A stretch of 64,000 nucleotides of DNA, from assembly GCA_934086935.1 (NCBI GenBank), contig CAKOIQ010000003.1, positions 5,528 to 69,527 on the forward strand. The letters run 5' to 3'. The position numbers were made by a program, and so were the translations under genes. The notes below the pieces were generated by a model. It had not been told where the DNA came from. It saw nothing but the letters and a program-made list of their open reading frames with translations, and did no database searches. The stretch is from an uncultured Bacilli bacterium (GTDB lineage: Bacteria > Bacillota_I > Bacilli_A > RF39 > UBA660). Below, one piece after another: positions 1 to 64,000 of the stretch (position 1 is the first letter of the stretch; each line of letters starts with the position of its first letter).

Positions 1-642
1 GTATCCGACTATGTTATTTGCTGAGGCCGGTAGTCTTACTGATGAATTGGTATCTGTACCTAAAGCTGCTGAAGCTAGAGATGCCGCTACCGCGACAGCT
101 GAGCCACCTGATGATCCATAAGGAGTATATTCTAAATTATATGCATTTTTTACGGTACCATATGAACTTTTAGATGAACTGGCATAGAATGCTAATTCTG
201 ACATGTTTGCTTTAGCTAGTATTATGGCTCCTGCATCAATTAATTTTTGAATTACTTCTGCATTTTGCTTAGGATAATTATCTTGTAAAGATTTAGTTCC
301 AGATGTGGTTGGCATGCCTAATACATCAATATTATCTTTAACTATAATAGGAATACCATGAATAGACGATCTTACTTTACCGGTTGCTCTTTCTTTATCC
401 AACTCTTCGGCTTGAGTTAAGGCATTTTCATTAATAGATATTATGGCATTATAATCTTTATAAGCATCTATTCTTTCTAAATAGATATTAACTAATTGTT
501 TACTTGTAATTATATTATTATCAAGTGCAGTTGATATTTCTTCCATACTCATAGTTGTTATGTCTATTGGAGCTGATGAAATTGCATAAATATTAATTGG
601 AATTAAAATTAATATAATTATTAGAAGTTTTTTAATAGACAT
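1..642 (-). CDS. amidase-signature family amidase, probably secreted (C-terminal part lies beyond the window start)
   Basis: Own minus-strand translation from ATG at 640-642: [20 protein letters not shown]... (signal-peptide-like). Later ...[34 protein letters not shown] is the amidase signature (GGSSGG...GTD..S.R.PA). Absent from the ORF track because the window edge truncates it. Confidence 0.75.
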
Positions 643-1069
643 CTTTTATAGCTTTCTTTAATTCTTTTTCTTTTAATGAAGCTCTTTTATCATAGTTATG
701 TTTACCTTTGCAAACTCCAATTTTTACTTTAGCTTTATTATTTTTTAAATATACTTCTAAAGGAATTAGTGTATATCCTTCTTTATCACTATCTTCTTTT
801 AATCTTTTAATTTCATTTTTATGAAGAAGTAATTTTCTAGTTCTTCTTTCTTCGTGATTAAATCTATTACCTTCGTCATATTTTGCAATAAACATATTCA
901 AAAGATAAGCTTCATCATTTTTAATTTTGGCGTATGAATCTTTAATATTAGCACTACCTTTACGTAGTGATTTGATTTCGGTACCGGTTAATACAATTCC
1001 AGCTTCTATTTCTTTATCAATAAAATAATCATAACTTGCTTTGCGGTTTTTTATTTCCACGTTTATCAC
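632..1069 (-). CDS. smpB: SsrA-binding protein SmpB
   Basis: 145 aa. ...[10 protein letters not shown]...[13 protein letters not shown]... is typical SmpB, and secG-rnr-smpB synteny fits. Both candidate starts are GTG (1069 or 1060). 1060 has better spacing from the AGAGG Shine-Dalgarno. Confidence 0.95.
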
Positions 1070-3170
1070 CCTCTAATAATACAAAATCAATTGTTGCTGC
1101 GGCTTTGCTTGCTCCTATGCATTTAACTTTAACTTTATCGCCTAAACGATATTTTACTTTAGTATTTTGTCCAACTATAGAAAATAATTCTGGTACATAA
1201 CTATAGTAGTCACCTTCTAATGTATTTATATGAATTAATCCTTCAATTAAATTTGATAAGCAGACAAACATACCAAAATTTGTAACTGTGCTGATAGTTC
1301 CTTCAAATACTTCTCCGATATGGTTTTCCATAAATTCTGCCATTTTCATATCATCAACTTCACGTTCTGCATCGATAGCAGCTTGTTCTCTTTCACTAGA
1401 ATTTAAAGCAATGTAATCTAAATTACTATCCCAATAATTAATTGTTTGGTTGTCCATATTATTTTCAAAAAAGTAAGTTCTTAATAATCTGTGAACTGTT
1501 AAATCTGGATAACGTCTAATTGGGCTGGTGAAATGAGTATAGCATTTACTGCCTAAGCCAAAGTGTCCAATATTTTCTTTTGAATAAACTGCTTTTTGCA
1601 TTGATCTTAATAATAATTCTGATAAAATTGGAGTTTCGGGTTTATCTTGTAATTGAGCAAGAATTTTTTGAAAACTAGTTGGTTTGATATCTTTAAATTT
1701 ACCAACTATTTTATATCCCATTAAACTAACTAAATGTAGATAGTCATCAACTTTTTCTTTTTTTGGTTCCCCGTGAACACGATAAATAAATGGGACTCCC
1801 ATGTTATAAGCATGACTTGCAACGGTTTCATTGGCGGCTATCATAAAGTCCTCAATTAATTTTTCAGCATCTTCTCTTTCAACTTTAATAATGTCTGTAC
1901 ATATTCCATCTTTATCACAAATTATTTTGGGTTCATCAATATTAAAATCAATGTATCCTCTATTTTCTTTTGCTTTTCTTAATATATGAGCTAAATTATT
2001 CATTTCTTTTAAAGTATCTGCATACAGTTCATAATCTTCTGCAATAATATCTCTCATAATGATGTCATTAACTTTTTTATATGTCATTTGTTTTCTTGAT
2101 TTGATATAGCTTGGAAAAATATCATATTTTATAATATTACCTTTGTGATCGATGTTCATAACGCAAGATAAAGTTAATCTGATAACGTTAGGGTTTAATG
2201 AACAAATTCCATTTGATAATAAATGTGGTAACATTGGAATTACTGAATATGCTAGGTATGAACTCGTTCCTCTTCTAAAGGCATCTTGATCTAAAGGACT
2301 ATCTTTGGTTACATAATGTGATACATCAGCAATGTGAACTCCTAATTCAAAAGTACCATCTTTTAGTTTTTTATAACTTATGGCATCGTCTATATCTTTT
2401 GTATCATCACCATCAATTGTAAAAATCATTTCGTTTGTTAAATCTTTTCTTCCTCTTAGTTCTGATTCTTGAACTTCAGTTGGTAAATGTTCTGCTTGAT
2501 CAATGGCTTCTTTACTGAATTCTTCGTAAATTTCATGTTTATAAGCAATAGTTTTAATATCAACTCCTGGGTCATCTTTATGGCCAATGACGCTAACAAC
2601 TTTACCAATATAATTATTTCTAGATTTTTCTTTTACTAAATTTACTACTACTTTAGTACCGTCTACACAATTATTAGTTGTATTAGGATCTAATTCTACG
2701 GTTATTTTTTTCTTTTTATCGTCTAAGATTAAAGTTGGTTTTTTATCTTTAAATAAGATTTCACCGATAATATTTTTAGTATTACGATTTAATATTTTAA
2801 CTACGCGACCTTCTTCTTTTCCTTTATATTTAATTAGTTCAACAAGAACTTCATCTCCATCTATTGCACTATTTAAGTTACAATAATCAATGTAAATATC
2901 TTCTCCTTCTTGTAACAGGAATCCATTTCCGGCTTTATTAACGCTTAATTTTCCAACTTTAATTCCTGGAGCATTATCATATAAGATGTATTTGTCTTTT
3001 TTAGTTTTAAATACTTTATATTCATTTACTAGTTCTTCTAATGTTAATTCTACTTGTTTTAATTCTTCGGCACTAGATAAACCTAGCAAATCATTAATTT
3101 GAATTAATGTTTGAGCTTCATGTTTGTCTTTTAATACTTCTAATATATTATTTTTCATACTTTTCACCAT
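1029..3170 (-). CDS. rnr: ribonuclease R
   Basis: 713 aa. RNB catalytic motif [17 protein letters not shown]-terminal OB/cold-shock region and C-terminal S1 domain ([18 protein letters not shown]). Confidence 0.95.
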
Positions 3171-3202
3171 TTTGATTATATCATATATTTATTTTAATAA
3201 TT

Positions 3203-3227
3203 AAAAAAATGCCTTTTGTAGGCATTT
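3203..3227 (-). terminator. rho-independent terminator after secG
   Basis: Minus strand reads AAATGCC-TACAAAA-GGCATTT followed by a T-run, immediately after the secG stop. Confidence 0.6.
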
Positions 3228-3229
3228 GA

Positions 3230-3445
3230 TTAACTCATATAAATTATGAAAGACATTACAAAGAAGGCTAAACCTAATACTAAAGTAATTCTACTTAGTA
3301 ATAATTCAGAACCTCTTTCTTTTTGATTAGAAAATAATTCAGTATTTCCACCAGAGATAATTTGACTGGCATCGCTTGCTTTATTACTTTGTAATAATAC
3401 TAATGCAATTAATAATACTGATATAATTAATAATGCTGTTTCCAT
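3230..3445 (-). CDS. secG: preprotein translocase subunit SecG
   Basis: 71 aa with two TM helices and a central GGN..LF...ERG-type loop. Located upstream of rnr-smpB as in Bacillus. Confidence 0.85.
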   Translation of the reverse strand: METALLIISVLLIALVLLQSNKASDASQIISGGNTELFSNQKERGSELLLSRITLVLGLAFFVMSFIIYMS

Positions 3446-3508
3446 ATATAATCACCTGACATGTTATAATTTAACATAAAGTTTTAAGTTTTGCAAGATA
3501 ATATCTGT

Positions 3509-4453
3509 TTATATGTTAGATAACTTCTTATATTGCTCGGAAAATTTTGTATACATGTTGCCAAATCTACCATAATTTTTTATTTCACAATCAGTAATCA
3601 TTTTTAATAATGAATATAGTCTGTATACTTCTATTCGAACAGTTTCATCATAATTAAGTTTTTTGTTATTATAACCTAATAAAAAGTATTCATCCTTTTC
3701 GCAATCAGTTAAATGAAAATAAAAGGTCATTAATTCATCACAATAAAATGTATCATTAAAATCTAATATTCCAGAGATTTTACCATTTTTAACTAGGATG
3801 TTGCCGTCCCATAAATCAGTATTACATAAACTTATTTGGTTAACTTTTTTTAATTCTTTTTCTTTTGATTTAACCAATGATAGTATTTCTGATGCAGTTA
3901 TTCCTTCGATATTTATATGATGTGTTTTATATACTTTTAAGATACTTTGAAACATAAATTTGACAAGTTCATAGTTATTATTAAACACTTCTTGTGGAAA
4001 TGATGGAATAAAGTATTTATCTTTTTTGATTGAACTTATTTTATATGTGATTTTACCCAGTTCATATGATATTTTATTTTTTTGCTCTTTACTAATATTT
4101 TCTTTACAGTCGTTATAATTGTTGCCTTCAATATAACTCATTATTAAAAATGGATGATTATATTCTTCGAAACCATCTGAATAATAAATAAGTTTAGGTA
4201 TATTATGTATAACATCTTTTAATTCTTTTAATATTTGTGCTTCCCACCAAATTGTATTTTTATCAATTGGTGCTATTTTTTTATTAATTGGTTCTGTTTT
4301 TAGTACATAGTACTTTTGACCATCGTCAAGAAGATATACAAGATTTTTTAAACCGCCACTTAGTTTCTTTATTCCTAATTTTGTTGGAACATTATTAAAA
4401 GCACAATAATACATTTTTTTAATTATCACTGTAGTTAATTTATTGTTTGTCAT
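3509..4453 (-). CDS. aminoglycoside/choline-kinase-type phosphotransferase (APH family)
   Basis: 314 aa. Catalytic-loop pattern LCNTDLWDGNILV...GILDFND matches the H/N.D....N ... D.. motifs of the APH/choline kinase fold. Overlaps the upstream GT2 gene by 14 nt, so probably one operon. Confidence 0.7.
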   Translation of the reverse strand: MTNNKLTTVIIKKMYYCAFNNVPTKLGIKKLSGGLKNLVYLLDDGQKYYVLKTEPINKKIAPIDKNTIWWEAQILKELKDVIHNIPKLIYYSDGFEEYNHPFLIMSYIEGNNYNDCKENISKEQKNKISYELGKITYKISSIKKDKYFIPSFPQEVFNNNYELVKFMFQSILKVYKTHHINIEGITASEILSLVKSKEKELKKVNQISLCNTDLWDGNILVKNGKISGILDFNDTFYCDELMTFYFHLTDCEKDEYFLLGYNNKKLNYDETVRIEVYRLYSLLKMITDCEIKNYGRFGNMYTKFSEQYKKLSNI

Positions 4454-6308
4454 ATTTTATACACTTATATTCTTTCACATATTTTTTTAAAACTTTTTCA
4501 GTTAAATCATATTCTTCTTTGTTCATAGTTAGATGAAATATATTATCGAAAGCATATCTTCTAATCTTATTTTTATAGTCTTTTCTGATGTTTCTTTTTA
4601 ATTCAGCTAAATTAATAAATTGAAATCCTTTTGTATTGTTTGTAAATTCATAGAAACTTACTTCTGGTTCAAAATTAATTATGGTTATTTCATTGTTTTC
4701 AAATTGATTATATAATGTTGCGTATTTGATAAAACTAACACCTTCTGCTTCATGATTTTCAACGTAAATATCTTTTATAAAATCTTCATATTTATCTTTT
4801 AAATCAATGTTAATTATTTCTTCTATTTTACCATTTTGACGAATTCGACTAATAATTTCATCTTTTTGATTGTTATTTAGTGAATTCCATAATATACCTA
4901 TACAATGAATTTTTTGTTTATATATTTCTTTTTTAGATATTATTTTTTTATCAATAAATATATTTAATAATAAAATTATATTGTTTAAATCTCTATACTT
5001 TTGAACATTTGGAGTATTTATCAATAATTTTGTTAATTTATTATAAACCTCTAATATTTCTTTATGATATTCATTTCTTTTTAATAGTTTTTTATTATAA
5101 TCTCTTAGATAATATTTTAAAATATGTACATAACTGTTATATAGGATTTTATCTGCTATATCTTGATATTTCTTACCTTTTTTAATTAAATATTTTGCTT
5201 TTTCTTCACCCCATACGCTAAGAGTAAAGAATCTTTCTGAAAACTTTCTAGCTGTTAAAGATTCACTATCTCTTTTTATGTAATGATATAATGGTCTATT
5301 TATTTGAGTAAATGATAATTCTTTATCACATAATCTAAATGTGTAATCTGTATCTTCTTTAAAGAAATCATTTTTAAATTTTATTTTTTTTATTTTATTT
5401 AATTTGTACATTTTATTCCATGAGGCGATGGTTAATCCTGCAGTTGTATATTCATTTAATAAATCGTATCTTTTATTTAAATACTTAAAGTTTTTAATTA
5501 TTAGTGAATAATCTATTATAGTATTATCTTTATTATGAATAAAGAAGCCACATTCACAGATATCTGCATTCATGGTTGTAATTTGTCTTAACATATCTTC
5601 AACCATGGTTTTTTCAACAAAATCATCAGAATCAATAAAGCAAATGTATTGGCCAGTAGCCGCATCTATACCACTGTTTCTTGCTTCACTTAATCCGGCA
5701 TTCTTTTTGTGAATTACTTTTATTCTATTATCTAATTTAGCAAATTCGTCGCAAATTTGTGGTGAATTGTCAGTAGAACCATCATCAACTAGAATTATTT
5801 CAATTTTTTTATATGATTGGTTTATTAAACTAGTTATACATTTTGATAAATATTTTGATGTGTTATAAACGGGTGCTACCATTGTAACAACTACATTGCT
5901 TTTAAAATTATAATTAATTTTTTCTTCTATAATCTTTTTCCAATCATCATATTTAAGATTTATATTAAGATGATAATATTTTTCTTTTGGACAATTATAT
6001 ATAATAAATTGTTCAGATCTTTCAACTCCTAAATTTCCTGAAGATGTTGCCGAAGTAATATTTATAATATAATCACATTTATTAATATAGTCTCCATAAT
6101 ATTCTAATTTTGTATAATCAATAACTAATTTGTCATATTTTAGATATTTTTCCACTTCATCATCTAGTTTTTGTTTTTCACAATATATTTTTGTAGGGCT
6201 TTTTAAAAATTCATCACAATCTAAATATTTGTATCCTTTCTGTTTAAAATATTTTTTTAAGTTATTTTTTCCTTCTTTTGTTATGTTATTTCCTATTCCA
6301 ATTTTCAT
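4440..6308 (-). CDS. multidomain family-2 glycosyltransferase
   Basis: 622 aa. The central region VTMVAPVYNTSKYLSKCITSLINQSYKKIEIILVDDGSTDNS...ARNSGI...FIDSDDF is a classic GT2 (GT-A, DxD) domain. About 135 N-terminal and 150 C-terminal residues are extra domains of unknown function. Confidence 0.8.
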   Translation of the reverse strand: MKIGIGNNITKEGKNNLKKYFKQKGYKYLDCDEFLKSPTKIYCEKQKLDDEVEKYLKYDKLVIDYTKLEYYGDYINKCDYIINITSATSSGNLGVERSEQFIIYNCPKEKYYHLNINLKYDDWKKIIEEKINYNFKSNVVVTMVAPVYNTSKYLSKCITSLINQSYKKIEIILVDDGSTDNSPQICDEFAKLDNRIKVIHKKNAGLSEARNSGIDAATGQYICFIDSDDFVEKTMVEDMLRQITTMNADICECGFFIHNKDNTIIDYSLIIKNFKYLNKRYDLLNEYTTAGLTIASWNKMYKLNKIKKIKFKNDFFKEDTDYTFRLCDKELSFTQINRPLYHYIKRDSESLTARKFSERFFTLSVWGEEKAKYLIKKGKKYQDIADKILYNSYVHILKYYLRDYNKKLLKRNEYHKEILEVYNKLTKLLINTPNVQKYRDLNNIILLLNIFIDKKIISKKEIYKQKIHCIGILWNSLNNNQKDEIISRIRQNGKIEEIINIDLKDKYEDFIKDIYVENHEAEGVSFIKYATLYNQFENNEITIINFEPEVSFYEFTNNTKGFQFINLAELKRNIRKDYKNKIRRYAFDNIFHLTMNKEEYDLTEKVLKKYVKEYKCIKYDKQ

Positions 6309-6458
6309 ATTTTTTCCTCCTGCTTTAATATTATTTGATTTTATTTAATTTTTTTAGGAAAAAAAATTCTTAATTATTTTAAAAAATTCCGAGAATTTAT
6401 TAAATACTTCTGGACATCAAAAATTGATGTGTTATAATAAGCCCGATGGGGTGATACT

Positions 6459-7943
6459 GTGGATAGTCAATTATTAGATTCAATTAATATTAAAACTTAT
6501 CCCGAGTTAATTGTTAATTTTCTTAAAGATAACAATATAAACTCAAATTTTAACAATCTAAGAGGATTTTATAATGAGCTTCTTGCTTCTTTAAGTGATG
6601 ATATACGTGATTCATATTTAAATAGAATTTTAAAATATTTATCTGCTAAAGAAGAAAGTAATATATACATTTTGGATGACATTGGTAATGGGATTTATGA
6701 AAATGAGCTTATGAATTTCTTTAATAAAGTTCATGGTGAAATTAATAAATCTAAAAATTCATTATTATTTTATAAAAAGTTATGTGGATTATGTTCTTTT
6801 ATTTATTTTAACAATAATGAAAGTGACAGTATAAAAAATGAATTTGATAAAGCCAATTATTCTGCAATGCTTTATAAATTATTTGGCCATGCGGCAATAA
6901 ATTATAAAACTAATACACCTAAAATTTTAGCAGAAAGACTACTTCAAGAAGCATTGTGTTTAGCTAAAACAAATGTTACGAGAGGTATAATTCTTAAAAT
7001 GGCTGCTGATTTAGGTAATGATTTAGCTTGTCATTTATATGCTTCGGTGGTTTATGATGATTATATAGAAAGATGCGTATATTATTTAAAAGGTAAGAAT
7101 ATGGCTTGTAATTTATGGGAACTAGCTTTTATTATTGAACACTATGAATTAAATAAAGATCAGTATGATAATATTATAAGAGAACTTAAAGATATATTAA
7201 AAAATATACGTAATGTTTTTGAAGATAAAATCATTGTTTTGGATGCTAAAAATGAATTTGAAAGTAATTGTACTCTATTAGCTTTTGAATTGAATTTATA
7301 TTTGGTACATATTAAAAAATTCTCTAAAGCTTATTGTAGTATAGGCAAATATTTTTTTATTCATAAAATTGCGGTTGTAAATGATGACGGAACAGTTAAT
7401 GAAGAAAAATCCATTGAATATGCTTTAAATTATTCTTATAAGGCTGTCAGATTAGGAAATATTGCGGCAATGGAAAATATCGCAACTTATTACTATAAAC
7501 ATAAGGAGAAAGGAAATTTTGATTATAGAGAATTTTTCAAAATTGGTGCTGATGCCAAATTTATAATATCAAGTGAACATCTTACTAAAATTTTAATGGA
7601 AGAAAATAATATGGATGATGCTGAAATGTATTTAAAATTCATTGCTAATTATAATAAAAGTGATGCTCAATATAAGTTAGCTAAACTTTATGAAAACAAG
7701 TTTAGATTTGATGATGCAATTGAATATTATGAAAAAGCAATAAATAATAATCTGTATTCTGCTTCTATTGATTTGGCTAAATTATATTTTAAAAAGTATA
7801 TGATGCAAGTATCTAAAGATAATAGTAAAAAGGGATATTTATTATTGGCGGTTAATCTTATCAATTCTTACTATGATAAGTATAACGAGGAAGAGAAAAA
7901 AGAAGCTGATTATTTATTAAAAACATTTAAAGATTTATTATAA
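6459..7943 (+). CDS. Sel1/TPR-like repeat protein, function unknown
   Basis: 494 aa with a GTG start. The C-terminal half has repeated A..YY...G...D...A..YF/Y.KA patterns (e.g. YKLAKLYENKFRFDDAIEYYEKAI) typical of Sel1-like repeats. No TM segment or signal peptide. Confidence 0.6.
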   Translation: MDSQLLDSINIKTYPELIVNFLKDNNINSNFNNLRGFYNELLASLSDDIRDSYLNRILKYLSAKEESNIYILDDIGNGIYENELMNFFNKVHGEINKSKNSLLFYKKLCGLCSFIYFNNNESDSIKNEFDKANYSAMLYKLFGHAAINYKTNTPKILAERLLQEALCLAKTNVTRGIILKMAADLGNDLACHLYASVVYDDYIERCVYYLKGKNMACNLWELAFIIEHYELNKDQYDNIIRELKDILKNIRNVFEDKIIVLDAKNEFESNCTLLAFELNLYLVHIKKFSKAYCSIGKYFFIHKIAVVNDDGTVNEEKSIEYALNYSYKAVRLGNIAAMENIATYYYKHKEKGNFDYREFFKIGADAKFIISSEHLTKILMEENNMDDAEMYLKFIANYNKSDAQYKLAKLYENKFRFDDAIEYYEKAINNNLYSASIDLAKLYFKKYMMQVSKDNSKKGYLLLAVNLINSYYDKYNEEEKKEADYLLKTFKDLL

Positions 7944-7945
7944 AA

Positions 7946-7974
7946 AAAACTAAGCATTCAATTAGCTTAGTTTT
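7946..7974. terminator. bidirectional terminator shared by the Sel1-repeat gene and eno
   Basis: AAAACTAAGC-ATTCAATTA-GCTTAGTTTT with an A-run before and a T-run after. The right arm includes the eno stop codon. Confidence 0.6.
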
Positions 7975-9179
7975 TCTTCTATTCTTAATAATTGATTATA
8001 TTTAGCAATGCGTTCGCCTCTAGACATAGATCCGGTTTTAATATATCCAAGATTTAATCCTACTGCTAAGTCAGCAATAAATGTATCTTCGGTTTCTCCA
8101 CTACGATGAGAAATAATGGTTTTAAAATTGTTATCTTTTGCCAATTTAATTGTTTCTAACATTTCGGTAATTGTTCCAATTTGATTAGCTTTAAGTAGTA
8201 TTGAATTATTATAATGTTCATCTATTCCTTTTTGTAAGTATTCTATATTAGTAACAAAATAATCATCTCCTACTAGCAATATATCTTTGCCGATTTCGTT
8301 TGTTAACTTTTTGATTGATTCAATATCAGTTTCAGCAAATGCATCTTCAATACTAATAATTGGATATTTTTTTATTAATTCTTTGTAAAAAGTTATTAAT
8401 TGCTGTTTAGTTATTTTTTGTTTATTAATAGTGTACATTTCCCCATCATAAAATTCTGAAGCAGCACAATCAATTGCAATGCCAACTTCTTTTTTAGGAA
8501 TATATCCAGCTTTTTCTATAGCTTGAACAATAAAATTGAACGCTTCGTCTATTGTACTTAAATTTGGAGCAAAGCCGCCTTCATCTCCTACCGCTGTGGA
8601 AAAGCCGGTATCTTTCAACAATTGCTGCAAATGGTGAAAAACTTCAGAACCACATTGTATTCTTTCTTTCATAGTTTTTTGTTGAGGAACAATCATAAAT
8701 TCTTGGATTTCTAATCCTGAGGAAGCGTGAACACCACCATTTATGATATTCATCATTGGATAAGGAAGGGTGTATGGTCCTTCAAATAATTCATATATTT
8801 CTTTATTATTAATAATTGCTTGGGCTTTCATTATGCATAGTGAAACACTTAGTATTGCATTTGCACCTAAATTACTTTTATTTTTAGTTCCATCTAAATT
8901 TATTAATATTGTGTCTATTTCTTTTTGGTTAATTTCATGACCGATTAAAGCGTCTTTTATTATCGTGTTTACATTATTTACCGCTTTTAATACACCTTTT
9001 CCTAGAAATCTATTAGGATCTTTATCACGAAGTTCGAGTGCTTCATTAGCTCCGGTTGATGCGCCAGAAGGAACGCTGGCTCTTACCATTTGGCCATTAT
9101 CAAGATATAAATCAGTTTCTACAGTCGGATTACCTCTTGAATCAAGTATTTCTCTTGAAATAATATTTTTAATTGTCAT
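7962..9179 (-). CDS. eno: enolase (phosphopyruvate hydratase)
   Basis: 405 aa. REILDSRGNPTVE, SGASTG, GDEGGFAP, SHRSGETED and KTG..SR.ER.AKYNQLLRIEE motifs are present. Slightly shorter than Bacillus enolase because the C-terminal tail is missing. Confidence 0.95.
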   Translation of the reverse strand: MTIKNIISREILDSRGNPTVETDLYLDNGQMVRASVPSGASTGANEALELRDKDPNRFLGKGVLKAVNNVNTIIKDALIGHEINQKEIDTILINLDGTKNKSNLGANAILSVSLCIMKAQAIINNKEIYELFEGPYTLPYPMMNIINGGVHASSGLEIQEFMIVPQQKTMKERIQCGSEVFHHLQQLLKDTGFSTAVGDEGGFAPNLSTIDEAFNFIVQAIEKAGYIPKKEVGIAIDCAASEFYDGEMYTINKQKITKQQLITFYKELIKKYPIISIEDAFAETDIESIKKLTNEIGKDILLVGDDYFVTNIEYLQKGIDEHYNNSILLKANQIGTITEMLETIKLAKDNNFKTIISHRSGETEDTFIADLAVGLNLGYIKTGSMSRGERIAKYNQLLRIEEKLS

Positions 9180-9284
9180 GTTTGTCTCCTACTTTCTATT
9201 AAAATTATAAATTAATTGTAAATCATTAGCAAGTTTATTAACGGGACTTTACATTGTATGGTATAATTTTATAGAGGTGTTTTT

Positions 9285-10532
9285 ATGAGAATAATTGAAC
9301 TTACCATTCTTGAATTTGATAATTTTGCTTCAACACATCCCCTTAGAAACTATTGTCAAAATTCTAAGTACGCTAGATTGATGGGTGAAAAGGGATATTC
9401 ATATGAATATATCGGATACCAGGATGACAGTAACAATCTTGTAGCAGCTTCTTTAGTAGTTAATAAAAAGATTGATGGTGGAGCTAGATTTGCATATGCA
9501 CCTAAAGGTTTTTTAATTGATTATTATAATACAGAACTAGTTAAACTTTTTATTAAAGATTTGTTCATGTACTATAAGAAAAAAGGGATGGCGTTTATTA
9601 AAATAAATCCCGAAATAATCATTGGAGAAATTGATACTAGTCGTAATTTTACACCTATGTACAATCAAAATGTTAAGATTATTGATGTATTAAAAGATAT
9701 TGGGTTTAAAAGAAGAAGAGAAATTGTCCCTTTAGATTTTATTTATCCTAGAATTAGTCCTTATATTAATCTTAAAACTTTTGATATTAATAAATTAGAT
9801 GATGGATGTGTAGCCAAGATCGAGGCTGCCAGTAAAAATGGTTTGACTATTGAAGAAGCAACAAATAAAGATGTTAATATTTTTTATGATTTTATTAAAA
9901 ATGAGACTAAAGAGAATGTAAATTTTTTTAGAAGTTTATTAAATATTTATCAAGATGGTGATGCAGAACTATTACTTGTTAAAGCAGACTTTGAAGACTG
10001 TTTGATTAATGCAAGAGATAGATATCAAAAGGAATTAGACTTAAATAATTATTGGAATGAATTAATTCAAAATGATAATAGTGAACAAAATTTAAATAAT
10101 AAGATGCAATCTGATAAAAATTTAATTGCTTATAAAAATGAGTTAGTAGCTGCTACAGATAATTTGAAGAAAAATAAATACAAGTATGTAGGCGGTGCTA
10201 TAATTATAAAGTATAAAAACAGAGTTAGTGTTATTGCTAATGGCATTGATAAGAATGAATCATCTTTAAATGTTAATTACTATTTATTTAAAGCTTTAAT
10301 TGATAGATATAAAAATGATTATGACTTTTTAGATTTGAATGGTGTTGCTAGTAATTTCAATCAAGCCTCTAAATATTGGACTTTTAACGAAGAAAAACTT
10401 GATTTTAAACCTACATTATATGAATTTATTGGAGAGTTTGATTTAGTTATTAATGATAACGCTTTTAAAAGAATACAATCTAAAGGATTGTTATCTAAAG
10501 AATTTATTCCTTCTCATATTTTTAAGGAATAA
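9285..10532 (+). CDS. FemAB/MurM-family peptidoglycan interpeptide-bridge aminoacyltransferase
   Basis: 415 aa. N-terminal ...F.Q...YA.L....G......G........AA.L........FAYAPKG pattern, a central coiled-coil insert and a second GNAT-like half, as in the FemABX family. Confidence 0.75.
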   Translation: MRIIELTILEFDNFASTHPLRNYCQNSKYARLMGEKGYSYEYIGYQDDSNNLVAASLVVNKKIDGGARFAYAPKGFLIDYYNTELVKLFIKDLFMYYKKKGMAFIKINPEIIIGEIDTSRNFTPMYNQNVKIIDVLKDIGFKRRREIVPLDFIYPRISPYINLKTFDINKLDDGCVAKIEAASKNGLTIEEATNKDVNIFYDFIKNETKENVNFFRSLLNIYQDGDAELLLVKADFEDCLINARDRYQKELDLNNYWNELIQNDNSEQNLNNKMQSDKNLIAYKNELVAATDNLKKNKYKYVGGAIIIKYKNRVSVIANGIDKNESSLNVNYYLFKALIDRYKNDYDFLDLNGVASNFNQASKYWTFNEEKLDFKPTLYEFIGEFDLVINDNAFKRIQSKGLLSKEFIPSHIFKE

Positions 10533-10540
10533 GATATTTA

Positions 10541-10568
10541 AAAAACTTCAGTTTAAACTGAAGTTTTT
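10541..10568. terminator. bidirectional terminator between the femAB-like gene and rubrerythrin
   Basis: AAAAACTTCAG-TTTAAA-CTGAAGTTTTT, a perfect 11-bp stem flanked by A- and T-runs. Confidence 0.65.
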
Positions 10569-10571
10569 TCG

Positions 10572-11111
10572 TTAATAATTTTCTGCTTTCATTTCTTGAT
10601 AAGATTGAGGATGTTTGCATACTGGACAAATTATTGGAGCTGTTTCTCCATAGTATACATGTCCACAGTTTCTACAAATCCATACTGTTTCTGTACCTTT
10701 ATTAAATACAAGATTGTTTTCAATATTATCAACTAATTTTAAATATCTTTCTTCATGATGTTTTTCAATAATTGCTACTTGAGAAAATAATTCAGCAATT
10801 TGATCAAAACCTTCTTCTCTAGCAGTTTCAGCAAATTCTTTATACATTTCTGTCCATTCATAATTTTCACCATGGGCAGCATCTTTTAAATTTTCTAATG
10901 TATTAGGAACTTTTCCTCCGTTTAATTCTTTAAACCATAATTTAGCATGTTCTTTTTCATTGTTTGCAGTTTCTTCAAAAATTGCTGCTATTTGTTCATA
11001 TCCATCTTTTCTCGCTTGAGATGCATAGTATGTATATTTATTTCTAGCTTGACTTTCACCAGCGAAAGCTGCTAAGAGGTTAGCTTCTGTTTTACTACCT
11101 TTTAATTCCAT
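10572..11111 (-). CDS. rbr: rubrerythrin
   Basis: Di-iron four-helix motifs ([16 protein letters not shown]...[12 protein letters not shown]) plus a C-terminal rubredoxin-like CRNCGH...CPVCKHP. Start trimmed to MELKGSKTE... (ATG at 11111), preceded by GAAGG. The ORF-track extension to 11162 is unlikely. Confidence 0.9.
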
Positions 11112-11133
11112 TTCGTACCTTCTTTCTGATTTA

Positions 11134-11162
11134 ATTATATCATTTAAATATATGTTAATCAA
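11134..11162 (-). promoter_or_regulatory. sigma-A-type promoter for rubrerythrin
   Basis: Minus strand: TTGATT, 17 nt, TATAAT, about 20 nt upstream of the RBS. Confidence 0.45.
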
Positions 11163-11171
11163 ACAAGAAAA

Positions 11172-11190
11172 AAACAGATATTATCTGTTT
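11172..11190 (-). terminator. terminator at the end of typA
   Basis: Minus strand AAACAGA-TAATA-TCTGTTT followed by TTTTTCTTGTTT. The stop codon lies in the loop. The stem is short and AT-rich. Confidence 0.45.
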
Positions 11191-12980
11191 TCTCTAAAAC
11201 GATCTTTAGGATCTAATGTCTTTTTACGTAATCTAATTACATCAGGAGTGATTTCGACATATTCATCATCTTCAATAAATTCTAGAGCTTCTTCTAATGA
11301 GAATGTTCTAGGAGGTACTAAAGCGATAGCTTCATCACTACTCTTACTTCTTGTATTAGACATTTCTTTATTTTTACATGGATTGACATTTAAATCGTTA
11401 TCTCTATTATTAATACCAACTATCATTCCAACATATACATCAACTGCTGGTCCAATAATTAAGGTTCCTCTTTCTTGTAAGTTAAATAATGAATAGCCTA
11501 AACTCTTACCAGTTTCCATACTTACAAGTACTCCGTTTTTACGACTTTGAACTACACCTGCATATGGTTTGTATCCAGAGAAGCTTCTAATCATTATTCC
11601 TTCACCTTTAGTATCGGTTATAAATGCACTTCTATAGCCGATTAAACCTCTTGTAGGTGCTTCAAATTCTAGGTGAGTATAGTTTTCTTCTGTCTCCATC
11701 TTTTGTAGCATTGCTTTTCTTTCTTGTAATGCATTAATTACTGTACTTGCATAATCACTTGGAGTATTAACAATTACTGTTTCGTATGGTTCACATTTTT
11801 GTCCATCGATTTCTTTAAATAAAACTTGAGGTTTACTTACACATAGTTCATAACCTTGTCTTCTCATGTTTTCAAGTAAAATTGATAAATGAAGTTCACC
11901 TCTACCACTTACTTTAAAGCCATCTGATGATGGTAATTCTTCAACTTCTAAACCAACGTTTGTTTCTAATTCTCTTTGTAAACGTTCTCTTATGTGTCTT
12001 GTTGTTAAGAATTTACCACTTTGTCCAGCGAATGGACCATTGTTAACTAAGAAATTCATTGATAGTGTTGGTTTTTCAATTTCAATTGGAGGTAATGGAT
12101 CAATACAATTTAATTCATTAACTGTATCTCCAATAGATATGTGTGAACAACCTGCTATTGTAACAATATCACCAAAATATGCTTCTTGTTTTTCTACTTT
12201 TTTAATTCCTTCATTAACAAATAATTTAGATATTTTAAAGTTTGTTATTTCACCATTATTTTTAACTAATGAAACTGTTTCGCCATTTTTAATTTTTCCT
12301 TTAGTAATTCTTCCGATACCTAATCTTCCAATATAATCATCATATGATAGGTTTGAAATTTGTAGTTGTAATTTATCATCAACTGATCCTTCATATGGTT
12401 TGCATTGTTTAAGAATTGTTTCTAATAATGGTTCTATTGTTGTACTGTCATCATCTAATGAGTACTTAGCAATTCCTTCTCTTGCTACACCATAGATAAT
12501 TGGGAAATCTAATTGTTCATCTGAAGCGTTTAATTCACAAAATAAATCAAATGTCATATTAACTACTTCTTCAGGTCTTGCATCTTTTTTATCTATTTTA
12601 TTAATAAATAGGATAGGTCTTAAATTATGTTCTAAAGCTTTCTTTAAAACAAATCTAGTTTGAGGCATTGGACCTTCAGCTGAATCTACTAAAAGAATTA
12701 CTGTATCAACTGTCTTAATAACACGTTCAACTTCTGATGAAAAATCTGCATGACCAGGAGTATCTACAATGTTAATTTTATAATCTTTATATCTTATAGC
12801 ACAATTTTTAGAATAGATTGTGATTCCTCTTTCTCTTTCTAAATCATTGCTATCCATTACACAGTCTACAACCGCTTCATTTTCACGAAATGCTCCATTT
12901 TGTTCAAGTAAAGCATCAACAAGAGTACTTTTACCAGCGTCTACGTGAGCAACTACTGCAATATTAATAATTTTATCCAT
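11181..12980 (-). CDS. typA: translational GTPase TypA/BipA
   Basis: 599 aa. G1 AHVDAGKST, G3 DTPGHADF and G4 NKIDK motifs, with EF-G-like domains lacking domain IV. Confidence 0.95.
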   Translation of the reverse strand: MDKIINIAVVAHVDAGKSTLVDALLEQNGAFRENEAVVDCVMDSNDLERERGITIYSKNCAIRYKDYKINIVDTPGHADFSSEVERVIKTVDTVILLVDSAEGPMPQTRFVLKKALEHNLRPILFINKIDKKDARPEEVVNMTFDLFCELNASDEQLDFPIIYGVAREGIAKYSLDDDSTTIEPLLETILKQCKPYEGSVDDKLQLQISNLSYDDYIGRLGIGRITKGKIKNGETVSLVKNNGEITNFKISKLFVNEGIKKVEKQEAYFGDIVTIAGCSHISIGDTVNELNCIDPLPPIEIEKPTLSMNFLVNNGPFAGQSGKFLTTRHIRERLQRELETNVGLEVEELPSSDGFKVSGRGELHLSILLENMRRQGYELCVSKPQVLFKEIDGQKCEPYETVIVNTPSDYASTVINALQERKAMLQKMETEENYTHLEFEAPTRGLIGYRSAFITDTKGEGIMIRSFSGYKPYAGVVQSRKNGVLVSMETGKSLGYSLFNLQERGTLIIGPAVDVYVGMIVGINNRDNDLNVNPCKNKEMSNTRSKSSDEAIALVPPRTFSLEEALEFIEDDEYVEITPDVIRLRKKTLDPKDRFRENR

Positions 12981-13088
12981 ATAACCAACTTCTTTCGAAC
13001 TCGATTAATAATACAACATTTAAAGGATTTTTGCAAGAAAAAGATATTATTTTAAGCACTTTATTGTTATAATTTTCTTGGAGGACTT

Positions 13089-15668
13089 ATGAAAAATGTT
13101 AAAAAACAATTAAAAAAGTTGAACTATTTTTTTAAAAAACATAGTTATATATTAATTACTCTGTTTAGTTCGATGTGTATTATGATTGGTATATTTATTT
13201 TGCAAGATATATCACCATTTGGAAATAAATCGATGCTAACAATTGATTTTTATCATCAATATGGACCGATGCTTGGCGAATTATATGATAGAATTCGAAA
13301 TGGTAGTAATTTATTGTATTCTTTTAATATGGGAATGGGACTTCCTTTTTTTAGAAATTTTTTCAATTATTTGTCTAGTCCTTTTAATATTATAATATTA
13401 TTGTTTAAAAGAAGTCATTTATTAACATCGTATTCAATAATTATAGGCTTTAAAGCAATTTGTTCATGTGTTACTATGAGTATTTTACTTAAAAATAAAT
13501 TTAATAAAGAATATAAGATGTTTATTCCACTTTCTTTATTATATGGATTCTGTGCATATTTTATTGCATATTATTGGAATATAATGTGGTTAGATGGAAT
13601 TGTGTTGCTTCCTCTTATTATTCTTGGAATTGAATACATTATTGATAAAGAGAAGCCTGTTTTATATATTATTAGTTTAGTTACTATGTTATTTGCAAAT
13701 TATTTTATTGCTTATATGATATGTATTTTTAGCGTTTTATATTTTTTAACATATTTATTTATTAAAACTAATAAATTTGAATTTAAAAAAATCGGAAAGA
13801 AATGTTTGATTTTTGGCTTAGCTTCACTTATCGCTGGGGGAATATGTGCTGTTTTCTTAATTCCAATGTTTAAAGCAATGTCTGGTATTAGTGCTACTGG
13901 AGATGTTTGGCCTTCTTCACAATATTATGACTTTACTGCGATTGAATTCATATTTAATCATTTAAGTGGCGTTGGCAGTACCGTTTTAAAATCTGGAGTT
14001 ACTACTGCGCCTAATGTGTCTTGTGGAATATTATCTGTGATGCTACTATTTGCTTTTTATTTTAATTCTGATATTAAAATTAAGGTTAAATTTGCCTATA
14101 CTTTATTATTATTAATTATCATTTTAAGTTTTGTATTAGCTCCTTTAGATTATATATGGCATGCTTTTCATGTACCAAATGATTTACCTTATAGATATTC
14201 ATTTTTATATAGTTTTGTACTTATAATAATTGGAGCATATTCTTTATATAAGATTAAAGGTTTGAAGCCTATTTATGGTTATATTTGTTATATTATAACA
14301 TTAATATTTATTTCTTTGGTTTGGTTTGTACCATTTAAAAATATATCTAGGGATATGATTTATTTGAATTATGGACTTAGTACAATATTTTTCTTGTCAT
14401 ATATTATTTATTTACATTTTAATTCCTATAAAAGGATAATTCCATACATTTGTATAATTACTGTTGTGTTAGAAGCATGTGTAAGTTTAAATAATAATTG
14501 GGATATGACACAAACAATAAGTGATTTTTATAATGATTATAATGTTATGGAAAAAGGTATTAATTTTATAAAAGAAAACGATTCAGAAATGCATAGAATT
14601 GAAAGAGTTAATTTACAAACGTTTAATGATCCATCTTGGTATAATTATTATGGACAAATGACTTTTAGTTCTATGGCTTATGAAAATATGGCTGTAATTA
14701 ATCATGCCTTAGGAATGCCAGGAAATGAAATTAATAGTTACTATTATCAGGTAAATACACCTATTTATGACATGATATTTAATATTAAATATATAATTGG
14801 CAATGTTAATGATTCTACTCATTATTCTTTATATTATGATAGTGATGATTTAACAATATATAATAATAAATACAACGTTGGATTAATGTTTGGTGTAAAT
14901 AGTGATATAAAAAATTGGAATACAAATTATGAAAATCCTTTTAATAATCAGAATGATTTTATATTAAAAAGTTCTGGAATAGATAATACTTTTAAAGAAT
15001 TAAGTGTATATAAAAAAGAATTATATTATGAAGATGATGTTCATAAAATATTTAAATATACTGTTAATAATGATAGTAATAACTTTTATTTATACTACAA
15101 TAATTATTTATGTGATGTTTTAATTGTTGACGGTGTTATGTATTATAACGATAATGATCATGATTACGTTTATGACAGTGACTTAACAATATATAGTAAT
15201 TCTTCTTATAATGAAAATCATATTATCTATTCTTTAGGAGAAAATAATAGTTTAACATTTTATGTTGGCTATTCTAATTATTATGATGATGAAGATATTT
15301 GGATTTATAGTATTAATGAGAATAACTTAAATGAAGTGTATGCATATTATCTTAATAATAAAGTTAGTATTGAAAAATTTGATGAAAATGTAATAAAAGC
15401 TTATTGTAATTTTGATGAAAGTAAAAGTGTTTTTACATCAATTCCTTATGATAAAGGATGGAATGTTTATGTTGATGGTAAAAAAGTTAATACATATGAA
15501 ATTAATAATACTTTGTTAGGTTTTGATGTTGATAAAGGTTCTCATAATATTACAATTAAATATACAATTCCATATATCTGGATTGGTGGTAGTATTTCTT
15601 TATTATCACTTTCATTATTTTGTTTTTGGATTTATATAAGTAAAAAAAGTTTAAAAATTAAATTTTAA
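13089..15668 (+). CDS. YfhO-family polytopic membrane protein (glycosyl transfer to teichoic-acid-type polymers)
   Basis: 859 aa with more than 10 TM helices, then a large extracytoplasmic domain and a terminal TM. The N-terminal DFYHQYGPMLGELYDRI...LYSFNMGMG pattern is typical of YfhO. Confidence 0.75.
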   Translation: MKNVKKQLKKLNYFFKKHSYILITLFSSMCIMIGIFILQDISPFGNKSMLTIDFYHQYGPMLGELYDRIRNGSNLLYSFNMGMGLPFFRNFFNYLSSPFNIIILLFKRSHLLTSYSIIIGFKAICSCVTMSILLKNKFNKEYKMFIPLSLLYGFCAYFIAYYWNIMWLDGIVLLPLIILGIEYIIDKEKPVLYIISLVTMLFANYFIAYMICIFSVLYFLTYLFIKTNKFEFKKIGKKCLIFGLASLIAGGICAVFLIPMFKAMSGISATGDVWPSSQYYDFTAIEFIFNHLSGVGSTVLKSGVTTAPNVSCGILSVMLLFAFYFNSDIKIKVKFAYTLLLLIIILSFVLAPLDYIWHAFHVPNDLPYRYSFLYSFVLIIIGAYSLYKIKGLKPIYGYICYIITLIFISLVWFVPFKNISRDMIYLNYGLSTIFFLSYIIYLHFNSYKRIIPYICIITVVLEACVSLNNNWDMTQTISDFYNDYNVMEKGINFIKENDSEMHRIERVNLQTFNDPSWYNYYGQMTFSSMAYENMAVINHALGMPGNEINSYYYQVNTPIYDMIFNIKYIIGNVNDSTHYSLYYDSDDLTIYNNKYNVGLMFGVNSDIKNWNTNYENPFNNQNDFILKSSGIDNTFKELSVYKKELYYEDDVHKIFKYTVNNDSNNFYLYYNNYLCDVLIVDGVMYYNDNDHDYVYDSDLTIYSNSSYNENHIIYSLGENNSLTFYVGYSNYYDDEDIWIYSINENNLNEVYAYYLNNKVSIEKFDENVIKAYCNFDESKSVFTSIPYDKGWNVYVDGKKVNTYEINNTLLGFDVDKGSHNITIKYTIPYIWIGGSISLLSLSLFCFWIYISKKSLKIKF

Positions 15669-16609
15669 ACTTTTTTATTTATAAAAATTTTATCAATATT
15701 CTTTTTAGGTATCATTATTTTAACGTTTCTGACATTGGAGATTTCATAGTTTAGAACTGCTCTATCTAGTTTTTCACCATCAATACACCAGGCTTTTTTA
15801 GGATAGTCTGCAAATTTTATTTGGAGATGGTTAGTTTTATAGAATTCGACTCCAGAAATTTTTTCGACGTCTGTTGTCATTAAAATTGTAAATGTTCTTA
15901 TTATGTCAACACGTCTTTTAAAATTGCAAAATAAAACTTCAAATTGATTATCATCTAGCTTTACATCTTTATAAAAGTTATTAATACCAGCAATTCTATT
16001 AGCATTTGAAATTAGCATGAATGAATATAATCCTCTTTTTTCAATGCCATTTACTTTATAAGTAATATCATACATTTTGGTAGGATTAAAGAAGTCTTTT
16101 ACTCCTTCTAGAAGATAAGCCATATAGCCATATTTTTTCTTTAATTTTCGTGGAGTATTGTATGGTATTTGCATAAATTTGCCAAAGCCGGCTACATAAA
16201 CAAATGGCCTTCCATTAATTATGCATATATCCATTCCTTTAATTGTTCCATCCAATAACAATTTTAAATTCTTTTTGATATCTTTGCCATAACCAAACAT
16301 TACACCTACATCGTTTGTGGTACCTACTGGAATATGTGCAAGAATTAAAGGTTTTTTCCTTTCTAAATTACCGGACATAACTTCATTAAATGTTCCGTCT
16401 CCACCCATTGAAATTACTAAATCTGTTGGTTCTAAATGATTAACAATTTCTTTGGCATGTCCACCATACTCTGTTCCGATAAATTTTGGATTATAACCAT
16501 TTTTTAATAAAATCTTTTTATATTCTTTTAAATATTTGGTTTTGAATACATGTCCGCTATTAGGGTTGTAAATTATTGTACAGTTTTTCATTTTTTTCAC
16601 CAATTTCAT
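15665..16609 (-). CDS. dagK: diacylglycerol/lipid kinase (DagK/YegS family)
   Basis: 314 aa. IYNP.SG ... GGDGTFNEV ... P.GT.ND motifs. Confidence 0.85.
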   Translation of the reverse strand: MKLVKKMKNCTIIYNPNSGHVFKTKYLKEYKKILLKNGYNPKFIGTEYGGHAKEIVNHLEPTDLVISMGGDGTFNEVMSGNLERKKPLILAHIPVGTTNDVGVMFGYGKDIKKNLKLLLDGTIKGMDICIINGRPFVYVAGFGKFMQIPYNTPRKLKKKYGYMAYLLEGVKDFFNPTKMYDITYKVNGIEKRGLYSFMLISNANRIAGINNFYKDVKLDDNQFEVLFCNFKRRVDIIRTFTILMTTDVEKISGVEFYKTNHLQIKFADYPKKAWCIDGEKLDRAVLNYEISNVRNVKIMIPKKNIDKIFINKKV

Positions 16610-16791
16610 TATATCTATGGTTATTTATAATGTCAATTTTTATAAATATAAAATCGAAAAAATTTGTTTTATTGTGGTTTTATGTTAAAAAGATTCATAC
16701 ATATTTTGATTATCAGAAAATACAAATTTACTTTACCACAAAGATTTTTTGATAAATATTTGTTATTATGTATACTAGTGGGAGGTATTTT

Positions 16792-17034
16792 ATGACTAAA
16801 TATTATTATACCTGTGAAGATGACAAGAAACTTATTGAAAGATCATTTCGTAATATTGCTTATGTTATTTTTGGAAAGAAAAAAGCCGATAAGATTATAA
16901 CTTTCAGGGAATTTTGGGAACAGATGGTTTCAAATGTAAACGTTTTTCCACAAGATATTTTGCATGATAGAATTAACCATAAAAATCCTGAAATATGTAG
17001 ATTTGATGATAAAATCCAAAAAATTATAATTTAA
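16792..17034 (+). CDS. small hypothetical protein (possibly the 5' part of a split gene)
   Basis: ATG at 16792 is preceded by GGGAGG. There is no recognisable domain. Coding-looking sequence continues in another frame to 17159 (see findings). Confidence 0.4.
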   Translation: MTKYYYTCEDDKKLIERSFRNIAYVIFGKKKADKIITFREFWEQMVSNVNVFPQDILHDRINHKNPEICRFDDKIQKIII

Positions 17035-17165
17035 ATACAGCAAATCAAATTTTTGGTAATTTTAATAGAATATGGAATTTAATGCAAAAGGAATATGGCG
17101 CATATTTTTCACAAGGAGATATTGATGGTATAGCAAGGCGTGCTGGTAAAAATATATAAGTTTTA

Positions 17166-17208
17166 AAGGATGATTACATATAATTTTTTTGTAGTCATCT
17201 TTTTCTTT
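17166..17208 (+). terminator. rho-independent terminator
   Basis: A 12-bp stem (AAGGATGATTAC / GTAGTCATCTTT, two G-U pairs) followed by TTTTCTTT. It lies after the second reading-frame segment rather than after the 17034 stop. Confidence 0.55.
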
Positions 17209-17356
17209 ATATATATTAGACAGTACTTTCAATCTTGATATAATTTTTATGTAATTGTTACTTCCAGAATGTAATAGGTATGGAAATTTTGATATATAAC
17301 ATATTTTTTAGCATGAGGTTATAATAGAATTTCTAAGTAAAAGCGTAGGATTAGAT

Positions 17357-17388
17357 AAACAAAAAATCACCTCTTATTGAGATGATTT
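17357..17388 (-). terminator. terminator downstream of tRNA-Cys
   Basis: Minus strand AAATCATCTC-AATAA-GAGGTGATTT followed by TTTTGTTT. Confidence 0.6.
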
Positions 17389-17427
17389 CTATCATAAATG
17401 TTCGAATAGTTCGAACAAATTTGTCAA

Positions 17428-17501
17428 TGGAGGGGCCTACCGGATTTGAACCGGTGCTCAGGGAGTTGCAGTCCCTTGCCTTACCGCTTGGCTAAAGCCC
17501 C
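17428..17501 (-). tRNA. tRNA-Cys (GCA)
   Basis: Minus strand GGGGCTTTAGCCAAGCGGTAAGGCAAGGGACTGCAACTCCCTGAGCACCGGTTCAAATCCGGTAGGCCCCTCCA. It has a 7-bp acceptor stem, anticodon loop CT-GCA-AC, T-arm GGTTCAAATCC, discriminator U and an encoded CCA. Confidence 0.93.
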
Positions 17502-17522
17502 ATAACAACACTTGCAAATATT

Positions 17523-17551
17523 ATTTTACATTATAATTTATTTAATGTCAA
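17523..17551 (-). promoter_or_regulatory. candidate sigma-A promoter for tRNA-Cys
   Basis: Minus strand TTGACA, 17 nt, TAAAAT, about 20 nt upstream of the tRNA 5' end. Confidence 0.4.
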
Positions 17552-17610
17552 TTATTCTAAATCACTTGATTATTCTTTTTTTATATCACATTATATAATA
17601 TGTCATATAG

Positions 17611-17642
17611 TAAAGAAAAAATAACTCTTATGAGTTATTTTG
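17611..17642 (-). terminator. terminator at the end of the 537-aa membrane protein gene
   Basis: Minus strand AAAATAACTC-ATAA-GAGTTATTTT followed by TTCTTT. The stop codon is in the loop. Confidence 0.5.
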
Positions 17643-19241
17643 ATTAATTAAATATCTGTTTTCTCTAGATTTAATTTCTAAATTATAAGTAGCTAAATTG
17701 TTAATATGATTTGTAACTTCAAGTAGTATTACATTATCTTGACTTGGAATATTAATAGCATTAACAGGTGAACTAATATTATTAGACGCTTTAGCGTAAT
17801 TTACATAAACAAATCTATCAAAAAATCCTTTAGCTGATTCAGTTTTAGATAGTGTATTATATAGATTTGTACTAGAATCAAGAGTTAATTTGTAATCTAT
17901 AATTAAAAATACTTGATTTAACGAATTTGTTGGTGTTAAAAAATCGTATTTAGTTATACAGTTTTCACCATTATTATCACATGATTCGTATGAATATTCA
18001 TAAGATGTTGCCTTTTTTACTGAATTTATTTTAATTGTAGTATTTCCATATAAATTATTACCCAAAATTAAATCTTTATTTAATGATGTTGAAGTATCGG
18101 CAGGTTTAGTTAATAATTTTTCCGGTTTAATTTTGACATTTTTAAATATTTTTTCTAAATTATTATTTTTTATTTTTGAAGTATCATATACTTTCAAATT
18201 ATATCTTAATGATTTTTGTGATTTAGGAACCTCGTAAACCAATAAATATTTGTTTTCTTTATTATCTATTGGATCTCCTTTATAGGTTACCCCTAAATCT
18301 GAAAAAGAGTAAGATAATGATGTTTTATATTTAACTGTATTACCATCTTTTAATTTCATATAGAAATTTTCTGGATACAAAATTTCACTATTAGATGATG
18401 TTGAAGAAATAGTCATATCGAGAATTAAATAATATTTATCTTCATGAATTACTTTTAAAGAATAATCCATATCTGTTAAGTATGCTTTATTTATTTTATA
18501 TGTAAATGAGTCGGTTTTAATTGTACTTCCTACTTTATACGTTTTATTGGTAAAATTTACATTTATAATTATTACAATAATAAGTATAAATGATAATGTA
18601 CCAACAATTATTGATACAAAAAATTTATTTTCTAAAATATAATATTTTAATTCTCTTAATATTCTTCTTAATTTTCTTTTATATTTATATGTATCAGTTC
18701 CAACAACAAATTCAAACTCTTCGTTATCTTCGCTTTTTATTTCTAGTTCTTCTAAATCTTTACTAAAATTAAACTTTTTGATATCAAAACCAATACCTCT
18801 AATTAAACTTATGATTATAAAATAAACATTGGGTACAAGTAATAAAGTATATATATCTCTTAAAGCTCTTGATTCTTGTTGAGTTAATGTTGAAAAGTAT
18901 AAATTGTTGATAATGTTATGTGCGACACATACTCCTATGAATAATAAAGTATAATATATAATTAATGATAAATAGAATGAATTTGGTTTGTGCTTTTTTC
19001 TCATTAGCATGTACATTATTATACCGAATACAATTACTATTAAAATTGCAAAGAATAATATAAATGATATATAATTGTGAGCTGCATTTTCCGGGACAAT
19101 TAAACTTGATTTATTATAAGAAATAAAAAAATCAAGAATCTTATTAAAATTGTGTGTGATATAGCTAATAACTAATAACAAAATTAAATGTATTAATTTA
19201 AAATGTTTAATTAAAAAAGCATATGGTTTTTTTAATATCAT
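17628..19241 (-). CDS. polytopic membrane protein with a large beta-rich extracellular region (DUF4352-like?)
   Basis: 537 aa. About 4 N-terminal TM helices, a charged linker, a further TM, then two beta-strand-rich repeats (..YYLILDMTISSTS.. / ..FLIIDYKLTLDSS..). No confident family assignment. Confidence 0.55.
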   Translation of the reverse strand: MILKKPYAFLIKHFKLIHLILLLVISYITHNFNKILDFFISYNKSSLIVPENAAHNYISFILFFAILIVIVFGIIMYMLMRKKHKPNSFYLSLIIYYTLLFIGVCVAHNIINNLYFSTLTQQESRALRDIYTLLLVPNVYFIIISLIRGIGFDIKKFNFSKDLEELEIKSEDNEEFEFVVGTDTYKYKRKLRRILRELKYYILENKFFVSIIVGTLSFILIIVIIINVNFTNKTYKVGSTIKTDSFTYKINKAYLTDMDYSLKVIHEDKYYLILDMTISSTSSNSEILYPENFYMKLKDGNTVKYKTSLSYSFSDLGVTYKGDPIDNKENKYLLVYEVPKSQKSLRYNLKVYDTSKIKNNNLEKIFKNVKIKPEKLLTKPADTSTSLNKDLILGNNLYGNTTIKINSVKKATSYEYSYESCDNNGENCITKYDFLTPTNSLNQVFLIIDYKLTLDSSTNLYNTLSKTESAKGFFDRFVYVNYAKASNNISSPVNAINIPSQDNVILLEVTNHINNLATYNLEIKSRENRYLINQNNS

Positions 19242-19294
19242 ACTAACACCCTATTCTTCTACCATTATATCATAAAAAAAATAAAATAAACGTA

Positions 19295-19639
19295 TTAGTT
19301 TATTTTATTAACAATTAATTGTCCTTCTTGTAGATAGATTGTGTCATTATATTTTAAAAGATTAGATATACTAGAATTAAATGTATCACTAACTGTTTTT
19401 AAAGTATCTCCTTCTTTTGTAATATAATAGGCAAAATCTTTTTTGGGAATCATTATTGTTTGTTCTGGATATATGTAATCAGTCGAATTTAATCCATTTA
19501 ATAAAGCCAATAAAGTAGGATTAACTTTGTATTCTCTCGCTATTTGGTAAATAGTGTCTCCTTTTTTTATTGTATAATAATTGAAATATTCATTTTCTCT
19601 TAATTCTGTTTCTTTATTGATATTGTACATGTTAAACAT
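19295..19639 (-). CDS. double LysM-domain peptidoglycan-binding protein
   Basis: 114 aa with two LysM repeats: YYTIKKGDTIYQIAREYKVNPTLLALLNGL...IYPEQTIMIP and YYITKEGDTLKTVSDTFNSSISNLLKYND..LQEGQLIV. Confidence 0.8.
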   Translation of the reverse strand: MFNMYNINKETELRENEYFNYYTIKKGDTIYQIAREYKVNPTLLALLNGLNSTDYIYPEQTIMIPKKDFAYYITKEGDTLKTVSDTFNSSISNLLKYNDTIYLQEGQLIVNKIN

Positions 19640-19681
19640 TTTATCACTCCTAATATAAGATATTCACATTAGGCTTTTTTG

Positions 19682-20779
19682 TTAATCAAAAATAAATATT
19701 TGATTTATATAATTAAACTTCCATTCTTTATATTCTAGAAGTAATTGTTCGCCACGTTCACTATAACAATATAATTTAGTCCCAACAAGATAGTAAATTC
19801 TATTATTATTATATGAAATTATTGCCGTGATTTTTTGATTACTTACTTTTATAAGTTTATCATCTATTACTTGATATAAAATATCATCAATTATTTTATA
19901 TGTATAACTCTCGTAATAATTAAATGTCATGTCTTTATTTATTACATCTTTTATGTTTTTTTGAATCCATTCTTTGTATTCATAGAAATCTATTTTATCA
20001 TTTTTTATTTTTACCTTTTTTAAATTAAATTTCTTTAGATTTATAAAGTATTCTGTTTTATTTTTTTTATCTATAAAATATAACTTATTCTTTACTACAC
20101 CTAAATATAAAAGATCATAGGAAATCTCATAGTCAAAATTTATATCATTTAACAATTGTTTTTCAGTGTCAAAAATATATATTTTATTAAAATAATATTT
20201 TGAATCATAATCTGGAACTATTAAATAATTTTCTGCTTGATATGTATTTATAGTTGAATAATTTTCTTTTTCAAATAGTCTTAGTTCTTCAAAGCTGGTA
20301 CCATTTATATTTATGTATCCTTTATAATTCCATATTACATAATTGTGGTTATTATTATATATGTTTATTTTTTCATAATCATCCACTATTTTTTCTTCCC
20401 TCATGGGTAAAAAATTGTTTTTATATAATTCTTTATTTATTAGATGATAATCTTTTAAACCATTTTTATCACTACATAGAGTTTGGTTTTCATTTTTACT
20501 ATAAATCATTAAGCATGTATCATTGTCATCTTCGATAATTTTTATGCTTTGGATAAGTTTTCTTTTTTTAGAGTATTTAGTTTGAATTACCATCGGGTAC
20601 TCTATACCTTTATATTTTAATATGAAATGATAATCATTAGTTGTTTTTTGATACTTTTCCAGAATTTCAATATCTTTAATTTTATATTCAATTTGATAAT
20701 TTTTAGGAGAATTTGTTAATATCAAAAAAGTAATAATAAGAGACAAAAACAAGAATAAAACAAAATATAATTTTTTCAT
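19682..20779 (-). CDS. hypothetical secreted or membrane-anchored protein
   Basis: 365 aa with an N-terminal hydrophobic anchor (MKKLYFVLFLFLSLIITFLIL). The remainder is Y/N/K-rich and beta-rich. No recognised motif. Confidence 0.5.
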   Translation of the reverse strand: MKKLYFVLFLFLSLIITFLILTNSPKNYQIEYKIKDIEILEKYQKTTNDYHFILKYKGIEYPMVIQTKYSKKRKLIQSIKIIEDDNDTCLMIYSKNENQTLCSDKNGLKDYHLINKELYKNNFLPMREEKIVDDYEKINIYNNNHNYVIWNYKGYININGTSFEELRLFEKENYSTINTYQAENYLIVPDYDSKYYFNKIYIFDTEKQLLNDINFDYEISYDLLYLGVVKNKLYFIDKKNKTEYFINLKKFNLKKVKIKNDKIDFYEYKEWIQKNIKDVINKDMTFNYYESYTYKIIDDILYQVIDDKLIKVSNQKITAIISYNNNRIYYLVGTKLYCYSERGEQLLLEYKEWKFNYINQIFIFD

Positions 20780-20823
20780 TTAATCACTACCTTTTAAAAA
20801 AAGAATTCGCTAAGAATTCTTTT

Positions 20824-21267
20824 TTACTTTTTATCTGTTTTAGAATAGAATTTCTTTTTAGCTTCTATCATAAAAGAGGATATATTTATTTGTATTTCAC
20901 TCAACGCCTTTTTTGAAACATTTGAAAATACAATTGTTTCTTTCATAGTATCTATCGTTATTGCTCCCCAAAAAATTCCTGAATATACTTGCATGTCATT
21001 ATATAAATCTGGAGTTATTGAATTCAGTTTATAACCAAATAATATACGGTCTTGAGCAATTAAAATACGATCTGTTGTTAAAGCTAAAACTGCTGTGTCG
21101 AAAATTGCATCGTGACTGCTATTATTTTGAGCAGCAAAGGCAAATAATACTTTTTCGTTTGGATTTAAGTTATTATCAACTATTGCGCAATGCTTTTTGA
21201 TTCTCCAACAAACTGTACTTTTATATTTTTTTTTAAACTCTTTTACTAGTTCATATGTAGAAGCCAT
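20824..21267 (-). CDS. bacterial PH-domain (YokE-like) protein
   Basis: 147 aa. Pattern ...EKVLFAFAAQ....DTAVLALTTDRILIAQ.....GYKLNSI resembles bacterial pleckstrin-homology (YokE-like) domains. Assignment is by pattern only. Confidence 0.45.
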   Translation of the reverse strand: MASTYELVKEFKKKYKSTVCWRIKKHCAIVDNNLNPNEKVLFAFAAQNNSSHDAIFDTAVLALTTDRILIAQDRILFGYKLNSITPDLYNDMQVYSGIFWGAITIDTMKETIVFSNVSKKALSEIQINISSFMIEAKKKFYSKTDKK

Positions 21268-21281
21268 TTTAATAATCCTTT

Positions 21282-22112
21282 CTATTTAATATTTCCAACT
21301 GATTGTAACTTTTTAATTAAATTGGTTTTGTTTGTAAATCCTGAAATACATCCAGTAACTTTTCCTTTTTTAGTTAAAAGTGTTAATGGTGTACCAAATC
21401 CTTCAGAAAGAGATTGTTCTTTGCCAGTACTTGTACAAGATGCTGGAATAGTTAAATCAGATTTTAAAATTTTACTATATTCAGTTGAATCAAATGAATC
21501 TGAATCTATATAATAAATATTTGCTTTATTTTCTGCAGCAACTTCATTATAAATTGGTTTAAATTTATTACACCAACTGCATGTATTACGTCCTAATACA
21601 ATCATTGCTGGTTCTTTACTATCAACCACTTTCATGAAAGCCTTATAAGTAGATACTGTTTTATATGCTACTTCAGAGTCATCGATTTTATTATTTACAT
21701 ATTTATCAACATATTTATTGATGTTTGACTCATTAACAACGTCTTTTGTAATTAATCTTACTTCATTGTTAACGGCAAATACGTAAACGTCTCCTTCTTC
21801 AAATAACTTGTTAGTTTCTACTAATGAGTCAATTTCTTCTCCGGTTAATTCATCAATATTTACAGATGCTACTTCAATTTTTGTTTCATTTTTTAAATTA
21901 ATTAAAGTTTCTTTAATTTTATCATAAGAATCTGCACCAGTATGTCCGAAATAGAATAATGTTAAATTTTGAGCTTTTGTAACTGCTTCTTTGTATTCTG
22001 TATAATTGTAATTAGTTACATTGTGACCATTAACAAAATTCACTATAATTGGAATTAATAGAATAATAACAATTAAAACAGGAATAATCCAACTTTTAAT
22101 TTTATCTTTCAT
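21282..22112 (-). CDS. membrane-anchored thioredoxin-fold protein
   Basis: 276 aa with an N-terminal TM. The C-terminal domain has a CxxC active site in thioredoxin context (VLGRNTCSWCNKFKPIYNEVA). Confidence 0.7.
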   Translation of the reverse strand: MKDKIKSWIIPVLIVIILLIPIIVNFVNGHNVTNYNYTEYKEAVTKAQNLTLFYFGHTGADSYDKIKETLINLKNETKIEVASVNIDELTGEEIDSLVETNKLFEEGDVYVFAVNNEVRLITKDVVNESNINKYVDKYVNNKIDDSEVAYKTVSTYKAFMKVVDSKEPAMIVLGRNTCSWCNKFKPIYNEVAAENKANIYYIDSDSFDSTEYSKILKSDLTIPASCTSTGKEQSLSEGFGTPLTLLTKKGKVTGCISGFTNKTNLIKKLQSVGNIK

Positions 22113-22181
22113 TTTATATACCTCCTCAATGATATTTTATCTTTTTTTTGATGAATAATCAATTGTTATTGATAGTTTTCT

Positions 22182-23030
22182 TTATTTTAAGAGGTATTTG
22201 TTGATTGGTACTAACACTGCATTTGCATCTGCTTTTCCTAATTCATATAACATTTTTAATTTCTTTTTATTTTTTTCTAGTCTTTTAATTTTTAAATTTT
22301 GACTTGGTCTAATAAATATTATTTCATTTTTTCTAGATTTTTCTTCTATATACTTTATTGTTTCATTATACATAACAGGACGTAATTTAAGAGCATGTAT
22401 AAAGTTTGGATATTTATTATAAAAAAGCCATGATGGTTGATGTTTATATTTTTTGGTATAATTTTCTGGTCGTGTCCCTATTACAACTATTTTATTATAA
22501 CCTAAATTTTCCATGTGCTTTATGGGAATACTATCACAAGTTGCTCCATCTAAATAACATTTATTATCTATTTCTACAATTTTAGATACATATTGCATTG
22601 AACCTGAAGCTCTTAAATATTCCATTTCCTTATTATTTTTTAAATCTTTTATTTCTACATATTCAGCTTTTCCAGTAGATAAATTTGTTACCACTACAAA
22701 AAACTTGGTTTTATTATTTTTAAAGGTTTCATAATCAAATTTATCTAATTCATTCACTAATTTATCAAAACAAAAATCTTTGTTCATTATATTACCAGTT
22801 TTTAAAAATGATTTTATACCCATATAATCTTTATTTCTAATATATTTTAAGTTATAACGGTACACTCTTCCCGGTTGATGAGATTTATAATTAATCCCAA
22901 ATAATGCACCAGCTGATACGCCTATAATTGCATCAAATTGAATGTGGTTTTTCATTAAGATATCTAGAACACCAGCAGTATACATGCCTCTCATGGCGCC
23001 ACCTTCTAGAATTAAACACGATTTATTCAC
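22182..23030 (-). CDS. patatin-like phospholipase
   Basis: 282 aa. Oxyanion-hole GGAMRG, nucleophile elbow GVSAGA and a downstream DGA (catalytic Asp) motif. GTG start preceded by AAGGAG. Confidence 0.85.
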   Translation of the reverse strand: MNKSCLILEGGAMRGMYTAGVLDILMKNHIQFDAIIGVSAGALFGINYKSHQPGRVYRYNLKYIRNKDYMGIKSFLKTGNIMNKDFCFDKLVNELDKFDYETFKNNKTKFFVVVTNLSTGKAEYVEIKDLKNNKEMEYLRASGSMQYVSKIVEIDNKCYLDGATCDSIPIKHMENLGYNKIVVIGTRPENYTKKYKHQPSWLFYNKYPNFIHALKLRPVMYNETIKYIEEKSRKNEIIFIRPSQNLKIKRLEKNKKKLKMLYELGKADANAVLVPINKYLLK

Positions 23031-23111
23031 AAATTTCTCCTTCTACAAATAATCTTATTTACTATAACTCCTGAGGAATATTACCATAAGAATAATAATT
23101 AAATATTTCAT

Positions 23112-23362
23112 TTATAATTTTTGGTATTCTTCTTCATTAATTAAATCACTATTTAAATATTTATTTTTAATTTCTATAAGTAAATTATTATATAATTCGT
23201 TATATTCTGTTTGAGCGATTATACTTATTTTTATTATTCCTAAATCTGGATTTAATAAAATCGTTTTTCACTTTCCGCCAAGCCTAGAATATTAATTGTT
23301 TTGTTGGGTGTAAATGTTTTATAATATAAACTTCTCACCGATTCTTCTTTTATTAAATCCAT
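23112..23362 (-). pseudogene. frameshifted small gene remnant
   Basis: Own translation: MDLIKEESVRSLYYKTFTPNKTINILGLAESEKRFY* continues out of frame as LNPDLGIIKISIIAQTEYNELYNNLLIEIKNKYLNSDLINEEEYQKL*. No family recognised. Confidence 0.35.
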
Positions 23363-23726
23363 AATTATTACTCTCAGCTATTGTAATTATACAATAATTT
23401 TTTGAAATATTCTATTAATATGTTTACAGTGTTTATATTACTGTATACGTTGAATTTATAAATAATATCTTGTTAATAAATATTAAAAAATAAAATACAG
23501 TCTTATTGCATACTGATATATATGTAAGTACAACCTAATTGAACATATTTGCTAATGATGTATTTTGGTATGAATATAACGACCACTAGGCATAAATTCA
23601 TAGGTAGTAGTAACTAATAGTTGATTAAATTATATTACGGCATTGCCATTTTGAAATAAACATTTTATCTTTTTTATAGTCTGTAAATAATTTTTATTGT
23701 ATGATTAAATTAGAGGTTGTTAAAAG

Positions 23727-24125
23727 ATGTATAATATTTGGTGTAAGGTAAGAGTGTCAGATATTTTTTTTGTTGTTTTAGGAGTAATCTTTTCAATAGG
23801 TTCATTTTTTATTGATAGTAAATATGATTACATAATATTAATAGTTACTTTATTATCAATTATTTATTTATTAAAGTGTATTTTTAAGTATTTATCATTA
23901 AAAAAGCATGGTACATTGATTCAGAATATTCCGTATGAATTTAAGCAAATAAATGATAAGGAAAAAGTGTAGATTATCAATTGTCAACTTAATGATGGTA
24001 ATTCTATTCAACTTTTTAAAAAGAAATTGAACTGGGGTAATACTAATTCTAGTGGAACACCAGATGTTTTGATATATTTTAATAATCCGAAGAAATATTT
24101 TATTTTTGATCCTAAAACAAAATAA
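23727..24125 (+). pseudogene. two-TM membrane protein gene interrupted by an in-frame TAG (DUF3592-like?)
   Basis: 81 codons, then TAG at 23970-23972, then 50 more in-frame sense codons (IINCQLNDGNSIQLFKKKLNWGNTNSSGTPDVLIYFNNPKKYFIFDPKTK) to TAA at 24123-25. The only good terminator follows the second part. TAG is a normal stop elsewhere (rpmH, yidC, mnmE, parB, rpoE). Confidence 0.5.
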
Positions 24126-24203
24126 ATAATATTGTCTTTCAAAAGAGTTCTTCCCCTTTATATACTATTATTGACTTTGCATATGTTAATTTTAGTTTTA
24201 TTA

Positions 24204-24227
24204 AACGAGTCGTAGCTCGTTTTTTTA
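24204..24227 (+). terminator. rho-independent terminator
   Basis: AAACGAG-TCGTAG-CTCGTTT followed by TTTT. Confidence 0.6.
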
Positions 24228-24376
24228 TGCTAAAATTTTTATCATTATAGTTTTAAATTTTTTTAATATCCATTTATAAAATGTCATTACCATCATTAAA
24301 TACTTAATAATAAATATCTCCATTTATGATGGTGGATTTTAACCTATAAACTGTATGTTCTTTTCGTTTTTAATAA

Positions 24377-24403
24377 CAAAAAAACTAACTATTTCTAGTT
24401 AGC
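24377..24403 (-). terminator. terminator downstream of tmRNA
   Basis: Minus strand CTAACTA-GAAA-TAGTTAG followed by TTTTTTTG. Confidence 0.6.
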
Positions 24404-24444
24404 ATCTATTACTTAAACTCAAAAAGTTCGAGTATCAATCAATA

Positions 24445-24801
24445 TGGTGGAGCCGAGCAGAATTGAACTGCTGTCCAAAATATTTTTATAGTACAATCTA
24501 CAAGTTTAGATAATTTGTTATTTCACTAGTAGGAAGAAAATTATCTAAATTGCTACTAGCTGAGCTTAAAAATTTTCATTAAATAAATCAAGCAATTTAT
24601 TTAATATAATCTACTATTATGAACCAATTTAAAACTCTGTAGATTTAGTCTTAAACTAGTGCTCCGTGCCAACTATTAGGCAAATGCTAGAGCTGTATTA
24701 TAATTTGTATTGTCAGTTATTTTAACTGTTTTGCTATTTAGGATAGCAACCACTTGCATGTAAAATAAAATATATATTTTGTCGAAACCAAAAACGGCCC
24801 C
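24445..24801 (-). ncRNA. ssrA: transfer-messenger RNA (tmRNA, SsrA)
   Basis: The minus strand starts GGGGCCGTTTTTGGTTTCGAC... and ends ...GGACAGCAGTTCAATTCTGCTCGGCTCCACCA (tRNA-Ala-like acceptor/T-arm with CCA). The internal tag ORF is ...GAC AAT ACA AAT TAT AAT ACA GCT CTA GCA TTT GCC TAA TAG. Confidence 0.9.
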
Positions 24802-24835
24802 GTGTCTAATATATTAACATATTTGGAGCCGTTTA

Positions 24836-25129
24836 TCAATCTTCTTTAAATTTTAAAATTATTTCGCCGTCTTTAGATAGCATAAATTTTTCACGAGCAT
24901 ATTTAGCGACATAATTCGGATCTTGTAATTTAGTAATTGCACTGTTTAGTTCTTCTTCTTCCTCTAATAATGCAGTATAAGACTGTTCAAGTTTTTTAGT
25001 TTCTTTACGATTTGCAAGAATACCATTCCAGCAATTATAAGAGAATACAGCTAAATAAGAAATTACTATTATTATTAATAATGACCAGATCATGATACGT
25101 CTTTTATCTTTTTTAGTTAATTTACCCAT
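24836..25129 (-). CDS. divIC: septum formation initiator DivIC (FtsB/FtsL family)
   Basis: One TM followed by a coiled coil (KKLEQSYTALLEEEEELNSAITKLQDPNYV...AREK). yabP-yabQ-divIC synteny fits. ATG at 25129 has GGAGAG 8 nt upstream, so the GTG at 25138 is less likely. Confidence 0.8.
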   Translation of the reverse strand: MGKLTKKDKRRIMIWSLLIIIVISYLAVFSYNCWNGILANRKETKKLEQSYTALLEEEEELNSAITKLQDPNYVAKYAREKFMLSKDGEIILKFKED

Positions 25130-25188
25130 GACAAACACTCTCCGTATTATGATTATATCATTTTTTTAAAATTTTGCATTAACTAATT

Positions 25189-25425
25189 CTAAGGTTTACA
25201 CTTTTTTATTAAAGTTTTACACTTGTAATTTAAAATATACCCTAAAATTAAAGCTATTTTTAAGATATAATTAATTATACCGTCATTTAAAAGAAATAAT
25301 ATATAAATATAAATTAGAGTAAATAACATTGTCAAAATAAACATTTTGGTATTATTTAATTTTGTAATATAAGCATATAGATATCCTAATAAAATGGAGA
25401 GTAATATTAATAATAATTGTTTCAT
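25189..25425 (-). CDS. yabQ: small membrane protein, YabQ-like (spore cortex biosynthesis) by position
   Basis: 78 aa with 2-3 TM helices. Overlaps the yabP stop by 4 nt and sits in the yabP-yabQ-divIC position. Confidence 0.5.
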   Translation of the reverse strand: MKQLLLILLSILLGYLYAYITKLNNTKMFILTMLFTLIYIYILFLLNDGIINYILKIALILGYILNYKCKTLIKKCKP

Positions 25426-25703
25426 CTAAATAATTTTACCAATAAACTATTATCTTTTTGAGATGTTTCATTATATGAGAAACTATTAATTTTTCCTTTT
25501 ATTGATACATTTCCGTCTACCGTATCTAATTTTATTATTTCAAGATTTTCACCTTTTATTATTATATTCCCCATAATTGATTCTAAATTAAATTCTTTAT
25601 CATCAAAATTTATTATTTTTTTTATGCCACTTATTATGATATTTTTACGATCATTTAGTTTCACAACATGTGTGAATGCCGGTACATCTATTAATTTATC
25701 CAT
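25422..25703 (-). CDS. yabP: sporulation protein YabP
   Basis: 93 aa. Pattern ...L.DRK...I.G......FD...F.L.......I.GE.L.I..L......V.I.G.I matches the YabP family, and synteny fits. Confidence 0.8.
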   Translation of the reverse strand: MDKLIDVPAFTHVVKLNDRKNIIISGIKKIINFDDKEFNLESIMGNIIIKGENLEIIKLDTVDGNVSIKGKINSFSYNETSQKDNSLLVKLFR

Positions 25704-25756
25704 AAAAAAGCCTCCTATTAATTAATAATATGAGGCTTATTAATAATTATTACTTA

Positions 25757-26014
25757 TTAAGCTGCTTTATTGTATTCTTCAATAATAGCGTCTTCAAATT
25801 GTTTACGAACATCTGGATTTATTGGATGAGCAATGTCTCTATATCCGCCTGTTGCAGTTTTTCTACTAGGCATAGCTATAAATAAACCGTTGTCTCCTTC
25901 TATAATTCTAATGTCGTGTACAGCAAATGCATCGTCTAGTAATACAGAAGCAATTCCTTTCATACGAGAGCCTTCTTTTTCAACTTTTCTAACACTAACA
26001 GATGTAATTTTCAT
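25757..26014 (-). CDS. spoVG: septation/sporulation regulator SpoVG
   Basis: [11 protein letters not shown]...[44 protein letters not shown] is strongly SpoVG. The second ATG (26014) has optimal spacing from AAGGAG. Confidence 0.95.
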
Positions 26015-26087
26015 AACATTCACTCCTTCTACTATACTGTTTTAGTTAATTTAATTTTAATCCATTGTGCAACAAAATGCAACATAT

Positions 26088-26300
26088 TTATGATAAAAAA
26101 TTAATTAAAATGTCTTTACTTAAAATATCTGAATATGAATAACTCTTTTTTTCAATGCCATTTGAAACTATAAATACGTGACTATAACATTCAGAAATGT
26201 ATCCATAAAATATTTCGTTTCGATTGCGATTTTCTCTAGAAGTGACTTTTATTTCTTTATTTAAATGATTTCTTATATCCGTTTTAATTGATTCAATCAT
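26088..26300 (-). CDS. veg: Veg (biofilm-formation stimulator, DUF1021)
   Basis: 70 aa. I..I+..+..H.G..+.+....R.R......G.I...Y..+F+V pattern, with yabG-veg synteny. Confidence 0.8.
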   Translation of the reverse strand: MIESIKTDIRNHLNKEIKVTSRENRNRNEIFYGYISECYSHVFIVSNGIEKKSYSYSDILSKDILINFLS

Positions 26301-27070
26301 CTTGGATACCCCACATACATAAGTCCATTACAAACAACCCCTCCCATTCCATCTGAACCATACTTGGTTTTATTTAATAATTCTATTAAATTTATTGTTT
26401 TCATTTTGTCTGTTAAAGCAATAGTTGTAGCTATGATTGCTGGATCAAGTGCATGTATATTTACTCGTTTCGGACTGGATGCAAAATTTGCTCCACATTT
26501 TATTAATTCCTCATAATCACTTTGACATGCACCTGCTATAATAATTAATTTATCGTGATTTTTTTCGTATTTTCGTGCTTTTTTTACGGATTCACAAAAA
26601 TATTTAGAATTTCTATAATTATTAATATTTGATTTTGAACCTTTTTTAGGATAATATGCATCATGTCCTGTTATTATAACAATATCTGGATTACATTCTA
26701 TTAAATATTTATTTATCTTGCTTGGAAGCTCTTCTTCGTTAACTACTTTACCAAATGCTTTTAAATTATTTTGTTTATAATAATTTAAGCATCTGTTTAA
26801 GTATTCTTCATCACCGTCACAATGTAAAATTTTGGCTGGCATGTAAAAGTATTCATTACGATCCAAATTATCGTTATTATTTATTTTATATTCAAAATTA
26901 TCTTTTCTGGTTTCTGTATATAAAACTAAATCTTCAATAGGACTATCAGCATATAATCTTACATTTTCGCCTTTTAGGTAACAAATACCATCTTTTATAT
27001 TTAATATTTTAAATATTGTATCATTGTTATAACTCTTTCTAGTTACATAGTCACCTTTTTGAAAGTTCAT
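26297..27070 (-). CDS. yabG: sporulation-specific peptidase YabG
   Basis: MNFQKGDYVTRKSYNNDTIFKI... parallels the B. subtilis YabG N-terminus. ILHCDGD..YL..C and ITGHDAY motifs are present, and ksgA-yabG-veg synteny fits. Start trimmed to the ATG at 27070 (AAGGTGG upstream). Confidence 0.8.
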   Translation of the reverse strand: MNFQKGDYVTRKSYNNDTIFKILNIKDGICYLKGENVRLYADSPIEDLVLYTETRKDNFEYKINNNDNLDRNEYFYMPAKILHCDGDEEYLNRCLNYYKQNNLKAFGKVVNEEELPSKINKYLIECNPDIVIITGHDAYYPKKGSKSNINNYRNSKYFCESVKKARKYEKNHDKLIIIAGACQSDYEELIKCGANFASSPKRVNIHALDPAIIATTIALTDKMKTINLIELLNKTKYGSDGMGGVVCNGLMYVGYPR

Positions 27071-27111
27071 GAATACCACCTTATTAAATTTATGCAAAAA
27101 AAAAGCAAATA

Positions 27112-27903
27112 TTATTGCTTTAGTTTATTTGATATTTCAATATATACTTCTATTGGTATTTCTTCAGCACGGTTATTTAGAGAATAGCTATTTGCTTCTA
27201 ATACCGAAGATATTATATCTAAATTAAAATTTTTTAAATTGTTTCTTAAATTTTTTCTTTTAAATTGGAAAGCTGATTCAATTAAGTTATTAAAAATATT
27301 AAAATCGGTTTTCTCTTTATTATTTGGAGTCAATTTAATAATTGCACTATCAACATTTGGTCTTGGATAAAAACAGTTTTTACTTACATTAAATAATTTT
27401 TTTATATCATAAAAATAATTAAGAAGTACGGTAATATATCCATAATCCTTTGTTTGGGGCTTAGCTGATAATCGATCTGCTACTTCTTTTTGAACCATTA
27501 ATACTAATCCTTGGGGATTTATATTAGCAAAAGTAATCTTTTTTATAATTGGGGTTGTTATGTAATATGGGATGTTTGCTATTACATATAAGTTCTCATA
27601 TTGCATGTTTGATAAATCAGAGGTTAAATCAGCTTCTAAGAAATCTTTAAAAAATATTTGAGTTTTTTCATTTTTAATTGATGCTAATTGTTCTTTAAGA
27701 GATTCATCTATTTCATAACAAATAATATTACAATTATATTTTTGAAGCCATTTAGTTAAGTTACCGCTTCCAGGGCCTACTTCAATAATTAAATCATTAG
27801 GATTAGGATTTATTGATGTATATATTTTTTGTAGTATGCCTTGATCAGTTAAAAAATTTTGACCATATTTCTTTTTAAAAATGTGTTCTTTCATATTAAT
27901 CAC
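27112..27903 (-). CDS. rsmA: 16S rRNA (adenine1518/1519-N6)-dimethyltransferase RsmA/KsgA
   Basis: KKKYGQNFL...IIEVGPG.GNLT...ANIPYYITTPII motifs. The start is uncertain (GTG 27903 or ATG 27894). Confidence 0.93.
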   Translation of the reverse strand: MINMKEHIFKKKYGQNFLTDQGILQKIYTSINPNPNDLIIEVGPGSGNLTKWLQKYNCNIICYEIDESLKEQLASIKNEKTQIFFKDFLEADLTSDLSNMQYENLYVIANIPYYITTPIIKKITFANINPQGLVLMVQKEVADRLSAKPQTKDYGYITVLLNYFYDIKKLFNVSKNCFYPRPNVDSAIIKLTPNNKEKTDFNIFNNLIESAFQFKRKNLRNNLKNFNLDIISSVLEANSYSLNNRAEEIPIEVYIEISNKLKQ

Positions 27904-27938
27904 ACCAATAGTTTATCATAAAAAAAAGATAGTTTAAA

Positions 27939-28466
27939 CTATCTTGTATATCCGAATCTTAAAATATTGTATGAAATATCTTTTCTTCCAACATTTGTTA
28001 GTGCTTCTTGTTGAGAAGCAACTAGTAAATCGAGTGCTGTTCCAGTTACGCCTCTATCTAATACTATAGCTGTTATTGGTGCTTTATTTAAATTAAATTG
28101 AACTATTGAACCACATGGAAGACTTCTCGATGAAGCAACGATTCTAACTGTACCATAATCTTTATCATTATAGGTAGTAATTCTATCTGTTAATACGTTT
28201 TGACCAGTACAGCCAAGAGTTCCGCCACATAATGGACAATCAGCTGCATAACCTGTTAAAACGCCATTGTATGTATCTTTAGGAGTGTACAAATCATTTC
28301 TTTGAATCTCTTCAATCTTTATTGACATTGCGTGTAAATCTAAAGTTTTATTTAAATTATCATTTGTACTTTTTAGTTCAGATTGTGGAATACAAACTGA
28401 TGGAAAAGATAAAATTGTAATTGTTATTATGATTAATCGAAAGTATTTGAATATATTTCTTTTCAT
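27939..28466 (-). CDS. secreted 3D-domain (YabE/MltA-like) cell-wall protein
   Basis: 175 aa with a signal peptide. The C-terminal G.LTGY...CP.CGG...G ... VA......G....+......A.V.DRG pattern resembles 3D domains. It occupies the yabE slot between tatD and ksgA. Confidence 0.65.
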   Translation of the reverse strand: MKRNIFKYFRLIIITITILSFPSVCIPQSELKSTNDNLNKTLDLHAMSIKIEEIQRNDLYTPKDTYNGVLTGYAADCPLCGGTLGCTGQNVLTDRITTYNDKDYGTVRIVASSRSLPCGSIVQFNLNKAPITAIVLDRGVTGTALDLLVASQQEALTNVGRKDISYNILRFGYTR

Positions 28467-28502
28467 AATTCATGCTCCATATCTTTTTTCATTGTATCAT
28501 GT

Positions 28503-29255
28503 TTAATTTTCGATGTCAAAAATATCATTGAAATTTGATTCTAAAATATTTTCAACTTCTTTAGGTAATAAACCATATATTTCGCAGATTTTCTTTTCAA
28601 TTATGTTTAAATTTAAAGGTTCATTTATAGTTCCTCTTAATGGAGCTGGTGATAAATATGGTGAATCAGTTTCTAAAAGAATGTTTTTTATGTTAATTTT
28701 TGATAAGGTTTCCGGCAAATTAGAATTTTTAAATGTTACTACTCCACCAATGCCTAATTTAAATCCCAGTTTTATAAATTCAGTTGCTGTTTCAAGACTG
28801 CCAGAAAAACAATGGATTATTCCTTTATTATGATGACGTTTTAATACTTTAAGCAGATCGTCAGTGGCGTTGCGATTATGAATTATTACTGGCAAATTAT
28901 TTTTTTCTGCTAATGTTAAAAAATAGTCTAATAATTTTAATTGTTCATTTTTATTTTGATCATTGTGATAGTAATCTAAGCCTATTTCTCCAATAGCGAT
29001 TATGCCTTTAGTATTGATGTTTTTAGTAATATAATCTAATTCTTTGTCGAGGTTTTTGCCTATGTTATCTGGATGAATTCCTAGTGCACCATAAACATTT
29101 TGATTATTTATAAGTTTTAAAACCTCTTCATTACTTATTTGATTGTATCCATTTATAATTATTCTTTTTACATTTGAAGATGACAAATTATCAATTATTG
29201 ATTGAGGATTATAATATTCTGTAGAAAGAATATGACAATGTGTATCTGTTAACAT
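28503..29255 (-). CDS. tatD: TatD-family metal-dependent DNase/hydrolase
   Basis: DTHCHI ... GEIGLDY ... PVIIHNR ... GIIHCFSG ... ETDSPYL motifs, with metG-tatD synteny. Confidence 0.9.
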   Translation of the reverse strand: MLTDTHCHILSTEYYNPQSIIDNLSSSNVKRIIINGYNQISNEEVLKLINNQNVYGALGIHPDNIGKNLDKELDYITKNINTKGIIAIGEIGLDYYHNDQNKNEQLKLLDYFLTLAEKNNLPVIIHNRNATDDLLKVLKRHHNKGIIHCFSGSLETATEFIKLGFKLGIGGVVTFKNSNLPETLSKINIKNILLETDSPYLSPAPLRGTINEPLNLNIIEKKICEIYGLLPKEVENILESNFNDIFDIEN

Positions 29256-29309
29256 TTAAAATCACCTTATTTTAGTATAAATTAAAAAGCATCTTATAAC
29301 AAGATACTT

Positions 29310-30839
29310 TTATTTAGTTTCTATTCTGGCAAATAATACTTCTGGAGAGTTTACTTTTACTCCTGGTAATAATTTACCATATGTTAAATCATCGAATGTG
29401 GTAAATTCAGTATTAATTTGTTTTAAAGCTTTTTCAGCAGATGTTGGAATATATGCCTTTAATAATATAGAAGAAATTCTTAATCCTTCTAATAGATTGT
29501 ATAACACTGTTCCTAATCTTTCTTTTTTTGTTTCATCTTTTGCTAGGGTCCATGGTGTTGTATCATCAATGTATTTATTACATTTTGATAGTAAATCCAT
29601 TATTTCAATAATTGCTTCATTTACTTTTAATTCATTCATTTTTCTAGTTACAATTTTTGGTAATTTATTAATTAAATTTATTAAATCTTCATCGATTTTT
29701 TCTGGTTTACTGTTTGGTTGAACTACACCATCAAAATATTTATTTAACATTGAAATTGTTCTATTTAATAGATTACCATAGTTATTTGCTAAATCAGAGT
29801 TGGTTCTTGCAACTAATAATTCTTCAGAAAAGTTACCATCATTTCCAAAAGGAACTTCTCTTAAAGCATAGTATCTTACTGCATCAACTCCATAATCTTC
29901 GATATATTCTCTTGGATCTTTATAGTTTCCTAGTGATTTAGAAATCTTACCTCCATTAATTATTAACCAACCATGGCCAAATACTTTTTTAGGCAGTTCT
30001 AATCCTAGTGCCATTAAAATGCATGGCCAAATAATAGTATGAAATCTGATTATTTCTTTTCCTACTAAGTGTAAATCAGCTGGCCAATATTTTTTGAACT
30101 TGGTATCATCATCACTCATGTATCCTAAAGACGTAATATAGTTAGTTAAAGCATCAATCCAAACATAAATTACATGATTAGGGTCAAAATCTACTGGTAT
30201 ACCCCATTTGAATGAAGTTCTTGAAACACATAAATCTTCTAAACCAGGTTTAATAAAGTTATTAATCATTTCATTTTTTCTAGATGTTGGTTGAATAAAA
30301 TCTGGGTGTTGTTCTAGGAAGTTTTCTAAATTTTGTTGGTATTTTGATAATTTAAAGAAATATGCTTCTTCAGATACCTCTTTTACTTCTCTACCACAGT
30401 CAGGACACATTCCATCTACAAGTTGTGTTTCAGTCCAGAAAGATTCACAAGGAGTACAATATAAGCCTTTGTATTCACTTTTATAGATATCTCCTTGATC
30501 ATATAATTTTTTAAATATTTTTTGAACAGCTGTTTCGTGATTTTTGTCCGTTGTTCTGATGAAATAATCATAACTAATTCCTAAAGATTTCCATAATTCT
30601 TTTGCATTGTCAACTATTTCATCTACATATTGTTTAGGTGTCTTACCCACTTCTTTTGCTTTTAACTCGATTTTTTGACCATGTTCGTCTGTTCCTGTTT
30701 GAAAAAAGACATCGTATCCTTCTAATCTTTTGAATCTTGCTATGGCATCGGCAATTATTGTTGTATAACAATGACCAATATGAAAATTAGCACTTGGATA
30801 ATAAATTGGAGTTGTTAAATAGTATTTTTTCTTTTCCAT
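29310..30839 (-). CDS. metG: methionine--tRNA ligase (short form without C-terminal tRNA-binding domain)
   Basis: TTPIYYPSANFHIGH (HIGH), CPDCGR zinc knuckle and KISKSLGN (KMSKS). Start trimmed to MEKKKYYL (ATG 30839), preceded by AAAGGA. Confidence 0.95.
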   Translation of the reverse strand: MEKKKYYLTTPIYYPSANFHIGHCYTTIIADAIARFKRLEGYDVFFQTGTDEHGQKIELKAKEVGKTPKQYVDEIVDNAKELWKSLGISYDYFIRTTDKNHETAVQKIFKKLYDQGDIYKSEYKGLYCTPCESFWTETQLVDGMCPDCGREVKEVSEEAYFFKLSKYQQNLENFLEQHPDFIQPTSRKNEMINNFIKPGLEDLCVSRTSFKWGIPVDFDPNHVIYVWIDALTNYITSLGYMSDDDTKFKKYWPADLHLVGKEIIRFHTIIWPCILMALGLELPKKVFGHGWLIINGGKISKSLGNYKDPREYIEDYGVDAVRYYALREVPFGNDGNFSEELLVARTNSDLANNYGNLLNRTISMLNKYFDGVVQPNSKPEKIDEDLINLINKLPKIVTRKMNELKVNEAIIEIMDLLSKCNKYIDDTTPWTLAKDETKKERLGTVLYNLLEGLRISSILLKAYIPTSAEKALKQINTEFTTFDDLTYGKLLPGVKVNSPEVLFARIETK

Positions 30840-30869
30840 TTCGTATTCCTTTCTAATAAAAAAATTCAT

Positions 30870-31070
30870 AAACTAAAGGACGACTTATGGCCGTGGTACC
30901 ACCTTAATTCATGAATTTCATGCACTTATATCTTAACGCGATTATTACGTTTGAACTCCGGAACCATGTTCATTATCAATAAATAATTCTCTCTCACCAA
31001 GTAAGAACTCTCTTTGTATTTACTAAATAATTACTCTTTCCTTCTTCGTTCAATATAGTTCATTCTAACA
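30870..31070 (-). promoter_or_regulatory. T-box riboswitch leader (Met) of metG
   Basis: Minus strand contains AGAGAG...GGTGAGAGAG stem-I elements and a candidate AUG specifier (GATAATGAAC, about 30971-30973). The T-box sequence AATTAAGGTGGTACCACGG (30888-30907 region) is present. A terminator helix ending in TTTTTTT lies just before the metG RBS. Confidence 0.8.
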
Positions 31071-31086
31071 TAATATATTGATTTTA

Positions 31087-31500
31087 TCAAGAATAATCAA
31101 AATATGAAGATATTATTCGAGATATTAATTTAAGAAATTTTTGATTTTCAGCGCTATTTTCGATATATATTTTTACTTTTCCAATTTCAATTGAATTCAT
31201 TATTATTTCAGTTTCAATAAAATGATTACTTGGACTTATTGAAATAATCTTTTTATTTCGATCGGTTATTTCTATTCCATACTTATATATTTCATTTATA
31301 TATTCCGCGATTGACTTGATGTAATTGTAGTAATTTTCTAAATATGAATATTTAGATATAAATATTTTTGAATCGTCTGAAGTAATCATTATATTTTCAT
31401 TTTCTTGGATTTTTAACTTGTGTCTTACTTCTTTAGGAATTACTATTCTTCCTAATTCATCTATTTTTCTTATATAATTATTTGTTTTCACATATACCAC
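31087..31500 (-). CDS. spoVT: AbrB/SpoVT-family transition-state/sporulation regulator (SpoVT-like by synteny)
   Basis: The N-terminus IRKIDELGRIVIPKEVRHKLKIQENENI is the swapped-hairpin AbrB/SpoVT DNA-binding domain. The gene lies immediately downstream of mfd as in Bacillus. At 137 aa it is shorter than Bacillus SpoVT. Confidence 0.65.
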   Translation of the reverse strand: MVYVKTNNYIRKIDELGRIVIPKEVRHKLKIQENENIMITSDDSKIFISKYSYLENYYNYIKSIAEYINEIYKYGIEITDRNKKIISISPSNHFIETEIIMNSIEIGKVKIYIENSAENQKFLKLISRIISSYFDYS

Positions 31501-31529
31501 TAAATCTAGTGTGGAAAATAATTTTCTTT

Positions 31530-34500
31530 TTATTCCATATCAGATATGATTTCTTGCAAAAGATCAACTAAATAATAGATGTAATGCTTTTCTAAGTTAA
31601 TTATTGGTAAATTAATGATTATTCTTTTTGCCATGTATTTTAGTTTAAATTTTGGATTAATATTATATAATTTTAAGAATAATTTTTCTCCATTGATTTT
31701 TGAAGATATATCTTCTGGTAAAGAAAACTCTATGTAAGTTTTGGTTTGTATAATATTCTTAATTTTTAATTTAAAAGCTAATTTTTCGAACCATTCTTCG
31801 TACATGTATATTTCAAGTTTATCATTAATTTTACCAAATCTGTCTTCTATTTCAGCTTTAATTTTGGTTAATGTTGTATAGTCTTTTATTGAGTTTATTA
31901 ACTGATGTATTTCTATTCTTACGCTTTCATCAGATACGTATGTTTCATCAATGTGTGTATCGATATCTATAAGTGATGTATCGCTTTCATCTTCTACTTT
32001 AGGAATTCCTTTTATTTCATTTAAAGTTTCTTCAATCATTTTTGTATAAAGTTCTATTCCTACTGAATCAATAAATCCAGCTTGTTCACTACCTAAAAGA
32101 TCACCTGCTCCTCTAATTGATAAATCTCTCATAGCTATTTTATAGCCACTACCTAACTCGGTAAACTCTTTTATAGCATTTAATCTTTTAACAGCTATTT
32201 CATTAAGTATCTTTGAATTGTTGTATGTTAGATATGCATAGGCAATTTTATTAGTTCTTCCAACTCTACCTCTTAATTGGTATAACTGACTCAACCCATA
32301 ATTTTGAGCATCAATTATAATTAATGTATTTACGTTAGATATATCTATTCCAGTTTCTATAATTGTTGTACATACTAAAATATCATATTTTTTATCAATA
32401 AAATCTTCAATTATTTTTTCTAATTCTTGTTTACTCATTTGACCATGGGCATAGCAAATTTTAGCATCTGGTACTAATTTTGATAATTTTGATGTTTCTT
32501 GTTCTATTTTAGAAACATTATTATATAAATAAAATACTTGTCCATTTCTGGATAATTCTTTGTATATTGCTTCCTTAATTAATTCATTATTTTCTTCAAC
32601 AACATAAGTTTGAACTGGGTAACGATCTTCTGGTGCTGTGTCTAATATAGATAGATCTTTTAAACCTGACATCGCCATTTTAAGTGTTCTTGGAATGGGT
32701 GTAGCTGATAATGTTAAAACATTTACGTTTTTACTCATTTCTTTGATTTTTTCTTTTTGAGTTACACCAAATCTCTGCTCTTCATCGACAACTAATAATC
32801 CTAATTTTTTATATTCGATTTTTTCATTAAATAACTTATGAGTTCCAAAGATTAAATCTATTTTACCTTCTTTAAGATCATTTACAATTTTGTTAAATTC
32901 TTTAGTTGTTGTAAATCTATTTGTTATCGCAATATTAATTGGAAAATCTTTAAATCTTTTTAAAGCATTGCTGTATTGCTGTTTTGACAAAATTGTAGTT
33001 GGACATAGATATGCGACTTGGTAACCATTCATTATTGTATTAAATATCGCTCTAAATGCTACTTCGGTTTTACCAAATCCTACATCTCCACATAATAATC
33101 TATCCATTGGTTTATCTGATTTTAGATCATTAAGAATATCATCAATACATCTCAATTGATCACGTGTTTCAGTATATTCAAACTTATCAGCAAAAATTAA
33201 GTCTTCGGGATATTGAATATATTTTGGACTTTTTAGTTTTGAACGTTCTGCATATAATTTTAATAATTCTTCGGAAATATCTTTAATTTTTGATTTAACT
33301 GCTCTTTTTGTTTTTTCCCAAGAAGTAGAATTTAGGTGATTAATTTTAGGCGCGGTACTTCCAGCATCTGAATATTTATATATTGTATTTATTTTTTCTA
33401 CTGGAATATATACTTTATCATTTCCAGCATATTTAATTAAAATATAGTCTTTTTCGAAAGAATTTTTATTTAATGTAATTACTCCTCCATAGATACCAAT
33501 ACCATGGGCTGCATGAACAACATAATCTCCAATTTTAATATCATTAAAATCTTTAATTTTACGGCCAATTTTAACGGGATTATGATATCTTATGCTTGTT
33601 TCATTGTTTGAATCTATATCATAATCTGTGATAACAATATATTTATCAATAATGAATCCTTGGTTTATTCTTTCATTTATAAAATATATTTTATTTGCTT
33701 CATACGTTGTTCCGGTTGAAAAATGAAAAATTTTCTTTAAATATTCTTTTAAATTTTTGTTTTTAATAGCAAACAGTGTAGATTTTTTAGAATCGCGATG
33801 AGAAATAAAAAATTCCAAATTTTCAAAATTTGATTTAAAATTATCTATTGTTTGAGATTTAACATCTAAATAACCAGAAATATTAAATGAAGCTAAATTA
33901 ACTTCGTTTTTAATGTTGAATTCTGACAAGCTATACATATATTTGTAATTAGAATCAATTTCTTTTTCTATTTTATAATTAAAGATTTGTTCTTCTAATT
34001 CTTGATTAGCTTTTTCAATTAATTCAGGATTAATTTTAATAACAGTTGGTTCGTCTAATAGATTGTATAAAGAAGTATTATCGCTTGATAAAATTTCTTT
34101 ATATGGTAAAATTTGAATGTTTGTAATTTCTTTGATTGTAAGCTGACTTTCGGCATCAAATTCTTTTATTTTTTCGATATCATTGCCAAATAATTCAATT
34201 CTGATTGGATTTTCACAATTATATGGAAATAAATCAATAACAAATCCTCTTACAGAATATTCACCTGATGAGGTTACAATAGATGTTTTTGTATAACCGA
34301 ATTGATAAAGTAATTCTTCTAAATTTTCTCTATTTATAGTTGTATTAGATTTTAAATCTATCTTTAATTTATCGATACTTTTGGAATTAGGTACAAAACG
34401 TAAAAAACCAGTTAAATTGGCAATAATTATTTTTTGCCCTGGTTCATTTATTTTATTTAAGGTTTCTAAACGTTTAATCTTTAAATCTGGAGATACAGCA

Positions 34501-34730
34501 ATAGCAACAGATGTTAAAAATTCATCCATTGGAAAAAGGAAGACATTATCTTTATATGTCTTCAAATTATTATAATATTTAGTGGCTTCAAAAAGAGAAC
34601 TTGTTAAAACAACTATGTTATTATTAGATTTATTGCTTAAATAATTTATATATAGTGTCTTTAATTCATCAGTTAATCCACTAATATTATTTGTTTTAAA
34701 TTGATCAAAAATGTTTGATAAAAATTTCAT
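31530..34730 (-). CDS. mfd: transcription-repair coupling factor Mfd
   Basis: 1066 aa with a UvrB-homology N-terminal region and a CarD-like RNAP-interacting domain (GDYVVHAAHGIG). Superfamily-2 helicase motifs GDVGFGKTEVA, DEEQRFGV, LSATPIPRT and QLRGRVGR are present. Confidence 0.95.
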   Translation of the reverse strand: MKFLSNIFDQFKTNNISGLTDELKTLYINYLSNKSNNNIVVLTSSLFEATKYYNNLKTYKDNVFLFPMDEFLTSVAIAVSPDLKIKRLETLNKINEPGQKIIIANLTGFLRFVPNSKSIDKLKIDLKSNTTINRENLEELLYQFGYTKTSIVTSSGEYSVRGFVIDLFPYNCENPIRIELFGNDIEKIKEFDAESQLTIKEITNIQILPYKEILSSDNTSLYNLLDEPTVIKINPELIEKANQELEEQIFNYKIEKEIDSNYKYMYSLSEFNIKNEVNLASFNISGYLDVKSQTIDNFKSNFENLEFFISHRDSKKSTLFAIKNKNLKEYLKKIFHFSTGTTYEANKIYFINERINQGFIIDKYIVITDYDIDSNNETSIRYHNPVKIGRKIKDFNDIKIGDYVVHAAHGIGIYGGVITLNKNSFEKDYILIKYAGNDKVYIPVEKINTIYKYSDAGSTAPKINHLNSTSWEKTKRAVKSKIKDISEELLKLYAERSKLKSPKYIQYPEDLIFADKFEYTETRDQLRCIDDILNDLKSDKPMDRLLCGDVGFGKTEVAFRAIFNTIMNGYQVAYLCPTTILSKQQYSNALKRFKDFPINIAITNRFTTTKEFNKIVNDLKEGKIDLIFGTHKLFNEKIEYKKLGLLVVDEEQRFGVTQKEKIKEMSKNVNVLTLSATPIPRTLKMAMSGLKDLSILDTAPEDRYPVQTYVVEENNELIKEAIYKELSRNGQVFYLYNNVSKIEQETSKLSKLVPDAKICYAHGQMSKQELEKIIEDFIDKKYDILVCTTIIETGIDISNVNTLIIIDAQNYGLSQLYQLRGRVGRTNKIAYAYLTYNNSKILNEIAVKRLNAIKEFTELGSGYKIAMRDLSIRGAGDLLGSEQAGFIDSVGIELYTKMIEETLNEIKGIPKVEDESDTSLIDIDTHIDETYVSDESVRIEIHQLINSIKDYTTLTKIKAEIEDRFGKINDKLEIYMYEEWFEKLAFKLKIKNIIQTKTYIEFSLPEDISSKINGEKLFLKLYNINPKFKLKYMAKRIIINLPIINLEKHYIYYLVDLLQEIISDME

Positions 34731-34731
34731 T

Positions 34732-35289
34732 TTAATTATACCTATTCATTAATATTTCTATTTTAGTATTATTTATAAAGTCAGTAATTATTTGATTATA
34801 CATATTCATATTATTTTTTAATATTTCTAAATCTGATTTAGGAAATTTACCAAGTACAAATTCTATTGTGTCATTTGTAGGTTTAGAAATACCAATTTTC
34901 AATCTCAAGAATTCATCTGTTTTGATATTTTTAATAATATCTTTAATACCATTATGACCACCGGCAGAACTTTTAAGTTTTAATCTTACTTTACCAATAT
35001 CTAAATCCATATCATCTTGAATAACTAATAAATCTTTTTTGTCTATTTTATAATAATTTAGATAGTATTGGACAGCTTGACCAGATAAATTCATATAAGT
35101 TGTTGGTTTAATAAATAATACGTTTTCATTATTAATTGTCTGTTTTAATACATATGCTAATGATTCTTTTTTCCAATTATCACTATTTACAAAGTTATCT
35201 ATAATCATATAACCAATGTTGTGTCTTGTATTTTCATATTCTTTTCCAGGATTACCTAATCCAACTATTAATTTCATATTACTATTCAC
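34732..35289 (-). CDS. pth: peptidyl-tRNA hydrolase
   Basis: KLIVGLGNPG..Y..TRHN.G ... NLSG.AV ... HNG motifs. Confidence 0.95.
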   Translation of the reverse strand: MNSNMKLIVGLGNPGKEYENTRHNIGYMIIDNFVNSDNWKKESLAYVLKQTINNENVLFIKPTTYMNLSGQAVQYYLNYYKIDKKDLLVIQDDMDLDIGKVRLKLKSSAGGHNGIKDIIKNIKTDEFLRLKIGISKPTNDTIEFVLGKFPKSDLEILKNNMNMYNQIITDFINNTKIEILMNRYN

Positions 35290-35968
35290 CTCTGTAATTT
35301 TTTGTTAATAATGGTGGTAAGATTTTTAAATCATCTTTACCATTTTTCATTGCTTCTACTAATATTATAGAACAATTTTTATCAAAGTCATCATAAGCAC
35401 ATTCAATTCTTTTAATTCCAAAATTATATTTTTTTAAATAATTCACTAATTCTATGAATCGATCAGGTCGATAAACTATGTTTAATTTTCCTTTTGATTT
35501 CAATAATTTTGAAGAAATTTTAATTATTTCTTCTAAGGTAATTTTAATTTCGTGTCTTGCAATTGATTTAATAATATTATCATTTATATTCGATGTCTCA
35601 TTATATTTAAAATATGGAGGATTACAAGTTATAATGTCAAAAGTTGATGGAGAAAAATAATTTTGCCAATTTTTAATATCATCGTTTATTAAAGAAATAT
35701 TTGTTATATTATTTATATTTATGGATTCTTTAGCTAGATTGTATACTTCATTTTGAATTTCAATACAAGAAATTGATGAAATATTTTTTGATAAAATAAT
35801 TGGTAACGGAGCATTGCCCGTACATAAATCTAATAATTTTTTATCAGTATAGTTTATATTTACAAAATCTGCTAATAAAATTGAGTCTAAAGAAAACTTA
35901 AAAAAAGATGGATTTTGTACAATTTTATATCCATAATCTAATAAATCATTAACAACATTCGGTTCCAT
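35282..35968 (-). CDS. tRNA1(Val) (adenine37-N6)-methyltransferase-like SAM methyltransferase (YabB/TrmN6 family)
   Basis: SAM motif LLDLCTGNAP and catalytic ITCNPPYF. Occupies the Bacillus yabB position after yaaT. Confidence 0.75.
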   Translation of the reverse strand: MEPNVVNDLLDYGYKIVQNPSFFKFSLDSILLADFVNINYTDKKLLDLCTGNAPLPIILSKNISSISCIEIQNEVYNLAKESININNITNISLINDDIKNWQNYFSPSTFDIITCNPPYFKYNETSNINDNIIKSIARHEIKITLEEIIKISSKLLKSKGKLNIVYRPDRFIELVNYLKKYNFGIKRIECAYDDFDKNCSIILVEAMKNGKDDLKILPPLLTKNYRGE

Positions 35969-36728
35969 CTTGATTAAATTCCTTTAATTCATCGTCGACT
36001 TGTAAAGTGTATGTTCCTTTTAAAATGTTTAATGAAACAACTTTATATGTTTTACCATTATATTCTTTTTGTGAACCAACTGATGGTAATTTTTTCTTGC
36101 AACAACTATAGGTTTCGTCTTCATAAGAAAGACAGCAAAGTAATCTTCCACATGAGCCATTTATTTTTGATGGATTAAGTGCGATATTTTGATTTTTTGC
36201 CATATTTATTGTTATTGTTTCTAATTTATTTAAAAATAAATTGCAACATAATGGTCTTCCACATGGGCCAAGTCCACCAATTTCTTTTGCTTTATCCCTT
36301 ACACCAATTTGATGAAGATCAATCCTTGCTTTGTACTTTGCAGCTAATAATTTAACTAATTCTCTAAAATCAATTCTTTCATCCGCTATAAAATTGATTA
36401 TTAATTGTTTGTGATCAAATGTAAATGATGCTTCAACAAATTGCATTTCTAAATTAAGTGAGTCAGACATTTTTTTTGCTTCTACCAATACTTCTTTGGC
36501 TTCTTTTAAAGATTTAAGATATTTTTTATAATCTTCGTTACTAGCTTTACGAAGAATATTTTTTTGGGGTGTTTCTTTACTTTCAGGTTCAATAAAAGCT
36601 ACTTTACCATATTGTTCTCCCTTTTCGGTTTCAACAATTACATAATCGTTTAAATTTATTTCAACATTATTTTTGTTAAAATAATAACTTTTACCATTTT
36701 CTTTAAATATAATTCCACATACTTCCAT
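35949..36728 (-). CDS. ricT: PSP1-domain stage 0 sporulation / RNase Y-complex protein RicT (YaaT)
   Basis: 259 aa. Cys cluster GPCGRPLCC...NGSCGRLLCCLSYE is typical of YaaT/PSP1, and holB-yaaT synteny fits. Confidence 0.85.
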   Translation of the reverse strand: MEVCGIIFKENGKSYYFNKNNVEINLNDYVIVETEKGEQYGKVAFIEPESKETPQKNILRKASNEDYKKYLKSLKEAKEVLVEAKKMSDSLNLEMQFVEASFTFDHKQLIINFIADERIDFRELVKLLAAKYKARIDLHQIGVRDKAKEIGGLGPCGRPLCCNLFLNKLETITINMAKNQNIALNPSKINGSCGRLLCCLSYEDETYSCCKKKLPSVGSQKEYNGKTYKVVSLNILKGTYTLQVDDELKEFNQDGTECC

Positions 36729-36730
36729 GT

Positions 36731-37459
36731 CTATTTCCTCATTTCTATAATCAATTTATCTATGCACATTTCAACATTTGTATTTGCATTTAATTTATTA
36801 ATTGTATCGTCTATTAATTTATAATGTTTAGTAATTAAAAAGTAATTACTTTGATTTATATTTTTATCTAAAACTGTTTTTATTTCAGATAATTTATTTA
36901 CTAGTTCAATTTTATCATATTTTAAAAAGTTTTGTTTTAATAAAATTGCCGTGTAATTATCACAATTTTGTAATTTATAAAATGTGTCTATTAAATCATT
37001 GACTTCAGCTTGTAATGATGTTTCATAAATATTTTCAAACAATTCGCAACGACTTTTTATTGTATCCATAATTGAATTTATGCTATCAGTGATTAAAAAT
37101 CCAATAACGTTGCTTGAAGGTTCTTCCAAAATCTTTAATAATTTATTTGCTGAAACTTGATTCATTTTTTCAGCATTGATGATGAAATATATTTTGTATG
37201 TATAATTAATAATTTTTGTAATTATAAAATTTTGAATATTTAAAATTTTGTTTTTATCGATATTATTATTTTCAGGTCTAACTACAAGCGTTGATAAATT
37301 GTTTTCCAATGAGGATGACGCTATTGTTTGAGTTTCTTTAAAAATTTCATATATATCATTCATTGTCTGTTCGCAATTATTTGTTTCAATCAAAAAAGCA
37401 TGAGAAAGATTTTTCTCATTTATTCCAGATAATATAAATTGTTTTAATTTTTCATTCAT
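36731..37459 (-). CDS. holB: DNA polymerase III delta-prime subunit, short and divergent
   Basis: 242 aa. LSHAFLIE... and ANKLLKILEEPSSNVIGFLIT (sensor-1 region), with synteny between recR/bofA and yaaT. There is no P-loop (TNNCEQ replaces GxxGxGK). Confidence 0.6.
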   Translation of the reverse strand: MNEKLKQFILSGINEKNLSHAFLIETNNCEQTMNDIYEIFKETQTIASSSLENNLSTLVVRPENNNIDKNKILNIQNFIITKIINYTYKIYFIINAEKMNQVSANKLLKILEEPSSNVIGFLITDSINSIMDTIKSRCELFENIYETSLQAEVNDLIDTFYKLQNCDNYTAILLKQNFLKYDKIELVNKLSEIKTVLDKNINQSNYFLITKHYKLIDDTINKLNANTNVEMCIDKLIIEMRK

Positions 37460-37469
37460 ATTTGCCTCT

Positions 37470-37661
37470 TCATAATAAGAAGAAGAAAGACAATGCTAAT
37501 AATATTAGACCTGGGAATCCTAATAAAGTTACAATAATAACTGTATAATAATTTATTGGAACAAATATATTAAAACCTTTTAATAATAAATCGAGACCAT
37601 AAATTATTAAAAATGCAAATGTTACTCTTTTTATTAACCATAATATAATTTTTTTTATCAT
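37470..37661 (-). CDS. bofA: BofA-family pro-sigma-K processing inhibitor
   Basis: 63 aa with two TM helices. NIFVPINYYTVIIVTLLGFPGLILLAL parallels B. subtilis BofA GIHVPINLVTTAISGILGIPGIAAL (from memory). recR-bofA synteny fits. Confidence 0.65.
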   Translation of the reverse strand: MIKKIILWLIKRVTFAFLIIYGLDLLLKGFNIFVPINYYTVIIVTLLGFPGLILLALSFFFLL

Positions 37662-37688
37662 AGTAAATTATATTATCTAATAATTATT

Positions 37689-38294
37689 TTATGCAATATT
37701 CTTTCTATCTTCAAATGCTCTTTCAAGTGTTAGGGAATCAAGATAATCCAATTCTGTTCCTACTGGTAATCCATATGATAATCTAGATACTTTTACACTT
37801 GTTTTATCTTCTAATACTTTTTTAATATATTGTGTTGTTGTTTCACCTTCAATAGTTGGTTTTAATGCTATAACCAATTCTATCTGATCATCTGAATTTT
37901 TACATCTTTTAATTAATGATGGAATATTAATATCATTTGGAGATATTCCATCAATTGGGGAAATTAAACCGTTTAATACATGGTATACACCATTATATTT
38001 ACCCATTTTTTCAAAAGCAAATATACTTTTATAATCTTCGACAATACAGATTAAATTTTTATTTCTATAATCATTATCACAAATATTGCAAATCTTTTCT
38101 GATGTTAAGTTGCCACATATTTCACATTGATGAAGATTTTTCTTTGCTGATATCATTGTGTTTGAAAATAAATTTATATCTTCTTCTGAATAATCTAGTA
38201 ATGATAAAGCAAGTCTTTCAGCGGTTTTTTCGCCGATTCCAGGTAGTTTTTTAAAATATTCTATTAATTCTTCTAATAATTTTGGGTATATCAT
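37689..38294 (-). CDS. recR: recombination protein RecR
   Basis: LPGIG.K.A.R.A helix-hairpin-helix, C4 zinc finger (CEICGN...CNIC) and Toprim domain. Confidence 0.95.
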   Translation of the reverse strand: MIYPKLLEELIEYFKKLPGIGEKTAERLALSLLDYSEEDINLFSNTMISAKKNLHQCEICGNLTSEKICNICDNDYRNKNLICIVEDYKSIFAFEKMGKYNGVYHVLNGLISPIDGISPNDINIPSLIKRCKNSDDQIELVIALKPTIEGETTTQYIKKVLEDKTSVKVSRLSYGLPVGTELDYLDSLTLERAFEDRKNIA

Positions 38295-38295
38295 A

Positions 38296-38595
38296 CTACA
38301 TCAAACCATTTAAGCCTTTAGCAAATGCACCTAATTTTGCTTCAGTTTCAGCGTTAATTTTCTTGTGGGCATCATTAAAAGCAATTTTTATCATGTCTTC
38401 AAGAGCGTCAAAATCATCAGCATCTTTAATAACATCACGATTTATTTCTAATTTAACAATGTCTTTTTTTCCATTCAATACTACAGTAAATCCTTCAGAT
38501 TTTCCTTCAAATTCTGTATTATTAATTTCTTCTTGTTTTTTTTGGATGTCACGTTGCATTCTTTGTGCTTGTGCCATTAAATTTTGCATATTCAT
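38296..38595 (-). CDS. ybaB: YbaB/EbfC nucleoid-associated protein
   Basis: 99 aa. MQ.LM.QAQ+MQ... pattern and dnaX-ybaB-recR synteny. Confidence 0.9.
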   Translation of the reverse strand: MNMQNLMAQAQRMQRDIQKKQEEINNTEFEGKSEGFTVVLNGKKDIVKLEINRDVIKDADDFDALEDMIKIAFNDAHKKINAETEAKLGAFAKGLNGLM

Positions 38596-38608
38596 ATTTC
38601 ATTCTCCT

Positions 38609-40228
38609 TTAATTAACTTCTATTATATCATTTTCAAATATATCAAAAGCTTCATTTATACTATTATGATTATTTATAATTGTTTCTTCATCAATATATT
38701 TATATTCTTTTGAATTTTTGTTTTTTATATAATTTAATTTTTCTTTATTCCATTTTTCTTGATCTAAACAAATAAATTTATATTTACTTTTATTTTTTTT
38801 ATTAAATTCTTTTTCAATTTCATGAAGATTTTCGTTAAAAATTATTGTTCCAGATTTTGATGGATTTGAAAAAATAACGTTTTTAGAAGAGACAACTTCA
38901 ATAGATGCATCTTCTATAATTGATAATAATTCAATTTTATTCTCAAGTTCAATTATATTTTTAAAATCATCCCATTTTTTTAAAAATTCTTGTTTTGATT
39001 CTTTACTAGCTTCTGCAAAAGCATTATTAATTCTGATTGTTTGTAAATTTAACAAATCTGTTATTTTTTCGGGCTCTGATTCATTTTTTTTATTTTCATC
39101 ATTATGTTGATTTTTTTCTTCTAGTTTTATTATTGGTAACTCTTTTTTTATTATTTCTTGAGTTGGTTGATTATTGTTACTATCAATTAATGGTTGTGAC
39201 AAAGGTTCAGTTGTATTTTTATTTGGAAAGTAACTTAATAAAATGATTTTTATTAAAATCAAACCGTCTTTTTTGTTATAACAATTAACAATTTCATTTG
39301 CTAATTTTTTTAAATTTTCTAGAGAAATAAAGGAATGATTTCCATTTTTTATTTTTATCTCTTCTAAATAAATTTGATTTAAAATTTTATTAATTAGAAT
39401 ATTCGTATCTAATCCTCTGTTTAAATAGTCATTAAAATAATTATTAAATTCTGCTATTTTATTTTCATTTAATAACTCAAAAATATGTGAAATGTCTTGT
39501 AAACTAATAACTCCAAATGTCTGTTGGATTAAATCAACTGTTATTTTTTGTTTTTCTTTTGATAGCTGATCTAATACACTTAAGGCATCTCTCATTCCAC
39601 CATCTGCTAATTCTGCTATGTATTTAAGGGCATCTTCTTCTATTTCTATATTTTCTTCTTTTGATATTTTTTCTAAATTTTGATAAATAACTTGGGTATT
39701 AATTCGTTGAAAATTAAATCTTTGACATCTAGATAATATTGTAATTGGCACTTTTTGTATTTCTGTAGTAGCCAATATAAATATAACATGCTTTGGAGGT
39801 TCTTCTAATATCTTTAAAAATGCATTCCAAGCACTTTGTGATAGCATGTGTACCTCATCTATTATATATATTTTATATTTACTAAATGTTGGTAGTATTT
39901 TAGCATTATTTCTTAATTCTCTTATTTCGTCAACACCATTGTTTGATGCGGCATCTATTTCTATAATATCTGCTGATTGTTCATAATTATTACAAGCTGG
40001 ACAATTGTTACATGGAATACCATCAATGGGAGTTTCACAATTAATTGTCTTTGCGAATAGCTTAGCGGTACTGGTTTTTCCTGTTCCACGTGGGCCTGAA
40101 AATAAATATGCATGAGCTATTTGATTGTTTTTTATTGATTCAATTAGTAGTTTTTTTATGTTATCTTGACCATATAAACTATTAAAATCTTGTGGTCTAT
40201 ATTTTCTATAAAGTACTTTATATGCCAT
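38609..40228 (-). CDS. dnaX: DNA polymerase III gamma/tau subunit
   Basis: YRKYRPQ.F, GPRGTGKTS (Walker A), zinc module CNNCPAC, IIDEVHML (Walker B) and SRCQRF (sensor). Confidence 0.95.
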   Translation of the reverse strand: MAYKVLYRKYRPQDFNSLYGQDNIKKLLIESIKNNQIAHAYLFSGPRGTGKTSTAKLFAKTINCETPIDGIPCNNCPACNNYEQSADIIEIDAASNNGVDEIRELRNNAKILPTFSKYKIYIIDEVHMLSQSAWNAFLKILEEPPKHVIFILATTEIQKVPITILSRCQRFNFQRINTQVIYQNLEKISKEENIEIEEDALKYIAELADGGMRDALSVLDQLSKEKQKITVDLIQQTFGVISLQDISHIFELLNENKIAEFNNYFNDYLNRGLDTNILINKILNQIYLEEIKIKNGNHSFISLENLKKLANEIVNCYNKKDGLILIKIILLSYFPNKNTTEPLSQPLIDSNNNQPTQEIIKKELPIIKLEEKNQHNDENKKNESEPEKITDLLNLQTIRINNAFAEASKESKQEFLKKWDDFKNIIELENKIELLSIIEDASIEVVSSKNVIFSNPSKSGTIIFNENLHEIEKEFNKKNKSKYKFICLDQEKWNKEKLNYIKNKNSKEYKYIDEETIINNHNSINEAFDIFENDIIEVN

Positions 40229-40267
40229 GATTTCCTCCTGTTTTAATTATAACATAATACTTACTTA

Positions 40268-40690
40268 TTATCTTTTATTTTCCCAAAATTTTTCAATTAT
40301 TTTTTTATATTTTTTTATATTACTTTCATTTCTTTTTTCATCGATTTGAAAAAAGTTAGTCTTATTATATATTTTTTTAGATTTTAATCGTGGAACTAAA
40401 TAAAATACCTTGTCTATCCTACTTTCTTTTATAACATTTTTGCACATTTCACATGGTTCAATTGTTACATATAGCGTACAATTGTTCAATCTCCAATTTT
40501 TTAATTTTTTATTAGCTTTTGTAATCACTTTAATTTCGGCATGATCAATAGTTTTATTACTACGATTTCTTGTATTATGGGCTTTAGCAATAATTTTATC
40601 ATTATGTACGATTATTGCGGCTACAGGCACTTCATCTTTTTTTAGTGATTTGCAAGATAGTTTTATCAATTCATCTATGTATTGTTCCAT
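40268..40690 (-). CDS. tadA: tRNA-specific adenosine deaminase TadA
   Basis: 140 aa with deaminase zinc motifs HAE and PCEMC. Adjacent to SRP RNA and dnaX as in Bacillus. Confidence 0.88.
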   Translation of the reverse strand: MEQYIDELIKLSCKSLKKDEVPVAAIIVHNDKIIAKAHNTRNRSNKTIDHAEIKVITKANKKLKNWRLNNCTLYVTIEPCEMCKNVIKESRIDKVFYLVPRLKSKKIYNKTNFFQIDEKRNESNIKKYKKIIEKFWENKR

Positions 40691-40708
40691 AATTACTCCT
40701 TAAAAAAA

Positions 40709-40782
40709 GCGCACATACATAGAGGCAAATATGGCTGCTTTCTTCCGAATCTGACCAGGTTATTGCATTTGTATTGCGCATG
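40709..40782 (-). ncRNA. ffs: signal recognition particle RNA, short (4.5S-like) form
   Basis: Minus strand CATGCGCAATACAAATGCAATAACCTGGTCAGATTCGGAAGAAAGCAGCCATATTTGCCTCTATGTATGTGCGC + TTTTTTT. It contains the conserved domain IV core (GGUCAG..CGGAAG.AAGCAGCC with a GGAA tetraloop) closed by a long imperfect helix. End coordinates are approximate. Confidence 0.8.
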
Positions 40783-40866
40783 TATAATATAGCATATTTT
40801 AATTACATATTTCAATAATTTATTGTTTACAAATTTTAATAATTTGTATTTTTTATTTTTTGTTAA

Positions 40867-40882
40867 TGTTTCACGTGAAACA
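40867..40882. other. parS site 1 (perfect TGTTTCACGTGAAACA)
   Basis: 16/16 match to the Firmicute parS consensus TGTTNCACGTGAAACA. The palindrome extends to ATGTTTCACGTGAAACAT. Confidence 0.8.
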
Positions 40883-40991
40883 TATGTGGATATCTTTATT
40901 ATTAAATTAAGTAGTAATTAAGTAGTTATATATAAAATAAATATTTTTTAAATTAATCAATAAAGTTTTTTTATTAATGCATGTTGTATAA

Positions 40992-41007
40992 TGTTTCACG
41001 TGAAACA
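40992..41007. other. parS site 2 (perfect)
   Basis: TGTTTCACGTGAAACA, 125 bp from site 1. Confidence 0.8.
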
Positions 41008-41115
41008 TTGTGGACAATTTAGATATTCTGTTTAATGTACTTTTTATACTAAGATAAATTAATTAATTTTTAGCAAATTAATTTCAATAATTTGCCATAG
41101 TATGTAGAAATTATA

Positions 41116-41131
41116 TGTTTTACGTGAAACA
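41116..41131. other. parS site 3 (15/16)
   Basis: TGTTTTACGTGAAACA, 124 bp from site 2. Confidence 0.7.
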
Positions 41132-41193
41132 ATTGTTGAAATAATTGCTAATTTTTAAAATCTGTAGATTTTTTTGACTCTTTTATAGTTGAA

Positions 41194-41211
41194 TTATTTC
41201 CCGGGAAATAA
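41194..41211. other. Noc-binding-site (NBS)-type palindrome
   Basis: TTATTTCCCGGGAAATAA is a perfect 18-bp palindrome. Its core ATTTCCCGGGAAAT equals the B. subtilis NBS consensus as I recall it. Confidence 0.6.
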
Positions 41212-41223
41212 TTTTTGTGTATA

Positions 41224-41239
41224 TGTATCACGTTAACAT
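41224..41239. other. decayed parS-type element
   Basis: TGTATCACGTTAACAT keeps the left half-site apart from one substitution. The right half has an apparent 1-nt deletion. It sits in the phase expected for a parS unit. Confidence 0.5.
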
Positions 41240-41352
41240 ACATTATTATTAATCAATATATACAATTTTTTATTATTATGATGAAATAAAGCAATTTTTA
41301 AATATTTATCTTTTTGCAAATTAATTTCAATAATTTGCATTTTTTTTACTTA

Positions 41353-41368
41353 TGTTTCACGTGAAACA
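41353..41368. other. parS site 5 (perfect)
   Basis: TGTTTCACGTGAAACA followed by T and TGTGGATAT. Confidence 0.8.
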
Positions 41369-41459
41369 TTGTGGATATCTCAATCCTTTATTATTTTTTA
41401 TTCAAATTTGTTTTTTCTGTTAACTAATTACAATAATTTGCCTATTTTTGGTGTTGAAA

Positions 41460-41475
41460 TGTTTCACGTGAAACA
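41460..41475. other. parS site 6 (perfect, within a 24-bp palindrome)
   Basis: GAAATGTTTCACGTGAAACATTTC (41456-41479), about 25 bp downstream of the gyrA stop. Confidence 0.8.
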
Positions 41476-41500
41476 TTTCAATAAATAAAAGAGATAGCTA

Positions 41501-44074
41501 TTATGCTACCTCTTCATTTTCTTCTGGCTCATTTAGTACTAAACTAATTGTTGATACTATTTGATTATCTTTTAGATTAATTAATCTCGTTCCTTGAGTT
41601 ACTCGACCTAACTGTGAAATTTGATCTAAAGGTATTCTAATAATAATTCCATTATTAGTTATAATCATCAAGTCATTATTTTCTTCAAATCGTTTAATTG
41701 CAGCAATATTTCCATTCTTTTCAGTAATATTTAATGCTTTTACGCCTTTGCTGCCACGTTTTGTCTTGCGGTACTCACTGATATGTGTTTTTTTACCATA
41801 GCCTTTTTCAGTAACAATAATAATATTGTCATCTGCTTTTGCAGTTTCTAATCCTACGCATTTTCCGTTTTCTAAACTAATGCCTCTAACTCCGCTTGCT
41901 GTACGTCCCATTATTCTGACTTCTTCTTCATTAAATACAGCTATTCTTCCAGTGGATGAAGCCATTATAACATCGCATTCACCATCAGTCTTTTTAACTC
42001 CTATTAATTCATCATTTTCTTTTAAACTAATGCAAAGTTTTCCGCTCTTTCTAATATTATCAAATTCCTCAATTTTGGTACGTTTTACTAGACCACTCTT
42101 TGTAGCAAATAACAAATATTTGCTATCATCTGAAGGAGAATAACTTAACATTGATGTAATATGTTCATCCTTTTCAATTTGAAGCAAGTTAATTATAGGT
42201 ATTCCTTTTGATGTTCTTCCAAATTCAGGGATTTCATATCCTTTTACTCTATAAACTTTTCCTTTATTTGTAAAGAATGTTAAATAATCATGTGTATTTA
42301 AATTAAGCAAGTATTCAACAAAATCTTCTTCATTAGTTGACATTCCCTTTACACCTACACCACCTCTATTTTGAAGCTTGTAGTTATCAACATTATTTCT
42401 CTTAATGTATCCTTTATTTGTTAATGAAACTATTATGTTTTCTTGTGGAATAAGAGATTCATCTTCTATAAAATCTATGGCTGTCATATCTATTGTTGTT
42501 CTACGATCATCAGAATATTTATTCTTAATTTCTGTTAATTCATCTTTAATTATTTGTAATACTCTTGCCTCACTAGCTAAAATATCTTTTAAATCAGCTA
42601 TTATTTTTAATAATGCTGCCAATTCTTCATCAATTTTACTTCTTTCTAAGCCGGTTAATCGTCTTAATTTTAATTCAAGGATGCTTTCTGCTTGAATTAA
42701 TGATAAATTAAATCTTTCTATTAATGTATTTTTAGCAATTTCATCAGTTTCAGCGTTTTTGATTATTCTAATTACTTCATCAATATTATCTAAAGCAATT
42801 TTATATCCCTCTAAAATATGTACTCTATTTTCTGATTTATTTAAATCAAATCTAGTTCTTCTTATTATTACTTCTTTTTGGTAATCAATATATTTTGATA
42901 TAATATCTTTTAAAGGTAATGTTTTTGGTGTTAATCCATCTAACATTAAGAACATAATACTAAAATTTGTTTGAAATTGTGTATGTTTGTACAATTGATT
43001 TAAAATTACTTGAGGATTTGCATCCTTTTTTAAAGTTATTGTAATTGTTAATCCATTTTTTAGGTCTGTATGATAATCTGAGATACCATCTATTGTCTTA
43101 TTATGAACTAATTCTGCTACTTTTTCTTGTAATTCTTTAGTGTTTACGCCATAAGGAACTTCTGTTATTACTATACAATTGTGACCTTTTACTTCTTCAA
43201 TTCTAGCTTTACTTCTGATTGTAATTGTTCCTTTTCCAGTTTCATAAGCTTGTTTAATACCGGAATTTCCTAAAATTATGCCTCCTGTAGGAAAATCTGG
43301 ACCTTTAATAAAGTGCATTAATCCCATAGTATCAATATCGGGATTATCTATGTAAGCTATACATCCATCTATTACTTCTCCTAGATTATGTGGAGGAATA
43401 TTTGTTGCCATACCTACGGCGATACCCATGGTACCATTAACTAATATATTAGGAAATCTTGATGGTAAAACTCGTGGTTCTTTAGTGGAATCATCAAAGT
43501 TTGGATCAAAATCTACAGTATTTTTATTAATATCTCTTAACATTTCAAGGGATATTTTTGATAATCTACCTTCTGTATAACGATATGCAGCTGCTGAGTC
43601 ACCTTCGATTGTACCAAAGTTTCCGTGTCCATCAACTAGCATATATCTTTCAGCAAATTTTTGAGCTAATCTTACCATTGCATCATAAATTGATGAGTCT
43701 CCATGTGGATGATAATGTCCCATAACGTATCCGACTGTTGTTGCAGATTTTCTATGTGGTTTATCTGGAGTATATCCACATTCATACATAGACCATAAAA
43801 TACGGCGATGTACTGGCTTTAAACCATCTCTTAGGTCTGGTAATGCACGGGAAGCAATTACGCTTACAGAATAGTCTAAAAATGATGATTTTACTTCTTC
43901 TACAATATTATTTTCTGTTATTTTATCTTTTCCAGTTAATTCAGTATCAATTAAAGAATATTCTTCATCAAGTTCTTCTTCAGTATTATCAATATTGTCA
44001 TCAGCAATTTCAGGATTTTTATTGCTATCTAACTCTTGATTGTTAATAATATTATTTTTTTCTTCTTCTGTCAT
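41501..44074 (-). CDS. gyrA: DNA gyrase subunit A
   Basis: 857 aa. [19 protein letters not shown], active-site region AAYRYTE and C-terminal beta-pinwheel repeats. An acidic extension of about 45 aa precedes the conserved N-terminus. Confidence 0.97.
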
Positions 44075-44084
44075 CGTTTACCTC

Positions 44085-46013
44085 CTAAATATCAAGATTT
44101 TGTGTAAATCCAGCATTAGCTTCGATAAATTTTCTTCTTGGCTCTACTTCTTCTCCCATTAATTGTGAGAATACTTCATCTGCTGCTATACAATCATCTA
44201 CAGTAATTCTTCTTAAAACTCTTTTATTTATATCCATTGTTGTTTCATTTAATTCATCTGGGTCCATTTCACCTAAACCTTTATTTCTAGTTATTTCAAC
44301 TCTAGAACGTAGATTTTCTGGTAAACTTGATATATATTTTTCTCTTTCTTCTTCAGTAAGAACATATTTTCTTGTTTTACCATGAGTTATTCTATATAAA
44401 GGTGGTTGTGCTGCATAAACATGGCCTTGTTGAACAATTGGTTTAAATAAGCGATAAAATAATGTTAATAATAATACTCTAATATGAGCACCATCGACAT
44501 CGGCATCGGTCATAATTATAATTTTGTTATATCTTAATTTAGAAATATCAAATTCTTGTCCTATTCCAGTACCAAATGCAGTGATAATAGAACGTATTTC
44601 TTCATTACTTAAGGCACGATCTAATCTATTTTTTTCAACATTTAATATTTTACCTTTTAATGGAAGAATAGCTTGAGTCATTGCGTCTCTACCTTCTTTA
44701 GCAGAGCCACCAGCTGAATCTCCCTCGACTATAAATATTTCAGTTTCTAATGGATCTTTACTTTTACAATCAGATAATTTACCAAATGTATTTATTCTTT
44801 GTAAATCGCCTTTTCTTTCGATTTCTCTTGCTTTCTTAGCTGCATTTCTTGCACGAGAAGCAAGTAGAGCTTTATCGATGATAATTTTAGCATCAGTTGG
44901 ATTTTCCATTAAGAATCTATCGAATCCTTTAGAGAATACACTATCTGCTAGTTTTCTAACTTCTGAATTACCTAATCTACCTTTTGTTTGTCCTTCAAAT
45001 TGAGGATTTGGATGTTTACAAGAGATAATCATTGTTAAACCTTCTTTAACGTCATCTCCTGTTAATGATTCATCTTTTTCTTTTAGTATATTATTTTTGC
45101 GAGCATAATTATTAATAATTCTTGTTAAAGCTCTTCTTACACCCTCTTCATGAGTTCCGCCATCGTGGGTATTAATGTTATTAACAAATGAATAAATATT
45201 ATCTGTATATCCATTGTTGTATTGCATTGCAACTTCAAAGAAAATACCGTCTTCTGAACCTTCTACATGGATAATATCATCATGTATAGGTGTTTTATTT
45301 TGATTTAAATATTTTACATATTCTTTTATTCCACCTTCATATAAGAATGTTTCTCCTGTAGTATCTTTTTCGTCACGATCGTCTCTTAGTGTTAATCTTA
45401 ATCCTTTATTTAAAAATGCTAATTCTCTAATACGAACTCTTAAAGTATCATAATCATATATTTCTGTATCAAATATTTCAGGGTCTGGTTTAAATGAAAC
45501 GGTGGTTCCTGTTCTATTTGATTCGCATGTTCCTATTTCTGTTAATTTTTGTGAAGTTTTACCACCATTTACAAATTTTGCTTCATATATTTTGCAATCT
45601 TTATAAACAGTTACTGTTACCCACTTAGATAAGGCATTAACAACTGATGCACCTACTCCGTGTAGTCCGCCTGATACCTTGTATCCACCGCCACCAAATT
45701 TTCCACCGGCGTGTAACACTGTATAAACAGTTTCTACTGTTGAAATCCCTGTTTTAGGGTGAATTCCTACTGGGATACCTCTACCATCGTCTTTAACTGT
45801 TATTGAATTATCTTTATTAATAATGATTTCTATGTTGTTACAATATCCAGCTAACGCTTCATCAATTGAGTTATCTACAATTTCCCATACTAAATGATGT
45901 AAACCTTTTACGTCGGTTGTCCCAATGTACATACCCGGACGTTTTCTTACGGCCTCTAATCCTTCTAATACTTGAATATCGCTTTCTGAATAGTGTTCAC
46001 TCTGATTATTCAT
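44085..46013 (-). CDS. gyrB: DNA gyrase subunit B
   Basis: 642 aa. [20 protein letters not shown] ATPase motifs, Toprim EGDSAGG and [10 protein letters not shown]. Confidence 0.97.
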
Positions 46014-47106
46014 ATTTCTTAACCTCTACTTTCTTGTTGGATATTTTTATTACACTACAATCTTTTAATAGTTTTTTATTAACTTTATCTATATCAGTTG
46101 TAGTTATAAATATTTGAAAACTTTTTTTAAAGTTACCTATTAAGGTATTTATTTTTTTATTATCTAATTCACTAAATAAATCATCTAAGATTAAAATTGG
46201 TGTTTTACCAGTATTGTTAATACAATATTTTATTTCTGCTAACTTAAATGATATAATAGCATTTTTTTGTTCTCCTTCAGATAGGTAATTTTTTGCTTCT
46301 TTACCATTTTCTATTTCAAAAATAAAATCATCTAAGTGAATTCCAACATGGGTCATACCATAATTTAAATCTCTTTTAAAACTTTTATTGTATTCTTTTA
46401 TTAAATCATTTTTGGTTTTGTCATTATAATGAGATACATAATTAATTTTAAGATTTGATTTTTTTACAGATTTATAAAATATTGGTCCTAAATATTCATT
46501 TATTTCATCAATATATTGTTTTCTGATATGATTTATTTTTAATCCGATATCAATTAATTTATCTGACATTATATCTAAATAATCTTTTGGTATAGTGCTA
46601 TTAATAAGCATTGATTTTAAATACATATTACGCTGTTTCATAATTTTATTATAAATACTTAATAATTTTAAATATTCATTATTAAATTCTGATAATTCCA
46701 TATTTATTAGTTTACGATGAGTACTAGGATTGTCTTTAATCAATTTTGAGTCTTCTCTATTAAATAAAACAACATTTAGTTTAGATATATAATCACTTAT
46801 TTTAGTCACTGAAGAATTATCAATTTTAATATTTTTACCCTTTTTATTAATGACAATTTTATAATTATTATAAATTTTATCTTTTATTCTTCCTTCAATA
46901 ACAGCAAATTCGTTGTTATCTTTGATTAAATTCTGATCATCATTAGATCTAAATGATTTCGTTAAAGCTAAATAATAAATTGCTTCGACTATGTTTGTTT
47001 TTCCAACTCCGTTATTACCTATTATGATATTTTTGTAATCTGAAAAAGATAAATCTAATTTTTCATAATTTCGAAAATTTGTAAGTTTTAGATTAGTGAT
47101 TTTCAT
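46006..47106 (-). CDS. recF: DNA replication and repair protein RecF
   Basis: FRNY, Walker [10 protein letters not shown], signature SEGEQK and Walker B ILILDD. Overlaps gyrB by 8 nt. No remB/yaaB gene lies in between. Confidence 0.95.
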
Positions 47107-47129
47107 TTTAAACCCTCTTTTAAAGTCAT

Positions 47130-47170
47130 ATAATAATAAAATAGGTATAACTGAGTCCCTATACCTATTT
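47130..47170 (-). terminator. terminator after the comK-like gene
   Basis: Minus strand AAATAGGTATA-GGGACTCAGT-TATACCTATTT followed by TATTATTAT. Confidence 0.55.
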
Positions 47171-47203
47171 AATTATATCATAAAATTTACTATGTTTAAA
47201 CAA

Positions 47204-47653
47204 TTATTTATTGTTTTTTCTGTTTTTAAAAGCTGTTTCTAATGATAATGATTTTAAATATTGATTTTGAATTATTCTATATGATGAATCAATTTCAATA
47301 CACTCATTATTTAAGAATTCAATTATACTTTTTTCTGATTTAGAATGAACCTTTTTTATGTTATTAACATTAATCCAAGCACATTCTTTTAATCTTGGTG
47401 AACAAGTTGGGAAAAAAATAATATTTCTATCTTCTTCAACTATTATTGGTGCTTTATAATTAAACCCTGTTAATGAATAAGTACCCTGTATTCTACCAGC
47501 AATACTACTTCCATAGTATTTACAATTTGAATCCATTATTTTTGATATTTTTTCATCAACAATGTAACACTCATGATCTTCATAAACTACGGTTTTCTTT
47601 TTTCCAATTGGAATTAAGGCAAGCGTATTTTTATTAATCTCATAATCTTTCAT
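47204..47653 (-). CDS. comK: ComK-family competence transcription factor
   Basis: YEINKNTLALIP...IMDSNCKYYGSSIAGRIQGTYSLTGFNYKAPIIVEE..NIIFFPTCSPRLKECAWIN...YRIIQNQY aligns along its length with B. subtilis ComK (SCRFFGSSYAGR...K.PI.V....IFLFPT.S....C.WI). Start trimmed to MKDYEIN (ATG 47653), preceded by GGGGGTGA. Confidence 0.85.
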   Translation of the reverse strand: MKDYEINKNTLALIPIGKKKTVVYEDHECYIVDEKISKIMDSNCKYYGSSIAGRIQGTYSLTGFNYKAPIIVEEDRNIIFFPTCSPRLKECAWINVNNIKKVHSKSEKSIIEFLNNECIEIDSSYRIIQNQYLKSLSLETAFKNRKNNK

Positions 47654-47692
47654 AACTTCACCCCCTGTTGGGATACAATTAAAACACTTTTT

Positions 47693-47722
47693 TTTGTCGA
47701 AATTTGTCGAATTTTGTCGAAA
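47693..47722. promoter_or_regulatory. three tandem Spo0A-box (TGTCGAA) direct repeats at 10-bp phasing
   Basis: TTTGTCGAA occurs at 47693-47701, 47703-47711 and 47713-47721. Each contains a perfect 0A box TGTCGAA (consensus TGNCGAA). They lie 40-69 nt upstream of the comK-like start codon and just past the dnaN terminator. Confidence 0.6.
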
Positions 47723-47734
47723 AACTAACATTTT

Positions 47735-47765
47735 TGCAAAAAAAAATGAGTTTTTTGCTCATTTT
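47735..47765 (-). terminator. terminator at the end of dnaN
   Basis: Minus strand AAAATGAG-CAAAAAA-CTCATTTT followed by TTTTTGC. The stem overlaps the dnaN stop codon. Confidence 0.6.
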
Positions 47766-48879
47766 AATATGTTTTTATAGGTAATATTAGTTGAATTAAT
47801 GTTTCATCTTTGGTCGATTTTAATATAATAGGACTTGAATCATTATTTAAGAAAATTATTAACTCTTCATCCTCAAAAGTTTTTAGAGCATCAATCATAT
47901 ATTTAGAACTAAATGAAATTGAAATATCCTGTTCATTTGATTTATTAATTAAAATACTTTCTTCAGATTTACCTATTTCACTTGCATATGATGAAATTAA
48001 TAATTCTGTATTATTTGTTTCCATTTTTATAATATTTTTATCTTTATTTTGAGTTAATAATGCTGCTCTATCTATAGCATTATAATAATCATTTAATGAT
48101 GTTGTAATAACATAATCGAATTTTGTTGGAATTAAGTTATTAGTATTGGGATAACTTCCACTTAAAAGACTTGATTGAAAAATATAATTCATATACTTAA
48201 AAACTATTTTGTTATTAAATACATGGATTTCCACATCTGATTCATCTGTAATTAATTTATCTAATTCGTTTATATTTTTTCCCGGGATAACTATGTCATG
48301 TGATTCGTAGGCATTATCTAATGTTATTGTTTTTTTAGCAAGACGATAAGAATCTGTTGCAACGCATTCTATGATGTTTCCATTTATTTTAAAATTTATA
48401 CCAGTTAGAATTGGACGAGATTCTTGTGTTGAAACTGCAAATAATGTTTTATTAAATGCTTGTTTTAATGTCGTACTGTTAATAACTATAGGGTTTTCCA
48501 CTTCTTCTAAATTAATATCTGGATAATCAGCAGTGTCTAAGCAATTTAAATTATATATGGTTTTATCTGTACTAATTATAATTTTTAATCCATCTATAAC
48601 TTCAATGTTGATATCTCCATTTGGTAATTTTCTAATTATTTCTAATAAGTATTTACTTTGAATAACTATTTTCCCAGGAATAGCTATATTTTTGATTTTT
48701 TCTTTTGGGATAAAGTTTCTAATAGTTAAATCACTATCACTTGCTGTTAAGTATAAGCCATCTTCTTTTAAATCAAACATAACTCCATTTAATATAGGAA
48801 TAATATTCTTAGGAGAAATAGCTCTCATTACATTTGTTAAACTTTCTAATAAAATGTTTTTTTCAATTAATAATTTCAT
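47764..48879 (-). CDS. dnaN: DNA polymerase III beta sliding clamp
   Basis: 371 aa with a three-domain clamp pattern. Located immediately downstream of dnaA. Confidence 0.95.
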   Translation of the reverse strand: MKLLIEKNILLESLTNVMRAISPKNIIPILNGVMFDLKEDGLYLTASDSDLTIRNFIPKEKIKNIAIPGKIVIQSKYLLEIIRKLPNGDINIEVIDGLKIIISTDKTIYNLNCLDTADYPDINLEEVENPIVINSTTLKQAFNKTLFAVSTQESRPILTGINFKINGNIIECVATDSYRLAKKTITLDNAYESHDIVIPGKNINELDKLITDESDVEIHVFNNKIVFKYMNYIFQSSLLSGSYPNTNNLIPTKFDYVITTSLNDYYNAIDRAALLTQNKDKNIIKMETNNTELLISSYASEIGKSEESILINKSNEQDISISFSSKYMIDALKTFEDEELIIFLNNDSSPIILKSTKDETLIQLILPIKTY

Positions 48880-48992
48880 TTTTATTCCTTCTTTCTAATT
48901 ATTATTATTATTACAGTTGAAAATGTGGAAAACTTAATTAACATCCCTATTTATAAGGATTATTCGATGTTTATTATTTTTAGTTATTAGAA
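48880..48992. other. dnaA-dnaN intergenic part of a probable bipartite oriC
   Basis: AT-rich spacer with a DnaA box TGTGGAAAA (48924-48932, 8/9 to TGTGGATAA), as in Bacillus-type origins. Confidence 0.5.
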
Positions 48993-50363
48993 CTAATTAA
49001 CAATTTTATTTTTAATTTCTTCTAATGTTTCTTTAAGTTCCATATTTGTTTTTAATTCAGTACTAATTTTTTCATAAGCGTGTAATACAGTTGAATGATC
49101 TCTATTACCAAATTCTAATCCAATTTTTACAATTGTTTCTTCAGTTGTCATTCTGCATAAATAGATTGCTACTTGTCTTGGATAATTTATATTTGCTGTT
49201 CTTTTTTTACTTTTTAAGTCCTCTACCGTTATTTTATAATAATCTGCAACTGCTTTTTGAATTCTTTGAATATCATTTGTTATATATATAGACTTACCTA
49301 AGTAATCTTTAAGTGCTTCAACGGCAAATTCCAAATTAATTTCTTTAGGACCCATCATGGCTGCATATGCATAAAGTCTTGTTATTGCCCCTTCAAGGTG
49401 TCTTACGTCATTTTCACAATTTGAAGCAATATATTCTATAACGTCATTATTTACTAATCTAGCTACTTCATGTCCTGTCATTTTTGCTTTTAAAATTTTA
49501 CATCTTAATTCAAAATCTGGTGGATCAATGTTAACCGTTAATCCCCATCTAAATCTTGTTAATAGTCTATCTTCTAAGTACTTAAGATCATCTGGCGATT
49601 TATCGGAACTTATTATTATTTGTTTATTAGAGTCATATAGTGTTGTAAAAGTGTGGAAAAATTCTTGTTGAGATTTTGCTGCTCCTGACAGAAATTGAAT
49701 ATCATCTATCATTAAAATATCTATATTTCGATATTTTTCTTTGAAATGGTCGATAATATCATTATTATTATCACTTTCATCTTTAAAGTCTTTACGGTTA
49801 ATACCAATAAAATCTGAAATAAATTCTTCACTTGTTACATATAGTACGGTTTTATTTGTATGACTTTCTATATAGTTTCCGATTGCGTGCATTAAATGAG
49901 TTTTACCAAGTCCACTTTTTCCATAGATAAACAAAGGGTTATAAATTTTTCCTGGTTGTTCAGCCACGGCAAGTGCTGCTGTTTGAGCGAAACGATTACT
50001 ATCACCAATAACAAAGTTTTCAAATGTATATTTTTCAGTTAAATTAGAATTAATTTTCTTATATTGTTTATCAACTATATTTAAATTGCTGCTATTTTCA
50101 GGACTTTCATCCACAGCTTTTTTAGTAATAAAATTAAGATTGTAATTTTCACCTGTTGTTGCAAATACTATTTCATGAATAAAATCATAATAATATTGAT
50201 TTAAATAATCTGAAGTGAAAACTGAATCTGCTTCGATATTCATTGTAATACCTTCAATAGATTTTAATTTAGTTTCTGCAAACCAGGAATTAAATGATAT
50301 ATCTGGTACTTTACTTTGAATAACATTTAAAACATTAGTCCATAGTTCATCATAATTATGCAT
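48993..50363 (-). CDS. dnaA: chromosomal replication initiator DnaA
   Basis: NPLFIYGKSGLGKTHL (Walker A), LMIDDIQFL, an AAA+ sensor region and C-terminal DNA-binding domain ...RQVAIYLCR..T..S...IG..FG.RDHSTVLHA. Start trimmed to MHNYDELWTNV (ATG 50363, GGTGGGTGAGGA upstream). The 39-aa ORF-track extension reads through origin DNA. Confidence 0.97.
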   Translation of the reverse strand: MHNYDELWTNVLNVIQSKVPDISFNSWFAETKLKSIEGITMNIEADSVFTSDYLNQYYYDFIHEIVFATTGENYNLNFITKKAVDESPENSSNLNIVDKQYKKINSNLTEKYTFENFVIGDSNRFAQTAALAVAEQPGKIYNPLFIYGKSGLGKTHLMHAIGNYIESHTNKTVLYVTSEEFISDFIGINRKDFKDESDNNNDIIDHFKEKYRNIDILMIDDIQFLSGAAKSQQEFFHTFTTLYDSNKQIIISSDKSPDDLKYLEDRLLTRFRWGLTVNIDPPDFELRCKILKAKMTGHEVARLVNNDVIEYIASNCENDVRHLEGAITRLYAYAAMMGPKEINLEFAVEALKDYLGKSIYITNDIQRIQKAVADYYKITVEDLKSKKRTANINYPRQVAIYLCRMTTEETIVKIGLEFGNRDHSTVLHAYEKISTELKTNMELKETLEEIKNKIVN

Positions 50364-50648
50364 TTCCTCACCCACCTTAGTTTGCTTTCTTAAGTTAATT
50401 TTAAAACAATCCTGTGGAAAAATAAAGAATAAAAATAAAAAAAATGGTTTTCCAAAGTTTTTCCACACAATTATCAACAAAATTTATCTTATTTTACCGC
50501 ATCAAAAATACTTTTTCAACAATTTCCACAAAATAAAATTAACATAAATTTTAATAATCCACATTTTCCATTTTTGTAAATAAAATATTTAGATATTTGA
50601 TATTTTTTAAAATTGTTATTTTGTTAATTAGTGAATATTATATTTATG
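50364..50648. other. oriC: DnaA-box cluster and AT-rich region upstream of dnaA
   Basis: DnaA-box variants: TGTGGAAAA 50413-50421, TTTTCCACA 50459-50467, TTATCAACA 50471-50479, ATTTCCACA 50522-50530 and TAATCCACA 50565-50573 (consensus TTATCCACA). An almost pure A/T stretch follows at about 50575-50645. The coding strand switches here. Confidence 0.75.
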
Positions 50649-50649
50649 G

Positions 50650-50678
50650 TTGACTTAAAAAAGTTTATATAATATAAT
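50650..50678 (+). promoter_or_regulatory. sigma-A promoter of rpmH-rnpA
   Basis: TTGACT, 17 nt, TATAAT, about 30 nt upstream of the rpmH ATG. Confidence 0.55.
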
Positions 50679-50708
50679 AAGAGCGCCGATTGAAATGGAG
50701 GTGTGAAA

Positions 50709-50831
50709 ATGAAAAGAACATTTCAACCAAATAATCGTAAAGCAAAGAAAAAACAAGGATTTTTTGCTAGAATGAAAACTAAAATTTTAAATAATCGTAG
50801 AAGAAAAGGACGCAAAAGATTAAGTAAGTAG
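50709..50831 (+). CDS. rpmH: 50S ribosomal protein L34
   Basis: Own translation MKRTFQPNNRKAKKKQGFFARMKTKILNNRRRKGRKRLSK*, RBS GGAGG. Below the ORF-track length cut-off. Confidence 0.95.
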   Translation: MKRTFQPNNRKAKKKQGFFARMKTKILNNRRRKGRKRLSK

Positions 50832-50868
50832 GCCACGTTATGTGGTTTTTATTCTAATTGGAGGAAAT

Positions 50869-51195
50869 ATGAATAATGACATTAGAGTAAAAGATAAAAG
50901 AGAATTTGAAGAAATTTTATTTAATGGCAAGAAAATAAAAAATAATTACTATATTATATATTATAAGGAAAGAAAAACTGATTCTTCAAGATATGGAATT
51001 ACTTTTGCTAAAAAATTTGGTAAAGCTTATAAACGAAATTTGTTTAAAAGAAGATTAAGGGAAATTATTAGAATTAATCAAAATATGTTTTCAAAAGACT
51101 TTGATTATATTATAATAATAAGGAAATATTGTGATGTTTTAGATTATCAAGAAATGAATGATTTCTTTGTTAACTTGATGAAAGAGGCGAAATAA
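50869..51195 (+). CDS. rnpA: ribonuclease P protein component
   Basis: Basic protein with R.G.+..KK.G.A..RN..KR..RE (RNR-like motif). Follows rpmH. The ATG at 50869 after GGAGG is preferred over the GTG at 50842. Confidence 0.9.
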   Translation: MNNDIRVKDKREFEEILFNGKKIKNNYYIIYYKERKTDSSRYGITFAKKFGKAYKRNLFKRRLREIIRINQNMFSKDFDYIIIIRKYCDVLDYQEMNDFFVNLMKEAK

Positions 51196-52124
51196 TGAAA
51201 ATAAAAAAAATAATATTAATCTTTCTTACTTGTTTTTGTTTAACTGGATGTACAAAGTATATAAGTGACGATAATAATAAAAGAGTAATTAATGAAGAAA
51301 CTGGTCAAAGTTTACCTTCAAATATATTATGTAAACCAACAACCAGTGAATTAGATGAAATTTATAATAAATATAAAGATAAATTGGAAGTAGATTTGAA
51401 TAAGCTTCCAGAATGTGAAAATTTAAAATATTATGATTCTAATAATTACAATGGTTTATGGGTACAATTAATTGTTATGCCACTTGCTTGGTTAATTATT
51501 AAAATTGGTAATTTTTTAGGTAACTATGGTTTATCTGTTATGGCTGTAGGGTTACTTATAAGAATTATATTAATTCCATTTACTAGAAAAACAATTAAAC
51601 AATCAGAAAATATGAAAAAAGCTCAACCAGAAATGGAAAGACTTGAAAAGAAATATGCCAATAAAAATGATCAAGAATCATTAATGATGAAGAGTCAAGA
51701 AATGATGATGATTTATAAAAAATATAATATTAGTCCTTTTGGTAGTTGCTTAATCTCATTTATTCAACTTCCTTTATTCTTTGGATTCTTAGAAGCCATA
51801 AATAGAATACCAGCAATATTTGAAGGTGATTTAGGTGCTTATCAATTAGGTACTACGCCTTTAATTGGTATTAAATCGGGTAATTATTTCTATATTGTAT
51901 TAATCTTATTAATTATTTTAACAACATATTTATCATTTAAATTTAGTATGAGTTCTATGGGTAATGCAGCTCAACAAAAACAAATGAAAATGATGACTGG
52001 ATTTATGTTAGTATTTATTTCAATTGCATCATTTAGCTTACCAACTGCCATTGCTTTATATTGGGTAGTAACTAATGGATTCAGTGTTGTTCAAAATTTA
52101 ATTATGAAAAGAGGTAAAATGTAG
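51195..52124 (+). CDS. yidC: membrane protein insertase YidC/SpoIIIJ (lipoprotein type)
   Basis: Lipobox LTGC, five TM helices and conserved ...P+..+Q..S...M...QPEM..++.KY... Confidence 0.92.
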   Translation: MKIKKIILIFLTCFCLTGCTKYISDDNNKRVINEETGQSLPSNILCKPTTSELDEIYNKYKDKLEVDLNKLPECENLKYYDSNNYNGLWVQLIVMPLAWLIIKIGNFLGNYGLSVMAVGLLIRIILIPFTRKTIKQSENMKKAQPEMERLEKKYANKNDQESLMMKSQEMMMIYKKYNISPFGSCLISFIQLPLFFGFLEAINRIPAIFEGDLGAYQLGTTPLIGIKSGNYFYIVLILLIILTTYLSFKFSMSSMGNAAQQKQMKMMTGFMLVFISIASFSLPTAIALYWVVTNGFSVVQNLIMKRGKM

Positions 52125-52125
52125 T

Positions 52126-52737
52126 ATGGAAGTATATGTTTATGAAGGAAAAAAAGAAGAAGAGGTTTTAACAAAAGCTTTAACTGATTTAAATGTCACT
52201 GAAAATGATATTTTGTTAAAGAAAGAAAAAAATAAAGGTGGATTATTTAAATCAGAAACATATAAATTAACTATTGTTAAAATAACTGATATACAAGAAG
52301 AAATAAAAACATTTTTAAAAGATTTATTAAATAAAATGGATATTGACGTAACATTTGAATCTAATATAAGAGAAAAACAAATTACAATTAAAATGTTTTC
52401 TGATAATAATGCAATTTTAATTGGTAAAAATGGTCAAACTTTAAGTGCTTTATCAACTATAGTTAAACAATATATTTATAATCAAATTGGACAATATCCA
52501 TATATAAATTTGGATGTTGAAAACTATAAAGATAAACAAGTTATGCATTTAGAAAGACTAGCTAAGAATATCGCTAGAGAAGTTAGAAGTACTAAACAAC
52601 CAGTAACTATGGAAAATATGAATTCTTATGAAAGAAGAATTGTTCATAATGTATTAACTAATTTTAAAGGCGTTATTACTGAAAGTGAAGGCGTTGAACC
52701 TAATAGACATGTTGTTGTAAAGCCAATGGAGGATTAA
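52126..52737 (+). CDS. jag: Jag/KhpB RNA-binding protein (Jag_N, KH, R3H)
   Basis: KH GxxG (IGKNGQT) and R3H (SYERRIVHNVL) motifs, with yidC-jag synteny. Confidence 0.9.
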   Translation: MEVYVYEGKKEEEVLTKALTDLNVTENDILLKKEKNKGGLFKSETYKLTIVKITDIQEEIKTFLKDLLNKMDIDVTFESNIREKQITIKMFSDNNAILIGKNGQTLSALSTIVKQYIYNQIGQYPYINLDVENYKDKQVMHLERLAKNIAREVRSTKQPVTMENMNSYERRIVHNVLTNFKGVITESEGVEPNRHVVVKPMED

Positions 52738-52800
52738 TTCCTCTTTTTATTTTCATTAAAATCAATGTGTGTTATAATACGTGCGAAAGAAGGAAATATT

Positions 52801-54156
52801 ATGAATTCAACAATATGCGCAATCTCAACTGCAACTGGAGTTGGAGCAATATCTATTATTAGATGTAGTGGACCAAGTGCGATTGAAATTGTAAATTCAG
52901 TTTTTAAAGGAAAAGATTTAACTAAAGTTTTATCACATACTATAAATTATGGACATATCATTTATAATAATGAAATAATAGATGAAGTATTAGTTTCAGT
53001 AATGAGAGCTCCAAAAACTTTTACAACCGAAGATATTGTTGAAATAAATAGTCATGGTGGACCAGCAACTACTAATAAAATTTTAGAAGTTTTATTGCTT
53101 TCTGGTTGTAAGTTAGCAGAACCAGGAGAATTTACCAAAAGAGCATTTTTAAATGGAAGAATTGATTTATTGGAGGCTGAAGCAGTTGGTGATTTAATAA
53201 ATGCAGAAACTGATAAATCAAGAAAATTAGCTATTAATCAATTAAATGGATCTTTAACTTCTAAAATTCAAGAACTAAGAAAAGATATAATTGATTTACA
53301 AGCAAATATTGAAGTAAATATAGATTTTCCCGAATATGAAGAAGGAGAAGACTATACTAAAGAAAGTATAAAACCAAAACTTATAAGTTTAAGTGATTCA
53401 ATAAATGATTTATTAAAAAATGCTGAAAATAGTAAATTAATAAAACAAGGAATCGACATTGCGTTAGTTGGAAAACCAAATGTAGGTAAGAGCAGTATTT
53501 TAAATGCATTTTTAGAAGAGGAAAAGGCTATTGTAACTTCTATACCAGGAACAACAAGAGATATAGTAGAAGGCAGAGTTGTTCTTAATGGAATTATTTT
53601 AAATTTAATAGATACTGCTGGTATTAGACAAACTGACGATGTTGTTGAAAAAATTGGTGTAGAAAAGAGTATTAATATTTCTGAAAATTCCGATTTAAAT
53701 ATTTTTGTTTGTGATAATTCGACTGAACTTACAAATGAAGAAATTGAAATTTTAAATAAATTAGATTCAAAAAAATTAATTATTTTTATTAATAAATCAG
53801 ATTTAGCTTCAAAAATTGATTTAAAAAAGATAGATGGATATAACGTTGTTTTTGGAAACACTAAGGATAAAAACGGACTTGAACAATTAAAGAAAAAAAT
53901 TACAGAATTATTTAATTTAAATGTGATTGAACATTCAGATTATACGTTCTTATCTAATGCTAGACAAATTTCTTTAATTAAAAGAGTTAAATTAATAATT
54001 AATAATATAATTGATTCATTAAATAATGATTTACCTATAGATGTTTTTACAATTGATTTAAGGGATGCGTATGATCTTTTAGGTGAAATAATCGGTGAAA
54101 CGTATAAAGATGATTTATTAGATGAATTATTTTCAAAGTTTTGCTTAGGAAAGTAG
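52801..54156 (+). CDS. mnmE: tRNA modification GTPase MnmE
   Basis: TICAISTA.G.GAISIIR, G-domain GKPNVGKSS / DTAG / NKSD and C-terminal CLGK. Start trimmed to the ATG at 52801 (GAAGGA upstream). Confidence 0.95.
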   Translation: MNSTICAISTATGVGAISIIRCSGPSAIEIVNSVFKGKDLTKVLSHTINYGHIIYNNEIIDEVLVSVMRAPKTFTTEDIVEINSHGGPATTNKILEVLLLSGCKLAEPGEFTKRAFLNGRIDLLEAEAVGDLINAETDKSRKLAINQLNGSLTSKIQELRKDIIDLQANIEVNIDFPEYEEGEDYTKESIKPKLISLSDSINDLLKNAENSKLIKQGIDIALVGKPNVGKSSILNAFLEEEKAIVTSIPGTTRDIVEGRVVLNGIILNLIDTAGIRQTDDVVEKIGVEKSINISENSDLNIFVCDNSTELTNEEIEILNKLDSKKLIIFINKSDLASKIDLKKIDGYNVVFGNTKDKNGLEQLKKKITELFNLNVIEHSDYTFLSNARQISLIKRVKLIINNIIDSLNNDLPIDVFTIDLRDAYDLLGEIIGETYKDDLLDELFSKFCLGK

Positions 54157-54164
54157 TGATATAA

Positions 54165-56033
54165 ATGAAATTTGATATTATTGTTGTAGGTGGTGGACAT
54201 GCTGGATGTGAAGCTTCTAATGCTAGTGCAAAAATGGGACTTAAAACAGCTTTAGTTACCGCTAATATAAAGAATATTGCTGATATGCCTTGTAATCCTT
54301 CAATAGGTGGTACTGCCAAAGGTATTGTAGTAAGAGAAATTGATGCGATGGGTGGATTGATGGGTAAAGTCGCTGATAAAACTCATATTCAAATTAAAAT
54401 GTTAAATAATGCTAAGGGTCCAGCTGTAAGATCATTAAGAGCTCAAGCAGATAAGATTACTTATCCAAAAGAAATGTTAAAAGAGTTACAATCTTTAGAG
54501 AATTTAACAATTATCGAAGGTATGGTAGAAGATTTAATTGTTGAAAATAATATTATTGAAGGTATCGTTTTAGAAAATGGAACTGAAATATATTGTAAGG
54601 CTTTAATTCTTACGACAGGAACATATTTAAAGAGTAAAATATTAATTGGAGCTGAACATAAAGATGAAGGCCCTCATGGTGAAAGAAGATCTAAATTTTT
54701 AAGTGATAAATTAAAACAATTAGGATTTGAAATTCAAAGATTAAAAACTGGTACTCCACAAAGAATTGAAAGAAGTTCAATTGATTTTAGTGTGTTAAAA
54801 CCTGAGTGTGGTGATGATTGTTATTGGACTTTTAGTTTTGATAATCCTCCTTATTATGATAAAGATAAACAAGAAAAATGTTATATTGTTTATACTAATG
54901 AAAAAACTCATCAAATTATAAGGGATAATCTTTCAAAATCTGCTATGTATGGTGGGTATGCTGAAGGAATAGGTCCAAGATATTGTCCTTCAATTGAAGA
55001 TAAAGTTGTTAGATTTGCTGATAAAGAAAGACATCAATTATTTTTAGAACCAGAAAGTTTATATTATGATGATATATATTTACAGGGATTTTCAACTAGT
55101 ATGCCTTATGATGTTCAAGAATTAATGGTTCATAGTTTACATGGATTAGAACATGCAATTATAAAAAAATATGCTTATGCAATAGAATACGATGCTATAA
55201 ATCCATTACAGTTAAAACCATCTTTGGAAACTAAAGTAATTAATAATTTATTTACAGCTGGACAAATTAATGGTACTTCTGGTTATGAAGAAGCTGCTGG
55301 TCAAGGATTAATAGCTGGAATTAATGCTGGATTAAAGATTCAAGGTAAAAATCCTTTAATTTTAAAAAGAAATGAATCTTATATTGGGGTTTTAATTGAT
55401 GATTTAGTTACAAAGGGTACAAAAGAACCTTATAGATTATTAACTTCTCGTGCAGAATATAGATTACTTTTACGTCATGATAATGCTGATTTAAGACTAA
55501 GAAGATATGGATATGAAGCAGGTACAATAAGTAAAGAACAAATTGAAGTATTAGATAAAAAAATAGCTGATATAAATGAATTAAGTGATTATTTAAAAAG
55601 TATAAGAGTTACTCAAAATAGTTTACCTGATAATTTAAAAAATAAATATTCTATAGAACTTAAAAATGGGGTAACTTTATATGAATTACTTAGAAGACCA
55701 GAAATCAAATTGCAGGATTTAATTGATAATAATATGCTTAATAAAGAATATTCTCCTTTAGTTTATGAACAAGTGGAATTTGCAGTAAAATATGAAGGAT
55801 ATATAAAGAAAGAAGAAATTGAGGTACAAAAGTTATTAAAATTAGAAGAAAAACAAATTCCTCAAGATATAGATTATGATAATGTGAAAAATTTAGCTTC
55901 AGAAGCTAAACAAAAATTAAAACTTGTAAAACCATTAACTTTAGCTCAAGCTTCAAGAATAAGTGGTGTTAATCCTGTTGATATATCAATATTAGCTATA
56001 TATTTAAAAAAGGAATATAATCAAAATGACTAA
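54165..56033 (+). CDS. mnmG: tRNA uridine-5-carboxymethylaminomethyl synthesis enzyme MnmG (GidA)
   Basis: FAD motif VVGGGHAGCEA, GPRYCPSIEDK and TSRAEYRLLLR. Confidence 0.97.
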   Translation: MKFDIIVVGGGHAGCEASNASAKMGLKTALVTANIKNIADMPCNPSIGGTAKGIVVREIDAMGGLMGKVADKTHIQIKMLNNAKGPAVRSLRAQADKITYPKEMLKELQSLENLTIIEGMVEDLIVENNIIEGIVLENGTEIYCKALILTTGTYLKSKILIGAEHKDEGPHGERRSKFLSDKLKQLGFEIQRLKTGTPQRIERSSIDFSVLKPECGDDCYWTFSFDNPPYYDKDKQEKCYIVYTNEKTHQIIRDNLSKSAMYGGYAEGIGPRYCPSIEDKVVRFADKERHQLFLEPESLYYDDIYLQGFSTSMPYDVQELMVHSLHGLEHAIIKKYAYAIEYDAINPLQLKPSLETKVINNLFTAGQINGTSGYEEAAGQGLIAGINAGLKIQGKNPLILKRNESYIGVLIDDLVTKGTKEPYRLLTSRAEYRLLLRHDNADLRLRRYGYEAGTISKEQIEVLDKKIADINELSDYLKSIRVTQNSLPDNLKNKYSIELKNGVTLYELLRRPEIKLQDLIDNNMLNKEYSPLVYEQVEFAVKYEGYIKKEEIEVQKLLKLEEKQIPQDIDYDNVKNLASEAKQKLKLVKPLTLAQASRISGVNPVDISILAIYLKKEYNQND

Positions 56034-56730
56034 GGAAGAATTTTTTAATATAATAAATGAATTAAATATTGTATTAAATGATAAACAAAAACAGCAATTT
56101 GAGTTATATTGTAAATTATTATTAGAATATAATACTCATACTAATATTACAGCAATTAGAGAGGAAATTGGAGTTTATTTAAAACATTTTTATGATTCTT
56201 TAACATTAGTAAAAGTTTTTGATTTTAATCATGAATATTCAGTTTTAGATGTAGGGTCTGGTGGTGGATTTCCAGGTTTAGTTTTAGCAATAGCTTTTCC
56301 AAATTTAAAATTAACACTTTTAGATAGTAACCATAAAAAATCAGATTTTCAAAAATATATTGTTTCTGAATTAAATCTTAATAATGTGACAATTGTTAAT
56401 GATAGAGCAGAATCTTTCTTTAAAGAAAATATAAAGTATGATGTAGTTGTAGCGAGAGCTGTTGCTAATCTTTCAATATTATCTGAATTATGTATTCCTT
56501 TTGTTAAACTTTCTGGATATTTTTTAGCTATGAAAGGTGATTTTGCTGATGAATATAATAATAGTATTGGTGCTATAACTAAATTAGGTGGAATAGTAGA
56601 AACTAAATTTGATTTTAATTTACCATTAACAAATGATAAAAGAAGTATTATAAAGATTAAAAAAATAAAAGAAACTCCTAAAGAGTTTCCAAGAGTGTAT
56701 GACAAAATAATTAAAAGACCATTGAAATAA
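56026..56730 (+). CDS. rsmG: 16S rRNA (guanine527-N7)-methyltransferase RsmG (GidB)
   Basis: LDVGSGGGFPGL SAM motif and ARAVA motif. Overlaps mnmG by 8 nt. Confidence 0.93.
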   Translation: MTKEEFFNIINELNIVLNDKQKQQFELYCKLLLEYNTHTNITAIREEIGVYLKHFYDSLTLVKVFDFNHEYSVLDVGSGGGFPGLVLAIAFPNLKLTLLDSNHKKSDFQKYIVSELNLNNVTIVNDRAESFFKENIKYDVVVARAVANLSILSELCIPFVKLSGYFLAMKGDFADEYNNSIGAITKLGGIVETKFDFNLPLTNDKRSIIKIKKIKETPKEFPRVYDKIIKRPLK

Positions 56731-56779
56731 ATTTTAAAATAATGTATTATTGTATTAGAATAGGAAGGTTATTTTTAAT

Positions 56780-57961
56780 ATGGAGTCACAAGTTCAAAAT
56801 GTTAATATTGATTTAATTATACCAAATAGATTTCAACCAAGATTAGCCTTTGATGAAAAAGCATTGAATGATTTAGCTGAATCTATTAAACAACATGGAA
56901 TTATTCAACCTTTAGTTGTTAGACAATTAGCCGGTAGGTATGAAATTATAGCAGGAGAAAGAAGATATAAGGCAGCAATTATAGCTGGTTTACAGAGTGT
57001 ACCAGTAATTGTTACAAGTTTGTCTGATGCTAAAAGTGAAGAAGTGGCTTTAGTTGAAAATATACAAAGAAAAAATTTAAGTTCTATTGAAGAAGCAAGA
57101 TCTTATAAAAGAATGTTAGACAAAGATAATTTAACTCAAGAGCAATTAGCAAAAAAATTAGGTTTATCTCAGTCAACAATTGCTAATAGATTAAGATTAT
57201 TAAACTTAAGTGATAACGTTCAAAATGCATTATTAAAAGAAAAAATAAGTGAACGACATGCAAGAAGCTTACTTCAAATTAATGATAAGTTACAACAGGA
57301 CGAGATTTTAAATAAAATAATTACTGAAAGATTAACCGTTAGACAATTAGATGAGTTAATTAAAAATAGATTAGATTCAAATGTCACTGAACCGGAAATG
57401 CCAGTTAAACAAGATATTGTACCAAATGAAGTAGCAAAGTCAGAACCTGAATTGTTACCGATTGAAAGTTTAGATACAACTTTAAATAGTCAATCTGAAT
57501 CTTTAGAAAACGTGTCAGATTTAGATGTAAATTCAACTGCATCAAGCGAAGATTTAAATGGAGAAGATAAATCTGCTACTGATGAAGAACCAATGAATAA
57601 TATTTTGAGTTTTTTACAAAGCTTTAATAATTCAACTCCATCATTAGATGATGAGCCGGCAAACCTTCAAACATTTGATGATGATATCTTCAATGAAGGA
57701 CATAATGTTGATGACTCAGTTGAAGAAGCAAAAGATTCTTCAGAAGTGTTGGATTTAGATAATATTAAAAATTCAAGTGTATCAGATGAAAATCAAGTAA
57801 AACCGGATAATAGTCCAATAATTATATCGGGAGATATAAATTCTTTAAAGAAAGCATATCATGATTTACAAGATGAAGCAGAAAAAGCAGGTTTTAAAAT
57901 CAGTATGGAAGATTTTGATTTTGAAGATTTATATCAAATGATTATTAAGATTGATAAGTAG
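56780..57961 (+). CDS. ParB/Noc-family CTP-dependent DNA-binding protein (ParB vs Noc unresolved)
   Basis: 393 aa. IPNRFQPR, GIIQPLVVR, GERRYKAA (ParB box / CTP pocket) and HTH LTQEQLAKKLGLSQSTIANRLRLL. An acidic low-complexity linker of about 145 aa follows, then a C-terminal dimerisation-like segment. No parA/soj gene is adjacent. Confidence 0.85.
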   Translation: MESQVQNVNIDLIIPNRFQPRLAFDEKALNDLAESIKQHGIIQPLVVRQLAGRYEIIAGERRYKAAIIAGLQSVPVIVTSLSDAKSEEVALVENIQRKNLSSIEEARSYKRMLDKDNLTQEQLAKKLGLSQSTIANRLRLLNLSDNVQNALLKEKISERHARSLLQINDKLQQDEILNKIITERLTVRQLDELIKNRLDSNVTEPEMPVKQDIVPNEVAKSEPELLPIESLDTTLNSQSESLENVSDLDVNSTASSEDLNGEDKSATDEEPMNNILSFLQSFNNSTPSLDDEPANLQTFDDDIFNEGHNVDDSVEEAKDSSEVLDLDNIKNSSVSDENQVKPDNSPIIISGDINSLKKAYHDLQDEAEKAGFKISMEDFDFEDLYQMIIKIDK

Positions 57962-57982
57962 GTTATTTAATAACTTACTTTT

Positions 57983-59890
57983 TTATTGTGGTTCAGAACC
58001 TTTTTTAAAATAAAAAATAACATTTTTGTCTTTGATATTTTTATTTCCAGTTATGGCATTTAATGGTACTCCTACAATATTATCAGGAACTTCATACCAT
58101 GAATTTGGTTTATCTTTTTCGTAATTTTCTACCGTATCAACCCAAATATTTTTAATCTTTTTTGAATAACTTGAATCGACATTACTATTCATATCATTAC
58201 CAGCCCAAACCATCATTAAAATATCTGGATTATATCCTACAATCCAATAATCATTTTCTGTTGTACCACTTTTTAGTGCATATTTACGACTGATTTTACT
58301 GTTTAGATATAGTACTGTTGGTGATAAGTAATCAATAAATTTTGGATTATAAGTATTCGTTAACATCTCGTTTATGATATAAACTGAATCTTTATTTAAT
58401 ACTTGTTCACTTTCATCTTCATATTTATATAGTGTATGTCCATTAAAGTCTTCAACTTTTTTTATTAAATGAATGTCTGTTTTATTACCATAATTAGCTA
58501 GTGTGGCATAACTTTGTGCAAAATCTAACATATTAATTTCTTGTGCACCTAAAGCTAAAGAAGGAATTGCTTTTAAATTTGTTTTAAGTCCAGCTAGTTT
58601 CAATGTATTAACTAATTGTTCTTCTCCTAAAAAAAGATGAGTTTTAACTGCATATACATTATCAGAGTATGCTAAAGCAGCGGCCATAGTGATTTCTTTA
58701 TTTCCATATTTATTAGAATGATTTTTAGGTGAGTATGTTTGATTGTTAGCAAAAACAAAACTCGTTTTTTCACTTAAAAAAGTAGATGCTTCCGTCATAT
58801 TATTTTCGAGTGCGGCATAATAAAGAAACGGTTTAATAGTTGATCCTACTTGTCTTTTAGCTGAAATAGCACGGTTATATTGACTCTTTGAATAATCTAC
58901 TCCACCAGTTAATGCCATTATTCCTCCAGTTTTAGGATTTACAACTACACTTGATAATTGAACATTTTTATCAGTTGCATTTTTAATAATAGATTCATCC
59001 ATACTTTTTTGAACACTAGTATCTAATTCCGTATATATTTTTAAACCACCGGATTTAATTAATGATTTGGGAATTTCATTTAAATTATTAAGTTCATTTA
59101 ATACAGCATCATGATAATACATTAAAGTTTGCATATTATTACTTTTTCTTTTTCCATATATTTCTATTTTATTTTTAAAAAGTAGACTATATTCTTCTTC
59201 AGTTAAATATTCATTGTCTAACATGGATTTAGCTACTATTTTAGCTCTTTTAATAGAATTGTCATAATTACTAATAGGATTATAATTTTCGGGACTTTTA
59301 GGAATACCAGCTAAAATTATAGCTTCTTCTAAGTTAAGTTCGCTGGCTTTTTTGTTAAAATAAAAATTACTGGCATTTTCAATACCATAGTTACCTTGAC
59401 CATAATTTATAGTATTTAAATACCCTTCTAAAATATCGTCTTTTGAATAATGTACCTCAAGTTTTAAAGTCAAGAAAGCTTCTTCAATTTTTCTTTTCCA
59501 CGTTTGATTAAAATCTAAATATAAATTTTTAACGTATTGTTGAGAAATAGTGGATGCACCTTGCATAATGGTTTTATTTTTAATATTAATATACATAGCT
59601 TTAGCAATTCTTAAATAGTCAAATCCTTGATGATTATAGAAGTTTTTATCTTCAGTACTGATTGTAGCATTTATTAAATTTTGCGAAATGTCCTTTATAT
59701 TAACCCAACTATTGTTATTACTTGTTTGAAATATTAATTCTTCTTTATTGTCATATAAATAAATCGCATTAGCTGAATTTAATGTTATTTTAGGAGAAAG
59801 ATAAGCATATATATATAAAGTTGTTAATATAGTCATGAAAGTTATTGTACAAAATAAAGTAAATTTATATATTAATTTAATCTTTTTCAT
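57983..59890 (-). CDS. class A penicillin-binding protein (glycosyltransferase + transpeptidase)
   Basis: 635 aa with an N-terminal TM. GT51 motifs ISTEDKNFYNHQGFD and RKIEE. Transpeptidase motif STIKP (SxxK) and later motifs are present. It is the only minus-strand (head-on) gene on the right arm. Confidence 0.9.
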   Translation of the reverse strand: MKKIKLIYKFTLFCTITFMTILTTLYIYAYLSPKITLNSANAIYLYDNKEELIFQTSNNNSWVNIKDISQNLINATISTEDKNFYNHQGFDYLRIAKAMYINIKNKTIMQGASTISQQYVKNLYLDFNQTWKRKIEEAFLTLKLEVHYSKDDILEGYLNTINYGQGNYGIENASNFYFNKKASELNLEEAIILAGIPKSPENYNPISNYDNSIKRAKIVAKSMLDNEYLTEEEYSLLFKNKIEIYGKRKSNNMQTLMYYHDAVLNELNNLNEIPKSLIKSGGLKIYTELDTSVQKSMDESIIKNATDKNVQLSSVVVNPKTGGIMALTGGVDYSKSQYNRAISAKRQVGSTIKPFLYYAALENNMTEASTFLSEKTSFVFANNQTYSPKNHSNKYGNKEITMAAALAYSDNVYAVKTHLFLGEEQLVNTLKLAGLKTNLKAIPSLALGAQEINMLDFAQSYATLANYGNKTDIHLIKKVEDFNGHTLYKYEDESEQVLNKDSVYIINEMLTNTYNPKFIDYLSPTVLYLNSKISRKYALKSGTTENDYWIVGYNPDILMMVWAGNDMNSNVDSSYSKKIKNIWVDTVENYEKDKPNSWYEVPDNIVGVPLNAITGNKNIKDKNVIFYFKKGSEPQ

Positions 59891-59953
59891 AATTCACCAG
59901 TTATATTATGGATTTTAATATTCTTTTTATGCTAAAATTATATGGTGATGTAA

Positions 59954-60271
59954 ATGGCAAAAATAAAATTATATAAAAATGATAACTTAGTTTTGGAACA
60001 TGATGGAGATACACAAGATAATAATCTTTTAGTGTTTGAAAATATTGTTTATGATCCAAATAAATTTATTTTAATTAGAGAAAATGATGATTTTAAATTT
60101 GAGTTAGATTTTAAATGTTCTTTAGCTATAATTACTTTAAAAAAAGAAGGCCATAGTTTAGATTTAAATTTATCTAATGTAAAAAAAGAAATAGGGAATG
60201 ATAGTCATAAAATATACTATAATATAGAGAGTGAAGAAGTCATAAGTAATGTACTAGAAATCACTTTCTAA
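59954..60271 (+). CDS. hypothetical small beta-rich protein (possibly DUF1934/YwiB-like)
   Basis: 105 aa with an alternating beta-strand pattern and no catalytic motifs. The family guess is weak. Confidence 0.4.
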   Translation: MAKIKLYKNDNLVLEHDGDTQDNNLLVFENIVYDPNKFILIRENDDFKFELDFKCSLAIITLKKEGHSLDLNLSNVKKEIGNDSHKIYYNIESEEVISNVLEITF

Positions 60272-60290
60272 TTAAAGTATATTTTTTTTG

Positions 60291-60318
60291 TTGACAATGA
60301 AAAAGAATATGATAAAAT
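60291..60318 (+). promoter_or_regulatory. sigma-A promoter of rpoE (extended -10)
   Basis: TTGACA, 16 nt, TAAAAT, with TG one base upstream of the -10 (TGATAAAAT). Confidence 0.5.
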
Positions 60319-60387
60319 TATGTATGTTTAATGAGCCGATGTCATATTTTATAGCGTGACATATAATGGCAATTAGGAGGACAATAT

Positions 60388-60822
60388 ATGAAATTAAAAT
60401 TAACTGATGAGCAAAAAGATACTTTGTCTTATGATGATGTTGCTTATCTTATATTGAAAGAAACTAATAAAAAAGCTAAAATACAAGATTTATTCAAAGA
60501 AGTTGTTAAATTATTAGATTTACCTGAATCAGTTTATGAAAATAATATTGGTGAATTCTTTGAATTAATGGTTACTGATAAAAGATTTATTATGTTAGAT
60601 AATGGTTATTGTGATTTAAAGATAAATCATAGTGCTAAAGTTATTATAGATGATGAAGATGAAGATTTTGATATTCAACCTGAAGATCAAGATGATATCA
60701 ACGATATTGAAGAAGAAGATAATTATGATGAGGATGCTAATCCTGATGACGATACTGATAATGACTTACAAGATTTAGTTATTATTGATGATTCAGATGA
60801 ATTAGATAGTGATATGATGTAG
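60388..60822 (+). CDS. rpoE: DNA-directed RNA polymerase delta subunit
   Basis: N-terminal HARE-HTH-like domain (SYDDVAYLILKE..K...IQDLFKEV...) followed by a long D/E tail, diagnostic of Firmicute RpoE. Confidence 0.88.
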   Translation: MKLKLTDEQKDTLSYDDVAYLILKETNKKAKIQDLFKEVVKLLDLPESVYENNIGEFFELMVTDKRFIMLDNGYCDLKINHSAKVIIDDEDEDFDIQPEDQDDINDIEEEDNYDEDANPDDDTDNDLQDLVIIDDSDELDSDMM

Positions 60823-60868
60823 ATTAACTTTCTTTTATAATTATTTTAAATAAAGAAAGGCGATATAT

Positions 60869-61924
60869 ATGATAGAAAGATTAGAATTATTAGAAAAAAG
60901 ATATAATGAAATAAATGAAGAATTATTAAAACCAGAAATATTAAGTGATTTTAGTAAACAAAAGAAGCTTTCTAAGGAGAAAGGTTCTATTGAGGAAGCT
61001 GTAATTAAATATGGTGAATATAAAGCTTTAAATGAGGAAATAAGTGAATTAAAGACTTTAGTAAATGATCCAGAAATGCATGATATGGTTATGATGGAAT
61101 TAGATGAAAAACATGCTGCTTTAGACGCTTTAGTTGAACATATTAAAGTTTTACTTTTACCTAAGGATGAAAATGATGGTAAAGATATAATCATGGAAAT
61201 TCGTGGTGCAGCTGGTGGTGATGAAGCTAATATATTTGCTGGTGATTTATTTAGAATGTATTCAAAGTATGCTGAAAAAGTAGGTTGGAAAATTGATGTT
61301 TCTCATGTAATTGAAGGAGAAGCAGGCGGTTTTTCTACTATTGAATTTGCAATTAAAGGTGATAATGTTTATGCTAAATTAAAATTTGAAAGTGGTGTTC
61401 ATAGAGTTCAAAGAGTTCCTGAAACTGAAACTCAAGGAAGAATTCATACATCAACTGCAACTGTTCTTGTTATGCCAGAGGTTGAAGATGTTGATATTGA
61501 TATTAAACCTGAAGATATTAGAGTTGACGTATATAGAAGTAGCGGAAAAGGTGGACAAGGAGTTAATACTACTGATTCAGCAGTAAGACTTACTCATATT
61601 CCAACTGGTATTGTGGTTACATGTCAAAATGAAAGAAGTCAAATTAAAAATAAAGAACGTGCTATGGTAGTTTTAAAATCAAAGATTTATGATCAAGCTC
61701 AACAAAAACAAGATGCGGAAACTGGAAGTGTTAGAAAGAGTATGATTGGTACAGGAGATAGATCTGAGAAGATTAGAACATATAATTATCCACAAAATAG
61801 AGTTACTGACCATCGTATTAATTTTAGTATTATGGAATTAGATAGAGTAATGGAAGGTAATATTGAACCTATTATAGAAGCTTTGATTACTGAAGATCAA
61901 AGAAGAAAAATGGAAGAAGCATGA
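60869..61924 (+). CDS. prfA: peptide chain release factor 1
   Basis: 351 aa. Codon-recognition tripeptide PET (RF1 PxT motif) and GGQ loop SSGKGGQGVNTTDSAVRLTHIPTGI. Confidence 0.96.
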   Translation: MIERLELLEKRYNEINEELLKPEILSDFSKQKKLSKEKGSIEEAVIKYGEYKALNEEISELKTLVNDPEMHDMVMMELDEKHAALDALVEHIKVLLLPKDENDGKDIIMEIRGAAGGDEANIFAGDLFRMYSKYAEKVGWKIDVSHVIEGEAGGFSTIEFAIKGDNVYAKLKFESGVHRVQRVPETETQGRIHTSTATVLVMPEVEDVDIDIKPEDIRVDVYRSSGKGGQGVNTTDSAVRLTHIPTGIVVTCQNERSQIKNKERAMVVLKSKIYDQAQQKQDAETGSVRKSMIGTGDRSEKIRTYNYPQNRVTDHRINFSIMELDRVMEGNIEPIIEALITEDQRRKMEEA

Positions 61925-62658
61925 AAAGACCTAGTAATATAAACTTATCAGATTGGCAATTATTACAAAAAAAATATCGTAATTTAGAGCCAATTGTTAA
62001 TAAAATTAATAATCATTACCCTATACAATATTTAATAGGAAATGTAGATTTTTATGGTTATACTATTAAAGTTAATGAAAATGTTTTAATTCCTAGATTT
62101 GAAACTGAAACTTTAGTTGAAAAAACGTTAAATTTAATTAAAAAATTAAATTTAGAGAATTCTTCATTGCTAGATATTGGAACTGGCTCAGGGTGTATAA
62201 GTGTTGCTTTGAAATGTGAGATGCCTTCTTTAGAAATAACCGCGATTGATAAAAGTAGAAAAGCATTAATGTTAGCTAGAAAAAATGCTAAATTTAATAG
62301 AGTTAAGATAAATTTTATTTGTAAAGATTTATTTAAATATAATTTAGTTAATGATTATGATATTATTGTTAGTAATCCTCCATATATTGAAGAAAACAGT
62401 GATGTTAGCCCTGAAGTTAAATATGAACCAAGAGAGGCAATATTTGTAAGTAATGATAATCCTCTTATATATTATGAAGAAGTTCTAAAAGTGGCTTTAA
62501 AAGCATTAAATAAAAAACATTTAATTGCTTTTGAAATAGATGAAGACCATGCGGAGGATTTAAAAAAACTAGTAAAAAAATATTTTAAATCAGATAAAAT
62601 AAGAATAGAAAAAGATTTATCTGATAAAGATAGATATATGTTTATTTATAGTAATTGA
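61921..62658 (+). CDS. prmC: release-factor glutamine N5-methyltransferase PrmC (HemK)
   Basis: LIPRFETE, SAM motif LDIGTGSGCI and catalytic SNPPYI. Overlaps prfA by 4 nt. Confidence 0.92.
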   Translation: MKRPSNINLSDWQLLQKKYRNLEPIVNKINNHYPIQYLIGNVDFYGYTIKVNENVLIPRFETETLVEKTLNLIKKLNLENSSLLDIGTGSGCISVALKCEMPSLEITAIDKSRKALMLARKNAKFNRVKINFICKDLFKYNLVNDYDIIVSNPPYIEENSDVSPEVKYEPREAIFVSNDNPLIYYEEVLKVALKALNKKHLIAFEIDEDHAEDLKKLVKKYFKSDKIRIEKDLSDKDRYMFIYSN

Positions 62659-62672
62659 ATAAATTATTTAAT

Positions 62673-62708
62673 CACTACCCATTATGTTTTAGAAAGGTAG
62701 TGTTTTTT
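62673..62708 (+). terminator. terminator after prmC
   Basis: CACTACC, 16-nt loop, GGTAGTG, followed by TTTTTT. Confidence 0.45.
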
Positions 62709-62709
62709 A

Positions 62710-63222
62710 TTGAAAAAAATACTAATAATAATTGGAATAATATTTATGTTATTAAGTATGAATTATAAAAAAGCAAATAATGTTTTTATACCAAAGGATT
62801 CAATAAGATTTCGTATAATTAGTAATAGTATGAATGAAATAGATATAAGACATAAACAAGAGTTAAAAAGTTATATTGAAGATTATGTATATGACATTGT
62901 TAGTGACGCTCAAAGTAGTGAAGAAGCTGATAAGTTATTAGTAAATAATTTAGAAAAAATAAGTAGTTATGTTAACCAATATTTAAATTCCGACAATTAT
63001 AAAATAGATTATGGCGTAAATTATTTCCCCAAAAAAATTTATAAAGGAGTAGTCTATGAAGAAGGCATGTATAAGTCCTTAGTTATTACAATAGGTGATG
63101 GGAATGGTTCAAATTGGTGGTGTGTATTATTTCCTCCATTATGCCTTTTGGATGAAAATAATACAACTGCAGATGTAGATTATCAATTATATGTATCTAG
63201 AATAATTAAAGTCTTTAATTAA
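62710..63222 (+). CDS. spoIIR: stage II sporulation protein R (SpoIIR)
   Basis: 170 aa with a signal/anchor. IRFRIISNS (Bacillus: IRLRILANS) and NWWCVLFPPLCL are hallmark SpoIIR motifs. TTG start. Confidence 0.85.
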   Translation: MKKILIIIGIIFMLLSMNYKKANNVFIPKDSIRFRIISNSMNEIDIRHKQELKSYIEDYVYDIVSDAQSSEEADKLLVNNLEKISSYVNQYLNSDNYKIDYGVNYFPKKIYKGVVYEEGMYKSLVITIGDGNGSNWWCVLFPPLCLLDENNTTADVDYQLYVSRIIKVFN

Positions 63223-63243
63223 TATACTTAACTAGGTGGTCCA

Positions 63244-63777
63244 ATGTTAAGTATTTTTTTTATTGGAATAGCTCTTTCAATGGATGCTTTTTCAATTGCT
63301 TTATCAATAGGAACAACTAATATTTCAAAAAAAAGTGTTTTTATAATAGTTACATTAGTTGGATTAATGCATTTTATAATGCCACAACTTGGATTGTTAA
63401 TGGGTAATCAAATTTATAATTACATAAATATAAATCCTAAGTTAATTATTTCTTTAATATTATATTATTTAGTTATAATAATGTATTTTGATAAAACTAA
63501 TAAAAATGTGAATATTGAATCATTTATTAACATTTTTTTATTCGCATTTAGTGTTAGTTTAGATAGTTTTTCTGTAGGATTAGGTTTAAAAGGTCTAACT
63601 GAACATTATTTTTTAGCATCAATTGTATTTTCAATTTGTGCATTGTGTATCACTTATATAGGTTTGATACTTGGAAAATATTCATTAAAAGTATTAAAAA
63701 GTAAAGCAAAATATGTAGGTGTAGTACTGTTGTTTATAATAGCAACTGTAAATTTATGTCAATTATTTATTGATTGA
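63244..63777 (+). CDS. mntP: manganese efflux pump MntP
   Basis: 177 aa with 6 TM helices. Duplicated (A)LSMDAFS / SLDSFSVG motifs. Confidence 0.88.
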   Translation: MLSIFFIGIALSMDAFSIALSIGTTNISKKSVFIIVTLVGLMHFIMPQLGLLMGNQIYNYININPKLIISLILYYLVIIMYFDKTNKNVNIESFINIFLFAFSVSLDSFSVGLGLKGLTEHYFLASIVFSICALCITYIGLILGKYSLKVLKSKAKYVGVVLLFIIATVNLCQLFID

Positions 63778-63839
63778 GTTGACTTACAAATGGTTAACAT
63801 ATATATTAAAAATGGAAAGGTATCTTTAAAGGTAACGTT

Positions 63840-64000
63840 ATGAAAAAACTTGTAATTGAGGGGAATAAAAAGCTGAGTGGTAGTATTAAAATAGGTGGTG
63901 CTAAAAATAGCGTAGTTGCATTAATACCAGCAGCTATGTTGACTGATGGAAAATGTACTATTTATAATGTTCCTAATATAAGTGATGTTAAATTACTAAT
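63840..64000 (+). CDS. murA: UDP-N-acetylglucosamine 1-carboxyvinyltransferase MurA (N-terminal fragment, runs off window)
   Basis: Own translation [50 protein letters not shown]... is the canonical MurA N-terminus. Confidence 0.9.

What the first reader, a model, noticed from the sequence alone, without database searches (positions are those of the whole stretch)
40806..41479. Plasmid-like phased tandem array of parS centromere sites in the 0.8-kb gyrA / SRP-RNA spacer
There are four perfect copies of TGTTTCACGTGAAACA (40867-82, 40992-41007, 41353-68, 41460-75). There is also one 15/16 copy (41116-31) and one decayed copy (41224-39). Start-to-start spacings are 125, 124, 108, 129 and 107 bp. 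The 16-mer is the Firmicute parS consensus TGTTNCACGTGAAACA. Each copy is embedded in a recognisable ~120-bp unit: AT-rich inverted repeat, 12-23 nt, parS, then in three units a TGTGGAyAw 9-mer. The chromosomal parS sites I know of (B. subtilis, S. pneumoniae, Caulobacter, Corynebacterium) are dispersed singly over kb to hundreds of kb and often lie inside genes. A dense, phased, non-coding tandem array is the architecture of plasmid and phage centromeres (sopC, parC type). Here it sits about 9 kb from oriC in an unusually long non-coding gap. I am not aware of such a chromosomal arrangement having been described.
Basis: partly seen in the sequence, partly recalled or inferred. Interest (0 to 1): 0.85.

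Follow-up and report, generated by a model that had tools for sequence, protein, structure and literature searches.

The report
Origin-proximal chromosomal parS centromere array
The 0.7-kb gap between gyrA and the SRP-RNA gene holds a real, selected cluster of six ParB-binding (parS) sites plus one Noc-binding site; it is most likely the chromosome's centromere in a lineage of uncultured gut Bacilli, but dense chromosomal parS arrays are already known and turn out to be common.

Summary
There are four perfect TGTTTCACGTGAAACA sites, one 15/16 copy and one decayed copy in 40867-41475, against 0.03 expected by chance. The region is non-coding and lies about 9 kb from oriC.

It is not an oddity of this window. 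In 75 of 77 related genomes the same gyrA-ffs spacer carries 1-12 perfect parS: 343 sites there, against 6 in the other ~1.3 Mb examined. Against a second strain of the species, site columns differ at 3.5% and the rest of the spacer at 28%, so the sites are under selection.

It also missed that the TGTGGAyAw 9-mers are one-mismatch DnaA boxes. The only ParB-family gene in the window (56780-57961) has Noc-type specificity residues. Canonical ParA-ParB genes occur in related genomes that carry the same array, but I could not locate them for this species.

The "undescribed, plasmid-like, phased" reading fails. Myxococcus xanthus has 22 parS in 3 kb, my survey found dense arrays across many phyla, and the spacings show no helical phasing.

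What does look new is a lineage-wide, fast-evolving mixed parS/NBS array anchored at gyrA-ffs.

The parts
41460..41475 (.). parS copy 1 (perfect), 26 nt from the gyrA stop
   Evidence: conserved in L001; mutated in strain L405 only
41353..41368 (.). parS copy 2 (perfect)
41224..41239 (.). parS copy 3, decayed (1 deletion + 2 substitutions relative to the perfect site in L001)
41195..41210 (.). perfect Noc-binding site (NBS) TATTTCCCGGGAAATA, 13 nt from parS copy 3
   Evidence: 0 expected by chance; the only match in 64 kb; identical in L001; same core as the experimental NBS
41116..41131 (.). parS copy 4 (15/16; perfect in L001 and in strains L405/L406/L409)
40992..41007 (.). parS copy 5 (perfect)
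40867..40882 (.). parS copy 6 (perfect)
41316..41338 (.). 23-nt inverted repeat GCAAATTAATTTCAATAATTTGC, 14 nt from parS 2; partner unknown
   Evidence: 0/46 differences against L001 over both copies; found only in this species
41073..41095 (.). second identical copy of the 23-nt inverted repeat, 20 nt from parS 4 (weaker copies at 40829-40851 and 41419-41441)
41370..41378 (-). DnaA-box-like ATATCCACA, 1 nt from parS 2 (others at 40885-40893 and 41009-41017)
   Evidence: partly conserved in L001; rare next to parS in relatives (11/352)
40694..40790 (-). SRP RNA gene (ffs), boundary of the array
   Evidence: ffs follows the array in 6 of 6 relatives tested
40786..40815 (-). promoter-like site for ffs (TTGAAA-18-TATATT with TG); its -35 region shares AATTATTGAAAT with the inverted repeat
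   Evidence: consensus match only; fully conserved in L001
41488..41515 (-). terminator-like hairpin overlapping the gyrA stop
41501..44074 (-). gyrA, the upstream boundary gene
56780..57961 (+). only ParB-family gene in the window. Noc-type paralogue (specificity residues Q173 R179 N184 R201), Noc-like C-terminus, no N-terminal membrane helix, long acidic linker. Predicted reader of the NBS, not of parS.
50364..50700 (.). probable oriC (dnaA-rpmH spacer with four one-mismatch DnaA boxes), about 9 kb from the array

Best explanation
The gyrA-ffs spacer is the main origin-proximal centromere, meaning the ParB loading zone, of this chromosome.

Inferred mechanism, from established ParB biology: each parS nucleates a ParB dimer. 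With CTP the dimer closes into a clamp and slides onto flanking DNA. Several sites packed into 0.7 kb raise the loading rate and build one dense partition complex about 9 kb from oriC. That complex recruits SMC-ScpAB and, where ParA is present, drives origin segregation.

The single NBS, 13 nt from a parS, is read by the Noc-type paralogue encoded 15 kb away. Two related CTP clamps would therefore load on the same platform.

The array evolves by birth and death. Tandem duplication of a segment holding a parS (in this species together with part of the ffs promoter region) creates copies. The flanks then diverge, the 16-mers are kept by selection, and single redundant copies occasionally decay, as in copies 3 and 4 of this window.

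Shown here: site identity, position, enrichment, conservation, selection, and the presence of ParA/ParB and Noc-type genes in the lineage. Inferred: binding, spreading, SMC loading and segregation.
For: - Sites match the canonical and experimentally used parS and NBS cores exactly.
- There are 5 sites against 0.03 expected.
- In 77 related loci, 343 perfect parS lie within 2 kb downstream of gyrA, against 6 in the other ~1.3 Mb. ffs closes the spacer in 6 of 6 relatives tested.
- Window against L001: parS plus NBS columns differ at 4/113, other spacer columns at 160/562, Fisher p = 2e-10.
- L025 has 12 perfect parS with no detectable repeat in the flanks. L009 has a young 117-bp x 5.2 tandem repeat.
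- Sites fall into two discrete classes with no hybrids.
- Canonical ParA and ParB (R173 type, with an N-terminal RKALGRGLEELF-type motif) occur in the lineage. They sit in the same assembly as a gyrA-downstream array in OZ006970.1, CAKPHO01, JAEEMF01, CALVQZ01 and CANQFD01.
- The window's own ParB homologue and its 120 best relatives all carry Q173 and R201, the Noc pattern.
Against: - No canonical ParB or ParA gene was found for this species. None is in the 64-kb window or the whole 76-kb contig.
- The typA locus, where three relatives carry soj-parB, lacks it here.
- Two of the six sites are damaged in this strain. Recent polymorphisms also hit parS, so per-site constraint is weak.
- No binding, ChIP or Hi-C data can exist for this uncultured organism.
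Confidence: 0.8

Rival explanations
1. This species has lost canonical ParAB. The array would then be read by the Noc-type paralogue alone (dual or shifted specificity), or it would be a decaying relic.
For: - The only ParB-family gene in the 76 kb around the origin is Noc-type.
- soj-parB is missing from both positions where relatives carry it.
- Two of the six parS are damaged in the window's strain cluster.
- Residue 184 is N rather than the Noc-typical K.
Against: - Four perfect 16-mers persist, and site columns are about 8 times more conserved than the flanks.
- parS and NBS stay as two discrete classes with no intermediates across about 450 sites, which argues for two readers.
- B. subtilis Noc does not nucleate on parS (PMC8429893).
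- 25 of 80 related soj-parB loci lie away from noc, so the gene may simply be elsewhere in the unsampled ~1.2 Mb.
Confidence: 0.1
2. The array acts mainly as a regulatory element: a ParB roadblock or silencer controlling ffs or gyrA, or a ParA/DnaA regulatory hub using the adjacent DnaA-box-like 9-mers. Segregation would be secondary.
For: - The array lies between a terminator-like hairpin of gyrA and the ffs promoter.
- The repeat units share the ffs -35 region.
- Three one-mismatch DnaA boxes lie 1-2 nt from parS.
Against: - Promoter-like sites are not enriched: 14 found against 14.7 expected.
- DnaA-box adjacency is seen at only 11 of 352 parS in relatives and is only partly conserved in L001.
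- The copy number and spacing of the arrays vary freely across the lineage, which is unlike an operator.
Confidence: 0.07
3. It is a neutral tandem repeat, a dispersed repeat family, or the remnant of an integrated plasmid or phage centromere.
For: - Repeat-like units are present.
- Assemblies of this species often break inside the spacer.
Against: - No copy of the unit or of the inverted repeat occurs elsewhere in the window.
- There is no plasmid or phage match.
- The flanks are core genes in conserved synteny.
- There is strong site-specific selection.
Confidence: 0.03

Closest known systems
Myxococcus xanthus chromosomal parS cluster (22-24 sites in about 3 kb, about 4 kb upstream of parA; Iniesta 2014, PMC3899335; Harms 2013)
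   Same: A dense chromosomal, origin-proximal array of canonical 16-bp parS with a mean spacing near 140 bp. In Myxococcus it is bound by ParB in vitro.
   Different: The Myxococcus cluster sits next to parAB, in a GC-rich deltaproteobacterium, with no NBS. Here the array lies between gyrA and ffs, away from any parAB, has 6 copies, and includes a Noc site.
Bacillus subtilis Spo0J-parS / SMC loading system (TGTTNCACGTGAAACA)
   Same: The same parS consensus, the same phylum, origin-proximal sites, and the same gene neighbourhood (dnaA-dnaN-recF-gyrB-gyrA ... scr-dnaX-recR; rsmG-noc).
   Different: By my recollection, not tested here, the B. subtilis sites are single and spread over hundreds of kb, several of them inside genes. 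Here all the sites in 64 kb are packed into one 0.7-kb spacer.
Noc-NBS nucleoid occlusion system of Firmicutes (Wu 2009; Jalal 2020, 2021)
   Same: An identical 16-bp NBS. The paralogue has Q173 and R201, a Noc-like C-terminus, and a position right after rsmG.
   Different: The paralogue lacks the N-terminal amphipathic membrane helix, has N (not K) at position 184, and has a long acidic linker. NBS are enriched 8-fold in the centromere spacer and in some relatives alternate with parS in tandem repeats.
Plasmid and phage centromere arrays (F sopC, P1 parS, R1 parC)
   Same: Iterated partition-protein binding sites in a short non-coding stretch.
   Different: Those arrays are adjacent to their own parAB/parMR operon, on mobile replicons, with replicon-specific repeats. 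This array uses the universal chromosomal parS, sits between core genes, and has no match in plasmid or phage collections.

Membership tests
Chromosomal ParABS centromere (parS) | 16-bp palindrome matching TGTTNCACGTGAAACA | tested here: met
   4 perfect sites, one 15/16 copy and one decayed copy
Chromosomal ParABS centromere (parS) | Origin-proximal position | tested here: met
   About 9 kb from the dnaA-rpmH spacer and the GC-skew minimum
Chromosomal ParABS centromere (parS) | Sites conserved and under selection | tested here: met
   Site columns differ at 3.5% against 28.5% for the rest of the spacer, p = 2e-10. 343 sites in the spacer against 6 outside across 77 loci.
Chromosomal ParABS centromere (parS) | Cognate ParB with a parS-type recognition helix (R173, small residue at 201) in the same genome | tested here: inconclusive
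   Absent from the 76-kb contig. Present in the same assembly as a gyrA-downstream array in 5 relatives.
Chromosomal ParABS centromere (parS) | ParB binding and spreading, SMC loading at the site | not testable with these tools
   Needs ChIP-seq, EMSA or Hi-C
Plasmid-type centromere array (sopC/parC-like) | Lies next to its own partition operon on a mobile replicon | tested here: not met
   No parA or parB within the contig. Core syntenic flanks. No plasmid or phage similarity.
Plasmid-type centromere array (sopC/parC-like) | Regular, phased tandem repeat units | tested here: not met
   Tandem Repeats Finder finds no array in the window. No helical phasing in the lineage.
Noc-NBS system | NBS 16-mer TATTTCCCGGGAAATA | tested here: met
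   Perfect site at 41195-41210, 0 expected by chance. Conserved in L001.
Noc-NBS system | Specificity residues Q173, K179, K184, R201 | tested here: inconclusive
   The window protein has Q, R, N, R. The relatives have QKNR or QKSR. The two switching residues are met, but the permissive K184 is not.
Noc-NBS system | N-terminal amphipathic membrane-targeting helix | tested here: not met
   The protein starts 14 residues before the PNRFQPR box, and only 50 nt separate it from rsmG. The same holds in 8 further lineage members.
DnaA-box cluster | Several TTATCCACA-type boxes conserved across relatives | tested here: inconclusive
   Three one-mismatch boxes lie next to parS. They are partly conserved in L001. 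Only 11 of 352 parS in relatives have one.
Dispersed repeat / MITE | Copies of the unit at unrelated loci | tested here: not met
   No other copy in 64 kb. A whole genome was not available.

The most novel reading that the evidence does not exclude
In this lineage the gyrA-ffs spacer may be a shared loading platform for two paralogous CTP clamps: canonical ParB on parS, and a Noc-derived paralogue that has lost its membrane anchor on NBS. The Noc-type protein would have been re-purposed from nucleoid occlusion to an origin-organising or partition role. In species such as this one, where no parAB is found near the origin, it might be the main organiser.
Probability: 0.2. Interest if true: 0.7.

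Novelty: new variant of a known kind. Interest (0 to 1): 0.45.

Why it matters
The field has an open question: why do parS sites cluster, and what sets their number? The review PMC7333895 asks this directly.

This lineage offers a natural experiment. Hundreds of gut and rumen species carry the centromere at one fixed locus. Copy number runs from 1 to 12 or more, spacing from 36 to about 290 bp, and turnover by duplication and decay is visible.

The conserved mixing of parS with Noc sites, together with a Noc paralogue that lacks its membrane helix, bears on how ParB and Noc diverged after duplication. It also raises the question of whether two sliding clamps can share a loading zone.

There is also a practical use. 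The array marks the origin region in MAGs, and it explains why assemblies of these genomes often break there.

Tried and rejected
- Tandem-repeat detection in the window found no array. The units are too diverged.
- Helical phasing was rejected.
- The DnaA-box and parS composite as a conserved module was rejected as a lineage rule: 11 of 352.
- The 23-nt inverted repeat as a lineage-wide motif was rejected. It is found only in this species.
- Promoter enrichment in the spacer: none.
- Unknown ncRNA in the spacer: no Rfam match beyond ffs.
- Mobile-element origin: no plasmid or phage similarity.
- The search for this species' ParB failed by every route tried. These were tblastn of the window and flanks, the synteny positions used by relatives, and the rest of the 76-kb contig. 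The ParB scan of genome contigs returned only the best 80 of more than 600 loci, and this species was not among them.
- The Livny 2007 survey could not be read.

Full report
**Observation.** The sequence is as described. TGTTTCACGTGAAACA occurs perfectly at 40867, 40992, 41353 and 41460, and with one mismatch at 41116. No other match with up to two mismatches exists in the 64 kb. Chance expectation is 0.03. The sixth, "decayed" copy (41224-41239) is a genuine former site. In the aligned spacer of a second strain of the same species (L001, GyrA 98% identical) that position is a perfect parS. The stretch has no ORF of 50 aa or more. It is bounded by the gyrA stop codon (41501) and the SRP RNA gene (40694-40790). 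It lies about 9 kb from the dnaA-rpmH spacer, where the GC skew turns and one-mismatch DnaA boxes cluster.

**Organism and conservation.** GyrA relatives are uncultured, low-GC gut and rumen Bacilli MAGs. They include Clostridium sp. CAG:628, CAG:1193 and Ca. Coprovivens, filed as Bacilli incertae sedis.

- In 75 of 77 such loci with enough downstream sequence, at least one perfect parS lies within 2 kb after gyrA.
- That gives 343 sites in the spacers, against 6 in the remaining ~1.3 Mb of flanks.
- In six of six loci tested, ffs closes the spacer.
- Copy number per locus runs up to 12 in a relaxed-match count. L025 has 12 perfect sites.
- Spacing runs from 36 to about 290 bp with no helical periodicity, Rayleigh p 0.13-0.53.
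- Some arrays are young tandem repeats, such as L009 with 117 bp x 5.2 at 93% identity. Others, such as L025 with 12 perfect sites, have flanks with no detectable repeat.

**Selection.** Between the window and L001, parS and NBS columns differ at 4 of 113 positions, and the rest of the spacer at 160 of 562 (Fisher p = 2e-10). All four changes are losses in the window's strain cluster. One of them, at 41121, is still polymorphic among strains. The sites are therefore functional, but individually redundant.

1. TATTTCCCGGGAAATA at 41195-41210 is a perfect Noc-binding site. It is the only one in 64 kb with zero expected by chance, and it is conserved in L001 13 nt from parS 3. It is the same core used in Noc biochemistry, where Noc nucleates on NBS and not on parS (PMC8429893).
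2. The TGTGGAyAw 9-mers are one-mismatch DnaA boxes. Their pairing with parS is only partly conserved in L001, and it is rare in relatives at 11 of 352. I treat them as unproven.
3. The only ParB-family gene in the window (56780-57961, right after rsmG) is a Noc-type paralogue.
   - At the four specificity positions defined by Jalal et al. 2020 (Noc QKKR; ParB R..G; PMC7383237) it reads QRNR.
   - Its 120 best homologues read QKNR, QKSR or QRNR.
   - It has a Noc-like C-terminus.
   - It lacks the N-terminal amphipathic helix and has a long acidic linker, like all lineage members inspected.
   - It scores 274.6 bits on the NCBIfam Noc model, below the 315-bit cut-off.

**Who reads parS?** Across about 450 sites in the related loci, the sequences fall into two discrete classes, parS and NBS, with no hybrids. 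That argues for two readers.

- Canonical ParA-ParB pairs exist in the lineage. They have an R173-type helix and an N-terminal RKALGRGLEELF-type motif.
- 55 of 80 loci have the arrangement rsmG-noc-soj-parB. In 25 of 80, soj-parB lies elsewhere.
- Five assemblies hold both a canonical ParB and a gyrA-downstream parS array: OZ006970.1 (about 20 kb apart), CAKPHO010000001.1 (about 27 kb apart), JAEEMF01, CALVQZ01 and CANQFD01.
- For the window's own species I could not find ParB. It is not in the window, not in the full 76-kb contig, and not at the typA locus where three relatives carry it.

This is the main gap in the argument.

**Mixed arrays.** NBS are 8-fold enriched in the spacer, at 35 sites in 17 of 77 loci, but they also occur dispersed. 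In L009 every 117-bp unit carries one parS and one NBS. Of the 120 contigs returned, 80 have gyrA directly adjacent, and mean GC is 0.27. Only one contig had a parAB context. The parS/NBS mixture downstream of gyrA is thus a hallmark of this lineage.

**Comparison with what is known.** Clustering of parS near origins is textbook knowledge, and its cause is an acknowledged open question (PMC7333895). A dense array is already described: Myxococcus xanthus has 22 parS repeats in 3 kb, bound by ParB in vitro (PMC3899335).

My scan of one genome per 185,579 species for two parS 85-115 nt apart stopped at 120 loci, spread across many phyla.

- 57 of the 120 have at least 4 sites within 1 kb. Examples are Achromobacter kerstersii with 7, a Paceibacterota chromosome with 8, and a Moranbacteria contig with 9.
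- In most of the loci outside the Bacilli lineage where a neighbouring gene was identified, the cluster lies just upstream of parA-parB. In the Bacilli lineage, and in a few spirochaetes, it lies next to gyrA.

So the arrangement is neither undescribed nor plasmid-specific. The spacer has no similarity to plasmids or phages.

**Repeat unit.** Four of the six sites are preceded, 14-20 nt away, by an inverted repeat. Two copies are identical: GCAAATTAATTTCAATAATTTGC at 41073 and 41316. It shows 0 of 46 differences against L001 but occurs only in this species. It shares AATTATTGAAAT with the -35 region of the ffs promoter-like site. This suggests the units arose by duplicating a parS together with part of the ffs promoter region. 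In unit 3 the NBS occupies the position the repeat has elsewhere. What binds the repeat is unknown.

**Verdict.** This is a real, selected, lineage-wide chromosomal centromere array. It is a new variant of a known kind rather than a new kind. The variant has three features: it is anchored at gyrA-ffs, it is detached from parAB, and it is mixed with Noc sites. I put confidence at about 0.8 that it works as a ParB loading zone. Interest is moderate (0.45).

Noticed in passing
window 41195-41210: A perfect Noc-binding site lies inside the parS array. NBS are 8-fold enriched in the gyrA-ffs spacer of relatives, and in L009 they alternate with parS in a 117-bp tandem repeat.
   Followed up: yes
window 56780-57961: The ParB-family protein after rsmG is Noc-type (QRNR). 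It lacks the membrane-targeting N-terminal helix and has a roughly 150-aa acidic linker. No soj or spo0J follows it; a PBP gene on the opposite strand does.
   Followed up: yes
window 41073-41095 and 41316-41338: Two identical copies of a 23-nt inverted repeat are perfectly conserved between strains but found only in this species. The binding partner is unknown.
   Followed up: partly
window 40885-40893, 41009-41017, 41370-41378: One-mismatch DnaA boxes lie 1-2 nt from three parS sites. Conservation is weak.
   Followed up: partly
window 47204-47731: A comK homologue is inserted between dnaN and recF in the origin gene cluster. It is conserved in relatives (L201, L403).
   Followed up: no
L408, L410, L412 (same species): Short-read assemblies of this species repeatedly end inside or at the edge of the array, so the array is an assembly breakpoint.
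   Followed up: no
L120, L134, L144, L146, L179, L193: Spirochaete genomes also have paired parS next to gyrA. In L146 and L193 parA (and in L146 parB) lie close by.
   Followed up: no
L390, L397, L402: In three relatives soj-parB lies about 1.4 kb downstream of typA. In the window typA (11181-12980) is followed by rubrerythrin and FemAB instead.
   Followed up: partly
window 62710-63222 and L403 19520-20886: Sporulation genes (spoIIR, spoIID, an M23 peptidase) and PBPs are present in a 25%-GC genome of a MAG lineage often labelled 'Tenericutes' (related complete chromosomes are 1.3-1.5 Mb), so the organism is probably a walled spore-former.
   Followed up: no

Follow-up and report, generated by a model that had tools for sequence, protein, structure and literature searches.

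The locus described here raises the question why a palindrome with the consensus of a Noc-binding site (NBS) should lie among the parS sites of a cluster close to the replication origin, and which protein might read it there. The window, by which we mean the whole analysed stretch of 64 kb from an uncultured Bacilli bacterium, had been the subject of a preliminary description made from its letters, in which an 18-bp perfect palindrome, TTATTTCCCGGGAAATAA, was noted and its core was equated with the NBS consensus of B. subtilis. The palindrome is present exactly as described (Table 1), and all 16 bases at 41195-41210, TATTTCCCGGGAAATA, are identical to the consensus NBS TATTTCCC-GGGAAATA reported by Jalal et al. 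(2020, PMC7383237), so the consensus given there was right. The same study gives TGTTTCAC-GTGAAACA as the consensus parS; the two motifs thereby differ at two positions in each half-site, as had also been stated. When the window was searched with the 18-mer, only this single match was returned even with three mismatches allowed, and extension to both ends of the 76-kb source contig gave no more, which leaves the NBS count of the contig at one. At the base composition of the window (25.4% G+C) an exact 16-mer NBS is expected by chance 1.3e-5 times in 64 kb. This exact-match expectation is the relevant number, as a shuffle test with three mismatches allowed is weak (a match in 11 of 100 shuffles). 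The 18-mer also fits the extended NBS logo of the clade, aaaT-TATTTCCCGGGAAATA-Attt, and by its letters we regard it as a bona fide NBS-type sequence.

Table 1. Coordinates of the NBS, the surrounding sites and the genes referred to in the text (positions in the window; a dot marks features without assigned strand)
Feature	Position	Strand	Remark
NBS	41194-41211	.	perfect 18-bp palindrome; core at 41195-41210
Composite site cluster	40816-41487	.	spacer of ~670 bp between gyrA terminator and SRP-RNA promoter
parS	40867-40882	.	exact consensus, TGTTTCACGTGAAACA
parS	40992-41007	.	exact consensus
parS	41116-41131	.	one mismatch, TGTTTTACGTGAAACA; exact in three other strains
Decayed parS	41224-41239	.	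TGTATCACGTTAACAT; 12 nt after the NBS palindrome
parS	41353-41368	.	exact consensus
parS	41460-41475	.	exact consensus; 25 nt past the gyrA stop codon
Inverted repeat, copy 1	41073-41095	.	GCAAATTA-N7-TAATTTGC, exact
Inverted repeat, copy 2	41316-41338	.	GCAAATTA-N7-TAATTTGC, exact
Inverted repeat, degenerate copies	40828-40850, 41421-41443		
DnaA-box-like 9-mers	40885-40893, 41009-41017, 41370-41378		TGTGGATAT or TGTGGACAA
SRP RNA	40694-40790	-	
Promoter-like site for SRP RNA	40815-40786	-	
Terminator-like hairpin	41515-41488	-	ends gyrA
gyrA	41501-44074	-	
ComK-family gene	47204-47731	-	Pfam PF06338, 1.6e-36
dnaA	48993-50363	-	origin marker; distance to the NBS 7.8 kb
Noc-type ParB-family protein	56780-57961	+	393 aa; ParB_N + HTH_ParB; predicted NBS binder
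tmRNA	24445-24801	-	Rfam
Methionyl-tRNA synthetase gene	29310-30869		
T-box leader	30873-31055	-	Rfam; upstream of the methionyl-tRNA synthetase gene

On the minus strand of the window the site cluster stands in the order tadA, SRP RNA, site cluster, gyrA, gyrB, recF, a ComK-family gene, dnaN and dnaA, and the plus strand carries rpmH, rnpA, yidC, jag, mnmE, mnmG and rsmG, followed by the ParB-family gene at 56780-57961. The cluster is flanked by a terminator-like and a promoter-like site and is therefore probably an untranscribed spacer. At distances of 7.5-8.1 kb from dnaA it holds four parS of exact consensus and a fifth that deviates at one base, and is thus a set of origin-proximal consensus parS sites. 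The parS-type element that follows the NBS palindrome after 12 nt is decayed, as the preliminary description had it, and its statement that both recognition sequences occur side by side is borne out. The units of what it called one repeat array are 107-129 bp long; the array is not a clean tandem repeat, since Tandem Repeats Finder reported no unit of ~120 bp and the units have consequently diverged. Similarly, the slot occupied by the NBS had been said to be filled in the other units by the inverted repeat GCAAATTA-N7-TAATTTGC. Two exact and two degenerate copies are found, and the unit that holds the parS at 40992 is without any.

The inverted repeat itself is exactly kept in a sister lineage (L160) despite ~15% divergence of the surrounding array, as judged from the alignment, and none of 56 more distant relatives has it in the array. 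A 9-mer enrichment run to detect further motifs common to the arrays of different species recovered, besides parS, SRP-RNA sequence only, so that the inverted repeat does not belong to the clade at large. As in the SRP-RNA promoter, a TTGAAA hexamer is found in it, and it could represent a third kind of binding site, specific to the genus, or a piece of promoter that was duplicated. The idea that this AT-rich repeat represents an NBS minus its CCGGG core arose by eye and was discarded, as the resemblance is indistinguishable from chance in such AT-rich DNA. The cluster further contains three DnaA-box-like 9-mers (one mismatch from TGTGGATAA), all in the same orientation and located directly after, or at most 2 bases from, three of the parS sites. 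They are conserved in the species and the sister lineage and are found at 10 of 180 parS in more distant relatives; a coupling of DnaA boxes to parS was dropped from the model for this lack of conservation.

Some further observations concern the neighbourhood of the cluster. The ComK-family gene lies between recF and dnaN and interrupts an otherwise conserved dnaA-dnaN-recF-gyrB-gyrA block. GyrA has an acidic N-terminal extension of ~50 residues, and matches to GyrA profiles begin at residue 52. The tmRNA and the T-box leader detected with Rfam are ordinary features. The gene coordinates reveal a 1-bp length difference between the window and an ENA scaffold (L001), located between dnaA and mnmE (~50364-52765), and the window may stem from another assembly of this organism.

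To place the NBS in the history of the species we used six other contigs of the same species, obtained from other samples, that encode an identical TadA and span the site. Compared with the array of the window, theirs show 98.8-100% identity; the NBS and the decayed parS are unchanged in all six, and the parS at 41116 is exact in three. In the sister lineage L160 (GyrA 98% identical; array ~85% identical where aligned, according to our own reading of the alignment) the same NBS is followed after 11 nt by an intact parS, compared with the 12-nt gap to the decayed site in the window. That the homologous site in L160 is an exact parS indicates that the decay at 41224 is recent and lineage-specific, and points to an NBS-parS pair that is ancestral to the window species and the L160 group.

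The comparison was widened to 80 loci from related species, collected with DnaA as anchor and amounting to 1.34 Mb of origin-proximal DNA. These species are uncultured Bacilli, some of them labelled 'Tenericutes', with a DnaA 52-73% identical to that of the window. The related loci contain 113 exact NBS, and 113 of the 115 CCCGGG hexamers in this DNA lie inside one of them. With up to one mismatch allowed, 98 of 135 NBS have a parS no more than 500 bp away or another NBS no more than 300 bp away, and 37 are solitary; conservation of the NBS in the clade extends to ~24 bp. A comparison of orthologous arrays had been proposed as a check on the palindrome, and it showed the NBS beside parS in 32 of 57 parS-bearing loci, often in alternation, with at least two NBS in 20 loci. 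The alternation is strict in many arrays. Five NBS-parS pairs with a constant offset of 47 bp are present in L037, and in L062 five NBS alternate with six parS at a period of ~125 bp. Similar alternating arrays were seen in L069, L079, L082, L060, L022, L073 and L077, and tandem copies reach up to six NBS in an array. Within the arrays the sites are exact and the spacers 60-90% identical. Parts of the parS repertoire had first been scored as two-mismatch sites; these are a symmetric variant, TGTTCCACGTGGAACA. The offsets between NBS and parS cluster at ~47, 57-58 and 68-70 bp; a helical phasing was considered but is not claimed here, as most of the counts come from units duplicated inside arrays. 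One relative (L076:18983-19520) has an unusually dense array of 14 parS with a strict period of 40-41 bp and no NBS in the locus.

The positions of the solitary NBS are conserved, either within dnaX or between jag and mnmE. The nearest relatives of the window (L003-L021) have a solitary exact NBS within the coding sequence of dnaX, ~1.65 kb past the parS cluster, and a further one between jag and mnmE, ~2.4 kb upstream of dnaA. The window is without either of these, and its sole NBS is the one in the array. As its nearest GTDB relatives mostly keep the NBS 1.65 kb off in dnaX and not in the array, the interleaving is less regular in the sub-lineage of the window.

A scan of metagenomes for NBS located 5-35 bp from a parS gave at least 120 contigs, nearly all at the gyrA-tadA locus. 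Among the tight-pair contigs listed (at least 120) the median G+C is 26%, and the array has gyrA beside it in at least 78 and tadA in at least 91. A metagenome contig with 49% G+C (L184:1445-2380) carries a noc-like gene (QKQR) and soj-spo0J, with four parS and one NBS in the spacer that separates them. This arrangement indicates that the NBS-parS association is not confined to one locus or clade. The noc-like gene of L184 is apparently frameshifted at its 5' end. Several loci (L085, L088-L091) and many tight-pair contigs end inside or at the edge of a parS/NBS array; since repeats break short-read assemblies, such arrays are probably under-represented in MAGs.

The preliminary description had referred to a ParB/Noc-family protein of the window, and one is indeed encoded at 56780-57961; its Noc-type residues and its missing membrane helix had escaped notice, as had the lack of a gene for a parS-type ParB in the neighbourhood. 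It is the only ParB-family protein in the window, and its gene lies ~15 kb from the NBS, directly downstream of rsmG, which is the position of noc in Bacillus. The protein matches ParB_N (1.6e-33) and HTH_ParB (2.7e-33) of Pfam and retains the CTP-binding motifs GERR and ENIQR (ENxQR). Its best NCBIfam model is Noc (TIGR04285), with a score of 274.6 bits that is under the curated cut-off of 315 and a match that spans only profile positions 1-202 of 255, and the nearest solved structures are Geobacillus Noc (best) and Bacillus Noc. A neighbour-joining tree, a simple one built on identity distances and few references, places the Noc-like proteins with Noc of Bacillus and Geobacillus (49 of 50 bootstraps) and the Spo0J proteins of the clade with B. 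subtilis Spo0J. Both the location after rsmG and the grouping with Noc rather than Spo0J are those of a Noc orthologue. All related loci that are long enough to take in the gene code for a Noc-type DNA-binding domain.

The specificity residues of the window protein are Q173, R179, N184 and R201, where Noc has QKKR and ParB R..G. According to Jalal et al. (PMC7383237) Q173 reads adenine 1 and R201 cytosine 6 of the NBS, given a K or R at 179 or 184, and R173 and G201 are invariant in parS-binding ParB orthologues. The window protein has Q173 and R201 together with an arginine at 179, and hence the residues described for reading an NBS. Its Noc-type Q173, R179 and R201 make it a likely NBS binder, and we predict that it binds NBS, not parS. 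It also has N instead of K at 184 and L at 171, a position where K is conserved, and for this reason its exact specificity is predicted rather than known. The residue combinations QRNR, QKNR, QKSR and QKAR were not found in the searched portion of the supplement text of Jalal et al.

The Noc-like proteins of the clade come in two types. In type A (24 loci, from the more distant relatives) the protein has K171 and S or A at 184, and soj and spo0J follow immediately downstream; Spo0J there has R173/G201 and an N-terminal ParA-interaction peptide, RRALGRGLEELF, and the Noc-like protein has Q..R. In type B (17 loci and the window) V, I or L is found at 171 and N at 184, and soj and spo0J are not found next to the noc-like gene. 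The 76-kb source contig, both ends of which were reached, has neither a further ParB-family gene nor one for ParA, and the same holds for the 10 kb around dnaA in the 17 type B loci; the DNA inspected per genome was ~20 kb in the relatives and 76 kb in the species of the window. Perfect parS sites persist throughout type B, and therefore something binds them. The simplest inference is that a parS-binding ParB would be encoded elsewhere in type B genomes. A protein search with a Spo0J of the clade (L036) was uninformative on this point, as the matches listed were only those with at least 71% identity, all from the other sub-lineage.

An N-terminal amphipathic membrane-targeting helix and a helix alpha2 have been described as Noc-specific and present in all Noc homologues examined. 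Both are absent from the window protein, whose ORF starts 15 residues before the conserved PNRFQPR, with a stop 7 codons upstream of the ATG and an RBS preceding the ATG. The membrane-targeting helix is likewise missing from 48 homologues, which have in common a linker that is acidic and variable and, at the C terminus, a short conserved stretch that ends ...DFEDLYQIIIKIEK. The acidic linker of the window protein is ~150 aa long, and members of the family range from ~320 to 610 aa. With its long acidic linker and without the membrane-targeting helix, the window protein is not a canonical Noc. Since the helix is missing, classical nucleoid occlusion by membrane tethering is unlikely, and the protein probably does not tether DNA to the membrane as Bacillus Noc does. 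The linker (residues ~200-350; compared in the window and L003-L082) contains the motifs ...DLDSLL... and ...FKFF(S/T)PAE... in type A and ...NLF.NF... and ...PSLEDE... in the group of the window, and these semi-conserved motifs may be docking peptides for a partner. The C-terminal 52 residues of the Noc-like protein gave no sequence match among solved structures, and we infer a role of this segment in dimerisation.

The reading that we prefer, of a functional NBS served by the protein at 56780-57961, has to be weighed against others. One is that a single protein serves two sites, with the Noc-like protein as the only chromosomal ParB-family protein in the sub-lineage of the window and bound to NBS and parS alike. 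Such a protein would agree with the absence of a second ParB or ParA from the 76-kb contig and from the vicinity of dnaA in type B, with the unusual V/I/L at the otherwise conserved K171 and the N184 that type B proteins share, and with the existence of dual-specificity variants in deep mutational scans. We nevertheless consider it unlikely: Q173 and R201 are kept, the parS-specific variants of Jalal et al. (PMC7383237) have an invariable R173, and with regions of the size inspected a ParB elsewhere in the genome is entirely possible. Considerably less probable still is the proposal of the preliminary description that the site is a snapshot of site or specificity turnover, taken here to include a conversion between parS and NBS or a neutral relic without current function. 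The decayed neighbour and the mere two bases per half-site by which the motifs differ could be taken in its favour, yet the NBS lies beside and not at a parS position, is a perfect match that is invariant in the six contigs from other samples, is followed by an intact parS in L160, and recurs paired with parS in dozens of species (32 of 57 loci). With the pair being ancestral and the decay recent, the snapshot reading fails. The suggestion of a deliberate boundary between ParB and Noc is also unlikely, because the NBS is in the middle of the cluster in the window and interleaved with parS in relatives.

That the CCCGGG core is the target of a SmaI/XmaI-type restriction-modification system, which had been offered as an alternative, or a chance product of an AT-rich repeat can practically be dismissed. 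CCCGGG is a known type II recognition sequence and is found 2 times in the window against 0.27 expected; its occurrence in the related DNA is, however, not flank-independent, being almost entirely within the full 16-bp NBS, and a 6-bp target would leave 16-24 bp of the conserved sequence unexplained. No restriction-modification gene was noticed among the window ORFs (family-library scan of 13 proteins, 12 of them different). An operator for another dimeric regulator, outside the ParB/Noc family, is very improbable as well. The site is palindromic, intergenic and near the SRP-RNA promoter and the gyrA terminator, as an operator might be, but it is the exact NBS consensus, a cognate Noc-type domain is encoded in every related locus that reaches the gene, and sites inside the dnaX coding sequence or in tandem arrays of up to six copies are not operator-like. 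The comparative data thus rule out chance and a SmaI-type restriction site and largely refute turnover.

Taken together, we think it likely that the palindrome is a functional NBS, most probably the loading site for the Noc-type clamp encoded at 56780-57961, and that its place in the parS cluster is selected, so that two clamps would be brought beside oriC. The protein would bind at 41194-41211 and spread as Noc and ParB do, and the parS-binding ParB would be encoded elsewhere in the genome. From the established behaviour of the family, we would expect the protein to nucleate at the NBS, close as a CTP clamp and spread. Noc and ParB are known to spread over kilobases (8-10 kb in S. aureus), and from the NBS the clamp would run over the parS cluster and on in the direction of oriC. 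A ParB that had loaded at the adjacent parS would then occupy the same DNA as the Noc-type clamp, and two orthogonal paralogous clamps, ParB at parS and the Noc-type protein at the NBS, would be placed onto the same few hundred bp near oriC. Through its conserved C-terminal segment and its linker motifs the Noc-type protein may mark or organise the centromere and the origin region. What would follow downstream is speculative; one can imagine a part in positioning the origin, in controlling either replication initiation or division, or in sporulation. Noc of S. aureus controls replication initiation, and the clade carries the sporulation genes spoIIR, spoIID and yabG.

For this large clade of uncultured, low-G+C gut Bacilli and at least one Firmicute of higher G+C (L184) we more tentatively suggest, as a possibility that may well fail, a composite centromere in which ParB at parS and an anchor-less Noc paralogue at NBS co-assemble on an interleaved array by oriC. 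Such a centromere could be close to the ancestral state of Noc, after duplication of ParB and before the gain of the membrane anchor and the dispersal of the sites, or it could instead have arisen later as a function specific to the origin. In the sub-lineage of the window the centromere might even have passed to the Noc-like protein alone. The evidence throughout is drawn from sequences, the window itself has a single NBS, and the most regular interleaving is found in the other sub-lineage.

As kinds, the elements of this locus are already known: the site and the protein are relatives of Noc and NBS, and the cluster corresponds to a ParB-parS centromere. With the Noc/NBS system of B. subtilis and S. 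aureus it shares the identical 16-bp consensus, the domain order (an N-terminal CTP-binding ParB domain followed by the helix-turn-helix domain), Q173/R201, the gene directly after rsmG and, within the origin-region DNA analysed, the origin-proximal sites. It differs in that their membrane-targeting helix and helix alpha2 are missing here and an acidic variable linker is present. The layout of the sites is different too, since NBS are scattered in the model organisms, with 41 mapped Noc loci in S. aureus, and are here gathered in the parS cluster or next to it, in many cases in alternation with parS. Centromeres made of clustered parS are familiar from other bacteria. As in these, several consensus parS lie within 1 kb, a few kb from dnaA, and in more distant relatives there are soj and spo0J genes, with ParB-type residues and, at the N terminus, the peptide for interaction with ParA; unlike in these, the orthogonal recognition sequence of a paralogue is interleaved with parS, and there is no ParB or ParA gene near the noc-like gene in the sub-lineage of the window. 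Proteins outside the ParB family also bind the origin region to position or anchor it, and in B. subtilis RacA does so at ram sites. RicO of S. aureus is reported to be another origin-region binder (bioRxiv 10.64898/2026.03.06.710092). RacA and RicO are unrelated to ParB and use other sites, and an anchoring function of the window protein would be hypothetical. A full-text literature search that included the site sequence, and covered a minority of subscription journals, found nothing on co-clustering of NBS and parS or on an anchor-less Noc. What appears to be new is the conserved co-clustering and alternation of NBS with parS and an anchor-less, long-linker Noc paralogue.

The duplication of a DNA-binding protein with a subsequent change of specificity and function has its textbook example in Noc and ParB. 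In model organisms the two have separate sets of sites and separate jobs, Noc in nucleoid occlusion at the membrane and ParB in chromosome segregation. Here, a Noc-type site is kept within the centromere, and the protein is without the anchor needed for nucleoid occlusion. [quoted passage not shown]
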